Assembly (NCBI GenBank): GCA_025558095.1
Contig: JAIVFI010000001.1
Location: 1,364,001 to 1,428,000, forward strand
Origin: Hyaloraphidium curvatum SAG 235-1
Taxonomy: Eukaryota > Fungi > Monoblepharomycota
Reading direction: 5' to 3'
Length of the DNA stretch: 64,000 nucleotides
The notes under the pieces: generated by a model
Told to the model about the DNA's origin: nothing
Seen by the model: only the letters and a program-made list of their open reading frames with translations
The model's database searches: none
Program-made: the position numbers and the translations under genes
In this document: positions 1-64,000 of the stretch, one piece after another
How the letters are laid out: each line of letters opens with the position of its first letter
Position numbering within the stretch: position 1 is the first letter of the stretch

Positions 1-640
1 AGAGCAAACCCGACAGGAGCTCCTCCTCCCGTGGCGACCGGAACGGAGGCTTGAAGTAGAGGTTGTTGATGGCGAACCGGGGGGACCCCGGGACGTCGGA
101 GCGGTCCTGCGTGTCGATCGCCTTGGCGAGGGCGGCCGTCGTAAAGCCCGCGCCCGCACCGGCGCCATCGGGGTAGTACAGCGTCCCGGCGACGTCCTTG
201 GAGCCGCCGAAGCCGAACGGTGATGCTGGGCAAATCAGCGTGACCGAGAGCAGCCGTTCGGGGGCGCGCTCCAGCAGCGCGTAGCACACGGCGCCGCCGA
301 ACGAGTGGCCGACTGCGTGGAATTTTGTGAGGCCGAGCGCGTCGGCGAGCGCGAGCGCGTCGTCGGCCCAGTCGAGGCAACCCCTCGTCGCGTCCGCCGG
401 CCCGGGGAACTCGGTGTCGCCGAACCCGCGAAGGTCCGGCGCGATGCCGCGGAAGCCGGCCGGCAGCGCGAGCATCGTTTCCTCCCAGAACGTGGCCGAG
501 CAGTTGTTGCCGTGGATGAAGAGCACCGGCACGCCGTCCGCCGTGCCGGCGAAGCGCGTGCAGACCGCCAGCCGCGGCGTCGCAACCATGCGGCAGGTGA
601 TGCCGGGCAGCAGCGGGATGCGCGACGGCGGCGATGCCAT
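1..640 (-). CDS. Alpha/beta-fold hydrolase (5' part; runs off the window start)
   Basis: ATG at 640; reads MASPPSRIPLLPG...VPVLFIHGNNCSATFWEETMLALPAGFRGIAPDLRGFGDT...VGHSFGG (oxyanion HG, DLRGFG, GxSxG nucleophile). No intron in the visible part. Not in the ORF track because it has no stop in the window. Confidence 0.85.
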   Translation of the reverse strand, partial: MASPPSRIPLLPGITCRMVATPRLAVCTRFAGTADGVPVLFIHGNNCSATFWEETMLALPAGFRGIAPDLRGFGDTEFPGPADATRGCLDWADDALALADALGLTKFHAVGHSFGGAVCYALLERAPERLLSVTLICPASPFGFGGSKDVAGTLYYPDGAGAGAGFTTAALAKAIDTQDRSDVPGSPRFAINNLYFKPPFRSPREEELLSGLL

Positions 641-1087
641 ATCTGCGGAGACGGCGGTGCCTTCCAGGCGTTGACGGCGCCGCGTTTCGGGCGGAGGAAG
701 AGAACGGCTGGTGTTTCTACGAGAAACCCCGCCCGCGACGGGAGACGTTCGGAAGCTGGAGGCATCACGAACACAATCAGGTGCAAGTTGAAGATTCATT
801 GGATTGCTGGCAATCAGTTGCTCGAAAGGATCTAATCCAAGATGGGATGCTGCCACCGATCATTTGCGAGCTTGAGCGGATGCTGTTGGGAAGCACGAGG
901 TTCGGGAAGGCCACGGAAGTAAGATTGCAAAGCCGGCGCTGACTGATTTCCATACCTCAATGATGGAAACCATTAGCAGGGAGGAGCAATGAATCGTCAA
1001 AATCGGTAATGAGGGCGGCGCCGGGACCTGGCGCGGGACCAAGGGCCCATTCCCTCTCAACCATCGAATCGACTTCGGTTCCTTGCG

Positions 1088-1881
1088 ATGCCCGCGGTCG
1101 GCGCCTACTCCGCCGTGCTCGTCGTCGCCAGCTGCGACGCCCGCGAATTCCCGCGCCCGCCGGGCCCGGCGGTGTACGTCGAGAGCGCCACCGGCGCCCC
1201 GTTCGCCGTGCGCGTTAAATCCGACGACCCGCGGCCCGTGACGGCGGACGTCTACGTCGACGGGAAATTCGCGCAGGGCCGGGTGCTGGAAGCCTCCGGG
1301 GAGTCGCTGGTCGATGGGGCGCTGGGCGCGGACAGGCGCGTGCGCCCGTTCCGGTTCGCGCGGCCGAAGCTGGTTGCCGACGGCGATGAGGGAGCGGACG
1401 AGCTGCTGGAGGCTCAGACGCGGGAGGGCTCCGAGGCCGGGCAGATCAGGGTGGGCTGCACCTGGCCGCCTCCTTGAATCCCCTAAGCTGTGCCCAGGTC
1501 GAGTTCTGGAGGTGGCGCGTCCGCTCGCGCGGTGCCCGGCGCCGCAACCCGGACCCAGACTCGGACGACGACTACGGGGGAGCACAGCAGGTGGCCCTGC
1601 ACGAGCGCGCCAAGAAGGGCGCGCTGCTCTCCCATACGACCGACTTTGACGACCCTCTCGACGAGGAACTGCCCCCCATCGACGGCGAGGTCGTCGGCGA
1701 CGAGCCGCTGGCGGTCGTCGCGTTCGAGTACCGGTCGCGGGGGCTGCTCGAGGCGTTGGGCGTGGACGTGGGCTCCAAAGGGGGCGTCAAGCGCGAGGGC
1801 GAGAGCGGGGGCGGCGGACCGGCGGGGAAGAAGCTGCGCGTGGAGCCGGGCGGGGTCATCGACCTGACGGGGGACGACTGA
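1088..1881 (+). CDS. Fungal hypothetical protein, DUF7918-like; 2 exons (intron ~1451-1497)
   Basis: GTGGGC..CCCAG intron joins ORFs 1088 and 1474. Motifs YVESATGAPFAV, ADVYVDGK, RPFRFA, GQIRVEFWR, LHERAKKG..SHT, FEYRSRGLLEALG and C-terminal VIDLTGDD resemble this family (from memory). Confidence 0.65.
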
Positions 1882-2519
1882 CGGATTCGCGGGCTGGATT
1901 CCCCGCCTTTTTGTCGAGATGGTACTGCCTTTCCGGGATCGTCCTGATGGGCAGCTTCGAAGCCAATGATAGGAACAGATGTATCTCCGTCGCAAGCTAT
2001 GCGTTGTCCCATTCCTGTTCGCCACACGCTATACCGTTGCCCCGCTCTTCCTCGCTATGCACGAGAGAATCTCTTCATATACGTTACCGGAGTAGAGCTC
2101 ATGCCCATGGGTGGCCACCGAGATCGTGCGCGGGAGACAGCCGAACGCGAAGCGCCTCAGGGTGCCAGCGAGACAACGCCTTTGCCAGAACATAACGCAG
2201 TCAGAAGCGGTCGCTATAACTTTGGAGGATGGATCCTGGATTCGGTCATTGATGGATGTGCTTTTGCTTTCGGATTTCGGCGCGGTGAGACGGAAGCGTG
2301 GAAGCCTCCTGAAGCCGATCGCAACGATGGCGATGCCCTGCAACGCATCCAGTGGAGCAGCTATCCGTCTTTACACGCGGTGGAAGATCCCCTTGCACGC
2401 ACCCATGCGCCGTGCACGTATGCACACAGCTGTGGGAGGGGCTTCTGGAGTGACTCGATTTCAGGGCACGGACGAACTCCCCGCACCGCAATCCCAGCCC
2501 TCCGACACCAACACAAACC

Positions 2520-4720
2520 ATGGCCTGCTCCGGCCGCGCCAAAGACCCCGCTCCGCCCACCTCTCGCGTCTCGCTCGTGCCCGACGGCCCCCTCGCCGGG
2601 GCCGCCGCCGATGGCTACCCGTTCATCCTTGACTCGCTGCTCGGCAAGGGCTACCGCCGGCTCGACTTCACCACCGCCGCCAAGGAGCCGTCGGACCGCG
2701 AAGCCGTCCTGCTGTGGCTCAACCGCGGCTGGGGATGGGGTTTCGGCTTCAAGTGGGCGCGACTTGAGCTCGTGCTGTGGGCTTCACTGACCGAGCGCAT
2801 CTGCAGCCACGACGAGGCGGCCGAGTGCTTCAAAAAGGCCATCGAGCTCGACAAGGACGGCTGTCCGATGGCGTGGTGGGGTCTCGCGTGGACGACGAGC
2901 CCCAACTACAACCTGGTGCGCCAATCATCGCCGCCCGCGGGCTTCTGGAATTTGATCGCGATGCCGTCCGGAACGCAGCCGATCCGTGAAGACGCCGAGG
3001 ACCAGACATCCAGGGACGCCGCCGTCAAGGCGCTCGAGATCGCGGAGCGGTGCGGGGCCGAGTGGGAGAAGCGGCTCTGCGCGGCCATGGTCAGGCGGCA
3101 CGTCGTGGAAGGCAGGCCCGAGCTCGTGCGCAAGGATGCAGAAGCCCGCGCGATCCTCGACCAGAACGTGGGTCCGTCCGCTCCGACGAAGCGATGAACC
3201 TGAAAGCCGTCGCCACGTCCAGTATGCCGACGCGATGCAGGCCGCCTACGACGCCCTCTACCCCGGCTCGCACGACCCCGACGTGGCCGCGCTGGCCGCC
3301 GAGGCGCTCATGCAGCTGTCGCCCTGGAAGCTGTGGCCGTACGTGCCCACCCCGCCGGAGGACTTTGTCACCGTGTCCAAGGCGCCTGAGATCCCGGAGC
3401 TGACGGCGCGGATCCTCGGCATCGTCGCGCGGGCGTTCGAGGACGAGCCGAAGAACAAGGAGCACACGGGGCTCGTGCACTTATGGTGAGCCGGCTTCCG
3501 GCATCCGCTGATCGAGAGCTTCCTGCTCAAAATCCGACCCCAGGATCCACGTGTGGGAGATGTCGCCGACGCCCGGCCGCGGCCTCGAGCTGGGACAATA
3601 CCTCCTCCACGCCACCGAGCTCGGTTCAGGCCACCTGCTGCACATGCCCTCGCACCTCCAGGTCCAGATCGGGGCTTACAAGGAGGCCGTGGAGGCGAAC
3701 AAGCGCGCGTGGGAGGCCGACCAGAGGTTCCTGAAGCACCATCAGGGGGGCGTCTACACGATGTACATCGTAAGCGGCTCGGATCGACCTTCACAACAAG
3801 TGCTCACTGACATATCCGCGCGCAGATCCACGACCTGCACATGCTCGTCTTTGCCGCCCTCTTCCAGGCCAACAAGGCCGACGCCATGGCCTACTCCGAC
3901 ACGCTGACCGCCCTCTGCTCCGACGGGGTCATCCGCGCCTTCCCGGACCTGCTGGAGAGCTACGTGCCCCTGAAGCTGCACGCCATGATCCGCTTCGGCA
4001 TGTTCGAGGAGATGCTGGAGCAGCCGATGCCGGAGGACCGCGAGATGTACTGCACGACGGCGGCCACGGTCTTGTATGCCCGGGGCATCGCGTTCGCGGC
4101 GCTGGGCGACGTGAAGGCGGCCAGGGAGGAGCAGGCCCAGTTCAGGGAGGCGAAAGGCAGGATACCCGAGTCGCGGATGCACTTCCAGGTCCCTGTGTCG
4201 CTCATCATGGAGGTCAGTAGCCTGTTTGGCCCCGCAAACGGTTCTTTCGCTGAAAACACCCCCCGATCCAGGTGGCCGACGAGATGCTCGAGGGCGAGAT
4301 CCTTTTCCGCGAAGGCCGGCACGACGAGTGCTTCGAGCGCATCCGCAAAGCCGTCCGGCTCGACGACGCGCTGCCGTACATGGTCAGTGTCGATCGTCGC
4401 TCACCGTCCACCGTTGCTCCTCGGCTGACGACGAACAGGAGCCTTGGGGATGGATGGTACCCGCCCGCCACGCCCTCGGCGCCCTGCTTCTTGCCGCCGG
4501 CCGCGCCGGGGAGGCGACGCCCATATACAGGGCCGACATGTCGACATGCAAGCACCCCGACAACATCTGGAGCCTCCGCGGGCTGCTCGAATGCCTAGAG
4601 ATCCTCGGGAAGGGCGCCGAGCTGCACCCGGGGGAGACGGAGGAGATCAGGGCCAGGGTGGCCGGAAAGGCGGCCGAGGCGGACGTGGCGGTAAACGTGA
4701 GCTGCTACTGCAGGCGCTGA
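2520..4720 (+). CDS. TPR-like alpha-solenoid protein of a conserved fungal/bacterial family; ~8 exons
   Basis: Spliced product has WLNRGWGWGFGFNHDEAAECFKKAIELD..CPMAWWG..PNYN, HLWIHVWEMS, GHLLHMPSH, LPYMEPWGWMVPARHALGALL, HPDNIWSLRGL and terminal SCYCRR. Introns near 2753-2806, 2915-2978, 3168-3222, 3486-3543, 3770-3825, 4213-4271, 4383-4438. Confidence 0.75.
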
Positions 4721-4782
4721 GGTCGCAAGTCTTCCAAGGAAGTTGAAATCAATCTCTTTTGTTGAATGCTGCAACACGATCT

Positions 4783-5711
4783 TCAAAGCTTGGCACCGGC
4801 TCCTTTGCTCGCCTTGCCTGTAGCGGTGCTGGTGTCAGAATAAACCAGATCAGAGCACCACGTCCGACCTACCCGTCCACTTGGGCGCCCGCTTCTCGAT
4901 GAACGCCGTCAGCCCCTCCTTGGTGTCCTCGCTGGAGGTCACCTCGGCAAACAGCTGGTCCGTGAGCTTCTTGAGGTGGTCGTCGCTCTCGTACGCGGCG
5001 GCCAGCACGACCTTGCGGCTCGCGTAGACGGCCAGCGGGGCCGCCTGGGTGATCTGCTCCGCCAGCTTCCTCGCCTCCTTCTCCGCCTCGCCGGGCTTGA
5101 CCAGCCGGGTGACCATGCCGAGGTGGTACGCGCGCTCGGCGGGGATGGGCTCGCCGGTGAGGATGACCTCCATTGCGGCGGCCTGGCCGATCGCGCGGGG
5201 GAGCCGGAAGAGGCCGCCGGCGCCGGCGATCAGGTTGCGCTTGACCTCGGCCAGGCCGAAGGTGGAACGAGTGGTGGCGACGACGAGGTCGCAGGCGAGG
5301 GTGATCTCGCAGCCGCCGGCGGTGGCGAGGCCGTCGATGGCGGCGATGATGGGCTTGCGGCGCTCGCGGTAGACGAAGCCGGCGAACCCGCCGCGCTTGG
5401 TGGCGAGACCGCCGGAGCCGCTGTTGATCGCCTTGAGGTCCGCGCCGGCGCAGAAGACGGGGCTCTTGTGGCCCTCCGTGTTGGCCGTGAGGATCCCGAC
5501 CCAGACCTTCGGTTGGGGGACACACTCCGGTCAGCGCCGCGACGCGTTCCCAGCGCGATGGAACGCGTACGTCATCGTCGGCCTCGAACGTGTCTAGGTG
5601 TTTTTCCATCGCGTTCGCAACTCCGGCGTTCACGGCATTGCGCTGGTCGGGCCGGTTGAGGGTGAAGATGCCTATACGGCCTTCCTTGCGGTACAACACG
5701 AGGTCGGCCAT
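4783..5711 (-). CDS. Enoyl-CoA hydratase/crotonase family protein with C-terminal PTS1 (-AKL); 3 exons
   Basis: ATG 5711; TLNRPDQRNAVN, FCAGADLK, KPIIAAIDGLATAGGCEI, FGLAEVKRNL, EGLTAFIEKRAPKWTG. A terminal intron (~4818-4872, GTAGGT..CTACAG) gives ...WTGKASKGAGAKL*. Confidence 0.9.
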
Positions 5712-6236
5712 CGCGTAAGGCGTTGTGAGAAGATGGGGGAGGGGGGATTCGTGGGTTGAGGAGGCCCGCGTGTCGACGAGAGCACGTTGAACCGGTCCGG
5801 AGATGCCGACACAGTCGCGCGGATTTGCCGCAGGCCGTGCGACTTGCCGCATATTCGCAGCGCCATCCTCCCCGGGGACGATGTGCACTCATCGGCGCGG
5901 TTTTGCAGCTCTCTACCGACGACAAAAGAGACGCTAGGTCCACAAGCTGAAGCGAATGAGGCGGCCAGCTACGAGCGCTGACCCTGGCTTTACCGCGATC
6001 ACGGCCCGTTCCATCCATCTCCAAGCAGCCCATCTACCCGGATTCCATCGCTTGGGATTGGAGTCGATTCGCTGCCACGCTGATGGATCAACGGGTCTGT
6101 CAGGGCCCCAGACACTGGCCGGTGGCGGCGAGGCGGACGGCCGGCCCGCCGGCCCCCGACGGATCGCCAAACTCCCGAATATCCGTCCACTCCGACGCCA
6201 ACCGCCTCCCACCTGCCTGCTCCCCCGCCGCGAAAC

Positions 6237-6953
6237 ATGGCCGCCCCGCCGAAGACCGTGTGGACCGCGGCGGAGATCGCCGAGCACGATGCGCAGCTCA
6301 AGGTGGACCCTCACACCTCCGAACTCCTGGCAAAGTACAGCGCGCCGGCCTCGGACGACGCCGTCGAGCGCACCATCGCCAAGCTCAAGGAGAAGAAGTT
6401 CGACGCCCACGCGTTCGACACGCCCGAGGCCGCGTGCGACTTCCTGGCCACGCTCGTCAAGGACGGCGACGAGTTCGGCGCCGGCGGCTCCATGACGCTG
6501 ACCCAGATCGGCCTGTGGGACGCCTTCGCTAAGAAGCTGCCCAAGGCTGTCAACCTGAAGCAGCTCTCGAACGAGGCCCGCGGCGCCGGCGACCCGGCCA
6601 AGTCCGCCCAGCTGGCCGCCAAGGGCCTGGTGGCCAAGACCTTCTTCTCCTCGTGCTCCGCCATCTCGGAGGAGGGCGACCTCTACACCACGGACCTCAG
6701 CGGTACCCGGATCGCCGGCTGGCTCACCGCCGGCCGCGCCATCATCGTCGCGGGGTCCAACAAGGTCGTCAAGGACGAGGCCGCCGCCTGGGCGCGCATG
6801 AAGGACTACCAGTGGGCGCTCGAGAGCGCCAGGATGAGGGCGACCACGCCCCTCCCGGGGAGCATGATGAACAACCAGCTCGTGATCAGGGCGGACAACC
6901 CGTTCGCCCCAAGGATAACGGTGGTTATTGTCAAAGGCTCGTACGGGTTCTGA
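6237..6953 (+). CDS. LUD-domain (lactate utilisation LutC/YkgG-like) protein, intronless
   Basis: 238-aa ORF with strong coding bias; GAGGSMTLTQIGL, FFSSCSAISEEGDL..DLSGTRIAG, IIVAGSNKVV, ALESAR, RITVVIVKGSYGF. Confidence 0.8.
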   Translation: MAAPPKTVWTAAEIAEHDAQLKVDPHTSELLAKYSAPASDDAVERTIAKLKEKKFDAHAFDTPEAACDFLATLVKDGDEFGAGGSMTLTQIGLWDAFAKKLPKAVNLKQLSNEARGAGDPAKSAQLAAKGLVAKTFFSSCSAISEEGDLYTTDLSGTRIAGWLTAGRAIIVAGSNKVVKDEAAAWARMKDYQWALESARMRATTPLPGSMMNNQLVIRADNPFAPRITVVIVKGSYGF

Positions 6954-7045
6954 GCGACCCCTCGGACGCGGACTCGGACTTTTTGGACACACCGATACAA
7001 CGTGGCCGCGGTAGGCCTTGAAAAAGCAATGTAAGACCTCGATAT

Positions 7046-8825
7046 CTATAGGCAGGAAACGAGAGCGATCAGACAAGTAATCAACAGTACTGCTCTTCCA
7101 ATTGCGGGTCCCCCGGAAGCACTGCTCGGCCTCGACGAGGTGGAAGTGAAAGGCCCAGCGCTCATCGACACGGCAGTCGACAACGCCGCCGACGTTGTCT
7201 GGATAGGAGTCGCCGGACTCCCGGCCGTCGAGGTCGCCGTGGATGCCGCCGTCCGCGTCGCAGCAGTCGATCCCGCCGGCCTCTCCCCCGACCGCACGAC
7301 CATGGCGTTGCTCATCTGCCCGACGGGCATCCGCGGCATCACCCCGCCCGTCCAGGGCACGAAATCCGGCAGCGGCACCACCTCGGCCGCCTCCCCGGCG
7401 TTGATCGCGTTGTCCCTCGCCAGCTGCGCCGTGTTGCAGGTCGGGTTCGAGGCCGTGCACCCGTCGCCTTCTTCCCCGATCCCCAAGGCCATGCCCGCGC
7501 CGCCGTTGCGGATGTAGTTGCCGCGGATGGAGAGCCGCTCGTCCGAAAGCACGGGCGAGGGCACGCCTGTCCTCGCCGTGATTGGCTCCACCGCTCCTCT
7601 CACCATGAAGTGCTGGTAGGCGCTCTGCACTCCCGCGGGGTTCACGATCCTGTTGTTGGCCACGATCACGTCCCTGCAGGGAATGAACTCGCCCCCGTCG
7701 TTCGGACCGTCGCTCATGGGCGCCGCCGGTCCCCAACCGCCCTGGACCCGCAGCTGCGCGCACCGCGTCGCGTTGCCGTCGCAGCTCCTCGCGCCCGGAA
7801 CGATCTCGACGAGGTGCGAGCGGGTGCCCACGCGCGTGCACTCGTTGAACGCGAAAATGGTGAACGAACAACCGTTACAGCCGAAACATGATCCCTCAGT
7901 GTCCCGAATGCGGTTGTTGGTAAACTTCACGTCCACGGCCTCGTAGAAGAGCCACGGCGGGGTCATGAACTCGAACCCTGTGCCCTGCCCAGCGGTGAAC
8001 CCCCCCGTGCCGCAGTTGAACAGCTCGTTGCCGTCGAAGCGCAGGTGCGCCGAGCCGCCCTTGACGTACGCGCACCAGTCCCCGGCGTCGTGGATGGACG
8101 AGTTGAGCACGTGGCCGAACTGCACGGCGACGTAGTCCAGCCCGTTCTCGTAGTTGCCGGAGAGCTCGCAGTTTTCCACGTAGAAGTGCTGGCAATGGTT
8201 TACCTTGAGGGTCTCCTGCGCAGCACCGCTCCCGTCGGCGCGGACGTTCCGCAGGAGGACAAAATCGCACAGCTCAAAGTGCAGGGAGTCCCCCTGGGTG
8301 CGAAGTGCCAGGTCCATTATATAGAGGTAGCGGCAGTTGAATAGGTTGAGGTCTCGGGTGAGCGTCACGGTCCCCAGGGTCTCCCCGCGGATCACGACCG
8401 GGAAGCGGTACGTCCCGTGCGCGTTCTCCATGAAGGTCGGGACCTGCCCCTCGCCGTACGTGCCCGGCAGCAGGTTGATCCGGTATCCCGTGGTTGCGCT
8501 GGCGTTGCTCCCGGTACGCGGAATGAGGTCGCGCCACGCGCGGACAAACGTCGTCGGGGATCCCCGCGACGAGCCGTCGCTGGCCCCGGAGCCCGTGGGG
8601 GAGACGTATATCTCGCGGAGGACGGGGGTTCCCACATCGTACGGGAGGATATTTCCGGAAACTCTGGGGGGGAGGCAGCGGGTGAACGGGCGGGAAACAA
8701 GTGGCGAACTCCGCCGAAACCCACAGGTTGCCCGCCAGCAGCGGCGGCGCCTGCGCCGAGGCATGTGCGGCGAAGCCCAGCGCCAATAGCGCTGCGGCAA
8801 TCGCGATTCGTCTTCGGGATGCCAT
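7046..8825 (-). CDS. Secreted, probably GPI-anchored right-handed parallel beta-helix (pectin-lyase-like) protein; 2 exons
   Basis: ATG 8825 with signal peptide MASRRRIAIAAALLALGFAAHASAQ; intron near 8665-8725; PbH-type repeats (YVENCELSG, HVLNSSIHD, FDGNELFN, FTNNRIRD); Ser/Thr-rich stalk and hydrophobic C-terminus AVLLITCLIALVSCL. Confidence 0.8.
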
Positions 8826-9363
8826 CGAGCTTGCTGAGGGGGATGCCTGGGTCCCAGGCCCATTATGACCCGCCGTCAGCTGCACAGCATCGCGACAACC
8901 CAGCTCAGCTTTTGCCACCCTGTGAGCACGCTGTGCCAGATTTCCTCGCGTTGGACGGCCTGCTCGTTGCTTCCTCGCCGGCTTCTGATCAAGTTGGCAC
9001 GGCCCAGGCAAAACCCGTGCGAAGACTGTAGCCCAACTCGAGTTGGAGGTGTCGAGCCCAGCTAAGTTCCCAATGAGCTTCATTATGAAAAGATTGCGAC
9101 CGTGGCATCCCACAGCTTGCCAGGGAACTCAATGGTCCGGAGATGGACCAAGAGTAGAGATGTCAGGCACGGGACGAAATCGGCGGGAAACACACAGGCC
9201 CAAGGGCACCGGGACTACGTAGATCGAATCGATAATGCAGTACGGAAGACACAATCGAAGGTGGACTTATTCTTTCTTTTACGTGCCCCGGGACGTGCGA
9301 AGAGTTTCCGCCGCATAGAAGCAAGTCAACAGATCACCCCACATCGCCCAGAAACCCCGAGAC

Positions 9364-10848
9364 ATGGGCTCCCTCGACCCGGCGGCGCGCCAAGTGCCGA
9401 GGATATTGGCTTCATTTTCGCCTGCCGCCCTGGTTTTGCGTGCCGCGGGCGGCGGCGACGTGCGGGGTGCCGTTTCGCGGCTGCCGCGCTCCCGCGTCGT
9501 CGTGGACTTCACGCGGCGCCCGCTGGAGAGCTACAAGCACCCGGAGAAATCTCTGCCGCGGCGCATGCTGGTCATTGCCGTGGCAGATGCCCTCCACGCT
9601 CTCGACGGCTCGTGCCCGCACATCGGCAAGCCGCTCGACCTCGGGGACATCGAGGACATCACACTCTCGCTGCCCGATGGCACCTCCGAAACGGGCCCCG
9701 CGATAGTCTGCCCAGCGCACTTTTTCGACTTTTCGCTCGCCTCGGGCCGCTCGTCGGGGTGCCCCAACTCGGCGGTGGTCTACACCGTGGCGCCGCTCGC
9801 AGACGGGGCCGTTGAGATCGGCGGGATCTGGCAGGGCGAGATTGGGCAGGAGCTGGGGGAGGAGTTTGAGTGCCTGGCACGGGAGGTCGTGCCCAAGAAG
9901 CCCATTGCTGTGCCGGAGGCCTCCGCAGAGGAGGCCGAGGATGTCTCCAACAACGTCGCCGGCACCGCGGTTCCTGATCTCTCAAAGCTCAACCTGGAAG
10001 GCAACACGGCCGATCCAACGGATCTCCTTTCCGGCCTTCGGACCGCACTCCTTACCCCCAACCTCGCGGCGAAAGCGGCCCTCATCCTGCGCCTCAAGAC
10101 CCTTTTCGACGAGGGCCTGCCGGTCGGCCCTCGAAGCGCCTATACCCCACCGGATGTCCCGCCTCGCGAGGCCGATGTGCTCTTTGTGGACCCGAAGCGC
10201 GTCCGCAGGCGCGGATTCGGCAGCGAGGTTGGCCGCCTGGCGATGCTGCACGCGCTCGCCAATGTCGAGGGCTGGGCCATGGACCTCGGTTGCGATGTGA
10301 TGCTGCGGTTCGCCTCGTACCGGCTGGCCGGGCCGGGCCCGGATGACGGCGAGGACGGGATGCCCCCGCGCGCTTTCTTTGCCGATTTCCTCAAGCTCTC
10401 GGCCGAAGAGGCCAAGCACTTTTCCCTCCTCGCCGCCCGCCTCGCGGAGCTCGGCTCGCCGTTCCCCTCAAAAGACTTCCCCTGCCACCTCGGCCTCTGG
10501 GACGCCGCCGCATCCACCGCCTCGGACCTGATGGACCGCCTCGCCCTCGTGCACATGGTCCACGAAGCCCGCGGGCTGGACGTGAACCCGGGGACCATCT
10601 CCAAGTTCGCTGCGGCGGGCGACGCCGCCTCGGCCGCGATGCTCAAGGTCATCCACGAGGACGAGGTGACGCACGTCGCGGCGGGGGTCAGGTGGTTCGA
10701 GGCCGCGTGCAAAGCCAGGGGTTTGGATCCCGTGGCCGAGTTCAGGGGGGTGCTGGACCGGCAGCGCAACGGGAGGATCAGGCCGCCTTACAACGAGGCG
10801 GATAGGGACAGGGCGGGGATGGCGAGGGCGTACTACGTCGACGAGTAG
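9364..10848 (+). CDS. Rieske [2Fe-2S] domain fused to DUF455 ferritin-like domain, intronless
   Basis: Rieske ligands CPHIGKPL and CPAHFFDFSL; ferritin-like motifs HALANVE, EEAKHF, HMVHEARGLD, IHEDEVTHV, PPYNEADR..AG. Confidence 0.85.
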   Translation: MGSLDPAARQVPRILASFSPAALVLRAAGGGDVRGAVSRLPRSRVVVDFTRRPLESYKHPEKSLPRRMLVIAVADALHALDGSCPHIGKPLDLGDIEDITLSLPDGTSETGPAIVCPAHFFDFSLASGRSSGCPNSAVVYTVAPLADGAVEIGGIWQGEIGQELGEEFECLAREVVPKKPIAVPEASAEEAEDVSNNVAGTAVPDLSKLNLEGNTADPTDLLSGLRTALLTPNLAAKAALILRLKTLFDEGLPVGPRSAYTPPDVPPREADVLFVDPKRVRRRGFGSEVGRLAMLHALANVEGWAMDLGCDVMLRFASYRLAGPGPDDGEDGMPPRAFFADFLKLSAEEAKHFSLLAARLAELGSPFPSKDFPCHLGLWDAAASTASDLMDRLALVHMVHEARGLDVNPGTISKFAAAGDAASAAMLKVIHEDEVTHVAAGVRWFEAACKARGLDPVAEFRGVLDRQRNGRIRPPYNEADRDRAGMARAYYVDE

Positions 10849-10898
10849 GGCAAGCATGTTGATTCGGCCTGGCGCATTACACTTCTGCTCATCAGAGC

Positions 10899-11549
10899 CT
10901 ACTGGTGCGTCGACTCCGCCGGGCACCCCGGGATGACGCAGCTCTGCGGGAGCGAGTACTCGTACGCCTGCACCACGACAAAGTACCCGTCCGCGCACTG
11001 CGGGAACGGCTTCTGCGAGTCCGTCGACGCGATGGTGTACGAGTAGAGGTCCGTGCAGGCGTCGAAGGTCTTCTGGGTCGAGGCCCCCGCGCGGATCTGC
11101 TCCCAGCTTTCCGGCCTGGCGCACGACCACCACATCGACATCTGCCTCACGCGGCCGACCACGGGCCCCGAAGCCCGGGGCGAGTACATGGCCGTGATGC
11201 CCGCGGCGTTGACGGTCAGCCAGAGCTGGCCCGACTGGTCGCCGCAGTCGCCGCCGGTGCCCGGTGCCGAGCATCCGTGCGTCGAGTTGTCCGAGAAGGC
11301 CTTGACGGTGTCGACCATCACCCCGTAGTACGAGCCCGGCTTGACGGGGCCGAGGACGAGACCGGGGGCCCTGACGGGCGAGGGCGACCACGGCACGTTG
11401 TTGGGCAGGGCGAAGGCGACGTCGGCGACGCAGGGCATCGGTGCAGGGTCCGTCGTGTTGAGGTCAAGGAGTTGCGCGTTTGCGGGAGACAGCATGGCGG
11501 CGATGAGGGCGCCGGCGAGGGCGAGGAGGGTAGCGTTCAGGCGGGCCAT
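10899..11549 (-). CDS. Secreted Cys-rich hypothetical protein, copy 1 (216 aa, 8 Cys)
   Basis: Signal peptide MARLNATLLALAGALIAAMLSPANA-Q; intronless; reading frame conserved in copy 2 with few amino-acid changes. Confidence 0.85.
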   Translation of the reverse strand: MARLNATLLALAGALIAAMLSPANAQLLDLNTTDPAPMPCVADVAFALPNNVPWSPSPVRAPGLVLGPVKPGSYYGVMVDTVKAFSDNSTHGCSAPGTGGDCGDQSGQLWLTVNAAGITAMYSPRASGPVVGRVRQMSMWWSCARPESWEQIRAGASTQKTFDACTDLYSYTIASTDSQKPFPQCADGYFVVVQAYEYSLPQSCVIPGCPAESTHQ

Positions 11550-11890
11550 CGGTCGATGTGCCTGGGTTGGTTGGAGTGGGTTCTGGCTTCGAGTAGAGGA
11601 GCGCTGGCTGTAGTCGGTCGACTTGATGTCGATCCAGCGTGCTCCGTGGGGTCATATATACCCGATTCGGGGTTCTTGCGACAGTTCTCGCGGCGGAAGG
11701 TTGGCGGTGCACAGCCTGGGGACCGCGGCCGGCTGCGCCTCAATTCTCGAACCCCCTCGCCAGAACCCCGCCAAAACCATCCCGGCGCCAGATATAAGCT
11801 CGGCATCGCGCCAGGACATCGCCATCAGTCGCAACAGCACTTCCAAACTCGAAACTACCGCAACCAACTCTTACCCACCTCAGCAACGAA
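11550..11890. promoter_or_regulatory. Putative bidirectional promoter of the cassette
   Basis: 341-bp spacer between divergent ATGs; TATA-like elements TATATAT (minus strand, 11654-11660) and TATAAG (plus strand, 11793-11798), each ~95-105 nt from its ATG; largely conserved in copies 2 and 3. Confidence 0.55.
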
Positions 11891-12481
11891 ATGCACGGGC
11901 GCCGCAACAACAACGTGGTCGAGGACGTCATGATCGCCGGCCTCGTCATGCAGAACTCCAAGAACAAGAAGGAGATCCGGCAGCAGCAGAGCCAGATCAA
12001 CGCCATGCAGAGCCAGCAGGCCACGCAGCAGGCCTACGCCGCCGGCGTCGCCGCTGGGTCGGGGTCGGCCTACTACGCACCGACCGCCTACGCCGTCCAG
12101 CCCGTGGCCTACGCGCAGCCGGTGCCGATGAACACTGCCCCCGTGGCGCAACCCAGGCCGGTGCAGACAGTGGTCGTCTCCCCTCCGCCCATGCCCGCGC
12201 CTCCTCCGAGGACGGCTACCCCTTCCCTCCCCGCCGGCTGGCTCCGCATCGCCGATCCTTCCACCGGAGAGCACTACTACGTGAACACTACCGTTACCCC
12301 CGCGATCACGCAGTGGGAGGCGCCCGAGGCGGCGAACTTCGCGGCGCCGGCGTGCCCGCCGCCGAAGCTGCCCAGGGGGTGGTGCGCGCGGATCGACCCC
12401 GCGACGGGGAGGGAGTTTTTCGTGTGCACGTTGGTGGAACCGGCGGCGGCGCAGTGGGAGAGGCCGGCGGTGGCGGCGTAG
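11891..12481 (+). CDS. Double WW-domain protein, copy 1 (196 aa)
   Basis: WW1 LPAGWLRIADPSTGEHYYVNT..TQWEAP; WW2 LPRGWCARIDPATGREFFVCT..AQWERP; N-terminal Gln-rich helical segment and Pro/Tyr-rich linker. Confidence 0.9.
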   Translation: MHGRRNNNVVEDVMIAGLVMQNSKNKKEIRQQQSQINAMQSQQATQQAYAAGVAAGSGSAYYAPTAYAVQPVAYAQPVPMNTAPVAQPRPVQTVVVSPPPMPAPPPRTATPSLPAGWLRIADPSTGEHYYVNTTVTPAITQWEAPEAANFAAPACPPPKLPRGWCARIDPATGREFFVCTLVEPAAAQWERPAVAA

Positions 12482-12695
12482 ATGGGGCTTTGGGAGCGAA
12501 AGGGAGAATATCATCCGGGTCAGGCATCGGATCGAGGGCTACCACGACCCAGTCCATTGCCAAAATTAGCCAAAGCAAGTCTACATCTCTGTGGTGAGGG
12601 AGTCCAACCAACCCGAAGCTGGCTGCGTTATCCGGATCGGCCGGTGGCACGTCGGACCCTCCAAGCCTCTGCCGATCCCCATCCCCAGGGCCGCC

Positions 12696-14443
12696 TTAAC
12701 CCTTCACCGTCTTGGTCGCCGTCACCGTCACCTTGACGACCTTGGTCGTCTTGATGGTCTTGGTGAACCGCTTGGTCACGAACTTGGTCGTCGACTTGGT
12801 CTGCGTGACGACCTTGGTGACCGACTTGGCGAACTTGCTGACCGTCACCGTCTTGGGCTGGAACTTGGTCGACGTGACGACCTTCGTGGCCGTGGAGGTG
12901 ACGACGACCGTCGCGGTGGCCGTGGCCGTCGTGGTCACGGTGGTGTTGGTCACGAGCACGCGCGGGTTGCGGCGCACGATCAGCCCGTGCGGGTCCCCGC
13001 GCTCCACCGCCGTGCCGTTGCCCTCGGTCACCAGGTTGTTGATGTCCCGGATGCCGCGCACGGCGCCGGTGAGTCCGCCCTCCAGGATTTCGATCACCAT
13101 CACGCCGGGGCGGTTGCCGACGGCCGCGTGGGCGTTGCTGAGCGGGCGCGGGCCGCGCGTGGCCACGTACAGGAAGCGGCCGTCGGGGGAGACGTCGGCA
13201 ATGTCCACCGCGGGATCGTCCGAGAAGGGGCTGACGAGGTTGAAGGTGTTGGCCTTGAGCCCCGTGCTGGCGTTGTACACCTCGGTGACGTGGGCGACGC
13301 GGTCGAAGTACCAGAAGAAGTTGCCGAAGCCGACGGGGGCGCCGCCGTGCGAGTCTCGGGGGCCACTGCCCAGGTCCTGGTCGATCTTCTGGATCGCCGG
13401 GGTGTTGGGCGGGTTCGACGCCTTGTACGTCTCGTTGCCGGCAACGGGGAGGCGGTAAATGAACCAGCCGTTGGGCTTGTTGGCGTTGTTGCCTCCGTTG
13501 CCCCAAACGTAGCCGCTGGACTCGCCGAAACCGCAACCATCACCTGGGAAAGGAAGGGGAAGGTCAGATCACGGCCCGCCGAGCGCATCCCCGCGAAAGA
13601 TTACCCACCGGCGATGGTGGCGTTGTCGTACTCGGCGACGATCGACATCGGGGTGGTGTAGGGGTCTACCGCGAGCATGCCGCCTCCGCGGAGGGAGACA
13701 AAGGCCGGGTACCCGCTCGAGGGCACAAATCCGCAGATGGGGGCGTTGTCTGGGCGCAGCGCGCCCTGCCGCGGGAAGCCGTTTGGCGTGAGCCCGTTGA
13801 CGAGGTCGATGGTAGCTGCTGGGTCCTGGGCAAAAGTGTTGGTGCCGAAGTTGGCCGAGATGCGCTCGAGCTTTTTGCCGTTCTGGTTGGCGACGATGAT
13901 CCACTTCTCGTCCGGGGTCAGGACCGAGGCGTGGGCCTGGATGCGGCCCTGGTCGCCGACTTCGGTGCGGAAGCAGGCCACCGGCGTGCGGGTGGGGGCG
14001 TCGAAGATGACGACGTGGCCCGAGGTGACGAAGGAGACGATGATGTGGCTGCCGTTCTTGGTGGTGGCGGCCATGTGCGGGCGGACGGGGCGTGCGTTCG
14101 TCTTGGAGAGGCAAAGCGTGGTGGTGAGGCCGGCGAGCTCGATGACCTCGTAGACGGATGCGTTGACGACGTTGGTGCGGAGGTGCTCGCCGTCGTAGAT
14201 GTAGATCCGCCCGCCGAAGCTGGGCAGGGCCGTGGAGTTGACGCGGCCGGTGTCGGACTGGTCGAGCACCCAGACCTCGTGGCGGAGCGCGGGGTCGACG
14301 ACGGTCACTCCGGGCACCTGCGGCGGCGCGGGCACGGGCGGCGGGGGGACGTAGGGCTGCGCGCGCGCGGGCGCGGCGAGGAGCGCGGCGGCCATCAGCG
14401 CGGCGGCGGCGAGCGCCGCCGGCGTGCGGCTAAGTAGCTGCAT
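12696..14443 (-). CDS. Secreted beta-propeller-like (YncE/cytochrome cd1-like) protein with Thr/Lys/Val-rich tail; 2 exons
   Basis: ATG 14443 with Ala/Leu signal peptide; blade-like motifs EVWVLDQS, VRPHM, SGHVVIFDA, AHASVLTPDEKWIIVANQ, DVSPDGRFLYVATRG, DPHGLIVR; intron ~13544-13608 joins ORFs 13601 and 12696. Confidence 0.75.
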
Positions 14444-15240
14444 GGTGCTCTCGAAGGAAGCTGAGTGGCTCGGGGTGGAGCGATGCCGAAAAAGCTGGTG
14501 GCCAGCAGGTGACAGGTCCGAGGCTCGAGGAGACACAGCCACTGCCGAGCGATGAGGAAAGTCAGATCGTCGGCTCCCGGAACGCGCCCAACGGCCGTGA
14601 ATGCCTACCGCTTCGGCCAAGAGGGAGTTTGTTCAGATCTTGCGACCGGGCCAGACTTTGTTTTCAACGGGGCGAAGAGGGTGCCCTTGCGCTGAAATGC
14701 GCACCATCATCCCGATGGCACCATCTCGGCGGTCTGACCGGGAACCGTTCAGGTGCATCCCGACGAAGGAGGACGCTTTATGAACCTCTTGATTGATTTC
14801 CAAACAATCGCGTCCGAGACGGCGGTGGGCGCGGCCTGCAAATGCATGCGCCGAGTGATCGGGCGGTCGGGCCGGCAGAAACGGGTGGGCGCAACTCCAG
14901 AGACCGCCGATCCCCGATCCCCGACGGCCCGGATCGGCAGTGCCAAGGTTGCCCGGGCGATCTCCTATAGATTTGCCTCGGATTTTCCCCGCAGATCCGG
15001 TACAGGTGTACCGTCGGTATTGCACTTGGGCGCGGGGGCGACAAGACTAGGAGCCTTGCTATACCGACTCCCATCCCGGCCCGATCTCCCGTCTCAAGGG
15101 CAAGGTACATCTCCGAAGATGGCTCCATGCTCGGGCCTACGCTCGGGATGGACCGCTGCCGGATCTCGTCCGCGCCGGCGCGGGGTCTGACTGGCCCACG
15201 ACTTCGGCTGTAAACAACCACCCCCGCCGCACTCCGCCCG

Positions 15241-16092
15241 ATGATCGAGCTCATCCCGTGCCTCGGCGCCCGCGCCTCCGAGAGCTCCGACGGGCCCGCC
15301 GCGGTCCGCGATGTGCCCGATTCGCCGACGGACGCGTTCCACCCGACCGCCGCCCGCGTCGTCGTCGTGTTCCGGTCGGGCGACGGGCTCGCCGGCAGGT
15401 CGCGCATCGCGGCCACGTGGATCGCCGTCGACGTCGGCGACGCCGCGCCGCCGAACACGGTGATCGCCACGACGGAGAAGCCGCTCGCGGTGCCGGCCGG
15501 CCGAGATGCCGAGTGGTTCTCCGGCAACTTCTCGATGTCGCGCCCCAACGCCGGCTGGCCCGCGGGGAAATACCGCGTCGACATCGCCGTCGACGGCGAG
15601 CCCGCCGCGTCGGCCGCGTTCTCGGTCTCGGACGCCGGGCTCGGCGCGACGGACGACCTGCCCCGCGCGCGCGACTTCCAGGCCGTGGCGTGCGAGGCCG
15701 TCGACGCGTCGAACCCGGACGAGATCGAGGCCCCGGTGAACCCCACCGACACCTTCAGAACGGACGCCGAGACCCTGTTCGTCGTCTGGAGGTCCAAGAT
15801 CCTGGCCGCACTGCACGCCGCCGGCGAGGCCAAGACGATCATGGCGGCCTGGGTCGCCGTCGACGTCGGCCCGTTCGCGCCCCCGGGTACGGTGATCGAT
15901 TCGGTCGGAATTGATCTCGACCAGCTCTTTCCCGCGCAGGAGCGGGGCAAAGGCAAATGGTATTCCGGACATTTCAGTCTCGGCAGGCCGGACCGCGGGT
16001 GGCCGGTGGGCGACTACCGCACCGAGATCCACATCCGCTACACGGACAAAGAGGAGCAGCTCGCCGTAATACCGTTCTCGATCATTCAGTGA
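15241..16092 (+). CDS. Hypothetical protein with two tandem ~130-aa beta-rich (Ig-like) domains, intronless
   Basis: Internal duplication: ATWIAVDVGDAAPPNTVI..WFSGNFSMSRPNAGWPAGKYRVDI versus AAWVAVDVGPFAPPGTVI..WYSGHFSLGRPDRGWPVGDYRTEI. Confidence 0.8.
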   Translation: MIELIPCLGARASESSDGPAAVRDVPDSPTDAFHPTAARVVVVFRSGDGLAGRSRIAATWIAVDVGDAAPPNTVIATTEKPLAVPAGRDAEWFSGNFSMSRPNAGWPAGKYRVDIAVDGEPAASAAFSVSDAGLGATDDLPRARDFQAVACEAVDASNPDEIEAPVNPTDTFRTDAETLFVVWRSKILAALHAAGEAKTIMAAWVAVDVGPFAPPGTVIDSVGIDLDQLFPAQERGKGKWYSGHFSLGRPDRGWPVGDYRTEIHIRYTDKEEQLAVIPFSIIQ

Positions 16093-16160
16093 CAAATACT
16101 TTATCAGAGGCCAACTCATTTACTCGCCCTGATGGTGGACTTGATCCGCAGGCGAACGCC

Positions 16161-17080
16161 CTACGCGTTCCGCATCTCGGGCTGCCCCGCGGCGCTCGAC
16201 GGGCTCTCGGCCTCCGGTTCCGCCTCCCCCGCCTCCACCCCTCCCCTCCCCGCCGCCGGCGCCTTCCTCTCCGCGGCGAACACCAGCGCCCCGCTGAGCA
16301 GGTTGCTCCCGTACAGCACGCACAGCACGATGGCGATGGCCATGTCGGTCTCGAACAGCTGCGCCACGTGGCCAAAGTACCGCGACCCCGCAAACACCGA
16401 GGCCGTGTTGAAGGGCACGGTGACGTTGGTCGGCACGCCGAGGGCGGCGGTGGCGGCGGCCGAGGCGGCGGCGCTCAGCACGGCGTTGAAGCTGACGGGG
16501 TTGGCGTAGGTCACGGCGGCGGTGTACTTGGCGTTGAAGCCGGGGCTGAGGAAGTAGGATAGGCAGCCGAATCCGATGACTTTTCGCTCGGATCAGACCC
16601 CTGCAAACACCCCCCCGCGGCGCCGGCGAGACCCACCGCCGATGACCCCCGTGAGGATCAGGAACTCGCCGTAGGCCTTGCGGGTGCCGGCGTTGGGGTA
16701 GGCCTTGAAGCCAAAGACGAGGCTGAAGACGTACTGCAGGCCGAAGAGGATGGAGATGATGTTGCCGATGATGTGGAGGATGGGCTCCCTGGCAAGCGGG
16801 GCGGCAGAAAGGAGGGCAGAAAATCGACAGGAGAAGAGGAAGAGGAAGTCGATTTTCAGTCCTGGCGTCGGCCGACGGCGACGGACGGCGGGGCGACGAA
16901 CCAGGTGTAGGCCGGCTTGCTCCCGACCGGGGGATCCGGCACCACGAGCCGCAGGAACACGGCGAAGTCCACCACCGAGAGCAGGAAGATGGTCACCGAG
17001 ACGAAGTTGACGAGCGCGGCCGATGTCCAGGTGGCGCGCAGCTTCGCGAGGGTGTCGCGGTCCGGCTTGGCGAAGTGCAT
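16161..17080 (-). CDS. Hypothetical ~4-TM membrane protein; 3 exons
   Basis: ATG 17080 (MHFAKPDRD); introns near 16790-16902 and 16581-16636 give a continuous frame with four hydrophobic segments and a large loop between TM3 and TM4. Confidence 0.7.
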
Positions 17081-17405
17081 GGTTGCGCGGAACGGAGGGG
17101 CGCTGCTGGGTGCGGGTTGGAAAATCATTGCGATGAGAAGCGCGTGAACGTACGGAGAAGGCGGGAGGAGGCCGGGATGGTGCGCGAGACCCTGGTCGGT
17201 GGTGGAGATTTGCGGTGTTGCGCAGGACGCTGGGCCCAGCCTAAAGGACCGCCGCGCATCAACACCCGGATCCCTGGCATATCGAAGCCATCTCCTGGAC
17301 AAAGTACGTGCGATCATTTCTCAGCGATGGTTGCTCAGCGGATTGGTATTCAACTTCATGATTCATTTCGATTTTGGCAGCACGTGCGAATCCGAATCCG
17401 GCCAT

Positions 17406-17996
17406 CTACGCCGCCACCGCCGGCCTCTCCCACTGCACCGCCGCCGGCTCCACCAGCGTGCACACGAAGAACTCCCTCCCCGTGGCGGGATCGATCCGCG
17501 CGCACCATCCCCTGGGCAGCTTCGGCGGCGGGCACGCCGGCGCCGCGAAGTTCGCCGCCTCGGGCGCCTCCCACTGCGTGATCGCGGGGGTGGCGTTGGT
17601 GTTCACGTAGTAGTGCTCTCCCGTGGAAGGATCGGCGATGCGGAGCCAGCCGGCGGGGAGGGAAGGGGTAGCCGGCCTCGGAGGAGGCGCGGGCATGGGC
17701 GGAGGGGAGACGACCACCGTCTGCACCGGCCTGGGTTGCGCCACGGGGGCAGTGTTCATCGGCACCGGCTGCGCGTAGGCCACGGGCTGGGCGGCGTAGG
17801 CGGTCGGTGCGTAGTAGGCCGACCCCGACCCAGCGGCGACGCCGGCGGCGTAGGCCTGCTGCGTGGCCTGCTGGCTCTGCATGGCGTTGATCTGGCTCTG
17901 CTGCTGCCGGATCTCCTTCTTGTTCTTGGAGTTCTGCATGACGAGGCCGGCGATCATGACGTCCTCGACCACGTTGTTGTTGCGGCGCCCGTGCAT
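17406..17996 (-). CDS. Double WW-domain protein, copy 2
   Basis: 196 aa, about 5 substitutions relative to copy 1. Confidence 0.9.
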   Translation of the reverse strand: MHGRRNNNVVEDVMIAGLVMQNSKNKKEIRQQQSQINAMQSQQATQQAYAAGVAAGSGSAYYAPTAYAAQPVAYAQPVPMNTAPVAQPRPVQTVVVSPPPMPAPPPRPATPSLPAGWLRIADPSTGEHYYVNTNATPAITQWEAPEAANFAAPACPPPKLPRGWCARIDPATGREFFVCTLVEPAAVQWERPAVAA

Positions 17997-18335
17997 TTCG
18001 TTGCTGAGGTGGGTAAGAGTTGGTTGCGGTAGTTTCGAGCTTGGAAGTGCTGTTGCGACTGATGGCGATGTCCTGCCGCGATGCCGAGCTTATATCTGGC
18101 GCCGGGATGGTTTTGGCGGGGTTCTGGCGAGGGGGTTCGAGAATGAGGCGCAGCCGGCGGCGGTCCCTCGCTGTGCACAGCATCCTTCCGCCGCGAGAAC
18201 TCTCGCCAGAACCCGCGAATCGGGTGTATATGACCCCGCGGAGCACGCTGGAACGACATCAAGTCGACCGACAACAGCCAGCGCTCCTCTACTCGAAGCC
18301 AGAACCCACTCCAACCAACCCAGGCACATCGACCG

Positions 18336-18989
18336 ATGGCCCGCCTGAACGCCACCCTCCTCGCCCTCGCCGGCGCCCTCATCGCCGCCATGCTGTCTCC
18401 CGCAAACGCGCAACTCCTTGACCTCAACACGACGGACCCTGCACCGATGCCCTGCGTCGCCGACGTCGCCTTCGCCCTGCCCAACAACGTGCCGTGGTCG
18501 CCCTCGCCCGTCAGGGCCCCCGGTCTCGTCCTCGGCCCCGTCAAGCCGGGCTCGTACTACGGGGTGATGGTCGACACCGTCAAGGCCTTCTCGGACAACT
18601 CGACGCACGGATGCTCGGCACCGGGTACCGGCGGCGACTGCGGCGACCAGTCGGGCCAGCTCTGGCTGACCGTCAACGCCGCGGGCATCACGGCCATGTA
18701 CTCGCCCCGGGCTTCGGGGCCCGTGGTCGGCCGCGTGAGGCAGATGTCGATGTGGTGGTCGTGCGCCAGGCCGGAAAGCTGGGAGCAGATCCGCGCGGGG
18801 GCCGCCACCCAGAAGACCTTCGACGCCTGCACGGACCTCTACTCGTACACCGTCGCGTCGACGGACTCGCAGAAGCCGTTCCCGCAGTGCGCGGACGGGT
18901 ACTATGTCGTGTTGCAGGCGTACGAGTACTCGCTGCCGCAGAGCTGCATCATCCCGGGGTGCCCCGCCAACTCGACTCATCAGGCTTAG
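18336..18989 (+). CDS. Secreted Cys-rich hypothetical protein, copy 2
   Basis: 217 aa, near-identical to 10899-11549; all 8 Cys retained. Confidence 0.85.
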   Translation: MARLNATLLALAGALIAAMLSPANAQLLDLNTTDPAPMPCVADVAFALPNNVPWSPSPVRAPGLVLGPVKPGSYYGVMVDTVKAFSDNSTHGCSAPGTGGDCGDQSGQLWLTVNAAGITAMYSPRASGPVVGRVRQMSMWWSCARPESWEQIRAGAATQKTFDACTDLYSYTVASTDSQKPFPQCADGYYVVLQAYEYSLPQSCIIPGCPANSTHQA

Positions 18990-19120
18990 CTGCGACTGCA
19001 ACTCGGTGTACTCAGTCAATTGATGCACCTGCCAACCTATTGTGTTCGAGGGAGCTTCATGTATCCGCAGCCCGGTTCTGCGCGGTCCGGCATCGCTGCA
19101 TTTGCACCGATGCCAGTGCT

Positions 19121-20828
19121 TCAGACGTTCGGGCAGGCCGATTCGACCGTGAGGAACACCCCCGCCCCGCGCAGGATGCTCCAGACGCCGAACGCGACGG
19201 TGAACCCAGTGATGCACAGCGTCCGCACCGCCCCGAACGACACGGGCAACCCGAGGAAGCGCTGCCTTTGCTCGCCGATCTCGGCGAAAGAGCCCAACAC
19301 CTCCGCATGCCGCGCCAAGGCCGCCGAAAGCCGCGTCATGCGCGCATCGCCGTCGGGGAGGCGGGCCGCGCGCGCGGCAGCGGCGGTGGCGAGCTCGCGG
19401 GCCTCACGCCGGGCCTGGAGGTAGAGGTCCGCGGCGGCGGAGACCTGCGTGTTGCCCGTTGCAACGATGATGAGCTCCAAGACGAGGAGGAAGAGCAATA
19501 GGGCAAGAGTGAGGAGGAATCCAAGCGGGATGCAAGATCCTGTGGCCTGCAAAATGAAAGGTCAGCCGATGATCATCGGGGAGGCAGACCGAGGGAACCA
19601 ACGATAAAGACGACGATATACACGACGAAGCTTACTATAGCCGACGAGTAAAAGCTTTGTACGTAGCCAAGCTGGACGACACGCTGGTCGAATGCTGTCG
19701 CAACCCAGGGCTGGAGCGCTTGGTACGGCTCTGCGTCCGGAAGGGAGTCCAATGCAGCTGCAGACACCTCCGTGGAAGCTTCAAGAGCATCCCGGTAACG
19801 TCGAAGGAACGCCGACATATGCAGCCTCAGCGCCCTGTGTGTTAGACGGGCATTCAAATTGAGGACATGGACGCTGGTGCCGAAAACACCCAGGGTGTTT
19901 AGAACCTGAGTGTCGAACTGGAAAATCACTAAGATTTGATCAGGAGATCTTCGACGTCGCGCCTCGGCGTCCGCTTACAGGTCAGCGAAGCCATGACGCA
20001 CGTCCACGGGGTTCCCCAAGTTGCCTCTCCGAAGGTGAACAGAAGCGTCCACAGGGCGCAACAGTAAGTGATGAAAAGGTACGCGAAAGTTGGCAATGTC
20101 TGCAACGTCAGCCGGTCGACAAGGATGCGTCCGGGAATCCGACCGGCACACAACATCCTCCCGCACGGGCAAAGCCGGTCCCCGGGCCCATGGGCCAGCA
20201 AACTGTCCGGTCCCGCGATGTCGACTTTGGGCTCGAGGTCCGGACGTGCAGGACTCGCGGGTCCTCCGACGAGCTGTATCCAGCGCACCAGCGGCGCAAG
20301 CGCATGTCCGTCGAGGCCCACATTTCCCCGCGCGGCCGGGCCATCTGAGGTCTTCTCGGATCTCAGCCAGACAACGAAGCGGTAGATGAATATGTTCACG
20401 GCCCAGGCCAGGAAAAGGCACACGTTATCTGCCACGGCGGCGGGGATATAATCGGCCGGGGGTCCGGCGGGTTGGAGGGGGAACCTACAGGTTGCGAGCT
20501 GCTTCGTCCCAAACCGGCCGTCGTTCCGCCACCAAATCGTGGCCATAACTATCATCGTGGTAGTGAAGCCCAGCAACCGCCTCAGCTGCGGGCGGTAGCT
20601 GAGAAAGGGAGACAGCTGGATCCGCAGAGCGAGCCGCAGCCCGGGGTACGGCTCCAGGGCGCGCAGCATCTCGGCCTCCGTCAGCGGTTCTGATCGGAGC
20701 TCGTGCGCCGGGTCCGCTTCCTCGCTCCGCAGGTCGAAGGTGCCGCCGAGGGACCGCTTCGCGGGCGACGCCGGCACGACCGGGAAGACGGCCCGGAACT
20801 CCTCCGGGCCCAGCAGGAGGCGAGGCAT
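19121..20828 (-). CDS. Multi-pass (about 7 TM) membrane protein, possibly gustatory-receptor-like (7TMIC)
   Basis: ORFs 19929-20828, 19573-19929 and 19121-19552 are joined by GT..AG introns; seven hydrophobic segments; C-terminus RFLGLPVSFGAVRTLCITGFTVAFGVWSIL. The CDS is well supported; the family call is inference. Confidence 0.7.
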
Positions 20829-21483
20829 GATTCGGGACGAGCGAATGGTGGGCCGGGCGGGTCCGCGGGCAGACGGGTGAACGGCGGAGGATTCGATGGA
20901 AGCGCGCGCGGCGAGACGGGCCGGCAGCTGCTGCGAACTGCGAACGGCCTTCCCGTGAAAAGTCAGACTATGTTATGGCCAGCAGTGCAATGCACTCAGC
21001 CAGATGAACTTCTTGCTATGATTGCTGGCTTGATCCGTTCCAGCACATCGGCGAGGACGAGGGGTTGACCAGCGTGCACCGCTGCCATGGGGAGAGCTCC
21101 ACCATCAAGCGCGCTTTATCCAATCATCTCGCAAAGCTGATATCCGGCGTCCGAGGCCCTCCTCGCCAGAATCGTCCTGGTTCGGGAGCGTCCGGACGAC
21201 GTCAGCCGCCCCCGCCGTCCCTCTGCGCCACATCGACAAAACTCAAACGACTCACACTCCATGCCCGACGGAACCCCGAATCTCCCCATGCTCCCCGGCG
21301 CGATACCCGCGGAAGGCGGCTTCCCCGACGAACCGCCCAAACAGTCCCCCGAGCCGGCCCGCGGCGTGGGTACCCCGCCGAAAAGTCCGGGGACGCGGGC
21401 ACCGACGCCCCCTCCTCCCGCAGGACAACAGCGCCGCCACGACCTCCTTCCGCGCCTCGGTCCTCGACGAGGGCTCCAAAAGG

Positions 21484-22416
21484 ATGACGCCCTCCGCGGC
21501 GGCGCTGGCCGCGGAGCGCCACGCCTTCCTGCGGCACTCGTCGTTCCGCGCCGCCCCCGACTCTGCCCCCGCGGGGCCGTTCGGCGACCCGGAGCTGGTG
21601 TTCCGCACCGATTCTTCGGGGGCAATAGCGAATCCGGCGCCGCTGGGCTTGTTTTCGTTCGCCCTGACGACGCTCTTCCTGTCGTTCAAGAACGCGGGCG
21701 CGGTCGAGGGCCAGTTTGCCGACGTGGTGTTTGCCTATGCCATTGCGCTGGGGGGGATCGTGCAGATATTGGCGGGCCAGTGGGAGTTTGTGAAGAGTGG
21801 GTGTCGTTCTCGGAGGAGGGGCCGCAGGACTTGGAGGGACGAGGACTGATCTCAATTTCTCCTCCTGGGATTACTCAAATTTGGCTCCCACACCATCCGA
21901 ACCCGCTGATCTGCATTCTACGGCAAACAGAAAACACGTTCGGTGCCGTGGCGTTCAACGCGTACGGCGCCTTCTGGATCGGCATCGCCCTGTTCCACTA
22001 TTCCGGCCTCGCCTGGCCGAGCACGGAACCCAAGGCGACCAAGGGCATGACGGCCTTCTTTGCCATCTGGGCCGTGTTCACGCTGGCCATGTGGACGCTG
22101 ACCTTCCGCATCTCGGTCGCGCTGTGCGTGACCTTCGGACTGCTGGTGGGCCGACCGCACCCAATCGGTGATCCCGGCTCGCTCGCTGACCACGGCCCCC
22201 CTGCAGTTCATCACCTTCGTCCTCCTCGCCGGCGGGCTCTACTCTGCCGCGTGCGAGCAGGCCGCGGGGTACCTCGGCATCTTCACCGGCCTCGCGGCGG
22301 GCTACGCGGCTTTTGCCGCGCTGGCCAACGAGATGGAGGGGCGCGAGGTGGTCCCCGTGGGGCCGTTCGCGGAGATTTGGAAGCGGAGGAGGGAGGCGGC
22401 GGGCAAGGCGGTATAG
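21484..22416 (+). CDS. GPR1/FUN34/YaaH (ATO/ADY2-type) acetate/ammonia transporter; 3 exons
   Basis: Signatures ANPAPLGLFSFALTT, GGIVQILAGQWEF, NTFGAVAFNAYGAFW; introns ~21797-21930 and ~22146-22206. Confidence 0.92.
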
Positions 22417-23057
22417 GGGTGGGGGCGTGGGATTGACCGGACGGCGCCGCCAAAGGGGACCTGGATCTGCAGACAGACTGACTATGCATTCATCTCGGCC
22501 GCCGCGACCGCGGGCCGCATCCTATTAGAGCTATAGATGACGCATCATCGCCGTTGTCCCCGGTTATCCAGCGGTCCATCTTGGCTGCCGCAATGACAGG
22601 GGATCGTCCGCGGCGCAGCGGATCGGCCCCGGCGCATGCATGCCACGGCGGGGCGGGCACGGCAGTTTGCTGAGGCCTGCGCACGAAAGCGGTTGGAATG
22701 CGCCGTTTTGCCGGCGATTTTTGCGGAGGCCCCTGCGGATCGAGGCTGGGCGGTGCTGGATCGGGGCGGGTCCTGTTTTGTTTGGCGCCGCAGCAGCGGT
22801 GGGTCCAGGATCGACGCGTCCCGAATCCGGCCCACGGCAGCAAATGCAAAGCGGCAAACAGACGAGATCGTGGATCTCGCCGTCGATCTCCGATTGGTTG
22901 GACGCCGGGGCGGCCGGGCCCGTGCGGAGCGAGATCCGGCGGCCCGCCGCGAAAGGAAGTGCGCTGCTGCGGCGCGGGGCGGCGGTCCCCCCGCAGGGCG
23001 CTGCGGCATCCCGCGACGCCGACGAACCGCGAGCCCGTTCGCCTGTTTCGCGCAGCG

Positions 23058-25503
23058 ATGGACGCCCCGCGGCGCGCGAATCGGGCTGCGCCGGGCGCGC
23101 GGCCGCCGCGGAGCGGAGATCGGCCGTCCAAAGGCGCGCGGGCGGTGCTGCTCGGGCTGCTCCTGCTCGCCGCTTTTGTCGTCGGATCCGCGGCCGCTGC
23201 AGGCCCGGGGACCCCGGCGCCGGCCGACGATGCGCCCGATTTTGTTGGGGACGCGGCGTCCGCCGGCCTGCACGCCCCGCCGATGCCGCGCAGGCTCGCG
23301 CCGCGGCAGCTGCCCTCCGGCGGCCAGACGTACGCGTGGTTCGACGTCGTCGTGCAGAAGCCGGGCACCGGCCAGCGCGGCAGGCGCGTGCACAGCGTGG
23401 TGGCCCGCGGGCTGGGCGCAGATCGCGACGGCGACGTCACGGCCCAGCTGCAGCGCGGCATCGACGAGTGCGCCCGCGTGGTGCGCGACAGGAACGTCCT
23501 GAGGTGCCAGCTGGTTCTGACCAGGGGCAGGACTTGTGGGTGGACATTCCGTTCCCGCTAATGACAGCTGACCCCCGATCCCGCAGACCGCCTCACCTCG
23601 CTCGTCGTGCCCGCCGGCATGCGCGACTTCACCCTCGTCGGCGCCCAGGCCACCCTCGTCTTCACCCGCGACAACTTCGCCTGCCCGCCAGAGGGCGGCA
23701 ACGAGGACGGCGGCTGCCGCCCGTACTTCGACGTGCGCGGCTGCACCCGCTGCCAGTTCCAGTACTTCACCGTAGATTGGGACTGGAACCGCTGGCGCAT
23801 CGCCTCGCTCGTCAGGCTGCTGGGCACCGCGCACGATTACACCTCCAACATCTCCACCTGGACCTTCCGCATCGAGTCGCCGTCCAACCCGCCGGGGGGG
23901 CTCAACACCGACACCTTGTTCCAGTTCCAGTCTATCCTCCCCGTGGATCCGGACACCCTCACCATCGGAGTGCGCAACACCCCCGAGTTCTACCTGACGG
24001 GGGCCACGGCCGTGTGGGGCGGCCGCACGCGGCTGGCCAGCAACTCGGCGGCTGCCAACCTGCCCAAGGAGGTGCCCGCGGGCGTGCTCGGGGACCCAAA
24101 CGCCCGCGTGGTCAAGGTGGACAACGTGCGCGTCGCCCCCGCGGGCGGGGGCGGGGGCCTCTCGCCCAACATCATCACCTCCTCGCCCGTCGTCACCGTG
24201 GTAATCAACCGGACCAACAACAACGACTTTGGGAGCGCCGAGGTCGCGCCGTCGCCGGTCGGGTCGCTGTGGTGGGTTCGGGGCTCACTCGTCCCGTCAA
24301 CATTCTTGGAGTAACCGCGCTACCTCCTAAACAGGATGATCAAACACCTGACGTACGAGGTCCACGGCTTCCGCCTCCGCAGCTGCGTCCACTGCACCCT
24401 CCTGGGCATCAACGTGCGCTCGGTCCCCGGCAAGGCCGTCATGATCGACGCCCGCTCGGAAAGCATCGAAGTAACCGGGCTCAACGTGGTCATGCAGCAG
24501 GCGCCCTCCATCGGCGGCCCCCGGACCATGTCCGGCGCGGCGGACGGCATCTTTGCCGCCATGACCAGAGGCAACATCCTCATCCGCGACTCCAACTTTG
24601 CCTACCTCGGCGACGACCCCATCAACGTGCACATCCCCACCTCGATGCACAACATCACCTACGGCGCCGACCGCTCCACCATCGTCGTCGCGCGCAGCCC
24701 GGCCTGGCGGGTGCGCTACTCGGCGGGCGAGTACATCCAGTTCCTGGACGCGGACTTTGTCCGCCCCCTCGGCATCTTTCGACGCATCGTGACCGCCAGC
24801 TACAACCCCTGGGCCGGCGAAGGCACCTGGACCCTCCGCCTGGCCAGCCCCGTCCCCGACCTCCCCATCTTCAACGCCGACCCCCCGATCAGCCTGGGCA
24901 TCGCCAACGTGCGCTGGTCCGCGCGCAACGTCATCGTGCGCAACGTGCGGACGAGCAACCACCGCGCGAGGGGGTTGCTGGTGCAGGCGGTGGAGAACGT
25001 GGTGGTGGAGAACTGCAGCTTCAGGAGGGTGCAGCAGGCGGGGATCCTGGTGCGGCCGTGCGCGGCGACGCAGGAGGGGATCGGGGTGACAAACGCGGTG
25101 TTTGCCAACAACGTGTTCGACGGGGTGGACGTGACGGGGTGGAACGCGGCGGCGATGGTCGAGGTGATGAACAGGAGGTGGCAGCGGGTGCCCTCGGAGA
25201 ACAGGAACTCGGACATCCGGATGATCAACAACCGGATCTCGCAGGCACCGTCGTGGGTATCTCGCCATGCTCCCCGCCTCGTCGTCTGACCCCTCGCTCC
25301 CCTCCGCCAGCTACGCCATCGACGCCGACTCGGCCGCAAACCTCTACATCGCCAACACGGTCTCCACCCCCTCCCCGAACCCCGCCGACGAGTTCGCAGG
25401 CCGCATCGGCGTCACCTTCTCCACCAACGTCACCAGGACCGGCAACGTCTTTTGCGGCTCGAGCTGCGAGCGGTCCGAGGCCTGGGTGTCGATCGACTAC
25501 TGA
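23058..25503 (+). CDS. Secreted/membrane-anchored right-handed beta-helix protein, GH110 (alpha-galactosidase)-like; 4 exons
   Basis: Hydrophobic leader AVLLGLLLLAAFVVGSAAA; motifs ADGIFAAMTRGNILIRDSNFAYLGDDPINVH, NHRARGLLVQ..VVVENCSF, EGIGVTNAVFANNVF; introns ~23503-23587, 24272-24334, 25253-25310. Confidence 0.7.
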
Positions 25504-26010
25504 GGGCCCCGGATCGGGATCGGGGCCGCCATCATCCACGGGCTGTGTCTCTCTGTCGGTACTGCGTTCCCGCGCACGCATGAGGCGCGGGAGGATATCC
25601 CACCAACTTATATCCAGGTCGGAATACATCGCATCTTCGCTGGTCGCTGCCGTGCGCCAGAAAGCAGACGGCCGAACAGCACGGAGCTACCACAAGAGCG
25701 AGAATCCGTTCTTCGGTAGCCAATAATATACTGTCCGTCGAGCAGCTCCTAATCGATCGGCTGTTCCTCGCAGCGCGCCAAGTAAGTCGAGGCATTGCCG
25801 CGCTTCCGAATTTACCGGCAGTCACGCCATGCCGCTTTTCGCGAATGGAGTTCGGATGCATGTATATGGACTTGCCAGATGCTGCCGTTGGAGAGAGTTT
25901 GGGCGTCCACGCGTTCGAGGCTTTTGCGTTTTGCCCGTCCCCTTTTTTGCCACCCGGCCCGGCGCAGCCGATTCATCTGTTTTCACATCCCTCGACGAAG
26001 AAAACGGAAA

Positions 26011-27281
26011 ATGCTGCGCGCCTTCGACGACCGCCAAGTTCCCGATTTTGCAGTGGCAGGCCTCGACCCTCCTGCCCGCGCGTCGAACCCGGCGACGTTC
26101 ACGAACGTCGGGCAAGGAGGGAGTTACCTCTTGAAGAGCGTCATGTCCGCCCGTGAGCGCCGCCGCTCCGCAGCTTCGGCGCTTTTTCCGACCCCCTCCG
26201 ACACAGGCGAGACCGGTCAGATCATCCCCGAGCCGCTGCTGGGGGACGGAGTGGTCGTGGTCGGGCTGCAGGCTTTGGAAGCGATGGAAGCCCAAGGGGG
26301 CGGTGGGCAGTTCCCGGCTATCGGTCCAACGGTTGCTCATAGGCTTTGCAACAGGGCCCATGAGTTCTTTGCGCGGTATCCTGGACGCGGCGCTCGGTCC
26401 TCTCATGGCTCAGATGGCTGCGGTGGGAGGCCACGTGGCGTGCATCTCCCACCTTGAGGGCCAACTTACCCACACCAACGCCCAGCTGGCGCCGTTGCCG
26501 GTCCAATTTGCCACCCTCTCGAACCAAGGCGCCGCCCTCTCGACCCAAGTGACCAACCTGTCGACCGAAGTCGCCGCCCTCTCGAACCAAGGCGCCGCCC
26601 TCTCGACCCAAGTGACCAACCTGTCGACCGAAGTCGCCGCCCTCTCGAACCAAGGCGCCGCCCTCTCGACCCAGATGACCAACCTGTCGATCCAAGTGAC
26701 CAACCTCTCGACCCAAGTGACCACGCTCTCGAACAAGGTCGACGTGATCGGCAACGACGTCGCGTTGTCGAGGAACTACCACAAGTGCGGCTCCTCACTC
26801 GACGAGTTCTCGATCATCTGCAACTGCAATGGAGCTCTGCCAACGGACGTGAGCTTCCCCGGCGCGCGTGTGTACCCAATGCCCCATGCTCATCTCTCGC
26901 AATCATCCAACCCAGGTCGGTTTGCCCGCCCTGCGTCGCCTCAGCGATCTCCGCGAACTCAGCACCCACATCCTTGATGAGTACCTCGTGTTCTACCTTG
27001 GCGGGCGGTTCCATCCCGCTGGGCCGCGCAAGGGTCGGGCGCTGAACCGGCAGGAGGTCCGATCGCGCAAGCTCACGAAGCTATGCACACTCATCGGCCT
27101 GTCGGGCGACCGCATCACTGACTTGCTGCTCGGAAGAATCCCGGAGAGCGAGGAGGAAGGCTCCGAGGCGGGCGGAGAAGGCGCGGCGGGCGTCCCGGAA
27201 GGCGACGAGGAAGCCGCTGCAGATGATCCGGATGGCTCTGACGGCAGCGCGGAAGACGATCCGGATGAGAAGCAGGCGTGA
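26011..27281 (+). CDS. Coiled-coil repeat protein with Mug135/DUF1773-like C-terminal domain and acidic tail; ~4 exons
   Basis: Introns ~26153-26206, 26303-26354 and 26849-26914 give one frame; heptad repeats followed by SRN..D.F..I.N.NG.LP..VGLPAL..L.DL.EL....LDEYL.FY...K...L..LIG. The start is uncertain. Confidence 0.6.
26514..26735 (+). repeat. Coding tandem repeat, 63-bp unit (3 x 21-bp heptad subunits), ~3.5 copies
   Basis: CCCTCTCGAACCAAGGCGCCGCCCTCTCGACCCAAGTGACCAACCTGTCGACCGAAGTCGCCG at 26514 and 26577 (identical) and 26640 (variant); encodes LSNQGAA-LSTQVTN-LSTEVAA. Confidence 0.95.
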
Positions 27282-27447
27282 AAGGACGCGACGCGATGTA
27301 CATTCTGGCCGATGCATTGCACAACTCGATCTTCCCACGATCCCCGACCAGCAAGGGAGTCCGGAGCGAAAACAACGCAACGCCGGTCCGCGAACATGTG
27401 CATGCGGCTGCCATGCCACATGCGCGACCACGTGCAGGGACCATTGC

Positions 27448-28944
27448 TCACCACCTCGACATGTCGTCCACCCCGGTCGCCTCCGCCGCCGCCCTCGCCG
27501 CCTCCCACCTCCGCTTCGAATCCAGGTACAGCACCATCTCGTCGTACGTCCGCGGCAGGATCCTCGGCAGCACCGGCGCCTCGCTCCCGTCCGCGCGCCG
27601 CTCGGGCCGCGCGTAGAAGCAGATGTGGAAGCTGTTGCTGTTGTGCCGCTCCCCCGACCGCGGGTTGACCACGTCCACCACCACGCGCACGAAGAAGGAG
27701 CGCCGCGTCGGGGAAACGTAGGTGACGTGCCCGCCGAGCGCGAGGAGGGAGCCGATCTCGATCGCGCGGCGGAACTCGACGTCCGACATGGCGAGGAAGT
27801 TCATCCTGTCCCGCGAAAAGAGGGTGCCCACGGCCCATGCGAGCTCGTACCCCAGGCGCATCAGGTGCCCGCCGAATATCTTGAAGTGCACGTTGCGATC
27901 CTGCGGCTGCGTCATGACCGTGTTGTCCAGCCACGTCTCGCCGATGTAGCGCACGTCCTCGGGGCGCGCGGTGCGGCCCTCGCCCACGACGCGGAACTGC
28001 TCCAGCGCGGGGTCGGTACCCTGCGGATTCTCGTACCGCCGCACCTCGAGGTACAGCTCGTGCAGCAGCAGCGTCTCCTCGGGCGTGGGCGGGGTCTCGC
28101 TGGCCAGGAGGCTCTTTGCGCGGGCCTCCTTGGCGGCCTTGGCGCGCCCCTTGCCCTCGGCGAACAGGCGGCGTTCCTCGTCCGTTTCCAGCCTCAGGCG
28201 GTTCACGGGCACCGGCTTGTTGGTCGCCGGATGCAGCGCAACCATCTGGAACAGGCCCTCGACGAACACCTCCTTCCCGTTCTTTGAGCATATCCGCACC
28301 GTGACTTCGAACGACGATCGCCCGACGTAGCTCACGAAGCCGCGCATGAGCACGTCTTGCAGGCTCTTCGGCCGCAGCTGGTATTTGAGGGCCGAAACGC
28401 CGGCCGTGACGATGGTCACGTCGGGGGAGCGCTCCACGGCGGGGTCGGGGTCGCAGTGGCGGTAGCCGACCGCGGCGGCGAACGAGTCGAGGTCCTCGAG
28501 GAGGAGGTCCAGGCGGAGGTTGCCGCGCGTGTCGACGACTGGACGGGGGAGGGGGAAGCCGTTTAGCGCAACCCTTTCAGGGGAGCCGCCTAGCAAACGC
28601 GCAAGCAACCCACCGTCCTCGAGCAAATCCCGATCCGACGCGAACGGCAACACCTCCTCCAGCATCGAATGCCCCATCGTCACCTCGGCCACCCCCGGCT
28701 CCCCCTGGCCCTCCCCCCCGTGCCCCCTGTCGCTCTCCAGGAACCTGTTGAACCACGTCCGCTTGCCCGACATGACCGGCTTGACGTGGTACCGGATCTT
28801 GGCGAGCTGGTAGGCCTCGTAGGCCGGGGACGTATAGCCCGAGGCTGAAGAGCCAGGGGGGAGGGGGGAGTCCAGGCGCTCTTCGGCGGTGGAGGAGCGG
28901 GTGAGGCGGGCGAGGGGAGGGGCGGGAGGGTCTGGAGTGATCAT
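27448..28944 (-). CDS. Acyl-CoA thioesterase 9-like double hotdog-fold protein
   Basis: GNLRLDLLLEDLDSFA..VGYRH, IVTAGV, GFVSYVGRSSFEV, PQDRNVHFKIFGGHLMRLGYELAW, FRRAIEIGSLL, ILPRTYDEMVLYLD; probable intron near 28540-28615; start inferred at MITPDPP. Confidence 0.88.
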   Translation of the reverse strand: MITPDPPAPPLARLTRSSTAEERLDSPLPPGSSASGYTSPAYEAYQLAKIRYHVKPVMSGKRTWFNRFLESDRGHGGEGQGEPGVAEVTMGHSMLEEVLPFASDRDLLEDGGLLARLLGGSPERVALNGFPLPRPVVDTRGNLRLDLLLEDLDSFAAAVGYRHCDPDPAVERSPDVTIVTAGVSALKYQLRPKSLQDVLMRGFVSYVGRSSFEVTVRICSKNGKEVFVEGLFQMVALHPATNKPVPVNRLRLETDEERRLFAEGKGRAKAAKEARAKSLLASETPPTPEETLLLHELYLEVRRYENPQGTDPALEQFRVVGEGRTARPEDVRYIGETWLDNTVMTQPQDRNVHFKIFGGHLMRLGYELAWAVGTLFSRDRMNFLAMSDVEFRRAIEIGSLLALGGHVTYVSPTRRSFFVRVVVDVVNPRSGERHNSNSFHICFYARPERRADGSEAPVLPRILPRTYDEMVLYLDSKRRWEAARAAAEATGVDDMSRW

Positions 28945-29352
28945 CGCGGGTTGCGGTGGGGGTTGGAGGGCGGAATGGAACGCGTCGGGGCGCGGTGGCG
29001 CTGGGGGTGGAGGGCGTGGGGGGCGGGCGGCAGGGGCGAATCGCGGGCCGTGCCGCCAGGAAACAAAGATGATCGATACGAGAGTCTGATTTGAGGCTCC
29101 AAAGGTCTGCCTTCCGAGCCCGCGGGGCTTCGGAGGACCTTGGAAGCGCGTGATGCTCGCCCTCGCGGGCGCAGACGCGATCGATTGACCGAACTCCGAG
29201 ACGCGTTCCATCGCTCCTCCGGCAGCGCAACGCGTCCAAAACTGTTTAGAACCTTCTCCGGACCTCCCTGCCTCCCGAACTGCACGTTGAGGCCTACGAC
29301 GCGACCTCCTCCTTGACTCCATTGCGCCACTTTCCCGCCCTTTGTTACGGAA

Positions 29353-29863
29353 ATGTCGCTCAAGAAGCTCTCCCAGGTCGCCCTCGACGAGCCCGAGACG
29401 CTCCTCCTCCGCACGGCCATCGACGCAGCGCACCGCCTGCAGATCCCCGGCGTGCAGGACGTCGCCGCGTGCGCGCTCACCTCGTCGGGGCAGCTGTTCC
29501 CGGCGGTCGGCTTCGAGTCCGGGGGGTTCGCGAGCGTGTGTGCCGAGGTGGCGGCGATGTCGTGCATGGTGGCGGCCGGGAGGCGCGATTTGGCGGCGAT
29601 CGTGGCGGTCTGGAAGGCGCCGGACGGCGGGCTCCACATCGTGCCGCCCTGCGGGCGCTGCAGAGAATTGATTACCGATTTCAATCCCCAGTACGGTATT
29701 CTTTGTGATTCGTGATGCTGCGTTTAACCCTGATTTGGACCCCAGGGGGTGGGTCATCGTCAGCGAGGATGAGGACACATGGTCGCACGAGGCCATCATT
29801 AGGCCGGTCAAGGTGTGGATCGGGGACTTGCTGCCGCTGAGGTCGTACCGGAAGGCCGTATGA
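29353..29863 (+). CDS. Homotetrameric-type cytidine deaminase / blasticidin-S-deaminase-like; 2 exons
   Basis: All-Cys Zn motif CAE..PPCGRCRELI.DF; intron ~29691-29744 adds WVIV...VKVWIGDLLPL, the usual C-terminal motif. Confidence 0.85.
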
Positions 29864-30044
29864 TGGTGGGACCCTGTACATTGTTCATTGAGTGTATCCG
29901 TGAGAGGGGTCCCTGGGGCTTCCGTCCCCCGTCGCCCGTTCGCGAGTTAAGAGTTCGCAGACCTCCGCCTCCACATGCGGCGGCCAATCGCACCTCTCGC
30001 TACTGAAAAACAAGTCGTCGGTAGCCGGAAAATCGCGAGGGAGG

Positions 30045-30503
30045 ATGAGCACCGCCGAGCCGCCGCCGCTGCTGTCGCTCCCGCCCGAGCTCCACTCTCG
30101 CATCCTCGCTTTCGTGCCCCGCGGCTCGCTGCCCGCTGCCGCCCGCGCGTGCGGCGAATTGGCTGCCCCGGTGGTGCCACTGAAATGGTCGGCGATGAAT
30201 TTGCGGAAGGAGGCGCATCGGGACGCGTTCGCATGGCTGGCCGCGGGGTTCGCGCGCGACGCCTCTTTGGACGTGCCGCGGCCCGAGGCGTCATGGTGCG
30301 GAGCCTTGGGCTGCGCGACCGCATTTCCCAGAATCCCATCTTCCTCCGAGGACGCCACTATGGAATCCGCCCCGCCGAACCGCACACCTCCCATCGTTGC
30401 ATTGTGTGCTCGGAAGAGCGGTTCGGAGAGAAAGGGATCGAGTCATTATCGGAGGAGGATGAGTCGACGCCCGTTTGTCCGCAATCTGTCCGTCCCGCCT
30501 TGA
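30045..30503 (+). CDS. F-box-containing short ORF or gene fragment
   Basis: N-terminal LLSLPPELHSRILAFVPRGSLPAAARAC matches the F-box consensus; the remainder lacks recognisable domains and the 3' end is uncertain. Confidence 0.45.
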   Translation: MSTAEPPPLLSLPPELHSRILAFVPRGSLPAAARACGELAAPVVPLKWSAMNLRKEAHRDAFAWLAAGFARDASLDVPRPEASWCGALGCATAFPRIPSSSEDATMESAPPNRTPPIVALCARKSGSERKGSSHYRRRMSRRPFVRNLSVPP

Positions 30504-30680
30504 AGCACTGGCTCCGCATGTTTTTCGTGCCTAAGAGGCATCATCTCCGTCGATCACTTCAGAGGACATAGAGGATCCGCTGGACCTGCTGTCCGCCCCG
30601 TGTTCCGCTGCGCGATCCCGATACGTCTCCGATCGCGTTCCCACCCGGCTCCAATTCGTGCGCGGCACGCAATTCCGGCC

Positions 30681-31151
30681 ATGGACCCGTCCTCCGACGC
30701 GTCCCGCATGCGCACCGCCCTCTCCGAAGCCCGCGCCGCGCTGCTCGCCGGCGACCCGCCGTACGGCGCGGCGCTCTTCTCCCCCGCGGGCGCCGAGCTC
30801 GCCCGCGCGCGCGAACGCGTCTTTTCGATGGACGACGCCACGCGGCACGCGGAATTGGACGCCGTGCGCGGTGCCGCGGGAAGCGCGAAGGGCGCGACGC
30901 TGTACGCCACGGGGGAGCCGTGCGCGATGTGCTTCGCGGCCGCGTGGTGGGCCGGCGTGGACCGCGTGGTGTACGGCTGCGCGGCGGCGGACGTGGCGGC
31001 GATCGTGCCCGAGGAGAGGATGCTGCGGCTGTCGGCGGCGGAGGTGAACGCGGCCGCGGACCCGCCGGTGCTGCTGGAGGGAGGGGTGCTGGCGCAGGAG
31101 TGCCTGGCGCTGTTCCGGGAGTTCGCGGCAACCGAGGCAGGGACGGCTTGA
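30681..31151 (+). CDS. Nucleoside deaminase, TadA/guanine-deaminase-like, intronless
   Basis: MRTALSEA..GDPPYGAAL..DATRHAEL..TLYATGEPCAMCFAAAWWAGVDRVVYG (HAE..PCxxC). Confidence 0.88.
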   Translation: MDPSSDASRMRTALSEARAALLAGDPPYGAALFSPAGAELARARERVFSMDDATRHAELDAVRGAAGSAKGATLYATGEPCAMCFAAAWWAGVDRVVYGCAAADVAAIVPEERMLRLSAAEVNAAADPPVLLEGGVLAQECLALFREFAATEAGTA

Positions 31152-31228
31152 CGGGAGCTGCGGACTGAAAGACAATAGGGCAAAAATGAATGTCGACTCG
31201 GGCAGCGAGTTACATTTGCTCGTCGGAG

Positions 31229-31883
31229 CTAAGCTTGATGCGTCGACTCCGCCGGGCACCCCGGGATGACGCAGCTCTGCGGGAGCGAGTACTCGTACGC
31301 CTGCACCACGACAAAGTACCCGTCCGCGCACTGCGGGAACGGCTTCTGCGAGTCCGTCGACGCGATGGTGTACGAGTAGAGGTCCGTGCAGGCGTCGAAG
31401 GTCTTTTGGGTCGAGGCGCCCGCGCGGATCTGCTCCCAGCTTTCCGGCTTGCTGCACGACCACCACATCGACATCTGCCTGACGCGGCCGACCACGGGCC
31501 CCGAAGCCCGGGGCGAGTACATGGCCGTGATGCCCGCGGCGTTGACCGTCAGCCAGAGCTGGCCCGACTGGTCGCCGCAGTCGCCGCCGGTGCCCGGTGC
31601 CGAGCATCCGTGCGTCCGAGTTGTCCGAGAAGGCCTTGACGGTGTCGACCATCACGCCGTAGTACGAGCCCGGCTTGACGGGCCCGAGGACGAGGCCGGG
31701 GGCCCGGACGGGCGAGGGCGACCAGGGCACGTTGTTGGGCAGGGCGAAGGCGACGTCGGCGACGCAGGGCATCGGTGCCGGGTCCGTCGTGTTGAGGTCG
31801 AGGATTTGCGCGTTTGCGGGAGACAGCATGGCGGTGATGAGGGCGCCGGCGAGGGCGAGGAGGGTGGCGATCAGGCGGGCCAT
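31229..31883 (-). pseudogene. Secreted Cys-rich protein copy 3 with a 1-nt frameshift
   Basis: Plus strand reads TGCGTCCGAG at ~31611-31620 versus TGCGTCGAG in copy 1 (extra C); the frame breaks after ...FSDNS. Could be a sequencing error. Confidence 0.75.
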
Positions 31884-32395
31884 CGGTCGATGTGTCTGAG
31901 TTGGTTGGAGTGGGTTCTGGCTTCGAGTAGAGGAGCGCTGGCTGTAGTCGGTCGACTTGATGTCGTTCCAGCGTGCTCCGTGGGGTCATATACCCGATTC
32001 GCGGGTTCTTGCGACAGTTCTCGCGGCGGAAGGTTGGTGGTGCACAGCCTGGGGACCGCGGGCATGGGCGGAGGGGAGACGACCACCGTCTGCACCGGCC
32101 TGGGTTGCGCCACGGGGGCAGTGTTCATCGGCATCGGCTGCGCATATGCCACGGGCTGGGCGGCGTAGGCGGTCGGCGCGTAGTAGGCCGACCCCGACCC
32201 AGCGGCGACGCCGGCGGCGTAGGCCTGCTGCGTGGCCTGCTGGCTCTGCATGGCGTTGATCTGGCTCTGCTGCTGCCGGATCTCCTTCTTGTTCTTGGAG
32301 TTCTGCATCACGAGGCCGGCGATCATGACGTCCTCGACCAGGTTGCCGTTGTTGTTGCGGCGGTCGTCGCGGCGGTCGTTGCGGCGGTCGTGCAT
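31871..32395 (-). CDS. Chimeric ORF made by the inversion: N-half of the WW protein (no WW domains) fused to translated spacer
   Basis: ATG 32395 (MHDRRNDRRDDRRNNNGNLVEDVMIAGLVM...) downstream of the inverted TATAAG element; after VSPPPMPA it reads spacer DNA and stops inside the start of the secreted gene. Expression unknown. Confidence 0.45.
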   Translation of the reverse strand: MHDRRNDRRDDRRNNNGNLVEDVMIAGLVMQNSKNKKEIRQQQSQINAMQSQQATQQAYAAGVAAGSGSAYYAPTAYAAQPVAYAQPMPMNTAPVAQPRPVQTVVVSPPPMPAVPRLCTTNLPPRELSQEPANRVYDPTEHAGTTSSRPTTASAPLLEARTHSNQLRHIDRWPA

Positions 32396-32560
32396 TGTAG
32401 TTGGCGCAAGATAGTGCGAAAAGTGTGCCGTGGATTTGGCTTGGAAGTGTTGTTGCGACTGATGGCGATGTCCTGCCGCGATGCCGAGCTTATATCTGGC
32501 GCCGGGACGGTTTTGGCGGGGTTCTGGCGAGGGGGTTCGAGAATGAGGCGCAGCCGGCGG

Positions 32561-32843
32561 GCCTCCTCCGAGGACGGCTACCCCTTCCCTCCCCGCCGGC
32601 TGGCTCCGCATCGCCGATCCTTCCACGGGGGAGCGCTACTACGTGCACACTACCGTTACCCCCGCGATCACGCAGTGGGAGGCGCCCGAGGCGGCGAACT
32701 TCGCGGCGCCGGCCTGCCCGCCGCCGAAGCTGCCCAGGGGGTGGTGCGCGCGGATCGATCCCGCCACGGGGAGGGAGTTCTTCGTGTGCACGCTGATGGA
32801 GCCGGCGGCCGCGCAGTGGGAGAGGCCGGCGGTGGTGGTGTAG
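32561..32843 (+). pseudogene. Orphaned 3' half of WW gene copy 3 (both WW domains, no native start or promoter)
   Basis: Frame intact, LPAGWLRIADPSTGERYYVHT...AQWERPAVVV*, but cut from its ATG by the inversion. Confidence 0.8.
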
Positions 32844-32962
32844 GAGGAGCTGGTTCGCAGATGATCTACCATTCAGCCTTGAAGCGCACAAGAAATGAAT
32901 CTGTCATGCCCGCACAACTCTTTCCCCATCCAATGCCCGCACCGCCATCCCTCCCGATCCGC

Positions 32963-34228
32963 TCAAAGCCGCGCCGCGACCTGCTCTGCGCCCTCCCCGT
33001 TGTCCATCACCGTCTTGACGCCCAGCGTGTTGCCGCTGATGATGTCCTGCCCGTCCTTGTGCGTGCCCGCGGACTCGTTCCACGGGCGCGGCGCGCGGCC
33101 GAGGAGCACCTCGGGGGCGACGATGTCGGAGCCGAGGGGGGCCTGCGTGCGGGTTCGTCAGCAGGCTCCGGCGAGGCGAGGATGGGGCGAAGCCCACCGC
33201 CGCGTGGTCCTTGACCAGGTCCCGGGAGGGCACCTCCTCCAGCGTCGGCGCGGACGCGTAGCCGAGCGCGTACCCGCTCAGCGAGTAGCCGAGGAGCTCC
33301 TGGATCTCGGGGGCAAAGGTGCGCGCGATGTGCGGGGGGCAGCTGAGGTACTGGTTCTGTACGTGCGCATGGGTGAGTTACCGGGAATGTGTCGCAAGCG
33401 GGAGCGGTCGGCGCACCTCCTCCTGGCGCAGCCAGCCCAGCGCGTACGACACGTGCATGCCGACCCGCCACTGGTCCTTGGTCGAGTTCTCGCCACCCGA
33501 GTGCATCGCGCTGCCGGTGTAGAAGACGGCGCTGCCTTTGGGCATCTCGGCGTAGCAGATCTCGTCCTCCGAGGGCTCGTAGTCGTAGTTGATGGGGCGG
33601 GTGTGGGTTTCTGTGGGTTGTTGCGGAGATCAATGCCCAGAAGCAAGGACATGAGAATCCGCGCAAAACCCACTAGGGACGATCCTCGTGGCACCGTTCT
33701 CGCGAGTAAAGTCCGACAAAGCCCAAATCGTAGCCATTTGCGGCTCCACGTCCTCGCCTAGGTAGTTCCTCCCCCACGCCGCCCTGTCCCGGTGCAGCGG
33801 CTGCCCCGGCGACCCGGGCCCGATCTTGATCACCTGCGCGACCATGAACTGAAATCGCTCGCACCAAGGGAGCAGGACCTTCTCGCTGGCGCCGATGAGG
33901 AACGGGTTGAGCATCACGTTCTCCCGGAAGGTCTTGGAGCGGGCGACCAGGGCTCCGGTCCGCACGGTGTTCGTGCCGGCGAAGTTGTCGCGGCCCAGGC
34001 CGGATTTCTCCATGAAGGGCGTCATCTCGGCGACGATGCGGTCGGCGACTGAAGACGGGGGCACGAATGTGAGCTTCCGGTACGCGAGTCAGAGACCCTC
34101 TGGATATCGCCCCCACCTTCCGGCGCGATGAGGTTCGTCACGACCGCCGCGCCGTCGTCCTCGATCGCCTTGACGACCTCGGCGACGGACGCCGTGCGGG
34201 CGTCAAAGTACTGCAGTTTCGGGGCCAT
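32963..34228 (-). CDS. Phytanoyl-CoA dioxygenase (PhyH) family Fe(II)/2OG oxygenase with PTS1 (-ARL); ~5 exons
   Basis: EDDGAAVVTNL, QPLHRD, IWALSDFTRENGATRIVP, AEMPKGSA..GSAMHSGGEN, YALGWLRQEENQYL; the last exon ends AEQVAARL*. Confidence 0.9.
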
Positions 34229-34744
34229 TTTTGCCGGTGGAGGGGTGTGCGGTGCCTTTGTTATCGCACTCCGTGAGGAACAAAATGGGGCGCGAGGGCG
34301 GCAGCGGGCCTAGAGGGGTCGCTTCTACGGGTGGCCGGGTGGGACGCCGCAGGGGTCACGGGAGCGGGCGGTGCTGCTTGGTGCCGAGCTCTGCGCGGGG
34401 CAATATCCGGCGATAGCACGGCGACAGGCCGAGAGAGGTGCTTGCGCGCGTTGCGGTGTTCGCGTGTGTCCCTCGGGGGGGCGGAACGGATGCGGCGATG
34501 CGCGCCAAACGCCAATGGGTGTGGCCGGTGGCGGCGGAGCGCCTTGCCACTCACCCGATCGATCGGCCCTCCAAAACTCCGAAAGGTCGCTGGCATCTAG
34601 GACGTTATCTACAGACGACGCAATCAATCGCATCTGAGCTCTATGTGCACAATCTCGTACGTGACAGTTCATTCTGGCACCCTGTTCGGACGGAGCCTAA
34701 AGTTGCGCCGACTATCTCCGCCACGTGCAATACGCGGCACCCGA

Positions 34745-35602
34745 TCACTGCACCCGCGCCCTCTCGGCCAGAAAGTGGAACAGCTCCATATGCCCGCCCC
34801 TCTTTGCGCTCTCGAGCGCGTCCAGCGGCAGCGAGAACCCGCTCTCGAGCAGGAACCTGACAGTCTCCATGTCCCCCTCGGCCGCCGCCACGTCCACCGG
34901 CGCCCTCCTCCGCGGTATCGGCTCGGCCTCGGCCTCCCTGCATATCCGCAGGATGTCGGTCCGGGAATGCAGCCAACGCACCATCTCGGTGCGGCCGTTG
35001 GCGACGGCCTGGTCGAACGCGTTGGCGACCAGCACGTCGTGCGTCGCGTCGCCGCTCTGCTCCCGCACCATGGGGAGGAAGCTCTCGAGCAGGTATTCGG
35101 CGCTGTCCCGCGCCCCCGCGGCGCCGGCGGCCACCCAGGCCCTGGCCAGCCCGCGCGACCACGCGTGCGGGAAGCCAAGGTAGGTCTGGAACGCGCCGCG
35201 GGCATTGGTGCAGAGCCATTTCACCCTCCGCGCGTCGTCCAGCCGCGCCGCCGATACCACGTCCAGGTACCGCCGCACGAAATCGCGGCCGAAGCTCTGG
35301 AGGTGCATCGTGTATACCATGATTCCGGCGTCGAGCACGTCCCACTCCCTCCCTTCGATCAGGCCCGCGAGTACCCGCTTCAGCACGGGCGCGGAATGCT
35401 CGGTGTTGTCCCACATCCGCGTCAGGAGGAAGGGCGGGAGGCGGCCCCGAGGGAAGAGGGCCAGCCGCCAGTGCCGGTTGGGGGAGAGGCACCGCGCGTC
35501 GGTGAGTGGGAGAAAGGCCACGACGCGCTCGAGGAGTTCGGGCGGGAGCGAGGCGGGGTCCGGCAACGGGGGGCCGGCGGGACCGCCCGGCTCAATGTCC
35601 AT
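34745..35602 (-). CDS. F-box-like plus ankyrin-repeat protein, intronless
   Basis: SLPPELLERVVAFLP at the N-terminus; ankyrin-like units AFDQAVANGRTEMVRWLH, VDVAAAEGDMETVRFLLE, ALESAKRGGHMELFHFL. Confidence 0.75.
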   Translation of the reverse strand: MDIEPGGPAGPPLPDPASLPPELLERVVAFLPLTDARCLSPNRHWRLALFPRGRLPPFLLTRMWDNTEHSAPVLKRVLAGLIEGREWDVLDAGIMVYTMHLQSFGRDFVRRYLDVVSAARLDDARRVKWLCTNARGAFQTYLGFPHAWSRGLARAWVAAGAAGARDSAEYLLESFLPMVREQSGDATHDVLVANAFDQAVANGRTEMVRWLHSRTDILRICREAEAEPIPRRRAPVDVAAAEGDMETVRFLLESGFSLPLDALESAKRGGHMELFHFLAERARVQ

Positions 35603-35799
35603 CGTCAAGCCGCGCCGCCGCGATTCAGTGGTTCGAATCTGCCGATCCAAAGCACTAGTAAAGGATATCAAAGGCTCCAAATGTCGCTAGAGATATAGGC
35701 GACGCAGCGGCCGAGCTCGGCCCGGCCGGCCGCCGGCGCACAATGAGGTTGCTCTGAGAGCGGTTGACGCGTAAACAAACGAACGCCTGCCTAGGCACG

Positions 35800-37655
35800 A
35801 TGTCGCGGCGGACGGACTCCCTGACGGCGGCGTTAACACGCCTCGATGCCGAGCTCCTGCTCCCGGCCGCCCAGGAGCAGTCGGCAGCCGCCCATGCCCT
35901 CGTGGCTGCGGTCGACTCGCCTCTATTCTCGCCGGCGGCGCACAGCGACCCCGACGCGGCCGTGCCCTCCCCCAGGCAGCTGATCCGCCTTCTGGATTCC
36001 GTGGAAAACGAAAAGGGCGGCTCGGCGCTCAGGAAGGTGTTCGACGCCAAGGTCGCCCTCATCTCGCGCGAGGTGCTCTCGCAGGCCCTGATCAGCGCCG
36101 TGCTGCCCGTGAACCGGGACGTTCTGTACTACTCGCAGCTGGAGAACGACCGGCTGTGGCGCGGCGTGTACTTTGTTCAGACCCTGCCGGCCAGGCTGGT
36201 CTCGTACGCGCGGTCCTTCTGGGGCACCTCGGCTCCGCTCTCGCTCGAGGGGCTCAAGGCCAGCGGCGGGCTGTTCGTCGAGGCCATGCTGCCCGCCAGC
36301 AAGCTCACCCGGCGCGCCGGCGCCCCCGCGTGGCCAGCGCTGGGGTCCGCCGCGAGACTGCTGCGGTCCGAGGTCAGGGTCAAGAAGGCGCAGCTCGAGT
36401 CGGCCATCGGGTTGCTGGCGGGCTGCATCGGGTACCTGGGCAAGGCTGACGAGGAGGCCGCGGATGCGGGGGCGGTGGCGGCGGCCGTGACGGCGCAGTG
36501 CGCCAAGGTGCTGGACGTCGTGCGGACGGCGACCGAGGAGCCGCTGGACGTGGGCGTCGCCGACACGACCATGGAGGACCTCGCCGCATCGCTCGGCTCG
36601 GGCGCCCCCGCCGCGTCATCTTCATCGCCCAAGGACCTTCGTTCCCTGCTCGAGGAGCTGGAATCCCTCCCCTCCCGCCTCGGCACCGCCCTGGCCCCCG
36701 TCTCGCGCCCCTCTGCGGTCGCCAGGTACTGGCTGCCCGCCGCCGCCGGCGTCTTCGCCCTGGCCTCGCTGCGCTCCCGCGCCGCGGCCAACTGGGACGA
36801 CCTCGTGCAGTTCGCCTCGGACGCCCGCGACGCCGCCCGCGACTTCTTCAACAGGTGGATCGTGGAGCCCCTCTCGTCGCTGTGGGCCACGGTCAGGCCC
36901 AGCGCGGACAGCATCGACATGATGAGCAACGCGGAAAACAGTCTGCGGGCGGACCTCGAGTCGCTCGAGAGGATGGTGGCCGACTTTGCCAAGGACACGG
37001 GCAGCGTTCCCGACGAGGCCGCGGCGAAGGAGGTGGCGGAGCTGGCGAGGCGGGGGGATCTGAGCGTGGTGCAGCGCAAGTACGAGCAGGAGCTCAAGAG
37101 GCCCATCTCGGCCGCGCTGCGGGGCGACCTGGTGCGCACGCTGCTCATCCAGATTCGTGGGTTTTCGATTGCCCCTTCACCTCTCACAGTGTTCTGAACG
37201 CGCTCCCTTCTTTTCCAGAGAAATCTAAGGTCGACGCCGAGACCGCGCTCGCCAGCATCGACAAGCTGATCCAGCAGCAGCAGCTCAACTTTGTCATCCT
37301 CGGCGCCATCCCCTCGTTCCTCGTCCTGTACTTCCTCCTCTCGTGGCTCCGCGCGCTCAGGAACGAGCAGGCCTTCCTCGGCCGCGAGGAGTCGTTCGCC
37401 CTCCTGCGTGCCTCGGTCCGCGAGGCCGAGGTCCTGCTGAACCGGTGGGAAGGTTCGCTCCAGGACGAGGGGATGCTGCGGATCCAGGCGCGCATCATGC
37501 TCTCGCGGCGCAACCTGGTCGAGGGGCCGCTGAGGGGCGAATTTGTGGAGGACGTGTTGGAGCTGGAGGACGCGGGCCTGGATGCGGCTCAGAAGAGAGC
37601 GGTGCTGGAGCGGATGCGTTGGACCTACAAGCCGCTGTGGAGCGTCGCCAGGTAG
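35800..37655 (+). CDS. NCA2: Nuclear control of ATPase protein 2 (Nca2) family; 2 exons
   Basis: YFVQTLP.RL, RPSAVARYWLP, FFNRWIVEPL, SLRADLESLERMVADF, RGDLSVV..YEQELKRPI..ALRGDLVRTLLIQIQKSKVD.E.A...IDKL; intron ~37157-37218. Confidence 0.9.
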
Positions 37656-37713
37656 ATGCTCCATATAGAGGTCTATCTGCGAGCAGATGCGCAAATGACA
37701 CAAATCGTGCTTT

Positions 37714-40014
37714 TCACCTCTTGCTCTTCCCCACGTCCTTGGCCATCCCATCCAGGTCCCTTGTCAGCATCTCCATCCACACCGCGTCGCACGCCTCCTT
37801 CGCCGCTCCCTCCAGCATCCCCGCCCCGCCAAACGGCGCCTCGGCGCCCCTCCGCATGCACATCTCCTTGAACACCGCCCTCGCAAACTCCTCGAGCCGT
37901 GCCGAGGGCGCCGCGTCCGGCGGCGGCGCGCCGGGGCAGAGGACCGAGCCCGTGGCCAGGTGCGCGAACGTGCGCCAGTCCCGTCCGCTTGCGGCACCTA
38001 GCGCCGCAACGCAGGCCCGCACGTCGACGCGGGCAACGAAAGTGTCAGGGGGTGACGAGGCGTCGCAGAAGAAGCCGCCCAGGAAACCCGGCGCGGCGGC
38101 GCGGGGCGGCTGCGAAGCGAGCCGGCGGGCGACTTCGGCGGCGAACTCCTCCCGGGATTCGGGAGAAGAGTCGGGGGGGAAGAGGGAGCGGAAGAGGTGG
38201 CCCCAGGCGTGGAAACCGCCGCGGCCGAGGGGGCCGGCGGCGAGGATCTTGGCGGCGACCTGCTTGGGGTGGAGCTTGCCAACCAGGCCGAGCGGGACGA
38301 GCAGCTCGCCGAGTACGGCTGCACGGGTCGCGGCGGGGGAGCAGCTAGCGTCGCCTTCCTCGTCTTCGACATGCTCGTCGCCATCGTCCGAGACGGCTGC
38401 GACCCACAGCATGCACACTTCGTCGAACCTGACGGAAGTGTTCCTGACGAGCTTCTGGATCCACTCGCCCGCCCGGCTGCGAAGCGACGGCTCGGCTGCG
38501 AGCAACGAGAGGAGCTCGATACCCGCCTGCGCGTCCACCGAGATCAAATGCCGGTAAATCTCCGAGTCGAGGGTGCCCGCATCCGCGGAAACGTGCAGCA
38601 ACACAGCGCCCAAGACGTCCGCGAAGGCCTGCGCGCTCTGCAGGCACGGGAGCGCCGGAAGCAGCCCCTCCGCGACCCCTGGCACGTCCACCAGCATCCT
38701 CGCCAGCACCTCCCCCGCCCTGGTGCGATCCTTGGTCGCTGCATCTCGGGACGCCAGCGCGGCCGCGACCCGCGCCAGCTCGCCGTACCCGTTCCCAAAA
38801 TCCCTCCAGAGAACGAGCAGCTGCACGACCGCGTCCCTACCCACCGCGTCTTCGGCCCGCTCCTTGGGTGCCTCGACGGCCCCGACGATGCCGGCGGCGT
38901 GGGGCGGGCCGCGCGGCGGGGGCGGCTTGGGGGTGCCCCAGATGCGGGACTGCAGCTCCTCACGGCACGACGGGCCGAGCAGCTCGTGCACGAGGTCGGC
39001 AAGGAACCGTGCCCGCTGCCGTTCCGAGCACGCATCCCGCAGCGGGGCCACCAGATCCAGCAGGAGGTCCGTGCGGCCCTTTGCGAGGAGTGAACGCGCG
39101 TTGAGGGCCTCGGCGAGCAGCCTGCCCCGAACGAAGGGGGGAAGCTTGACCTGTGCCAGCAGGATAATGGACATGCGCGCCAGGTCCTCCGAGTCGAGGC
39201 CCGCAGCGAGCGCTTGCAGGGCCGCGAGCGCTGCGACACACGAGGCCTCGGCATGCGAGGCCTCGGAGCACGAGGCGGGGCAGAACATGGCCTCGGCGCC
39301 GTGCACAAAGTGAGGGAACAGGGCATCCGCCCCAATCTTGGCTGCCAGGGCGGAGATGTGGGGGAAAGGGGTCTCGCCGGGGTGCAGCTTGCGCAGCACA
39401 AACTCGGCAAGCCGGTCCGGGTCTTCAAACAGCTGCGGAGGCAGCACGACGTCCCGTTTGTCTGCCGCGTTCCTGTCGCCCTGGGGAGCGTTGCTGGGCC
39501 CGTCGATGTCCATGTTTGCGGGTTCGGGGGACGGGGAACGAGGTGCCGCAGGAGGGTCCGGCTGCCGGGCGGCCTGGCCGCCAGCGAAGGGCAGCCCCCA
39601 ACTCCAGCGCCCGCCCTCACCCGCATCATGTTCCGCGGGGTCCTCGAATGGCGGCCGGCGGCGCCCTCCGAGCTCCAGAGGCCGGGAACGGAGGGTGGGC
39701 CCGTCGTCCCAGAAGTCCTTGAGAACGAAAACAACGGCGATATCCTTCTCCATCGTGAGGTCCGCCTCGCCGTGGTCGATATAGGAAGCTTGCGAGCTGC
39801 CGGCGTCGAAGATGGGCCCCGATGGCGGGCGCTCTTTGGCGGGGGCGGGCCGGACTGGGGCGGGTCGTTGCCACGTCCTCGGAGTAACCAGGCCAGTCAG
39901 GCCCTGCGCGGGGTGCAGCCGCCTCTGCGGAGGCGTGCTCGGTGCTCGCGGCGGAGCCCGCGGCGAGGACAACTTGAGCCGCCTGCGCGGCGAGGCGGGG
40001 GGCGACAGCTCCAT
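37714..40014 (-). CDS. Hypothetical protein: disordered Pro-rich N-terminus and long Leu/Ala-rich alpha-helical region
   Basis: Uninterrupted ~770-codon ORF filling the gap between two recognised genes; no family recognised. Confidence 0.6.
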   Translation of the reverse strand: MELSPPASPRRRLKLSSPRAPPRAPSTPPQRRLHPAQGLTGLVTPRTWQRPAPVRPAPAKERPPSGPIFDAGSSQASYIDHGEADLTMEKDIAVVFVLKDFWDDGPTLRSRPLELGGRRRPPFEDPAEHDAGEGGRWSWGLPFAGGQAARQPDPPAAPRSPSPEPANMDIDGPSNAPQGDRNAADKRDVVLPPQLFEDPDRLAEFVLRKLHPGETPFPHISALAAKIGADALFPHFVHGAEAMFCPASCSEASHAEASCVAALAALQALAAGLDSEDLARMSIILLAQVKLPPFVRGRLLAEALNARSLLAKGRTDLLLDLVAPLRDACSERQRARFLADLVHELLGPSCREELQSRIWGTPKPPPPRGPPHAAGIVGAVEAPKERAEDAVGRDAVVQLLVLWRDFGNGYGELARVAAALASRDAATKDRTRAGEVLARMLVDVPGVAEGLLPALPCLQSAQAFADVLGAVLLHVSADAGTLDSEIYRHLISVDAQAGIELLSLLAAEPSLRSRAGEWIQKLVRNTSVRFDEVCMLWVAAVSDDGDEHVEDEEGDASCSPAATRAAVLGELLVPLGLVGKLHPKQVAAKILAAGPLGRGGFHAWGHLFRSLFPPDSSPESREEFAAEVARRLASQPPRAAAPGFLGGFFCDASSPPDTFVARVDVRACVAALGAASGRDWRTFAHLATGSVLCPGAPPPDAAPSARLEEFARAVFKEMCMRRGAEAPFGGAGMLEGAAKEACDAVWMEMLTRDLDGMAKDVGKSKR

Positions 40015-40117
40015 GTTTGATGTTTCTCCGTTCAGATCACGCCGCTTAACGGCCGGATTTCGACAAAGAACTGTGAGAATAAGCACCCTGAATGGACAGA
40101 TAACATATCCATGAAAC

Positions 40118-42012
40118 TCATCTCCGCATCCTCATCCATGCGGCAGCTGCGACGGTCGCGCCAGCAACCACCGCCGCCGTGCCCATCCAACCCCATGACC
40201 TTGGCAGCCTCTCGATCCGCTTCCCGTCCATGCCCACGATGACGTACTTCTCCGCCAGCTCCGGCTCCGACCTCGTCTCCCACCACAGCGACCGCCCGGG
40301 GTACGCGTATGTGGAAGGCCATCGTCCATCTGACCGTCCGTCCGGGTTGTACTGTGAAAGAAGAGGTTGAGTTCACGGTACTCAAAAACTCCCAATGCCA
40401 GCACGCACCCAAGCAGCCACCCCTGCCCAAACCGTCTTCTTCAGGTCCTCCCAGTTTCGCACAGTGTACTCCCACTGCGCGTCCTCCTTGGGCTCGACGC
40501 TCTTGATGCCGTACTTGATCATCTGCCTGATGATGTCTATCACGAGGTCCACCTCGCACTCGAGCACAAAGATAATGCTGGGCGACGGTCAGATTCGTGA
40601 CCTCCGCCGCCGACAGAGCGCGCCCAACCTCGTGTTGATGACCGAGTTCGGGCCGAACAGCATGAAGTAATTCGGAAAGCCGCTCGTCATGATCGTCTTG
40701 TAGTGCGCCGCGAGCTTCTTCTCCCCGGTCACGCGCTGCCACTTCTCCGCCCGGTCCAGGCCCTCCCGGCCGATGATCTTGACCTTGTCTGCCGCGAACG
40801 AGGTCTCGAAGCCTGCAATGGCGAGCATGATGATGAGTGGCGACATTCGATGACGGAAGTCCAAACAAACCGGTGGCCGCAACAATGAGGTCGAACTTCC
40901 TATGCTTCCTCCCGTCCCCTCCCTCCGTCCACACCCCCGTCTCGTCAATCTCCACTATCTTCTCGTCCGCCGCATCCACCAGCTCCGTCCCGGGTCTCTG
41001 CAGGATGTCCAAATACGCCACCTGTGGTATGATCCGCTTGCTCGCGGTCGGGTACGGGGGCGTGAGCCGCTGCCGCAGCTTCGGGTCCGCGATGGCCTCC
41101 TCGTAGTACTTGGAAAACATGTCCGTGACGAGCTTCTGCATGTAGCTGTCCCGGATGTGCACGGACCACGACGCCTCGAGCTGGAAGAAGAACCAGTAGC
41201 GGTGGAGTCGCATGGCGAAGGGAACGTAGCGGAACATCCATTTCTGGAAGTCACTGTAGGGGCGCAGGTCCTTCTTCGGATACCACGTCGACGAGCGCTG
41301 GTAAGACGGTGGGACCAGAATCAGCTTCGGCCTCGGAACACACGAAAGAACCTCGAACCTGGAAAATAGTGAGCTTCCCGACCCGATCCGCAATCTTTTC
41401 GATGATCTGGACGGCGCTGGCGCCCGTCCCAATCACGGCGACGCTCTTCCCCTCCAGGTCCGGCTCCTCTGTCGGCCATCGCGCGGAATGGAGGAGCGGT
41501 CCCTTGAACGTCTCGATACCCGGGATGGCAGGCAGCCGGGGATAGTAGAGCCCGCCGCCGCCGGAAATCAGGATATTGTGCTTGGCGACCAGGATCTTCC
41601 CCTCCCCGCCGGAAGCGGAAGTCCCATCGGCGGGGTGCAGCAGGAAGGTGAGCTCCCAGACGCCCTCGCCGTCGTTCCAGCGTGCCTGCTGGAGCTCATG
41701 CCCGAGCTTGACGTGCTCCATGAGCCCGAACTTGCGGGCCGTGTTGGTCATATACGCTTTGATTTCGTCCGCGTTGGCGTACGTCTGGCTCCAACTGGGG
41801 TTCAGGTCGAAGCTGAAGCTGTAGGCGTGGGACCAGACGTCGCACTGGGCCCCGGGATAGTGGTTGATGTGCCAGGTCCCGCCCACGCCGGCCTCCTTTT
41901 CGTAGAGAGTGAAGTCCTCGACGCCGAGGCGATGCTTGAGCTGGTAGCCCGAGATAATCCCCGCGGCGCCCGCCCCGATGACGGCGATGGACGGGCGGAA
42001 CGCGGTCGGCAT
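40118..42012 (-). CDS. Flavin-containing Baeyer-Villiger-type monooxygenase with C-terminal hydrophobic anchor; ~5 exons
   Basis: IAVIGAGAAG, GGTWHINHYPGAQCD, FKGPLLHSARW fingerprint, VAVIGTGASAVQ, DLIVAATGF, GFPNYFMLFGPNS; ends WGWMGTAAVVAGATVAAAAWMRMRR*. Confidence 0.9.
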
Positions 42013-42160
42013 TTTGCCGCGGCAGCCGGAGGCCGTTTCTGAGGCAGGAGGAGGGAGACACTGGGGGACGTTTGCGCCGACAGTTTAGGCGCGAGACCGA
42101 TTCAGGCTCAAAACTCAGAAAGGAACATCGGTGACCCTTTTCGCAGTACAGTGTAGCAGC

Positions 42161-44943
42161 CTACCGCTTGGCCGCAGAAGCGTCGGCGATTGCCTTATTG
42201 ACCAACGCCTTGCTCGAGTTAACGTGATCGGTCATCTGTGGAGGCGTCGCGTTCAGCTCGAGCCACATTGACCCGCTCACTTCGATCCTCACCCTCGGCT
42301 CGGACGCGTACGGAGCGCAGACCGTCTCAATCTCTGTCCTGCAGGCATCCCAGACGCTCTGGTTGGCACTGGGCGCCCAAATCTTGTCAAGGATGGCCTT
42401 GGTCTGCAGGTCGAGCGTGACGTGGCTCTGCGCCAGGTTCGCGGCGTCGTTCACCGTCCGGCGGCAGTCCGCGGCGTGCTGCGCGAGGAGCGGGTTGGCC
42501 TCGGCGGGGGCCAGCACGGCGTTTGAGTCCGTGCGCAGCTTGTCGATCGCGGCCTGCGTCGTGGGCTGGACGGCGTAGAACTGGTTCAAACAGTTCTGTA
42601 CGTCGCTGTCGAGCTTCTGGTGCGCGGCGGTGTCATAGGCAGCTTGTGCCATGTTGTTCGTCGCGGCGCGGGCGTCGTTGGCGTGCGCAGTCAGCTGCAC
42701 ATCGTGTGAGCAAGTAGACACAGTAGTGCATGATGGAGATCGCACCTCCGGGTTGGCTGCGAAAGCATCCCACAGCGTGTTTGCCTCGGCCTTGAGGGAA
42801 TCCACCTGAGGGAGGTTGGTTCCGGCCGCAGCGAAAGCCGTCTCGTAGTGCTTGACCGAGTCGTCGATCCTCTTGTGTTCCGACGCCAGCGACGAGGTGT
42901 TGTTTGCCGCCGCGACCGCAGCATCCACGGTCTTGCGGGACTCGGCGGCGTGCTCCGTGAGCTGCGTGCCCAGCAAGAGATGAACACCGTGGATATCGAG
43001 ACCTCCCGCCCTTCCTTACCGCAGGGTTCTGCTCGGCAGTAGCTAGAATGGCATCAGCCTGCGCCTTGAGCTGGTTGATGGCATCCGGAGTGATTCCGGG
43101 CTGCGACAGGCCGACGACGATTGCGGTAATGTCCTTGTCGAGCTGCTCGTGCGCGGCCTTATCGTAGCCTGCCTGCGCCATCGACTCGATGCTTTTTCGG
43201 GCCTCGGCGACGTGGGCAGTCATCTGCAGCATGCTCGTCAGCATAGAAGGGGGGGAGGAACGTTTGCGCACACTGACCGCAGGGGTCGGGGTCCCCGCCG
43301 CGAAACTGTCAACGAACGCCAGCCCTTCCGCCTTCAGACGGTCTATCTCGGGGATGTTCGTCCCCGCGGCCGCAAAGGCGGCGTCGTACGCCTTGACGCC
43401 CTCGTCCAACCGCTTGTGCTCGGCATCCTCGTTGGTGGCCTGCTGGGCCGAAGCCACAGCCGAGTCCACGGCGCGCCTGCAGTCGGCCGCGTGGTCCTTG
43501 AGCTGCAAACGCCCCTCAGCAACAGGCGGCAAAGATCGCCTCGAAGCACCTACGACAGGGTTCTTCTCCGCGGTCGCCAGAATCGCGTTGGCCTGGTTCT
43601 GGAGGTCCGTGATCGTGGCCGCCGGCAGGGGGCCGGGCGCCGCCAGGGCGAGCAAGATCTTGGAGATGTCAGCGTCCAGCTGCGCGTGGGCGGAGGAGTC
43701 CACGGCTCCCTGCACCGCGGCGTCGACGGCCTTGCGTCCGTCCTCGCAGTGCGCCCTGAGCTGGATCAGCGCAAGGGGATCAGCTCCAGAAGACCGAGAC
43801 GCCCCTCGGATCGCTCACGCTCGGGTTGCGGGCAGCCGTTTCGTTGAACGTCACGTACGCTTCCTCCTTGATCTTGTTTACCTCCTCGAGGTTGGTCCCC
43901 GCGGCCGTGATCTGGGCCACGTACGACTGAATCTGAGCGTCGAGGTGGGCGTGCGCAGCAGCATCCTGCGCGCTGTTGAGGGCCTGGTTGATGGCCTGGT
44001 CCATGACCGCCTTGGCGTCCTTGGCGTGGGCTTTTGTCTGCGCGGGAACTCTGTCAGCAAGGTCGCACGACGGCGCGAGACGTGGAGCCCACGGATTCGT
44101 TCTGGAGGGGAGCCTCGACCGCCTTAGCTGCCTCATCTTTGCAACGGTAGATCGCGGTCGTGTCCGAGCCAGCAGCCGCCACCTTTTGCAGAATATCCTG
44201 GGTATCGGTGTCCAATTTCGCGTGCATGGCATTGTCGAGGGTCATCATGGCCTCAGCCACGTAGCGCTTGCCGTCATTCGCGTGGTCGATGAGCTAGACG
44301 TCCGACGCTCATGTTCAGCGGAGAACAGTTATCCAAGGCACCCAGGACGACTTACAGCAGGGTTCTGGCACGCCTTCTCGAAGACCTGCGCGGACTCGAT
44401 CTGCACCTTCTTGACCTCGTCCATGTCCGTCGGGTTCGGAGGGGTGTTCTTGGCCAAAGTCTCCTGGTAACGCTTGATGTCCCTATTTGCAAAGATCTTG
44501 GGTCAAGAATCCACTCGACCGTCCGGTAGCTTACGCATCCAACTGGGCGTGCCCGGCGGCATCGATGGCCTCCTGATCCGGCCCACCCGGAACGGTCGGC
44601 GGCGGGTTGGTCACGCCCGGGTCGCCCGACCGCGGGATCTTGACGACCTGGCCGACCTGGAGGGCCTCGGGCTTGACCCCTGGCGGCAGGCGGGCCCGCA
44701 GCACGACGCCGGCGGATAGACCAGACCAGACCAGACCAGCACGTCAGCGCCGCGGTCCATAGAGGCATAGACGGCGAACGGACCGGGATTCGCCTTGACG
44801 ATGGCATCGACGGTGGTCTGGTAGCGCTCCGCGAGCTTCGTGAAGGTGTCGCCCGGCTGCGCGGTGGCGGGCCTCATCAGGAGCTCCGCCGGCCCGGAAT
44901 CGCGAATGAGACCCACCGCAATCGTGTGGTCGATCGTGGCCAT
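42161..44943 (-). CDS. LysM-domain protein with nine His-containing helical repeats; 12 exons
   Basis: Spliced LysM HTIAPGDTFTKLAERYQTTVDAIVKANPGVKPEALQVGQVVKIP; then repeats D..aH..LD..i......aaG.....I..lk..a..........NP.|L..H..D.R; 11 GT..AG introns restore one frame. Confidence 0.85.
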
Positions 44944-45376
44944 CGGAATCGTCGGCCCTGTTTGCGGATTCAAATGCGGAAACGGACCCCGGTTTGTCAC
45001 GGAAGGAAGGACCCGCGCCCGACGACCCTGACGGCGGGAGATGGCCGCCACCCGTCCGACGAATTCCGCTAATCTCCGTCCATCGGCGACAATAAAGAAT
45101 CTTATTTTGACTTCAAGGAGTCGCAGGATCAAGTTCCGGCGACAGCATCACTTCCAGGTATCGGATCGCATGAATGACGCGTCGTGGCACCGAAACCCAC
45201 CGCTGTCCGCCACGGCCGAACGGATGAAATGTAAAGGCACTCATCTTCTTTATCTTGGACCTGATCGATGTCGAGAAGTTCTGCAGTCGAAGCGATCGCG
45301 GTCAACCTGGAGTTGTCTCCCGCGGAGTTGAGCCATCACGCGGCCTCCCACAACTCATCTCCACGAATCCGGCGGG

Positions 45377-46321
45377 ATGGCTTCCGCGGCACGAATTCCG
45401 TACGATGAGCTCGGCCTTTTCCACGAGAACGCGGCGGAATACGGCCTGCCCTTCGGCTCGCCCCCCGCGGTGCGCCGCGAGTCCGTCGCCCTGCCGGACG
45501 GCCGCTCCCTTTCCGCGCTCGCGTGGGGCACCGGTCCGCCCGAAATCGTGTTCCTGCACGGCGGGGGACAGAACGCCCACACGTGGGATACAGTCGCCCT
45601 GGCGCTGCGGCCCCGTTCGCTGCTGTGCGTGGACCTCCCCGGCCACGGCCACTCGGACGGCCCGGGCGACGCGCAGAAAGGCGGCGCGGGCCCCGTCGGC
45701 GCGGCGGCGGACGTCGAAGTGGTCGTCAGGAAGCTCGCACCCGACGCCAAGGGGGTCGTCGGCATGTCGTACGGCGGGATGACGGCGGTCGCGCTGGCCG
45801 ACCGCGCGCCGGACCTGGTGCGCAAGCTCGTGCTCGTGGACGTGCTCCCGGGCCTCGAGGGCGGCCGCGGCAAGCACATCGTCGAGTTCATCAACGGACC
45901 GCCGACGTTCCCGACGTTCGACGACATCCTCGCCAGGACGATCAAGTACAACCCCACACGGTCGGAATCGAGCCTCCGCAGGGGCATCCTGCACAACGCG
46001 GTGCAGCTCGAGGACGGGAGCTGGGTGTGGCGGCATTCGCGGTGGCGGATCGCCGAGACGGAGGCGAAGCAGACGGAGGCAGGGGCCGACAAGCCACGGC
46101 CGATCGCGGCCGACCTGCTCGGTGCTCTCGGCAAGATCAAGGTGCCGGTGCTTCTCGCGCGGGGGATGAGGCCGGACTCGGTGCTGCGCGACGACGACGA
46201 GGAGAGGCTGAAGCAGGCGCTGCCCTCGGCCGAGGTGCTCCGTTTCCAGGAGGCCGGGCATTCCATCCAGGGCGACATGCCGGTGGAGCTGGCCAAGGCT
46301 ATCGGCGACTTCATCGGGTGA
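45377..46321 (+). CDS. Alpha/beta-fold hydrolase, intronless
   Basis: VFLHGGGQNAHTWD, VDLPGHGHS, VGMSYGG nucleophile, AGHSIQGD catalytic His. Confidence 0.9.
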   Translation: MASAARIPYDELGLFHENAAEYGLPFGSPPAVRRESVALPDGRSLSALAWGTGPPEIVFLHGGGQNAHTWDTVALALRPRSLLCVDLPGHGHSDGPGDAQKGGAGPVGAAADVEVVVRKLAPDAKGVVGMSYGGMTAVALADRAPDLVRKLVLVDVLPGLEGGRGKHIVEFINGPPTFPTFDDILARTIKYNPTRSESSLRRGILHNAVQLEDGSWVWRHSRWRIAETEAKQTEAGADKPRPIAADLLGALGKIKVPVLLARGMRPDSVLRDDDEERLKQALPSAEVLRFQEAGHSIQGDMPVELAKAIGDFIG

Positions 46322-46411
46322 TCTATGACTCTATGGCGAAAGAGGGGTCATGGTACAGCTGTCAGATGAAGGTGAATGATCATGCTTCTGCTTCTGATGA
46401 CGTGTCCCCGT

Positions 46412-48833
46412 TCACTTCGTCGGCGACGCGACCGGCGACCGCGGCGCCTGCGGCCACCCCGGCCCCGCCGAAACGGGCGACTGCGGCGGCGCCTGCACCA
46501 CCACCACGGGTCTCTGCCCCCACGTCCCCGCGTAGGCGAACGTCGGCGCGTACGCGGGGGAAAGCAGCTCGGCCTGCGCGACCTGCTGCCCCGCCAGCGA
46601 GAACGTCGAGCCGCCCCTGCTGCCCGCGGGGCCCGTGACGTAGACCACCGAGTCGGCGCGGGACATGGGGTCCACCAGCGGGCCGATGGGCCCGTCGGCG
46701 TACAGGATCGGGTCCGAGGTCGAGATGAGCGTCGGCACCCTCGACACGGGGGCGGCCGAGGGGTCCAGCTCGGCCATGCCGGCGGCGAAGGACTGCCGGA
46801 TGAGGTCGTTGGAGCTGGGAAGCTCGGTGCCTTCCTCGGGGAGGGGGATCGGGGGGGCGGGGGCGCGGCCCCACTTGCCGGCGTGGCGGGCGGGTTCCGA
46901 GAAGGAGTGCCTTGCAGGAATCGGGTGAGATCATGGGGGAAGAGCGGAAAGAGAAAATGCCCACCAATGGTACATAAAGAACTCCGAGCCGCCGATGAGA
47001 AAGCCGCCGCCGATGATGTTGCCCAGGAGCGCGGCAGACTGGTTGTACCAGAACCCGGCCCAGGTTGCCGTCAGTCCCGGTGGCTGGTAGTACAGTCCGA
47101 GGCTGGGGAAAGAACGTCAGGTGGCAGGCGAGCAACAGGCGCGAAGACCCACGTGATGAAGCTCATGTTGGCGATGCAGTGCTCGAACCCGATCGCCGCA
47201 AACTGTTCACAACAAACCAGTCAGACCCACGAACTCCCGATCGCGCAACGCCCCTCCACCCACGCAGAAGATGGGGACCCACATCCCGATGATCTTGCCC
47301 GTCACGTCCCGCGCCGCCAACCCCATGAAGATCGACAGGCACACGAGCGCATTGGCCGGGATCGCGCGGACGAAGATCATGTACCACGGCATCGAGGTCT
47401 TGGAGTTGGCCACGGTCGCCAGGAAGCTCAGATACGGCTGCGTGCCGTAGATGTTGGTGACGTAGCCGAAGAGGAAGGCGAAGAAGAAGGCGGCGCCCAT
47501 GTTGGAGACGTAGACGAGGGTCCAGTTGAGCAGGACGTCGAGGAAGCGGACCTTGCCGTTGAAGAAGGCGACGAGGCTGGGACAAAGGATAAGCCGCGAC
47601 CAACGTCGGAGCGGGCAGCCGAACCCACAGAATCATGGTGTTTCCGGTGAAGAGCTCACCGCCAAACAGCACGATGAACTGGCGGCGCGAGGATCAGTAC
47701 GGTCCGTCGATGCAGGCGCGCAATACCCACGAAAATCCCGACTGGGAAGGTAGCGCCGATGATCAGCTTCATGACTCCGGGGTACTCGGCGCGGAACTCG
47801 GCCGGTAATCCCCCTCCGGTCGCAATTGCGAAGGCGGCGCCGCAGAAGGTGAAGAAGCCCGCGAGCGCCCCCAGGAACAGCGTCTTGTCCCACGGGATCC
47901 GCGACTTTTCCACCCCGCGCTTCAGGATCATGGTCTCGAGGGCCTTGCCCATGTTGATGTCGTGCTCCTTTGCCGGGGCCTTGCCCGGGGTCGCGAGCTC
48001 CCCCGCCGAGCCGGTCATGTCGACCGCGGTCTCGGCCGGCGCCGCGTTGGCCGTTTCGGGGCTGACGTCCTCGTCGGCGGCCCGCGGACGGCGCTGCGTC
48101 AGCGTGGCGGCGGTGTAGGTGATCTCGGGCGGCGCCTCCGCGTCCGCCGCCTCGCCCGTGTCGATCCTCGCGGGGGTCGGCGTCCTCGGCGCCGCCGGCA
48201 CGGGGGTCCTGCCGCGGGTCGGCACCCGCTCCGCATCCGGCGCCGGGCTGGGCGTGTGGCCCGCGGAACCCGAGTCCTCGCGGGGCAGGGCGCCCGTCTC
48301 GCGCAGCCGGTCGACGTGCCGGGCGATGGCCTCGAGGTGGTACGCCGCCTCGCCGGCCGGGGTCGGCTTGCGTGCGGGGAGCGTCTGGGCGCCGAACGGG
48401 CGGGCCGAGGAGGGGCGCGAGCGCTCGCGGTCGAGGGTTGCGACGACGGCGGGGTCGTGGGTCTGGGCGGTTTCCGAAGGGGAATCCCGGATAGGAAATA
48501 AATCCAATGTCGAGTGTTCCCAGCAGTTTAGATCAATTAATGCGGTGCGCAGGGCGGCCGGGGGAACCGGGGGCGCGGGTCAGGCACCGAGTCGGGCGGC
48601 CCGTGCGCCGCACCCACCGCTCCGACGGCGCGCTCGCCGGCCTCCTGCACGCTGCGCGGCCGCGCAAAGTCGACGTCCGGGTGGACGTGCCGCGCGTGGA
48701 GCGTCAGCAGGAAGTTCGGGTCGAACGGCGCCGCGGCCGGCTGCGACGGGATCAGCGGCGGCGGCGTCTCCGTGTGGTCCGGGGCGGCGGCGCCGGCCGC
48801 CGAGGCGTCCGATTTCGAGGCAGAGACGTCCAT
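46412..48833 (-). CDS. Formate/nitrite transporter (FNT family) with long disordered termini; ~7 exons
   Basis: GATFPVG, GGELFTGN, AIPANALVC, GKIIGMWVPI, GFEHCIANM, LGNIIGGG; first exon probably 48833-48590 spliced to 48464. Confidence 0.9.
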
Positions 48834-48991
48834 TGCGGCCCGAGGCGGGGTATTTGGCACTCTTGGGACGCGCAGGGGTATTCGAGGAGAAAGCAGGTTT
48901 TCGAGGGTGGCGGTGCGACAATCAGGTGGCGCTCGGATCTACTCGGAGAAGCAGAAGCTGACTCCAACCGAAGCATGTTCCGGACTTCGAA

Positions 48992-50503
48992 TCACGGCAG
49001 CGCGGTCCCATTTGCCCTCTCCCGCCCCGCCGCACCCCCCTCCTCGCCAACGTCCAGCGGATCCAAATCCAGCACGTCCATATCGAAGCTCCCCGACCGC
49101 CCGCCAAAGATCCCCCTTGCCGGCATCGCCTCCCCGTCCCCGTTGGGCACATCCAGCATCCTGTACCCCTCCTCATCCGCCGCCGCCGCGGTCCCGCCCG
49201 TGTCGTCGCGCGGGCCGAGCCACATGCCGCCCCAGAACCAGACCCAGCCGACGATCGCCGCCGCGAAGCCCGCGACGGCGGCCAGGTACGCCGCGCCGTC
49301 GATCGACAGCACGAGCAGCACATCCACCCATTCATCGTACGCGCTCATGAGCACGAGACCCGCGCAGAGCACGAGGAACGAGGCCAGGTGGTCCAGGTGG
49401 GCCAGCGCGGGGGCCAGCGCGAGTGCGCGCGCGCACGCGGCGAGGAAGAGCAGGGCGCCGAAGGAGGTGTGCAGCACCGCCGACAGCGAGGTGAACTGCG
49501 CCGTGTGCTGCGAGAGCACGTAGCCGACCACGGCGAAGGAGATGGCGGGGAGGAGGTTGCGGTGAGGCGCGGCCCCCGGCTCGGGGGGAGGAAGACGCCG
49601 CGAGATGACGTGCTGCACGGCCAGGCCGGCGAAGCCGCCGACAAAGAGCACGGCGCCGACGATCCAGTGTTCCTGGTTGCGGTGCGAGCGCGGATCGAGC
49701 TCGATCTCCTCCGTGAACATCGTTATGCAGCCCAGCAGGATCAGGCCCAAACTCTCCAGCGTTTCGTTGGACAGCGAAAGCGGGCCCGATTGCGTGCGCA
49801 GGAGGCCGAGCGATCGCAGGATCCAGAAGGCCGCCAGCTTGATGAGCAGGATGCCCTTGACAAAGTGCGATACGGCGGATCCGGGGTGCCACCAGTAGCC
49901 GAACCTGGCGGCGGCAATGATTCCGAGCAGCACCTGCCACGGCGCCGAAAGCACTAGCACGGGCGCCAGCACCGCGTGGGCCCGCGCCAAGAGCACTTCC
50001 CCCCGGGCCGCGGGATCCCCGCCCGATCTCCACGGCTTCGGCAGCCTCAGTATCGGATTCCACTTGGCCAGCCTGCCCGGCAGGTCCCACGCCGAGCCCG
50101 TCGCCCGCCAACGCCTCAGGTTCCGCACCGCGCCCACGGCCGCCTGCCCGAACGACAGCAGCACCATCACCCAGCCGAGCAGCTTGTGCAACCAGGCGGA
50201 CTGGCTGACCACGCGAAAGTCCCCCTTGAGGAGCCACAGCGCCAGCAGGCCCAGCACCGGGCCGCCGACGGCGGACAGCATCCCCAGGAGCGGGTGCAGA
50301 GGCCACTTGCGCCTCCCGGCGACGACAACGAGCGGTGGCAAAAGAACGAAGGCCAAGGTCATGATCGTTCCGTGGGCAAGCACGCTGCGGTGCCACAGCG
50401 GCAGCGGGCCTTCCACGCGGAGCTGCCACTCGCGGTCCTTGGCAAACTGCGGCACGTCCGAGGACATGTGGCCGCCGTGGCCGCTCCCGTCGGTCGAGTT
50501 CAT
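48992..50503 (-). CDS. YTP1: YTP1-like multi-pass membrane protein (DUF2427/Ytp1, cytochrome-b561-like His pattern), intronless
   Basis: AHGTIMTLAF, LHP, LHKLLGW, AHAVL, VSHFVKG, QEHWIVGAVLFVGGFAG, NLLPAI..VLSQH..Q...SAVLHTSFG. Confidence 0.75.
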   Translation of the reverse strand: MNSTDGSGHGGHMSSDVPQFAKDREWQLRVEGPLPLWHRSVLAHGTIMTLAFVLLPPLVVVAGRRKWPLHPLLGMLSAVGGPVLGLLALWLLKGDFRVVSQSAWLHKLLGWVMVLLSFGQAAVGAVRNLRRWRATGSAWDLPGRLAKWNPILRLPKPWRSGGDPAARGEVLLARAHAVLAPVLVLSAPWQVLLGIIAAARFGYWWHPGSAVSHFVKGILLIKLAAFWILRSLGLLRTQSGPLSLSNETLESLGLILLGCITMFTEEIELDPRSHRNQEHWIVGAVLFVGGFAGLAVQHVISRRLPPPEPGAAPHRNLLPAISFAVVGYVLSQHTAQFTSLSAVLHTSFGALLFLAACARALALAPALAHLDHLASFLVLCAGLVLMSAYDEWVDVLLVLSIDGAAYLAAVAGFAAAIVGWVWFWGGMWLGPRDDTGGTAAAADEEGYRMLDVPNGDGEAMPARGIFGGRSGSFDMDVLDLDPLDVGEEGGAAGRERANGTALP

Positions 50504-51561
50504 CGTCTGTTGTCCGAGTACGGCGGTAGGGAGGTGTCCGAGGCGGGAAAAAGGGCCCCTTGCGGGTCCGCAGATCCTCGTCGGCGGAGGGTCGGCCGGC
50601 GGTTCCTAGGCGTCCAGGGCCCCAATTGGCCCGTCCGGGGCGCCAAGAGCGATCGCAGGAGCAAGAAAACAACCCCGCTTTTGGGAGAAGTGGCCCGGGG
50701 TGCGCTCGCTCTCCGTACTCGGTTCGCGGTTTGGCCGAGGTCGGCGAGGGTCCCGCTCCGCCCTGTTCCGCCAAAAGCACTTCCAGGCAGGCTCCGAACT
50801 CGCACCGAGCTCGCCCACACAGGCCTCTCGGCTCTTTTCGGAGCTCTATTGCTGTTTGGCCGCCGTCGCCGGAAGTTCCGGTCGCGGGGGACGTTTCCCG
50901 GTTCGGCGGTGATTCACCGATCTGGTGCCCGGCGGTGGGCGCTCCAACGGCGCCATGAGCGGGTCCGCCGGACAGCGGTCCGACTCGACCACCAATATAT
51001 CTTCATCTCCCTTGAAGGAGGGCGCGAGCACCGCCGTGTGGGAGTGCACCAGTGGGTTGGCCCGCCGCTCCCACTTCGACTCTCTCACCCCGCCCCCGCT
51101 CCCCCTCCTTCCGCGGCACCAGAGTGCGGGACCCCGTGGACGGGTCCCAAGGCGCGGCAGAGCCCGTTCGAGCTGACGATCCTGTGCGCCATCTGCGGCG
51201 GGCGGATGTTCGAGAGGGTCCGCAAAAGGCGGCTGGTCGTGGTGTCGTGGGTCGCCAGCGTCCCTCGGTGCGCATGTCTGGCACTGATTGCTATGTGTTG
51301 CAGTGCCAGATAGTGGAATGGCGCTCTCGGTTCGGTGGGGGCGTCGATGCGGCATGTCCCCCACCGCCGTTCTGTAGACGAGAGGCCGCGTAGCTGCAAA
51401 TCAAAACCGTTTCCTCTCTTTGTGCATCTTTCGCCGCCTTTGCCTTCGATCTCGCCTCAACCGAAGCTGGATGGTGATCACACGAAGGGGTGGACCCCGC
51501 TGCGCCGCCTGAATCCCTGCTCCCTGGAATCCCAAGTCGGAGCCCACACCGCGCAACCACG

Positions 51562-53300
51562 ATGGCGGCCCCCGCGCAGCACGCGGACGTCATCTATGTC
51601 GGCAACGCCATCACGATGGTCGACGGCGCGCCGCGCGCCGAGGCGGTGGCCGTGTCGGGCGGCCGCATCCTCGCCGTGGGCCCCCGCGCCGCAGTGGAGG
51701 CGCACAAGGGGCCGGCGACCGAGGTCCACGAGCTGCCGGCCGGCACCGTGCTGCTGCCGGGCTTCGTGGACCCGCACAGCCATTTCTTCAACTCGCTGGC
51801 GACGTCGGAGCAGGTCAACATTTCTGCGCCCCCAGTCGGGCCGTGCAAGACCGTCAAGGACATCGTGGAGGAGCTCAAAAAGGGTGCCGTGGACCTGCCG
51901 GGGCCCGATGTCCTGATCGGCTACGGCTACGACGACTCCATCTTCGGGCCGCTCACGGTGGACGACCTTGACCCCGCTTTCCCCGACCGGCCGGTCCTCG
52001 TGATGCACGTCTCGCTCCACGGCGCGGTGCTCAACTCCGCTGCGATGGCAAAGTACGGCATCACCAAGGACACCGTGACGCCCGAGGGCGGCATCATCGT
52101 CCGCCGGCCGGGCTCCAACGAGCCCCTGGGCCTCGTCATGGAGACGGCCTTCCTGCCCGTGTTCTCGAACCTCCCGCACCCGGGACCGGAAAAGCTCCTG
52201 GAGCTGGTCAAAAAAGGGCAGATGCTCTATGCTGCAGCTGGGGTGACGACGGCGCAGGAGGGCGCCACCAACCTGGGCCAAGTGGAAGTGCTCAAGAAGG
52301 CCGCCGCCGCGGGAGCGCTCTTCATCGACGTCGTATCGTACCCCTTCATCGCCTACGCCGAGCAAACGCTGGCAAAGTACCCGGCCGAGACGTTCGGCAA
52401 GTACGAGAACCGGCTCAAGCTCGGGGGGATCAAGATCACGATGGTGGGCCGCGAAATGTTTGGCGGTCGGCGGACTCGCTGACCCTCCTACCCTCAAAGG
52501 ACGGCTCGCCCCAGGGTCGCACGGCCTACTTCACCACCCCGTACCTCGAAGGCGGTCCCTCCGGCCAGGAGAACTGGTGCGGCGAGCCGACCTTCTCGCA
52601 GGACTTCTTCAACGGCGCCCTGAAAAAATGCTACGATGCCGGGCTGCAGGCCCTGTTCCACGCCAACGGCGACGCGGCGATCGACATGGTCATCAAGGGG
52701 CACGAGTACGCCGCAGCGGGCTCGCTGGACAAGGACAGGAGGTCGGTGGTGGTTCATTCGCAGTTTGTCCGCAAGGACCAGCTGCAGAAGTACGCCGAGT
52801 ACAAGGTTCGCCTCCGCCTCTGTCGCATCCGGCCTCGCTGACGTTGCCCGCAGCTCCTGCCTACCATGTACACCGAGCACACCTTCTTCTTCATGGCCGC
52901 ACACGTGCGCAACCGGGGCGTGGAGCAGGCATCATACATCAGCCCCATGCGGGACGCCCTGGACCTTGGATTACGTGTTACCAATCACACTGACTTCAGC
53001 GTACTCCCCATTGATCAGCTCACGACGGTTTGGAGCGCTGTGAACCGGGTGGACCGCGAGGGGAAGGTGCACGGGCCGGACCAGTGCATCACGCCGTGGG
53101 AGGCCCTCAAGGCCATCACCGCCGACGCCGCGCACCAGTACTTCGAGGAAGACAGCAAGGGCACGCTGGAGCCGGGGAAGCTGGCGGACCTGGTGGTGCT
53201 GGACCGGGACCCGCTGACGGTAGACCCGATGGAGATCAAGGACATCAGGGTGCTCGAGACGATCAAGGAGGGCAAGACGATCTACAGGCGCAAGGAGTGA
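51562..53300 (+). CDS. Amidohydrolase_3 (YtcJ-like) metallo-hydrolase; 3 exons
   Basis: AEAVAVSGGRILAVG, LLPGFVDPHSH, HVSLHGAVLNSAA, IKITMDGSPQGRTA, HANGDAAID, TNHTD, KGTLEPGKLADLVVLD; introns ~52444-52499 and 52806-52851. Confidence 0.92.
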
Positions 53301-53532
53301 ATGTATCTAGCATCCTTATTCTAGTTTCTTGAAGGAGATCCAGACACTCAACCTCGAGCGCTGCTTCGAGGGAGCAGCTGGGATTCGGAGGCCAAGTCAT
53401 CAACCAAACAGCAACCCGGCGGAGCCCGTGTACACGCTCCTCGCCAAGATAACCTCCTCCGTCGGTTGCCGTCTGCTCCGTCTCGCCTCTGCCCTCCGCC
53501 CGGGCGCCCGAATCGCGCGGATTTCGGCCGCC

Positions 53533-54690
53533 ATGGGAGACGCGGACGGCCCGCGGAGATCTCTGCGGAGGGTTCAGACCGCGACGAATCCCGGGCCGGA
53601 TGCCGCGATTCGCACGCCGAGAAAGCGTCGAAGCTCGTCTCCGCCTCCTGCGGTGGCATCGGGCGCGGCAGGAGAACCCGGGGGCGTCGAGCAGAAGGAC
53701 AATGCCTCGGCGCCGGCGAAGCGGAGCCGCGGAAAGCCGAAGGCCACGCGTTCCGCGGGCGGAGGGGACGCTTCGACCGCGCCTCTGCCGTCGGAGCTTA
53801 TGGCCGCCGCCTGGGAGCGCGCCAACAGGACGCGGCGGTTCATCGGAGCGCACGTCAGCGCGTCTGGCGGGGTGCACAACTCTCCGGCCAACGCAGCACG
53901 GATCGGAGCCACGGGGTTCGCGCTCTTTCTAAAGAACCAGCGGCAGTGGGCGTGTCCGGCCCTGGAAGACGCCGTGAAGGACGGGTTCAAGGAGCAGATC
54001 AAGGCGCTCGGCTATGACTTCTCCTCGGTTATTCCGCACGGAAGCTACCTCGTCAACCTTGGCAACCGCGACAAGGACAAGCGGGAGAAGGCTTACGAGA
54101 ACTTCCTCGACGACCTCGTTCGGTGCGAGCAGCTGGGGATCCCGCACCACAACCTGCACCCGGGGAGCACCTGCGGCGAGATTACGGCCGACGAATCCAT
54201 CCGCCTCATCGTCGACTGCATCGACCGCGCACACGCGGCGACGTCGTCCGTTATCGTCGTGCTCGAGAATTGCGCCGGCCACGCCAACACCATCGGCAGC
54301 TTCGAGGACCTGGGCAAGATCTGCGCGCAGGTCAAAGACAAGTCGCGCGTCGGGGTGTGCCTGGACACGTGCCACGCTTTCGCCTTCGGGCACGACATCC
54401 GTACCAAGGAGGCCTACGAGGCGACGATGAGGTCGTTCGAGGAGCTTGTCGGGTTCAAGTACCTCAGAGCGGTCCATCTCAACGACTCCAAGGGCGAGCT
54501 CCGGTGCAGGAAAGACAGGCACGAGAACATCGGCAAGGGGTTCATCGGCATCGAGGGGTTCCGGCTGCTGCTCAACGACCCGCGGTTCGCCGACATACCG
54601 CTCGTGCTGGAGACGCCCGAGAACGCGAAGGATCCCGTTCAGGGCTACCGCGACGAGATCGACCTGCTTTACTCGCTGATCGCGGCTTGA
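53533..54690 (+). CDS. APN1: AP endonuclease 1 (endonuclease IV family), intronless
   Basis: IGAHVSASGG, FALFLKNQRQW, PHGSYLVNLGN, NLHPGST, LENCAG, GVCLDTCH, HLNDSK, DRHENIG.G.IG, LVLETP; basic low-complexity N-terminal extension. Confidence 0.95.
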   Translation: MGDADGPRRSLRRVQTATNPGPDAAIRTPRKRRSSSPPPAVASGAAGEPGGVEQKDNASAPAKRSRGKPKATRSAGGGDASTAPLPSELMAAAWERANRTRRFIGAHVSASGGVHNSPANAARIGATGFALFLKNQRQWACPALEDAVKDGFKEQIKALGYDFSSVIPHGSYLVNLGNRDKDKREKAYENFLDDLVRCEQLGIPHHNLHPGSTCGEITADESIRLIVDCIDRAHAATSSVIVVLENCAGHANTIGSFEDLGKICAQVKDKSRVGVCLDTCHAFAFGHDIRTKEAYEATMRSFEELVGFKYLRAVHLNDSKGELRCRKDRHENIGKGFIGIEGFRLLLNDPRFADIPLVLETPENAKDPVQGYRDEIDLLYSLIAA

Positions 54691-54975
54691 CGGCACCTCG
54701 GGACACGGCTTTCTTTTGACGGGGCATAAATGGATTTTCGGGAGGCAGCTCACAGCAAGGTGTAGATCACGGCAAGGTGTAGGGCTTGAAAATGGGTCGG
54801 TCGCCTTCTCATAAGCCCTTTGCGTCCGAGCACGAACCCCACTCGACATACCGGGTCTCCTGCTGGTGGAGGCCGCGCGCGGCTGCAACTGCGCCGCGGC
54901 GCTACGGTCTACAGTCTGGGGGAGATCTCTTCTATCGTCTCCGAATCTAACGTGTGATCTATCGGCTTCCGTGGC

Positions 54976-55811
54976 CTACGAGTCCTTGACGGCGTCTTTG
55001 CTGTGCGGCCGGTAGGTTCCCCAGATGCGGTCCCAGAACATGGTATATTGGCCGTAGTTGTAGCGGAAGAGATGGTGGTGAACTGAAAAGGGCGCCAAAA
55101 TCAGTACGAGTCTATGCTGATGGCAACATGTGCTCTCCCACCGTCGTGGTACGAGACCTCGTACACGTCCCCCAACCCGAGATCGAACCGCGTGTGATTC
55201 AGGTAGGCCAGCAGCCCGCCGACGCCCACGAACGCGACGAAAGTCGCCGCGTGGAGGCCCGTCGGCAGCAGCCGGCAGACGATCCACGCCGCCAGGAGGT
55301 GGCAGTAATCACCCGCGACGAACTCGACAGGGTGCACGTTGACGGCGTCAAGCCCGCCGCGGAACGGCACGACTTGGCGGTGGTGGTGCCGATGGATCCA
55401 GGGATAGACCTCCCTGATGTGGAGGAACCAATGCCAAAGCGAGTAAAAGAAGTCGTAGACTATGAACAGCGCCGGCACCGAGAGCACGGCGTTCCAGAGG
55501 TCCGCTTCCGCCCAGGCCCACTTGACGCGGGGTTCGCGGAGCATCCAGCGGCCCGAATGGTAGGCAAACACGGCTATGGACAGCCGATTGAAGGCGATGA
55601 ACGCCCAGTCCAGGGGCGAAAGGGTCTCCAGCGCCTTCCCCGACTCGGGAATCCGCTTAACCGCGGGGAAGAGAGCGGGCACCTTTGCCAGCAGCGTCAG
55701 GAGCTCCAGGCCGACCTGGACCACCGCGACCCAGGCCAAGTATGGTCCTAGGCCCCATCGCGTGTTATCAAAAGGGTCGAACCCTACGAGCTCCGTCAAT
55801 GCGGCGGACAT
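54976..55811 (-). CDS. Fatty-acid hydroxylase / sterol desaturase superfamily protein; 2 exons
   Basis: His boxes YDFFYSLWHWFLH, IHRHHH, LNH, YHDVHHH (across the intron ~55085-55142), NYGQYTMFWDRIWGTY. Confidence 0.9.
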
Positions 55812-55888
55812 TTGGATCGGAACGAGTGGTGTGAGGAATGCTGGGCTGGTGTTGCGCCTCCGTCTCTTCACGACCAACATCTCGAAGC

Positions 55889-57636
55889 TCAAAGAAGGTT
55901 ATGCGATCGAGCTTGGTCAAGCAAGGGGCGCGCCACGTAGAACCGAGCAAACTCATGAAGCCTGAGCAACCCGGACGTGCCCAACAGGAGCAACCCCGCC
56001 GCCCAGACGCCGACCAGCTGCCACATGCCCAGCAGGATCCACGGGATCTGCAGCAGCCTAGCGAGGCTGGGCACCTTGTAGAGGCAGTCGAGTTCGGTCG
56101 CGACCTCATCGATGAAGATGGTGACGGCGGCCACGAACAGCGGGTGACCCGAGGATACGGCCACCAGGTAGCTCAAAGCGGCGGCCGTCATCTCGACGCC
56201 GAACTTGTAGAACACCTCGTTCGCGTCGATCTCGTTCGGGTCCATCTCGGCCGCGGGCACGCCGGTTCCGCGCGGGCTTTTGCTCTCCTTGGCCTGCTCT
56301 TCCTGGGCAGCTGCCTCGCGCCCGTGCTCGTGCAGCTCGCGAAGCCTCCTCAGGACCACTTCCACGCGCTCGTCCTCGGATCGCACGGCGGCCTCGTCGT
56401 CCTGGTTCCTGTACGTCCTCCAGAGCTCGCGCAGCTGCTCCCTCCACGCGGCGTCGCCGGCGGCTTCCTCGGCGATCTCGAGCGCGGTCTTGCCCTGCCA
56501 GTTCCTCCTCGCCGACAGCTCGCGCCACTCGAGGCCGGCGACGCCGAGCACCATGCCCAGGGCGCGATCGTCCAGGTAGCGCGCGGCAAAGTGCAGAACA
56601 GTGTTGCCCGACCCGAGATCCTCGAGAGTCGAATCCAACTCGTACCGCAGCAAGATCTGCAGGGAGATGTACGAGCGCGTGCGGATCGCCAGCGCGGCCT
56701 CGTGGCGCGACCGCTCGAACTCGTCCTCGGAGAACGAGCCGCCGCCCAGCTCCTGCTCCGCCGCCATCTTCGCGATGTCCTCGGACGAATGCTTGTACTC
56801 CGAGTTCTCGTCGCGCTGGAGCATTTCTTGCACTTTCGCGACGTACTCGCGGTACCGCTTGTCGAACGCCTTCTTGCGCTGCCGCGCCGTCGCGCTCTTT
56901 TCGTACTCGCGCTCCATCCGCTTGTCCTTCCTCGCGGAACCTGTTCTCGGCCCGCCTCCTCTCCTTTTGCTCCCGGGCCTCCTCGTCGCGGCGGGCCCGG
57001 TTGGCCTTCTGGCGCTCCCTCTTCCTCTGCGGCCTGGACTTCTTTCCCGCGCCGGCCTTGTCAGGGGCGCCGCGGCCGTTCTCCCTCTCGCTCTCGCCCG
57101 AGCTCTCGGCTCCATACGCCATATACGCGTCGTCATCGCCGTCCGAGGCCAGGTACGCGAGGCACGCATCACGGGCCTGCTGCAGGGCGATGAACCTCCC
57201 ATGGGCGCCCGGGGAAGGGTCCTTGTCCGAATGCACGGCGAGAGACGCTTTGCGGAAGGCCGAGTTGATTTCTGCCTCGGTCAGCTCTCCCTTGGGGCGG
57301 TCGGCGAGGCCGAGGGCGGCAAAGGGGTCCTTGGGAGGGGCGCCTCCGGGCCTGCGGTCGGCTGGCGTCCGCCCTGCCGGCTCGCGACTCGAGCAGCTTT
57401 TCCCACATCGGGCGGAGCACCTCGATCATTGCAACGACGCCCGGCGACACCGCATCGATGGCCGCCCCCGCAGCGCTGCGTGCCGCATGGGCGAAACGGG
57501 AGCAGCAGAACTGTCCGGAGGGGGCGTCCTCCACTTCGTCTTCGGGGCCCTCAAAAGGCACGCCACCGGAAAACGCAAACGACGACTGCGCGTGCCGATG
57601 CCGCTGGTAGGCATCCTGCCGGCGTCTCCGGCCCAT
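55889..57636 (-). CDS. J-domain-like (HSD) + charged coil + ankyrin + C-terminal TM protein; frame break near 56935
   Basis: DPFAALGL..LTEAEINSAFRKASLAVHSDKD..AHGRFIALQQARD; ankyrin-like GNTVLHFAAR and NWQGKTALEIA; hydrophobic C-terminus. Intron ~57352-57406. The two halves are in different frames. Confidence 0.65.
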
Positions 57637-57828
57637 CTTCTCCGCGAAGATCGGGGGGCACCGTGCAGGTCAAGGGTTTGGTCACAAAAGCAGGGTTCGA
57701 GGGCGGAAGGCGGTCAGGACAACAAACACGCCGCAGGAACCGTCCCTCAGCGCCCTCCACAGCTGTTCCGCAGCTGATCCCGGCACCGGCAAACAGCGTT
57801 TACCGCTCGTTGCGCCGTCTCAGCCGCG

Positions 57829-59419
57829 ATGGCGTCCCTGCTTGCCGGGGGCGTGACGAAGGCCACGCAGGACAATCAGACAACTCAGTACTACGCAAAC
57901 CCCGGGACCTATGCGGCGCCGCCGGCAGATGGACAGTACCCGCCGCCCACGGTCGGCGCCGCCGGACAGTACCCGCCCCCCGCTGGGCAGTATCCCCCTC
58001 CCTCGGGCCAATATCCCCCTCCCCCGGGCGGCGCTTATCCCCAGACCACTGCCCCCGCCTACCCTCCGGGCGCCCAGCCCGTGCCGCAGCAAAGCCAGTC
58101 GGCCGTGGTCGACATGAACGGCGTGCAGTACGCGCCCCCCGACTACCGCAACCCGCTCACGAGCTTGAAGACCGGCTTCGAGGACGACGCCGCGCGGCAG
58201 AAGCGCGAGGCGGCGATGAAGCTGACCGAGGTGGAGATTGACGTCCGCATGAAGTTCCTCCGGAAAGGTGGGTCTTTTGCTGCGTCTCCCAGTGGTCTGC
58301 TAACAGACGTGCGGCGGGCTGTCAATTTCAATTTCCCTCTGATCCGGCAGTCTACGGCATCCTCTTTGCCCAGCTTGCCCTCACCTGCGCTATCACCGCA
58401 ATTCTCATGTTCGCCGGCGGCAGCTTTAAGATCTGGCTCATTACCGGTGGAGGCTACTGGTGGGCTCCCCTGTGGGCGACCGTGATCGCGAGACCGACCG
58501 GCTACGCAGGTTCCCTTGGGTCATGCTCATCGTTTGCATCATCTCAATGATGTGCCTATTTGCCAAACGGCATGAGACCCCGCTCAACTTCATCCTGCTG
58601 GCGATATTCACCGGGTTTGAGGCGCTCAGCATTGGGTCAATCGGTGGGGTGCAGCTACTTGCTACCGGAGAGAGGATCGGAACCTGACCGTTTCTCGGGT
58701 ACAGTTGTTTTCTACGACACGGTGGTCGTGCTCCAGGCTGCAATCGTGGGTTGCTGCTCCGTTTTGTGTGTCGTGCGGACCGACACTGACCTGAACTGCT
58801 CTTCCAGACAACAACCGCCGTCTTTGGTACTGATCTACGTTCGTGTACCTTTCCGGAACTACGTCTAACGTTGTTGCTCCCCGACAGTTGGGCTTTCGAT
58901 ATTCACCTGGCAGAGTGGGTTTCCCCTTCAACTGCCTCCTTCCTGAGGCTAACATCACCCTTTTTTCCAGCCAAGAAGGATTTCTCCTTCCTCTGGCCAT
59001 TCCTTAGCGGCGCACTGATGGCGCTGATCATGGCAGGGTCGGTGGCGCGACTTTTTGGTCCGCGGCCCGCGGCTGACGCCTCCGACAGGTTCATCCAGCT
59101 TTTCCTCCCCTACAACTACTGGTACAACATCGTGATTGCTATCGTGACAGCCCTCGTCTTTTGTGGTTACATCGTTTACGACACGCAGGTGTGTTCGGAG
59201 TGGTTGCGGGGTGTATTTGAGGTTCCTTGAGCACCAGTGCTGCAGATGATCATGAAGCGGATGAGCCCCGAGGACTACATCCCGGCTTCGGTGATGCTGT
59301 ATTTGGACATCCTGAATCTCTTCTTAGGTGCGTAGCGTTTTCTGCGGTGCGGAGACCATGGGAGCTGACTAGAATTGCCTTCTTAAGCATTTTTGCGCAT
59401 TTTCGGGAGCTCCAAGTAG
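57829..59419 (+). CDS. Bax inhibitor-1 / Lifeguard (TMBIM) family protein; ~9 exons
   Basis: VRMKFLRKVYGILFAQL, PLNFILLAIFTGFEA, KKDFSFL, FCGYIVYDTQMIM..SPEDYI.ASVMLYLDILNLFL; Pro/Tyr-rich N-terminus. Confidence 0.92.
57931..58030 (+). repeat. Coding GQYPPP repeats (21-bp unit)
   Basis: GQYPPPT, GQYPPPA, GQYPPPS, GQYPPPP in exon 1 of the TMBIM gene. Confidence 0.85.
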
Positions 59420-59676
59420 GGTTCTTTGGTAGACGTCCTCTTCAAGTAATCGTTTCGCACTTTGTGGTGACGACCTTGCGGTGATGCGGTGCCTCTGTGG
59501 ATGGGTTCTAAGGGTTAGACGTTCTCTTGCGGTGGTGGTGGTTGTCTGCAGGGAGTCAGGATTCGGGGGTTTCGGCGTTTGGTGTTTGTGCTTGTAGACG
59601 AGACGGCAAAGTACTCTATCAGCAACTCTCGCAACACACGACTGCATTGATTCCATCGCCGATGGTCTCTCCGTCC

Positions 59677-61440
59677 TCACAAGGTCGGCTGCGGGTTGGC
59701 CGCCGGGGGCGGGACTGGCTCCGCCGCCAGCTTCTCGTACGTCGCCCTCGCGTTCCGCGCCGCGTTGCGGACCACTTCCGGCAATGCGGGGTGGATCTGG
59801 AAAGCGGCCAGGTTAGGGTGTGCGGGCATTTGCGCGGCGGTAGACGACGTACATAGATGAATCGCAAAATGTCGTCGAGGGTCGCACCGAACTGCAATGA
59901 GGGCACAATTCAGAATCAGCACGTCACGCAGCACACGAGTGACCCACGTAAAGGTACGAGATGCAGAGATGGATCATGTCCGACGCCTCGGCTCCGATGA
60001 TGTGCGCGCCCACCAGCCGCTTGGTCGTCTTTTCGAAGAGCAGCTTGGCAAAGCCCTCCTCCGACAGCAGAGCGTCGCCCATGGCCGTTGACCGGTATCC
60101 GGCCTTGCCGATGATGACGTCCATGCCCATCATACGGGCCTCCTGGGTGGTCAGCCCGACGCCCCCGACCTGGGGGTTGGAAAAGATGGCGTGCGGGACC
60201 GGTGGGTACGAGACGGGCGCGGCGTGGCCCTTGAAGACGTGATCGAACACGTATTCTCCCTCGAAGTTGGCCGAATGGCGGAACAGGTACCGCCCGATGA
60301 TGTCGCCCCACGCGTAGACGCCAGGGACAGCGGTCTGGAAGTGGTCGTCCACCTTGAGGAACCCGGCCTTGTCGAGCACCATGTCCGTGTTCTCTTTGAT
60401 GCCCAGCTCGTCCGTGTTGGGCACCACGCCCGTGGCGATGAAGAGGCCCTTGGCCTGGAGCGTCTGGCGCTCCTTGGTCTTGACGTTCTCGATCTCCACG
60501 GTGAAGGTGTGCGTCGCCTCGTCGAACGACACGCGGGTCGGGTGCACGCCAAAGTGGCACGGATACTTGGACGAGAAGACGCGCTCAAACTCGGTGATGA
60601 CCTCCTCGTCCTCGGCGCGGATCATCTGGCTCCGCACGAGCACGGTGATCTTGGTCCCAGTCTGGGCCAGGTAGTGCGAGAGTTCCGTGGCGATGTAGCC
60701 GCCCCCGACAACGATGCAGGACTCGAGGGGCTCGGTGTAGCGGAGGACCTCCTGGTAGGTGAGGAAAGGCGTCCCCTTGAGGCCCGGAACGTTCGGAATA
60801 TGGGCGCGGCAGCCCGCAGGGACAAAGATGCGGTCGCCGGTAATGTAGCGGGTCTCGGATCCGGGTTTGGTGAGCTCGATCAGCTTGTTGGCCACGAAAC
60901 GCGCCGCATAACCGTGGAAGGTGGAGAGGTTCGCGGTCCTTCAAAAGGAAGTGAGCCAAAAGGCTCCTAACCAGAAGGCAAGAACCCACTTGGCATACAA
61001 CGGAGCAATGCTGTTGGAATCAGCGTCGATTGCGGCGCTGACACGCTCGACGAGCTTCCTCCGGTCCGTCCAGATCTTTTCGGCGTCGATCCCGTTGATG
61101 TCGAACTTGGCCGCGTGCCGGACCTCCTGGAGCACGTCAGCCGGATGAATGAGCATCTTGGACGGGATGCAGCCCCTGAGAATGAAGCGTATCGGAATGA
61201 GCAGGCTGCACATTGTCGCCGCACGTCTCCCAAGCAGCACCTGTTGAGGCAAGTGCCCCCGTACGGGCCCTTCTCGATGATGGCCGTCTTGAATCCCATA
61301 CCAGCAGCAGGCCGTGTGATTTTTGAGCCCGAACCGGATCCGATGACCACCACGTCGAAGTGCTCGACGTTCGGGTACTTTGACGCGTCCCATTTGTCAT
61401 GGGGCAATCCGGCGTCCTTCACAGGTGGCAGGGGAGCCAT
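59677..61440 (-). CDS. Class I pyridine nucleotide-disulfide oxidoreductase (mycothione reductase / dihydrolipoamide dehydrogenase-like); 5 exons
   Basis: FDVVVIGSGSG, GGTCLNRGCIPSKMLIHPADV (across an intron), VVGGGYIATEL, VYAWGDIIGRYLFRHSANFEG, VPHAIFSNPQVGGVG, IHPALPEVVRNA. Confidence 0.9.
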
Positions 61441-61852
61441 GGCGGTCACAGTTCGCCTGAAAGCGGTTCGTGCGGAGCTGGAGATCGGTCTTGAGGTCGG
61501 CCGTTTGTGCGCCGAAGTGAGCTCGCGGAGCTGCTCTCGAGATGCTTCTCTTGACGCGACCAGAGGGTGCCGCCCAGAAACAGCGCCGAAGAGGCGCGAT
61601 TCTAGTGTGCGCGTGCGGAGACTGCAATATCCGGAAGCGATGGCCCGCGAGGAAGGTCGGGCAACGTTCATAAACGTCCACCTGTTGTTTGCCGCCCGCC
61701 CGAGCAGCACGGAATCACGAAACCGGCGGCAAAACCAACGCCGAATCTTCCCGGCAAGAGAATGGCGCTATCTGGAAATCATCGCCAGGGTAATCATTAC
61801 CAACTCCAAGTTACAGGGAATCTCCAACGGGGTATCTGGGAGTCACATCCGA

Positions 61853-64000
61853 TCAATCGTCCAGCATCTCCACGTCGTCGTCTCCAGCTCCATGCGTCGG
61901 CCCGTTCCCGAGCTCCTGAATCCACTGCTTCTTCGCCCGGTCCCAAACTGCCGGGGGCAGGCTGGGGATGTCAAGCTCAGGGCGCCGCTTCCTCATGATA
62001 TCGATGTCGACCGTGTCGAGGGCGAAAAGACGGTGGATGTAGACCTAAGACCGCGAATGAGCCACGTAACCGGAAGCGAAGCATCTCGTGGTTCACCATC
62101 GGCTTCGTCTGGCCGTAACGGACCGCACGGCCAATGGCCTGCGTCTCCTTTGCATCGAAGCTGGCCTGCGTCGGGGTCTTGAGCGGGCTCAGGAAGATGA
62201 TGTGGTTGGCCACGGTGAGGTTGGCGCCGCTGGCTGTCTCGTTATCGAGGTTCAGAAGGAGCACTCGATGCTTGGAGTTGGGACTCTGGAAGTCGTCGAG
62301 GATTTTCGACTTCGCGTTGGCAGTGCCCTTGTCCAACGTTGCGCAGGTGATGCCGGCGTCGCCGAGAGCCTCCGCCACCTTCTTGAACATATCGAAGAAC
62401 TGCACAAATATCAGGCAGCGCTCGCCTGCGGGAATCCTGCGCACGATGTCGACGAGTCGCTGAAGCTTGGCGCCGAACTTGCCCGAGGTCTCTTCCGCGC
62501 CGACAGAGGAAAGAATCGAAAGGGGCACGACGTTCGTCGCCCGAACAGGGGCGGCGCAAACGTCCGCATCATGCACACAGCGCTGCTGGCCAGCAAAGTT
62601 CTTCAGGCAGTCCAAGCAGGCGACGTGTCCGCAGCAAGACAGCACCCCCATCTCGACCCCGTCTCCCTGGTGCGAACACACAGAGCGTTCCAGGGCGGCG
62701 TCCCGCTCGGCACCCCCGCGCTGGATGTTCCGGATGGTTTCGAAGAAGCGCAGCGAACGACAGCGACCGGCGAGTTCCTTGCTGATCTTGCGCAGCACGA
62801 TGACGCGCTCGCGCAGCTCCCAGATGGTGTCGGAGAGTTTGCCGGACCGGTCGACGACGTCGTACTTCTTGAGCTTCCCTTGGGGAGTGAATCCCTCGTT
62901 GTCCATGATCTCCGCCAGGAGCCGGTCCGCGAACCTGTCGCCGCTCAGTCTCAGGGCGAAAACCGAGCGGGCGAACTCCTCAATCGGCGGCTTCGGCACT
63001 TCCGGCGGGTATCCACCGCCAGCGGCGATCTGCAAGGCGAGAATGCGGCAATAGGCGACTTCGCGAGCAAAGTCGACCTGGCATGCCAGACGCTGGTCGC
63101 GGCGGACCTTGGCAATGTCGTCGCAGGCTTCCTGTGCGTTCTCCGCCGTACTCTCCCTGGTGAAGTCGGGAGAGAAGTGCGCAGCACGCTTCAGGAGTGC
63201 CTCCTCGGCATCTTTGCTGTCTGCGAGAACCTCTTGCAGCCGATTGTTCCGGTCACCGACAGAGACATCCTTGAACGTCTTTGGCGCCTTACTGCGTTAT
63301 CGAGAAGGCGAAGTTAGACTGGTGAGACACTCAACGAAGATGGTGAAGACTTACGCCAGCATCTCGATCGAAAGCAGGTGGTGCTCCAGCTCCAGATAGA
63401 TCGTGCGCTCGTCAGACGGCAGGCACACCTGGTGACAGATGTCGGTCCGAGGGATGAGATCGATCTCCGCCACATTCTGCCGGAGGAACTTGTCGAGGAA
63501 AGCCTGCGCAACGTCGTCGCGGGCGGCGTGCCAGGCGGACGAGTGCACCTCGCGATACCCGTGGAACTGTTCCGCCGCAGTCTTGACGGTCTTCTGCGCC
63601 ACAATGCCCTGTTTGTCGTCGTCGACACCGAGGTGGATGCCGAGGAAAGCAGCGATGCCCTTGATGGACCCAAAGTCCTCGACGGGGGGCGTGCCCGAGA
63701 GAATCCAACGGCTGGAAGCCTTGATGCCGGTCATTGCGGCGAGAGGAAGTCCCTCGAGGTACGTATACTCGTCGATGATGAGCCTCTTGAAGGAGAACAT
63801 CTGCAGAGGGGCGCCCTTGATGTTGCGGAAGCTCTCCTTGACGTTCTTGTCCCCGAGGTTGGTCTTCACATCGTCCTTGCGTTTCGGTTCCTTCTTGGGC
63901 TAATCGCAGCGACGGTCGTAAGCGTTTCTGGGAATGAGAGCTCAGACGACTTCTGACGTACCTTCGGCTGCGCCTTCCCAGACTTTTTGCGACCCTGCTC
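61853..64000 (-). CDS. SNF2-type ATPase/RING C-terminal region, DNMT5-like (partial; 5' end beyond the window)
   Basis: IIDEYTYL, RWILSGTPP, QAFLDKFLRQNVAEID, ERTIYLELEHHL, EEALLKRAAHF, RING CSH..CCGHVAC.DC..C..C, FGAKL, LIFVQF, ASGANLTVANH.IF, ETQAIGRAVRYGQ. SNF2 is secure; DNMT5 identity is inferred. Confidence 0.8.

Follow-up and report, generated by a model that had tools for sequence, protein, structure and literature searches.

The LysM-repeat gene and its transcript

In the window, the 64,000-nucleotide stretch of DNA that was analysed from the early-diverging fungus Hyaloraphidium curvatum, one gene on the minus strand encodes an N-terminal LysM domain, a Pro/Gly linker and nine diverged repeat units of 66–73 aa. 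A spliced RNA contig (2587 nt, depth 81) carries the LysM and all the repeats on a single transcript, from which exactly 11 introns are removed, all of them GT–AG on the minus strand (CT..AC on the plus strand). The coding sequence comprises 12 exons and 706 aa with zero internal stops. The features, all on the minus strand, are as follows.

42128..45354, minus: extent of the spliced RNA contig, 2587 nt with 11 joints; adapter letters at the 42128 end
within 42128..45354, minus: untranslated regions of the RNA contig, 5' UTR of ~411 nt and 3' UTR of ~33 nt
42161..44943, minus: coding region, 12 exons, 706 aa; ATG at 44943, stop at 42163-42161
44917..44943, minus: exon 1, aa 1-9, start of the LysM; then intron 1 (44916-44857); RNA joint 44856/44917
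44784..44856, minus: exon 2, middle of the LysM; then intron 2 (44783-44680); RNA; LysM E 1.8e-6 for this exon alone
44535..44679, minus: exon 3, end of the LysM (to aa 49), Pro/Gly linker (aa 50-71) and first HAQLD; RNA and Pfam
44534-44483, minus: intron 3, after exon 3; RNA contig
44356..44482, minus: exon 4, remainder of bundle 1 to the NPA turn; then intron 4 (44355-44294); RNA
44093..44293, minus: exon 5, repeat unit 1 (HAND ... HAKLD ... NES); alignment and RNA
44092-44038, minus: intron 5, after exon 5, entered by the KAI9034623.1 model; RNA contig
43819..44037, minus: exon 6, repeat unit 2 (A type); then intron 6 (43818-43761); alignment and RNA
43554..43760, minus: exon 7, repeat unit 3 (B type); then intron 7 (43553-43503); alignment and RNA
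43278..43502, minus: exon 8, repeat unit 4 (A type); then intron 8 (43277-43224); alignment and RNA
43020..43223, minus: exon 9, repeat unit 5 (B type); KAI9034622.1 begins at its first codon; alignment and RNA
43019-42962, minus: intron 9, after exon 9; RNA contig
42746..42961, minus: exon 10, repeat unit 6 (A type); then intron 10 (42745-42695); alignment and RNA
42293..42694, minus: exon 11, repeat units 7 and 8, intron-free between them; then intron 11 (42292-42236); alignment and RNA
42161..42235, minus: exon 12, last helix (HVNS) closing bundle 9, and stop; RNA and AlphaFold2 helices

Reading the splice sites from the sequence gave 10 introns; the RNA contig confirms these and adds the eleventh, 44916-44857, which brings the count to the 11 introns proposed in the first-pass annotation. 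A five-intron model, the product of a minimal-intron path search, was judged biologically wrong and replaced by one built on consensus splice sites, which the RNA later bore out. The separate open reading frame fragments had been assigned to one gene, and the RNA contig indeed spans every junction: when splicing was checked against the RNA run, the LysM exons and the repeat exons lay on the same contig.

Two distinct products are listed by NCBI at this locus, both hypothetical proteins of Hyaloraphidium curvatum. KAI9034623.1 (203 aa) corresponds to exons 1–5 and reads on into intron 5, while KAI9034622.1 (298 aa) corresponds to exons 9–12 and is the exact C-terminus of the 706-aa protein. That the LysM and the repeats are two or three separate genes, as publicly annotated, is extremely improbable, since the RNA contig crosses the splice 43278/43223 just upstream of the 298-aa model start and makes the splice 44093/44037, missed by the 203-aa model, the reading frame is open through 12 of 12 exons, and exons 6–8, which are true repeat units, are absent from both models. 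The public annotation wrongly divides one expressed gene. The depth of its contig, 81, can be compared with 2–3 for the downstream neighbour. We hold the architecture and the single-gene status of the LysM-rod protein with high confidence.

In KAI9034623.1, the LysM (PF01476) scores 49.4 bits against a cut-off of 20.9 (E 4.4e-13; residues 6–49, profile positions 1–43); the Pfam search with single exons gave 28 bits. The domain is cysteine-free and stands at the very N-terminus, with the 22-aa Pro/Gly linker behind it. The N-terminus is polar (mean Kyte–Doolittle value of -0.2 over 20 aa), neither a signal peptide nor a transmembrane segment was found (the most hydrophobic 19-aa window of the protein scores 1.43), and the contiguous 5' exon of the RNA contig contains no in-frame ATG upstream of 44943. 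Pfam, hydropathy and the RNA contig together bear out the earlier description of an N-terminal LysM without signal peptide or membrane segment, followed by a Pro/Gly linker. A single-sequence AlphaFold2 model of the N-terminal 189 aa (the LysM and bundles 1–2) is of low confidence, with a pLDDT of 45.7 and zero strands.

The nearest LysM sequences found are 48–65% identical to this one, and two of them carry a lytic-transglycosylase domain. A review of fungal LysM proteins, which include the Ecp6/Slp1 effectors and the subgroup C chitinases, describes a cysteine-free "fungal/bacterial" LysM class (PMC4392113), and the LysM reported here is of that class. Compared with the secreted effectors and chitinases, the protein has a single LysM without cysteines, no signal peptide, and a length of 706 aa with a helical rod; it is neither a small secreted multi-LysM effector nor a chitinase. 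A cytosolic location would separate the LysM from chitin.

Repeat units and their modelled fold

The HxxL/I-D motif is present in nine of nine units of the spliced protein (His 77, 148, 220, 289, 362, 433, 505, 573 and 639). The second motif is also found in 9/9, at His 128 to His 686, as HAND, HAKD, HCED, HAAD, HVAE, HAAE, HAND, HAAD and HVNS. Both lists are exactly those of the first-pass annotation, and the NP turn said to precede the second His typically does so, as NPx in seven of the nine units, with TPA and EPR in the other two. The motif positions hold 18 of the 21 histidines of the protein. In the alignment of the eight exon-units, three columns alone (H4, H29 and D33) are invariant, whereas 5000 within-row shuffles of the same alignment gave a mean of 0.0004 invariant columns per shuffle. 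The other positions are strongly diverged, as had been noted, with a pairwise identity among units of 18–53%. The fourth position of the tetrad is acidic in 8/9 units and is Ser in the last one (HVNS), and the residue four positions after the third-helix His is small (G/A/C/S) across the aligned units.

Exon 11 matches two other exons with E-values of 3e-9 and 3e-8, and, judged by sequence, the homology among the repeats is real. The units arose through duplication of symmetric phase-0 exons, partly as A+B pairs. Given that units of 18–53% identity keep H, H and D invariant and the fourth position acidic in eight of nine cases, selection has probably acted on exactly these residues. This conservation is seen solely among paralogous repeats within one protein because orthologues are absent. 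The spliced sequence is idealised, designable and rich in Ala (149 of 706 residues).

The C-terminal 298 aa were modelled by AlphaFold2 in single-sequence mode with a pLDDT of 91.8 (87.6–91.8 over the five models) and a pTM of 0.65. The model contains helices at residues 2–39, 46–64, 67–114, 118–136, 139–180, 187–206, 211–245, 252–269 and 273–297, in which long (35–48 aa) and short (18–20 aa) helices alternate. This alternation means that each unit would be a small bundle of three helices running up-down-up, with one continuous helix common to adjacent bundles. With high confidence, the model thus predicts a rod of ~70-aa bundles with spectrin-like shared helices, in line with the up-down-up bundles on a rod that had been proposed. 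Since the pTM is only 0.65, the straightness of the rod is uncertain; if straight, it would be roughly 25–30 nm long, assuming ~3 nm per bundle (~20-residue helices with a 1.5 A rise).

Single units of the model (90–160 and 226–296) superimpose on three-helix bundles with an rmsd of 1.6–2.1 A and Z of 9–10; a VIA-align Z of 8–10 is merely at the level of a common arrangement for helical proteins. One detail of the first-pass annotation has to be adjusted. The His of HxxLD was placed at the start of the first helix, but in the model it lies mid-helix, within the long helix common to adjacent bundles. It is nevertheless near the start of the bundle-forming half, so the claimed bundle register stands.

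Search for relatives and comparison with known systems

Database searches were performed with single exons and with KAI9034622.1 and KAI9034623.1, exons 6–8 being covered exon by exon; the joined 706-aa sequence served for residue counts and helix geometry. At E up to 10, the exons and KAI9034622.1 matched no Pfam family in their repeats, and the LysM was the sole Pfam domain; the proposed check of single repeats against characterised families was therefore negative. Besides two chance matches, the repeat profile retrieved from 1.84 billion representative proteins only the two annotated pieces of this gene. The chance matches, a 743-aa protein with a coiled coil of 38-aa period and a 162-aa protein with a TPR-containing repeat, both fitted the H..LD helix and were rejected. 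The repeat was found nowhere else in the 32-Mb genome, and a word-based protein search with exons 7–9 returned only the gene's own annotated piece. No contigs on record encoding KAI9034622.1 were found, and a metagenome scan with this protein gave 156 pattern matches, 0 of them confirmed. Thus, no relative is detectable by sequence in the other genes or organisms searched.

Foldseek found nothing in the PDB at E <= 0.001, every TM score normalised by the query was <= 0.43 in the ESM-Atlas shape search, and the best score of the Atlas language-model features was 0.83, with low recognition and below the lead level of 0.9. The literature search found descriptions neither of this protein nor of a fungal LysM combined with a three-helix rod.

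The closest architectural parallel is provided by spectrin arrays (PF00435; PDB 3fb2, 1u5p, 1cun, 3edv), which are likewise rods of up-down-up bundles with the last helix running into the next. Two model units superimpose on two spectrin repeats over 157 aa with an rmsd of 3.2–3.8 A and Z of 8.1–8.6, a level common among helical proteins, and with an identity of only 4–11%. However, the units here are 66–73 aa long, as against about 106 in spectrin, and give no Pfam match to PF00435 at E up to 10. The conserved positions of spectrin are hydrophobic (Trp), whereas those of the rod repeats are His and Asp. The modelled continuous-helix bundles are an architectural resemblance to spectrin and not a sign of family membership. 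Of the candidate new repeat domain announced in the first-pass annotation, the sequence family is indeed new (Pfam, the PDB and 1.84e9 proteins being negative), whereas the predicted fold is of an ordinary class, a short version of the spectrin-like chain.

Rods of the Gram-positive Ebh type (FIVAR PF07554, GA, DUF1542) consist of three-helix bundles of ~60–70 aa with a two-module super-period and shared long helices. Such bundles are found in proteins associated with the cell wall, some of them with LysM as well, and protein A combines three-helix bundles with LysM. The likeness of the repeats to these modules is weak: the language-model features gave 0.76 for FIVAR clusters and 0.79 for DUF1542 (lead level 0.9), one exon was GA-like with 12.4 bits against a cut-off of 25, and FIVAR was unreported in the Pfam search. 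The bacterial proteins are secreted, wall-anchored and without the His/His/Asp signature, whereas the gene described here is eukaryotic, with 11 introns.

Metal sites in helical bundles are known from PhoU, with three-helix repeats and E/DxxxD metal-cluster motifs, and from the four-helix bundles of hemerythrin (HHE) and ferritin-like proteins (ExxH). As in these, His and carboxylates in the rod repeats are spaced i/i+3 or i/i+4 on bundle helices and recur in each bundle. The helix number or the ligand set of those families is different, and neither the exons nor KAI9034622.1 gave a Pfam match to hemerythrin HHE, ferritin-like, PhoU or CHAD at E up to 10. One model unit superimposes on the designed three-helix metal binder 2mtq (69 aa, rmsd 3.1 A, Z 8.6), a similarity of the generic fold only.

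The His/acid tetrad and its possible role

Relative to the hydrophobic moment, the His of helix a lies at a median of 30 degrees and that of helix c at a median of 44 degrees on the opposite side. Counted from the DSSP helix ends, the two differ in height by no more than about one turn in 4/4 modelled bundles. The AlphaFold2 helix boundaries and the hydrophobic-moment analysis support the earlier proposal that both His motifs sit at the same bundle end. Opposite angular offsets fit two His facing each other, and equally two His both facing the short middle helix.

Each tetrad appears to comprise a first-helix His, followed by Leu at +3 and by Asp at +4, and a third-helix His, followed by Asp/Glu at +3 and by a small residue at +4. 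According to the model, the two His would lie in one layer at the core edge, at the bundle end abutting the previous bundle. Two His with carboxylates are a minimal ligand set for a metal.

The best explanation overall, to which we assign a probability of about 0.4, is a LysM-anchored rod with candidate metal sites. The LysM would tie the rod to a GlcNAc-containing polymer, for example chitin, and the conserved His2-carboxylate2 site of each bundle may take up a divalent, Zn-like metal. Like a staple, this metal could make the bundle and its junction stiffer, or the rod could offer a multivalent metal-binding surface. That the tetrad itself is a site for a metal or ligand is plausible but less likely than not, and is only slightly favoured over a polar lock without metal. 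That the ~70-aa unit is a eukaryotic module not known before, metal-binding or self-assembling through metal bridges, with nine His2-(Asp/Glu)2 sites ~3 nm apart, as predicted from the model, along a rigid rod tied to chitin by the LysM, seems rather unlikely.

A metal-free structural or pH-sensing role of the His/acid cluster fits the same data, and invariant polar residues may be purely structural register-setters. The most serious alternative, doubtful though it is, is that the tetrad binds nothing and forms a buried or semi-buried, hydrogen-bonded polar cluster, in which each His pairs with the carboxylate one turn ahead on the same helix and packs against the other His. Such a cluster would set the bundle register, lock the junction to the preceding bundle and prevent mispairing of nine Ala-rich units; the rod could, further, be pH-sensitive near the pKa of His. 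By established helix chemistry, the partners in His(i)–Asp(i+4) and in His(i)–Asp/Glu(i+3) lie on one face of the helix, and the His adjoin the inter-bundle junction, where they face the preceding unit's conserved a–b loop (AAAGTN in A, PG-containing in B). AlphaFold2 folds the protein confidently without metal, and the replacement of the acid by Ser in the last unit points the same way. However, the core and junction positions of helical repeats are usually hydrophobic, and two invariant His and an Asp at 18–53% identity would be unusual if purely structural. With small residues at His+4 of the third helix, moreover, the core has space to spare, as it would around an ion.

It is improbable that the gene is a recent orphan restricted to this species, with exon-duplicated repeats that as yet have no specific biochemical function and simply inherited His and Asp from a founder unit. 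As expected of an orphan, it is a genome singleton absent from all databases searched, and its idealised Ala-rich sequence was folded by AlphaFold2 from a single sequence. Against this, the tetrad has been retained despite the divergence of the units, and the gene yields a fully spliced transcript, with a contig depth far above that of its downstream neighbour.

Still less probable is a role of the paired His as axial ligands of haem or of another planar or organic cofactor, or as half-sites bridging two rods. In the bridged version, a metal common to two half-sites would zip the rods together, by analogy with the staphylococcal Aap/SasG repeats, which form a Zn-dependent "zinc zipper". Along the modelled rod, identical sites recur nine times at equal spacing, and with only two His apiece they do not give one chain a full set of ligands. 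Among PDB sequences, the repeat profile came closest to the helical linker in IsdB, a haem-uptake protein, at a non-significant E of 0.14; this match and that to a designed Zn filament are at chance level, and a haem pocket is not obvious in a three-helix bundle of 20-residue helices.

A metal-binding tetrad would make the unit a natural module that is compact and highly designable, with a regular array of identical sites, in a rare LysM protein that is not an enzyme, a receptor or a secreted effector. If the reading as a novel module were true, the rod may serve as a polyvalent metal store, a sensor or a "zipper" that depends on metal, located at the fungal wall or beneath it. These conclusions have limited reach, the family being known from one gene in one little-studied species. 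Even without metal binding, the locus cleanly illustrates how exon duplication can make a species-restricted gene, and its public annotation is corrected from two models to one gene. The gene also shows that non-secreted LysM proteins of early-diverging fungi can bear long structural rods.

Gene structure and transcription

The three minus-strand frames were read together with splice-site contexts, which gave a spliced ORF from the ATG at 44943 to the stop at 42163-42161. The final gene model has 12 coding exons and encodes 706 aa. Contigs of the public sequencing run X1, which is labelled only 'RNA?' and carries 62% of the window's sampled words, were compared with positions 41500-45800 (4301 letters). 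One 2587-nt contig (depth 81) spans 42128-45354 with 11 joints, all CT..AC on the plus strand, corresponding to GT..AG for a minus-strand gene. Ten of these introns are those predicted beforehand from splice-site contexts. The eleventh (44916-44857) interrupts the LysM-coding part, and its removal restores the canonical start of the LysM motif. Since the contig lacks precisely 11 consensus introns, its source can only be spliced RNA. This agrees with the 11 introns counted in the first-pass annotation, and the LysM domain and the repeats are joined in a single spliced contig. The gene is transcribed, contig depth (81 here) being a poor measure of expression.

The public annotation splits this one gene in two. 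Both database proteins were recovered by a word-based search and by an exhaustive profile search:

KAI9034623.1 (P0002, 203 aa), hypothetical protein DFJ74DRAFT_650022 [Hyaloraphidium curvatum]: counterpart of exons 1-5; intron 5 is left unspliced and read from 44092, with a stop within it
KAI9034622.1 (P0001, 298 aa), hypothetical protein DFJ74DRAFT_650020 [Hyaloraphidium curvatum]: exact suffix of the 706-aa model; model start 43223, the first codon of exon 9

Neither model includes exons 6-8. The RNA contig is spliced across both break points, so LysM and the repeats belong to one gene, as the first reading had it.

Four of the 11 introns have lengths divisible by three and contain no stop codons (43553-43503, 43277-43224, 42745-42695 and 42292-42236; 51, 54, 51 and 57 nt), and the raw ORF track therefore runs through them (ORFs 42633-43715 and 42161-42976). 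Retention of any of them would add 17-19 residues at an NP turn with the frame intact. The window match of another X1 contig ends at 44738, inside intron 2, and is followed by 255 letters unlike the window; a chimera or a rarely used alternative form may account for this.

According to the RNA contig, the 5' UTR is long, about 411 nt (44944-45354, minus strand), and holds a 43-codon upstream ORF with its ATG at 45244. The neighbouring genes are the following:

45349-46321, plus strand: divergent alpha/beta-hydrolase gene, upstream (ORF 45377-46321; Abhydrolase_1, E 5e-24; contig depth 358)
41251-42012, minus strand: FMO-like flavin monooxygenase exon, directly downstream (PF00743, E 2e-11; contig depth 2-3)

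The start of the hydrolase contig at 45349 is marked by sequencing-adapter letters and lies 6 nt within the LysM contig, which ends at 45354, so that the head-to-head transcripts touch or overlap.

Repeat family and fold

With unit starts set a few residues ahead of HxxLD, as in the first reading, the stretch from the linker end to the C-terminus divides into exactly nine complete units, each 66-73 aa long. The nine repeats proposed earlier are thus recovered, and all eighteen of the listed histidine motifs were found as written; these positions hold 18 of the protein's 21 His. In the alignment of eight exon-units (A1, 68 match columns), pairwise identity is 18-53%. The units are of two alternating types: B-type units 3, 5 and 7 share 41-44% identity, A-type units 4 and 6 share 53%, and A-versus-B pairs are mostly 22-33% identical. 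Introns between units are all phase 0, each directly after the NPx turn, and exon 11 comprises two units with no intron separating them. Given this intron placement, the alternation of types and the two-unit exon, the arrangement fits expansion by exon duplication, partly as A+B pairs.

Pfam, searched with E up to 10, returned no significant match for P0001 or for any of the repeat exons; exons 6-8 were searched singly and the two ends through P0001 and P0002. Among all 1.84 billion representative proteins, the A1 profile found only P0001 and P0002 below 1e-10. Two marginal matches (E 2e-6 and 5e-5), a coiled-coil protein with a 38-aa period and a TPR-containing repeat, were rejected as chance. 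H. curvatum is an early-diverging (monoblepharid) fungus with an assembly of 31.9 Mb in 55 contigs, in which the profile (E up to 1) matched this gene's eight exons and nothing else. A metagenome scan revealed no relative of the repeat, and the best E against all PDB sequences was 0.14. As far as the searched collections go, the sequence family thus occurs in a single gene of a single species.

The AlphaFold2 model of P0001 alone, constructed without an alignment, has a mean pLDDT of 91.8 (five models, 87.6-91.8) and a pTM of 0.65. Its helices are as follows:

Long helices: 2-39, 67-114, 139-180, 211-245, 273-297
Short helices: 46-64, 118-136, 187-206, 252-269

The HxxD/E histidine lies 2-5 residues past the start of each long helix, and the HxxLD histidine 18-25 residues beyond it on the same helix. 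According to this pattern, each bundle takes its first helix from the latter half of a long helix, its second from a short helix and its third from the opening half of the long helix after that. Superpositions by VIA-align support this composition: single units (model residues 90-160, 91-163, 226-296 and 228-298) superpose on small three-helix bundles (rmsd 1.6-2.1 A, Z 9-10). Residues 11-167, two units, superpose on two spectrin repeats (157 residues, rmsd 3.2-3.8 A, Z 8.1-8.6), but on VIA-align's own calibration a Z below about 13 for helical repeats may reflect only a common arrangement, so the resemblance is taken as fold class, not kinship. The top Foldseek rows against the PDB were also spectrin repeats, with non-significant E. 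The predicted rod of three-helix bundles therefore holds for P0001; the model of the N-terminal 189 aa, covering LysM and bundles 1-2, is poor (pLDDT 45.7). In fold class the modelled part is a short spectrin-like or Ebh-like rod, with no kinship implied. The new repeat domain suggested at first is new as a sequence family, but its fold is known: a singleton gene of this one species provides a variant of the spectrin-like rod of three-helix bundles.

Placement of the conserved histidines

The only invariant columns of A1 are H4, H29 and D33; within-row shuffling gives a mean of 0.0004 such columns per shuffle. Three positions after H4, all eight exon-units have Asp or Glu, and the ninth motif (exon 12) has Ser. 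Histidine height was estimated indirectly, by counting residues from the ends of the DSSP helices with a rise of 1.5 A for each. In the four modelled bundles, 14-17 residues separate the first-helix His from the a-b loop below it, the short helix has 18-20 residues, and the third-helix His comes 2-5 residues below the bundle top. These counts place both at an equal level, within about one turn, in 4/4 bundles, as expected from the earlier suggestion that both motifs occupy the same bundle end. This layer lies at the bundle end next to the preceding bundle's conserved a-b loop.

Across the nine units, the first-helix His is 2-82 degrees (median 30) off the hydrophobic moment on one side, and the third-helix His 18-75 degrees (median 44) on the other. 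Leu at +3 gives the first-helix His a core-type place, and the third helix has a core-facing residue at His+4, invariably a small one (G/A/C/S). These heights and angles fit a geometry in which the two His would meet at the a-c interface in a single layer, with a carboxylate one turn on from each; both could instead be directed toward the middle helix.

Two His and two carboxylates have been selectively kept in units that otherwise drift to 18-53% identity, which speaks for a site with specific chemistry. We tentatively regard this set as a candidate divalent-metal site, acting as a staple or as a surface for multivalent binding, with a probability of roughly one in three. Nearly as probable is a metal-free role of the set, as a polar lock or a pH switch where bundles join. 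It is rather improbable that the LysM-rod gene has no specific function yet, and binding of haem or another ligand, or metal bridging between rods, at the His sites is the least likely.

LysM domain and N-terminus

A complete LysM domain occupies residues 6-49 (49.4 bits against the Pfam cut-off of 20.9). It has zero cysteines, which assigns it to the 'fungal/bacterial' rather than the four-cysteine 'fungal-specific' class (PMC4392113). The closest LysM sequences share 48-65% identity with it, and two of them bear a lytic-transglycosylase domain. The N-terminus is polar, all 19-residue windows have a mean Kyte-Doolittle value of at most 1.43, and the contiguous 5' exon contains no in-frame ATG upstream of 44943; the reported lack of a signal peptide or TM segment therefore stands. 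No hydrophobic tail is present at the C-terminus (…ASAAKR). As GlcNAc polymers are the ligands of LysM domains (family knowledge; PMC4392113), the protein is probably a glycan-tethered rod, with LysM as the tether. Its location may be either the cytosol or, by unconventional export, the chitin wall.

LysM is encoded at no fewer than six other places in the genome (at least six, on contigs C8, C9, C12 and C23), none of which carries the helical repeat. The best other match is C8:369956-370075, and C8 has two adjacent LysM matches.
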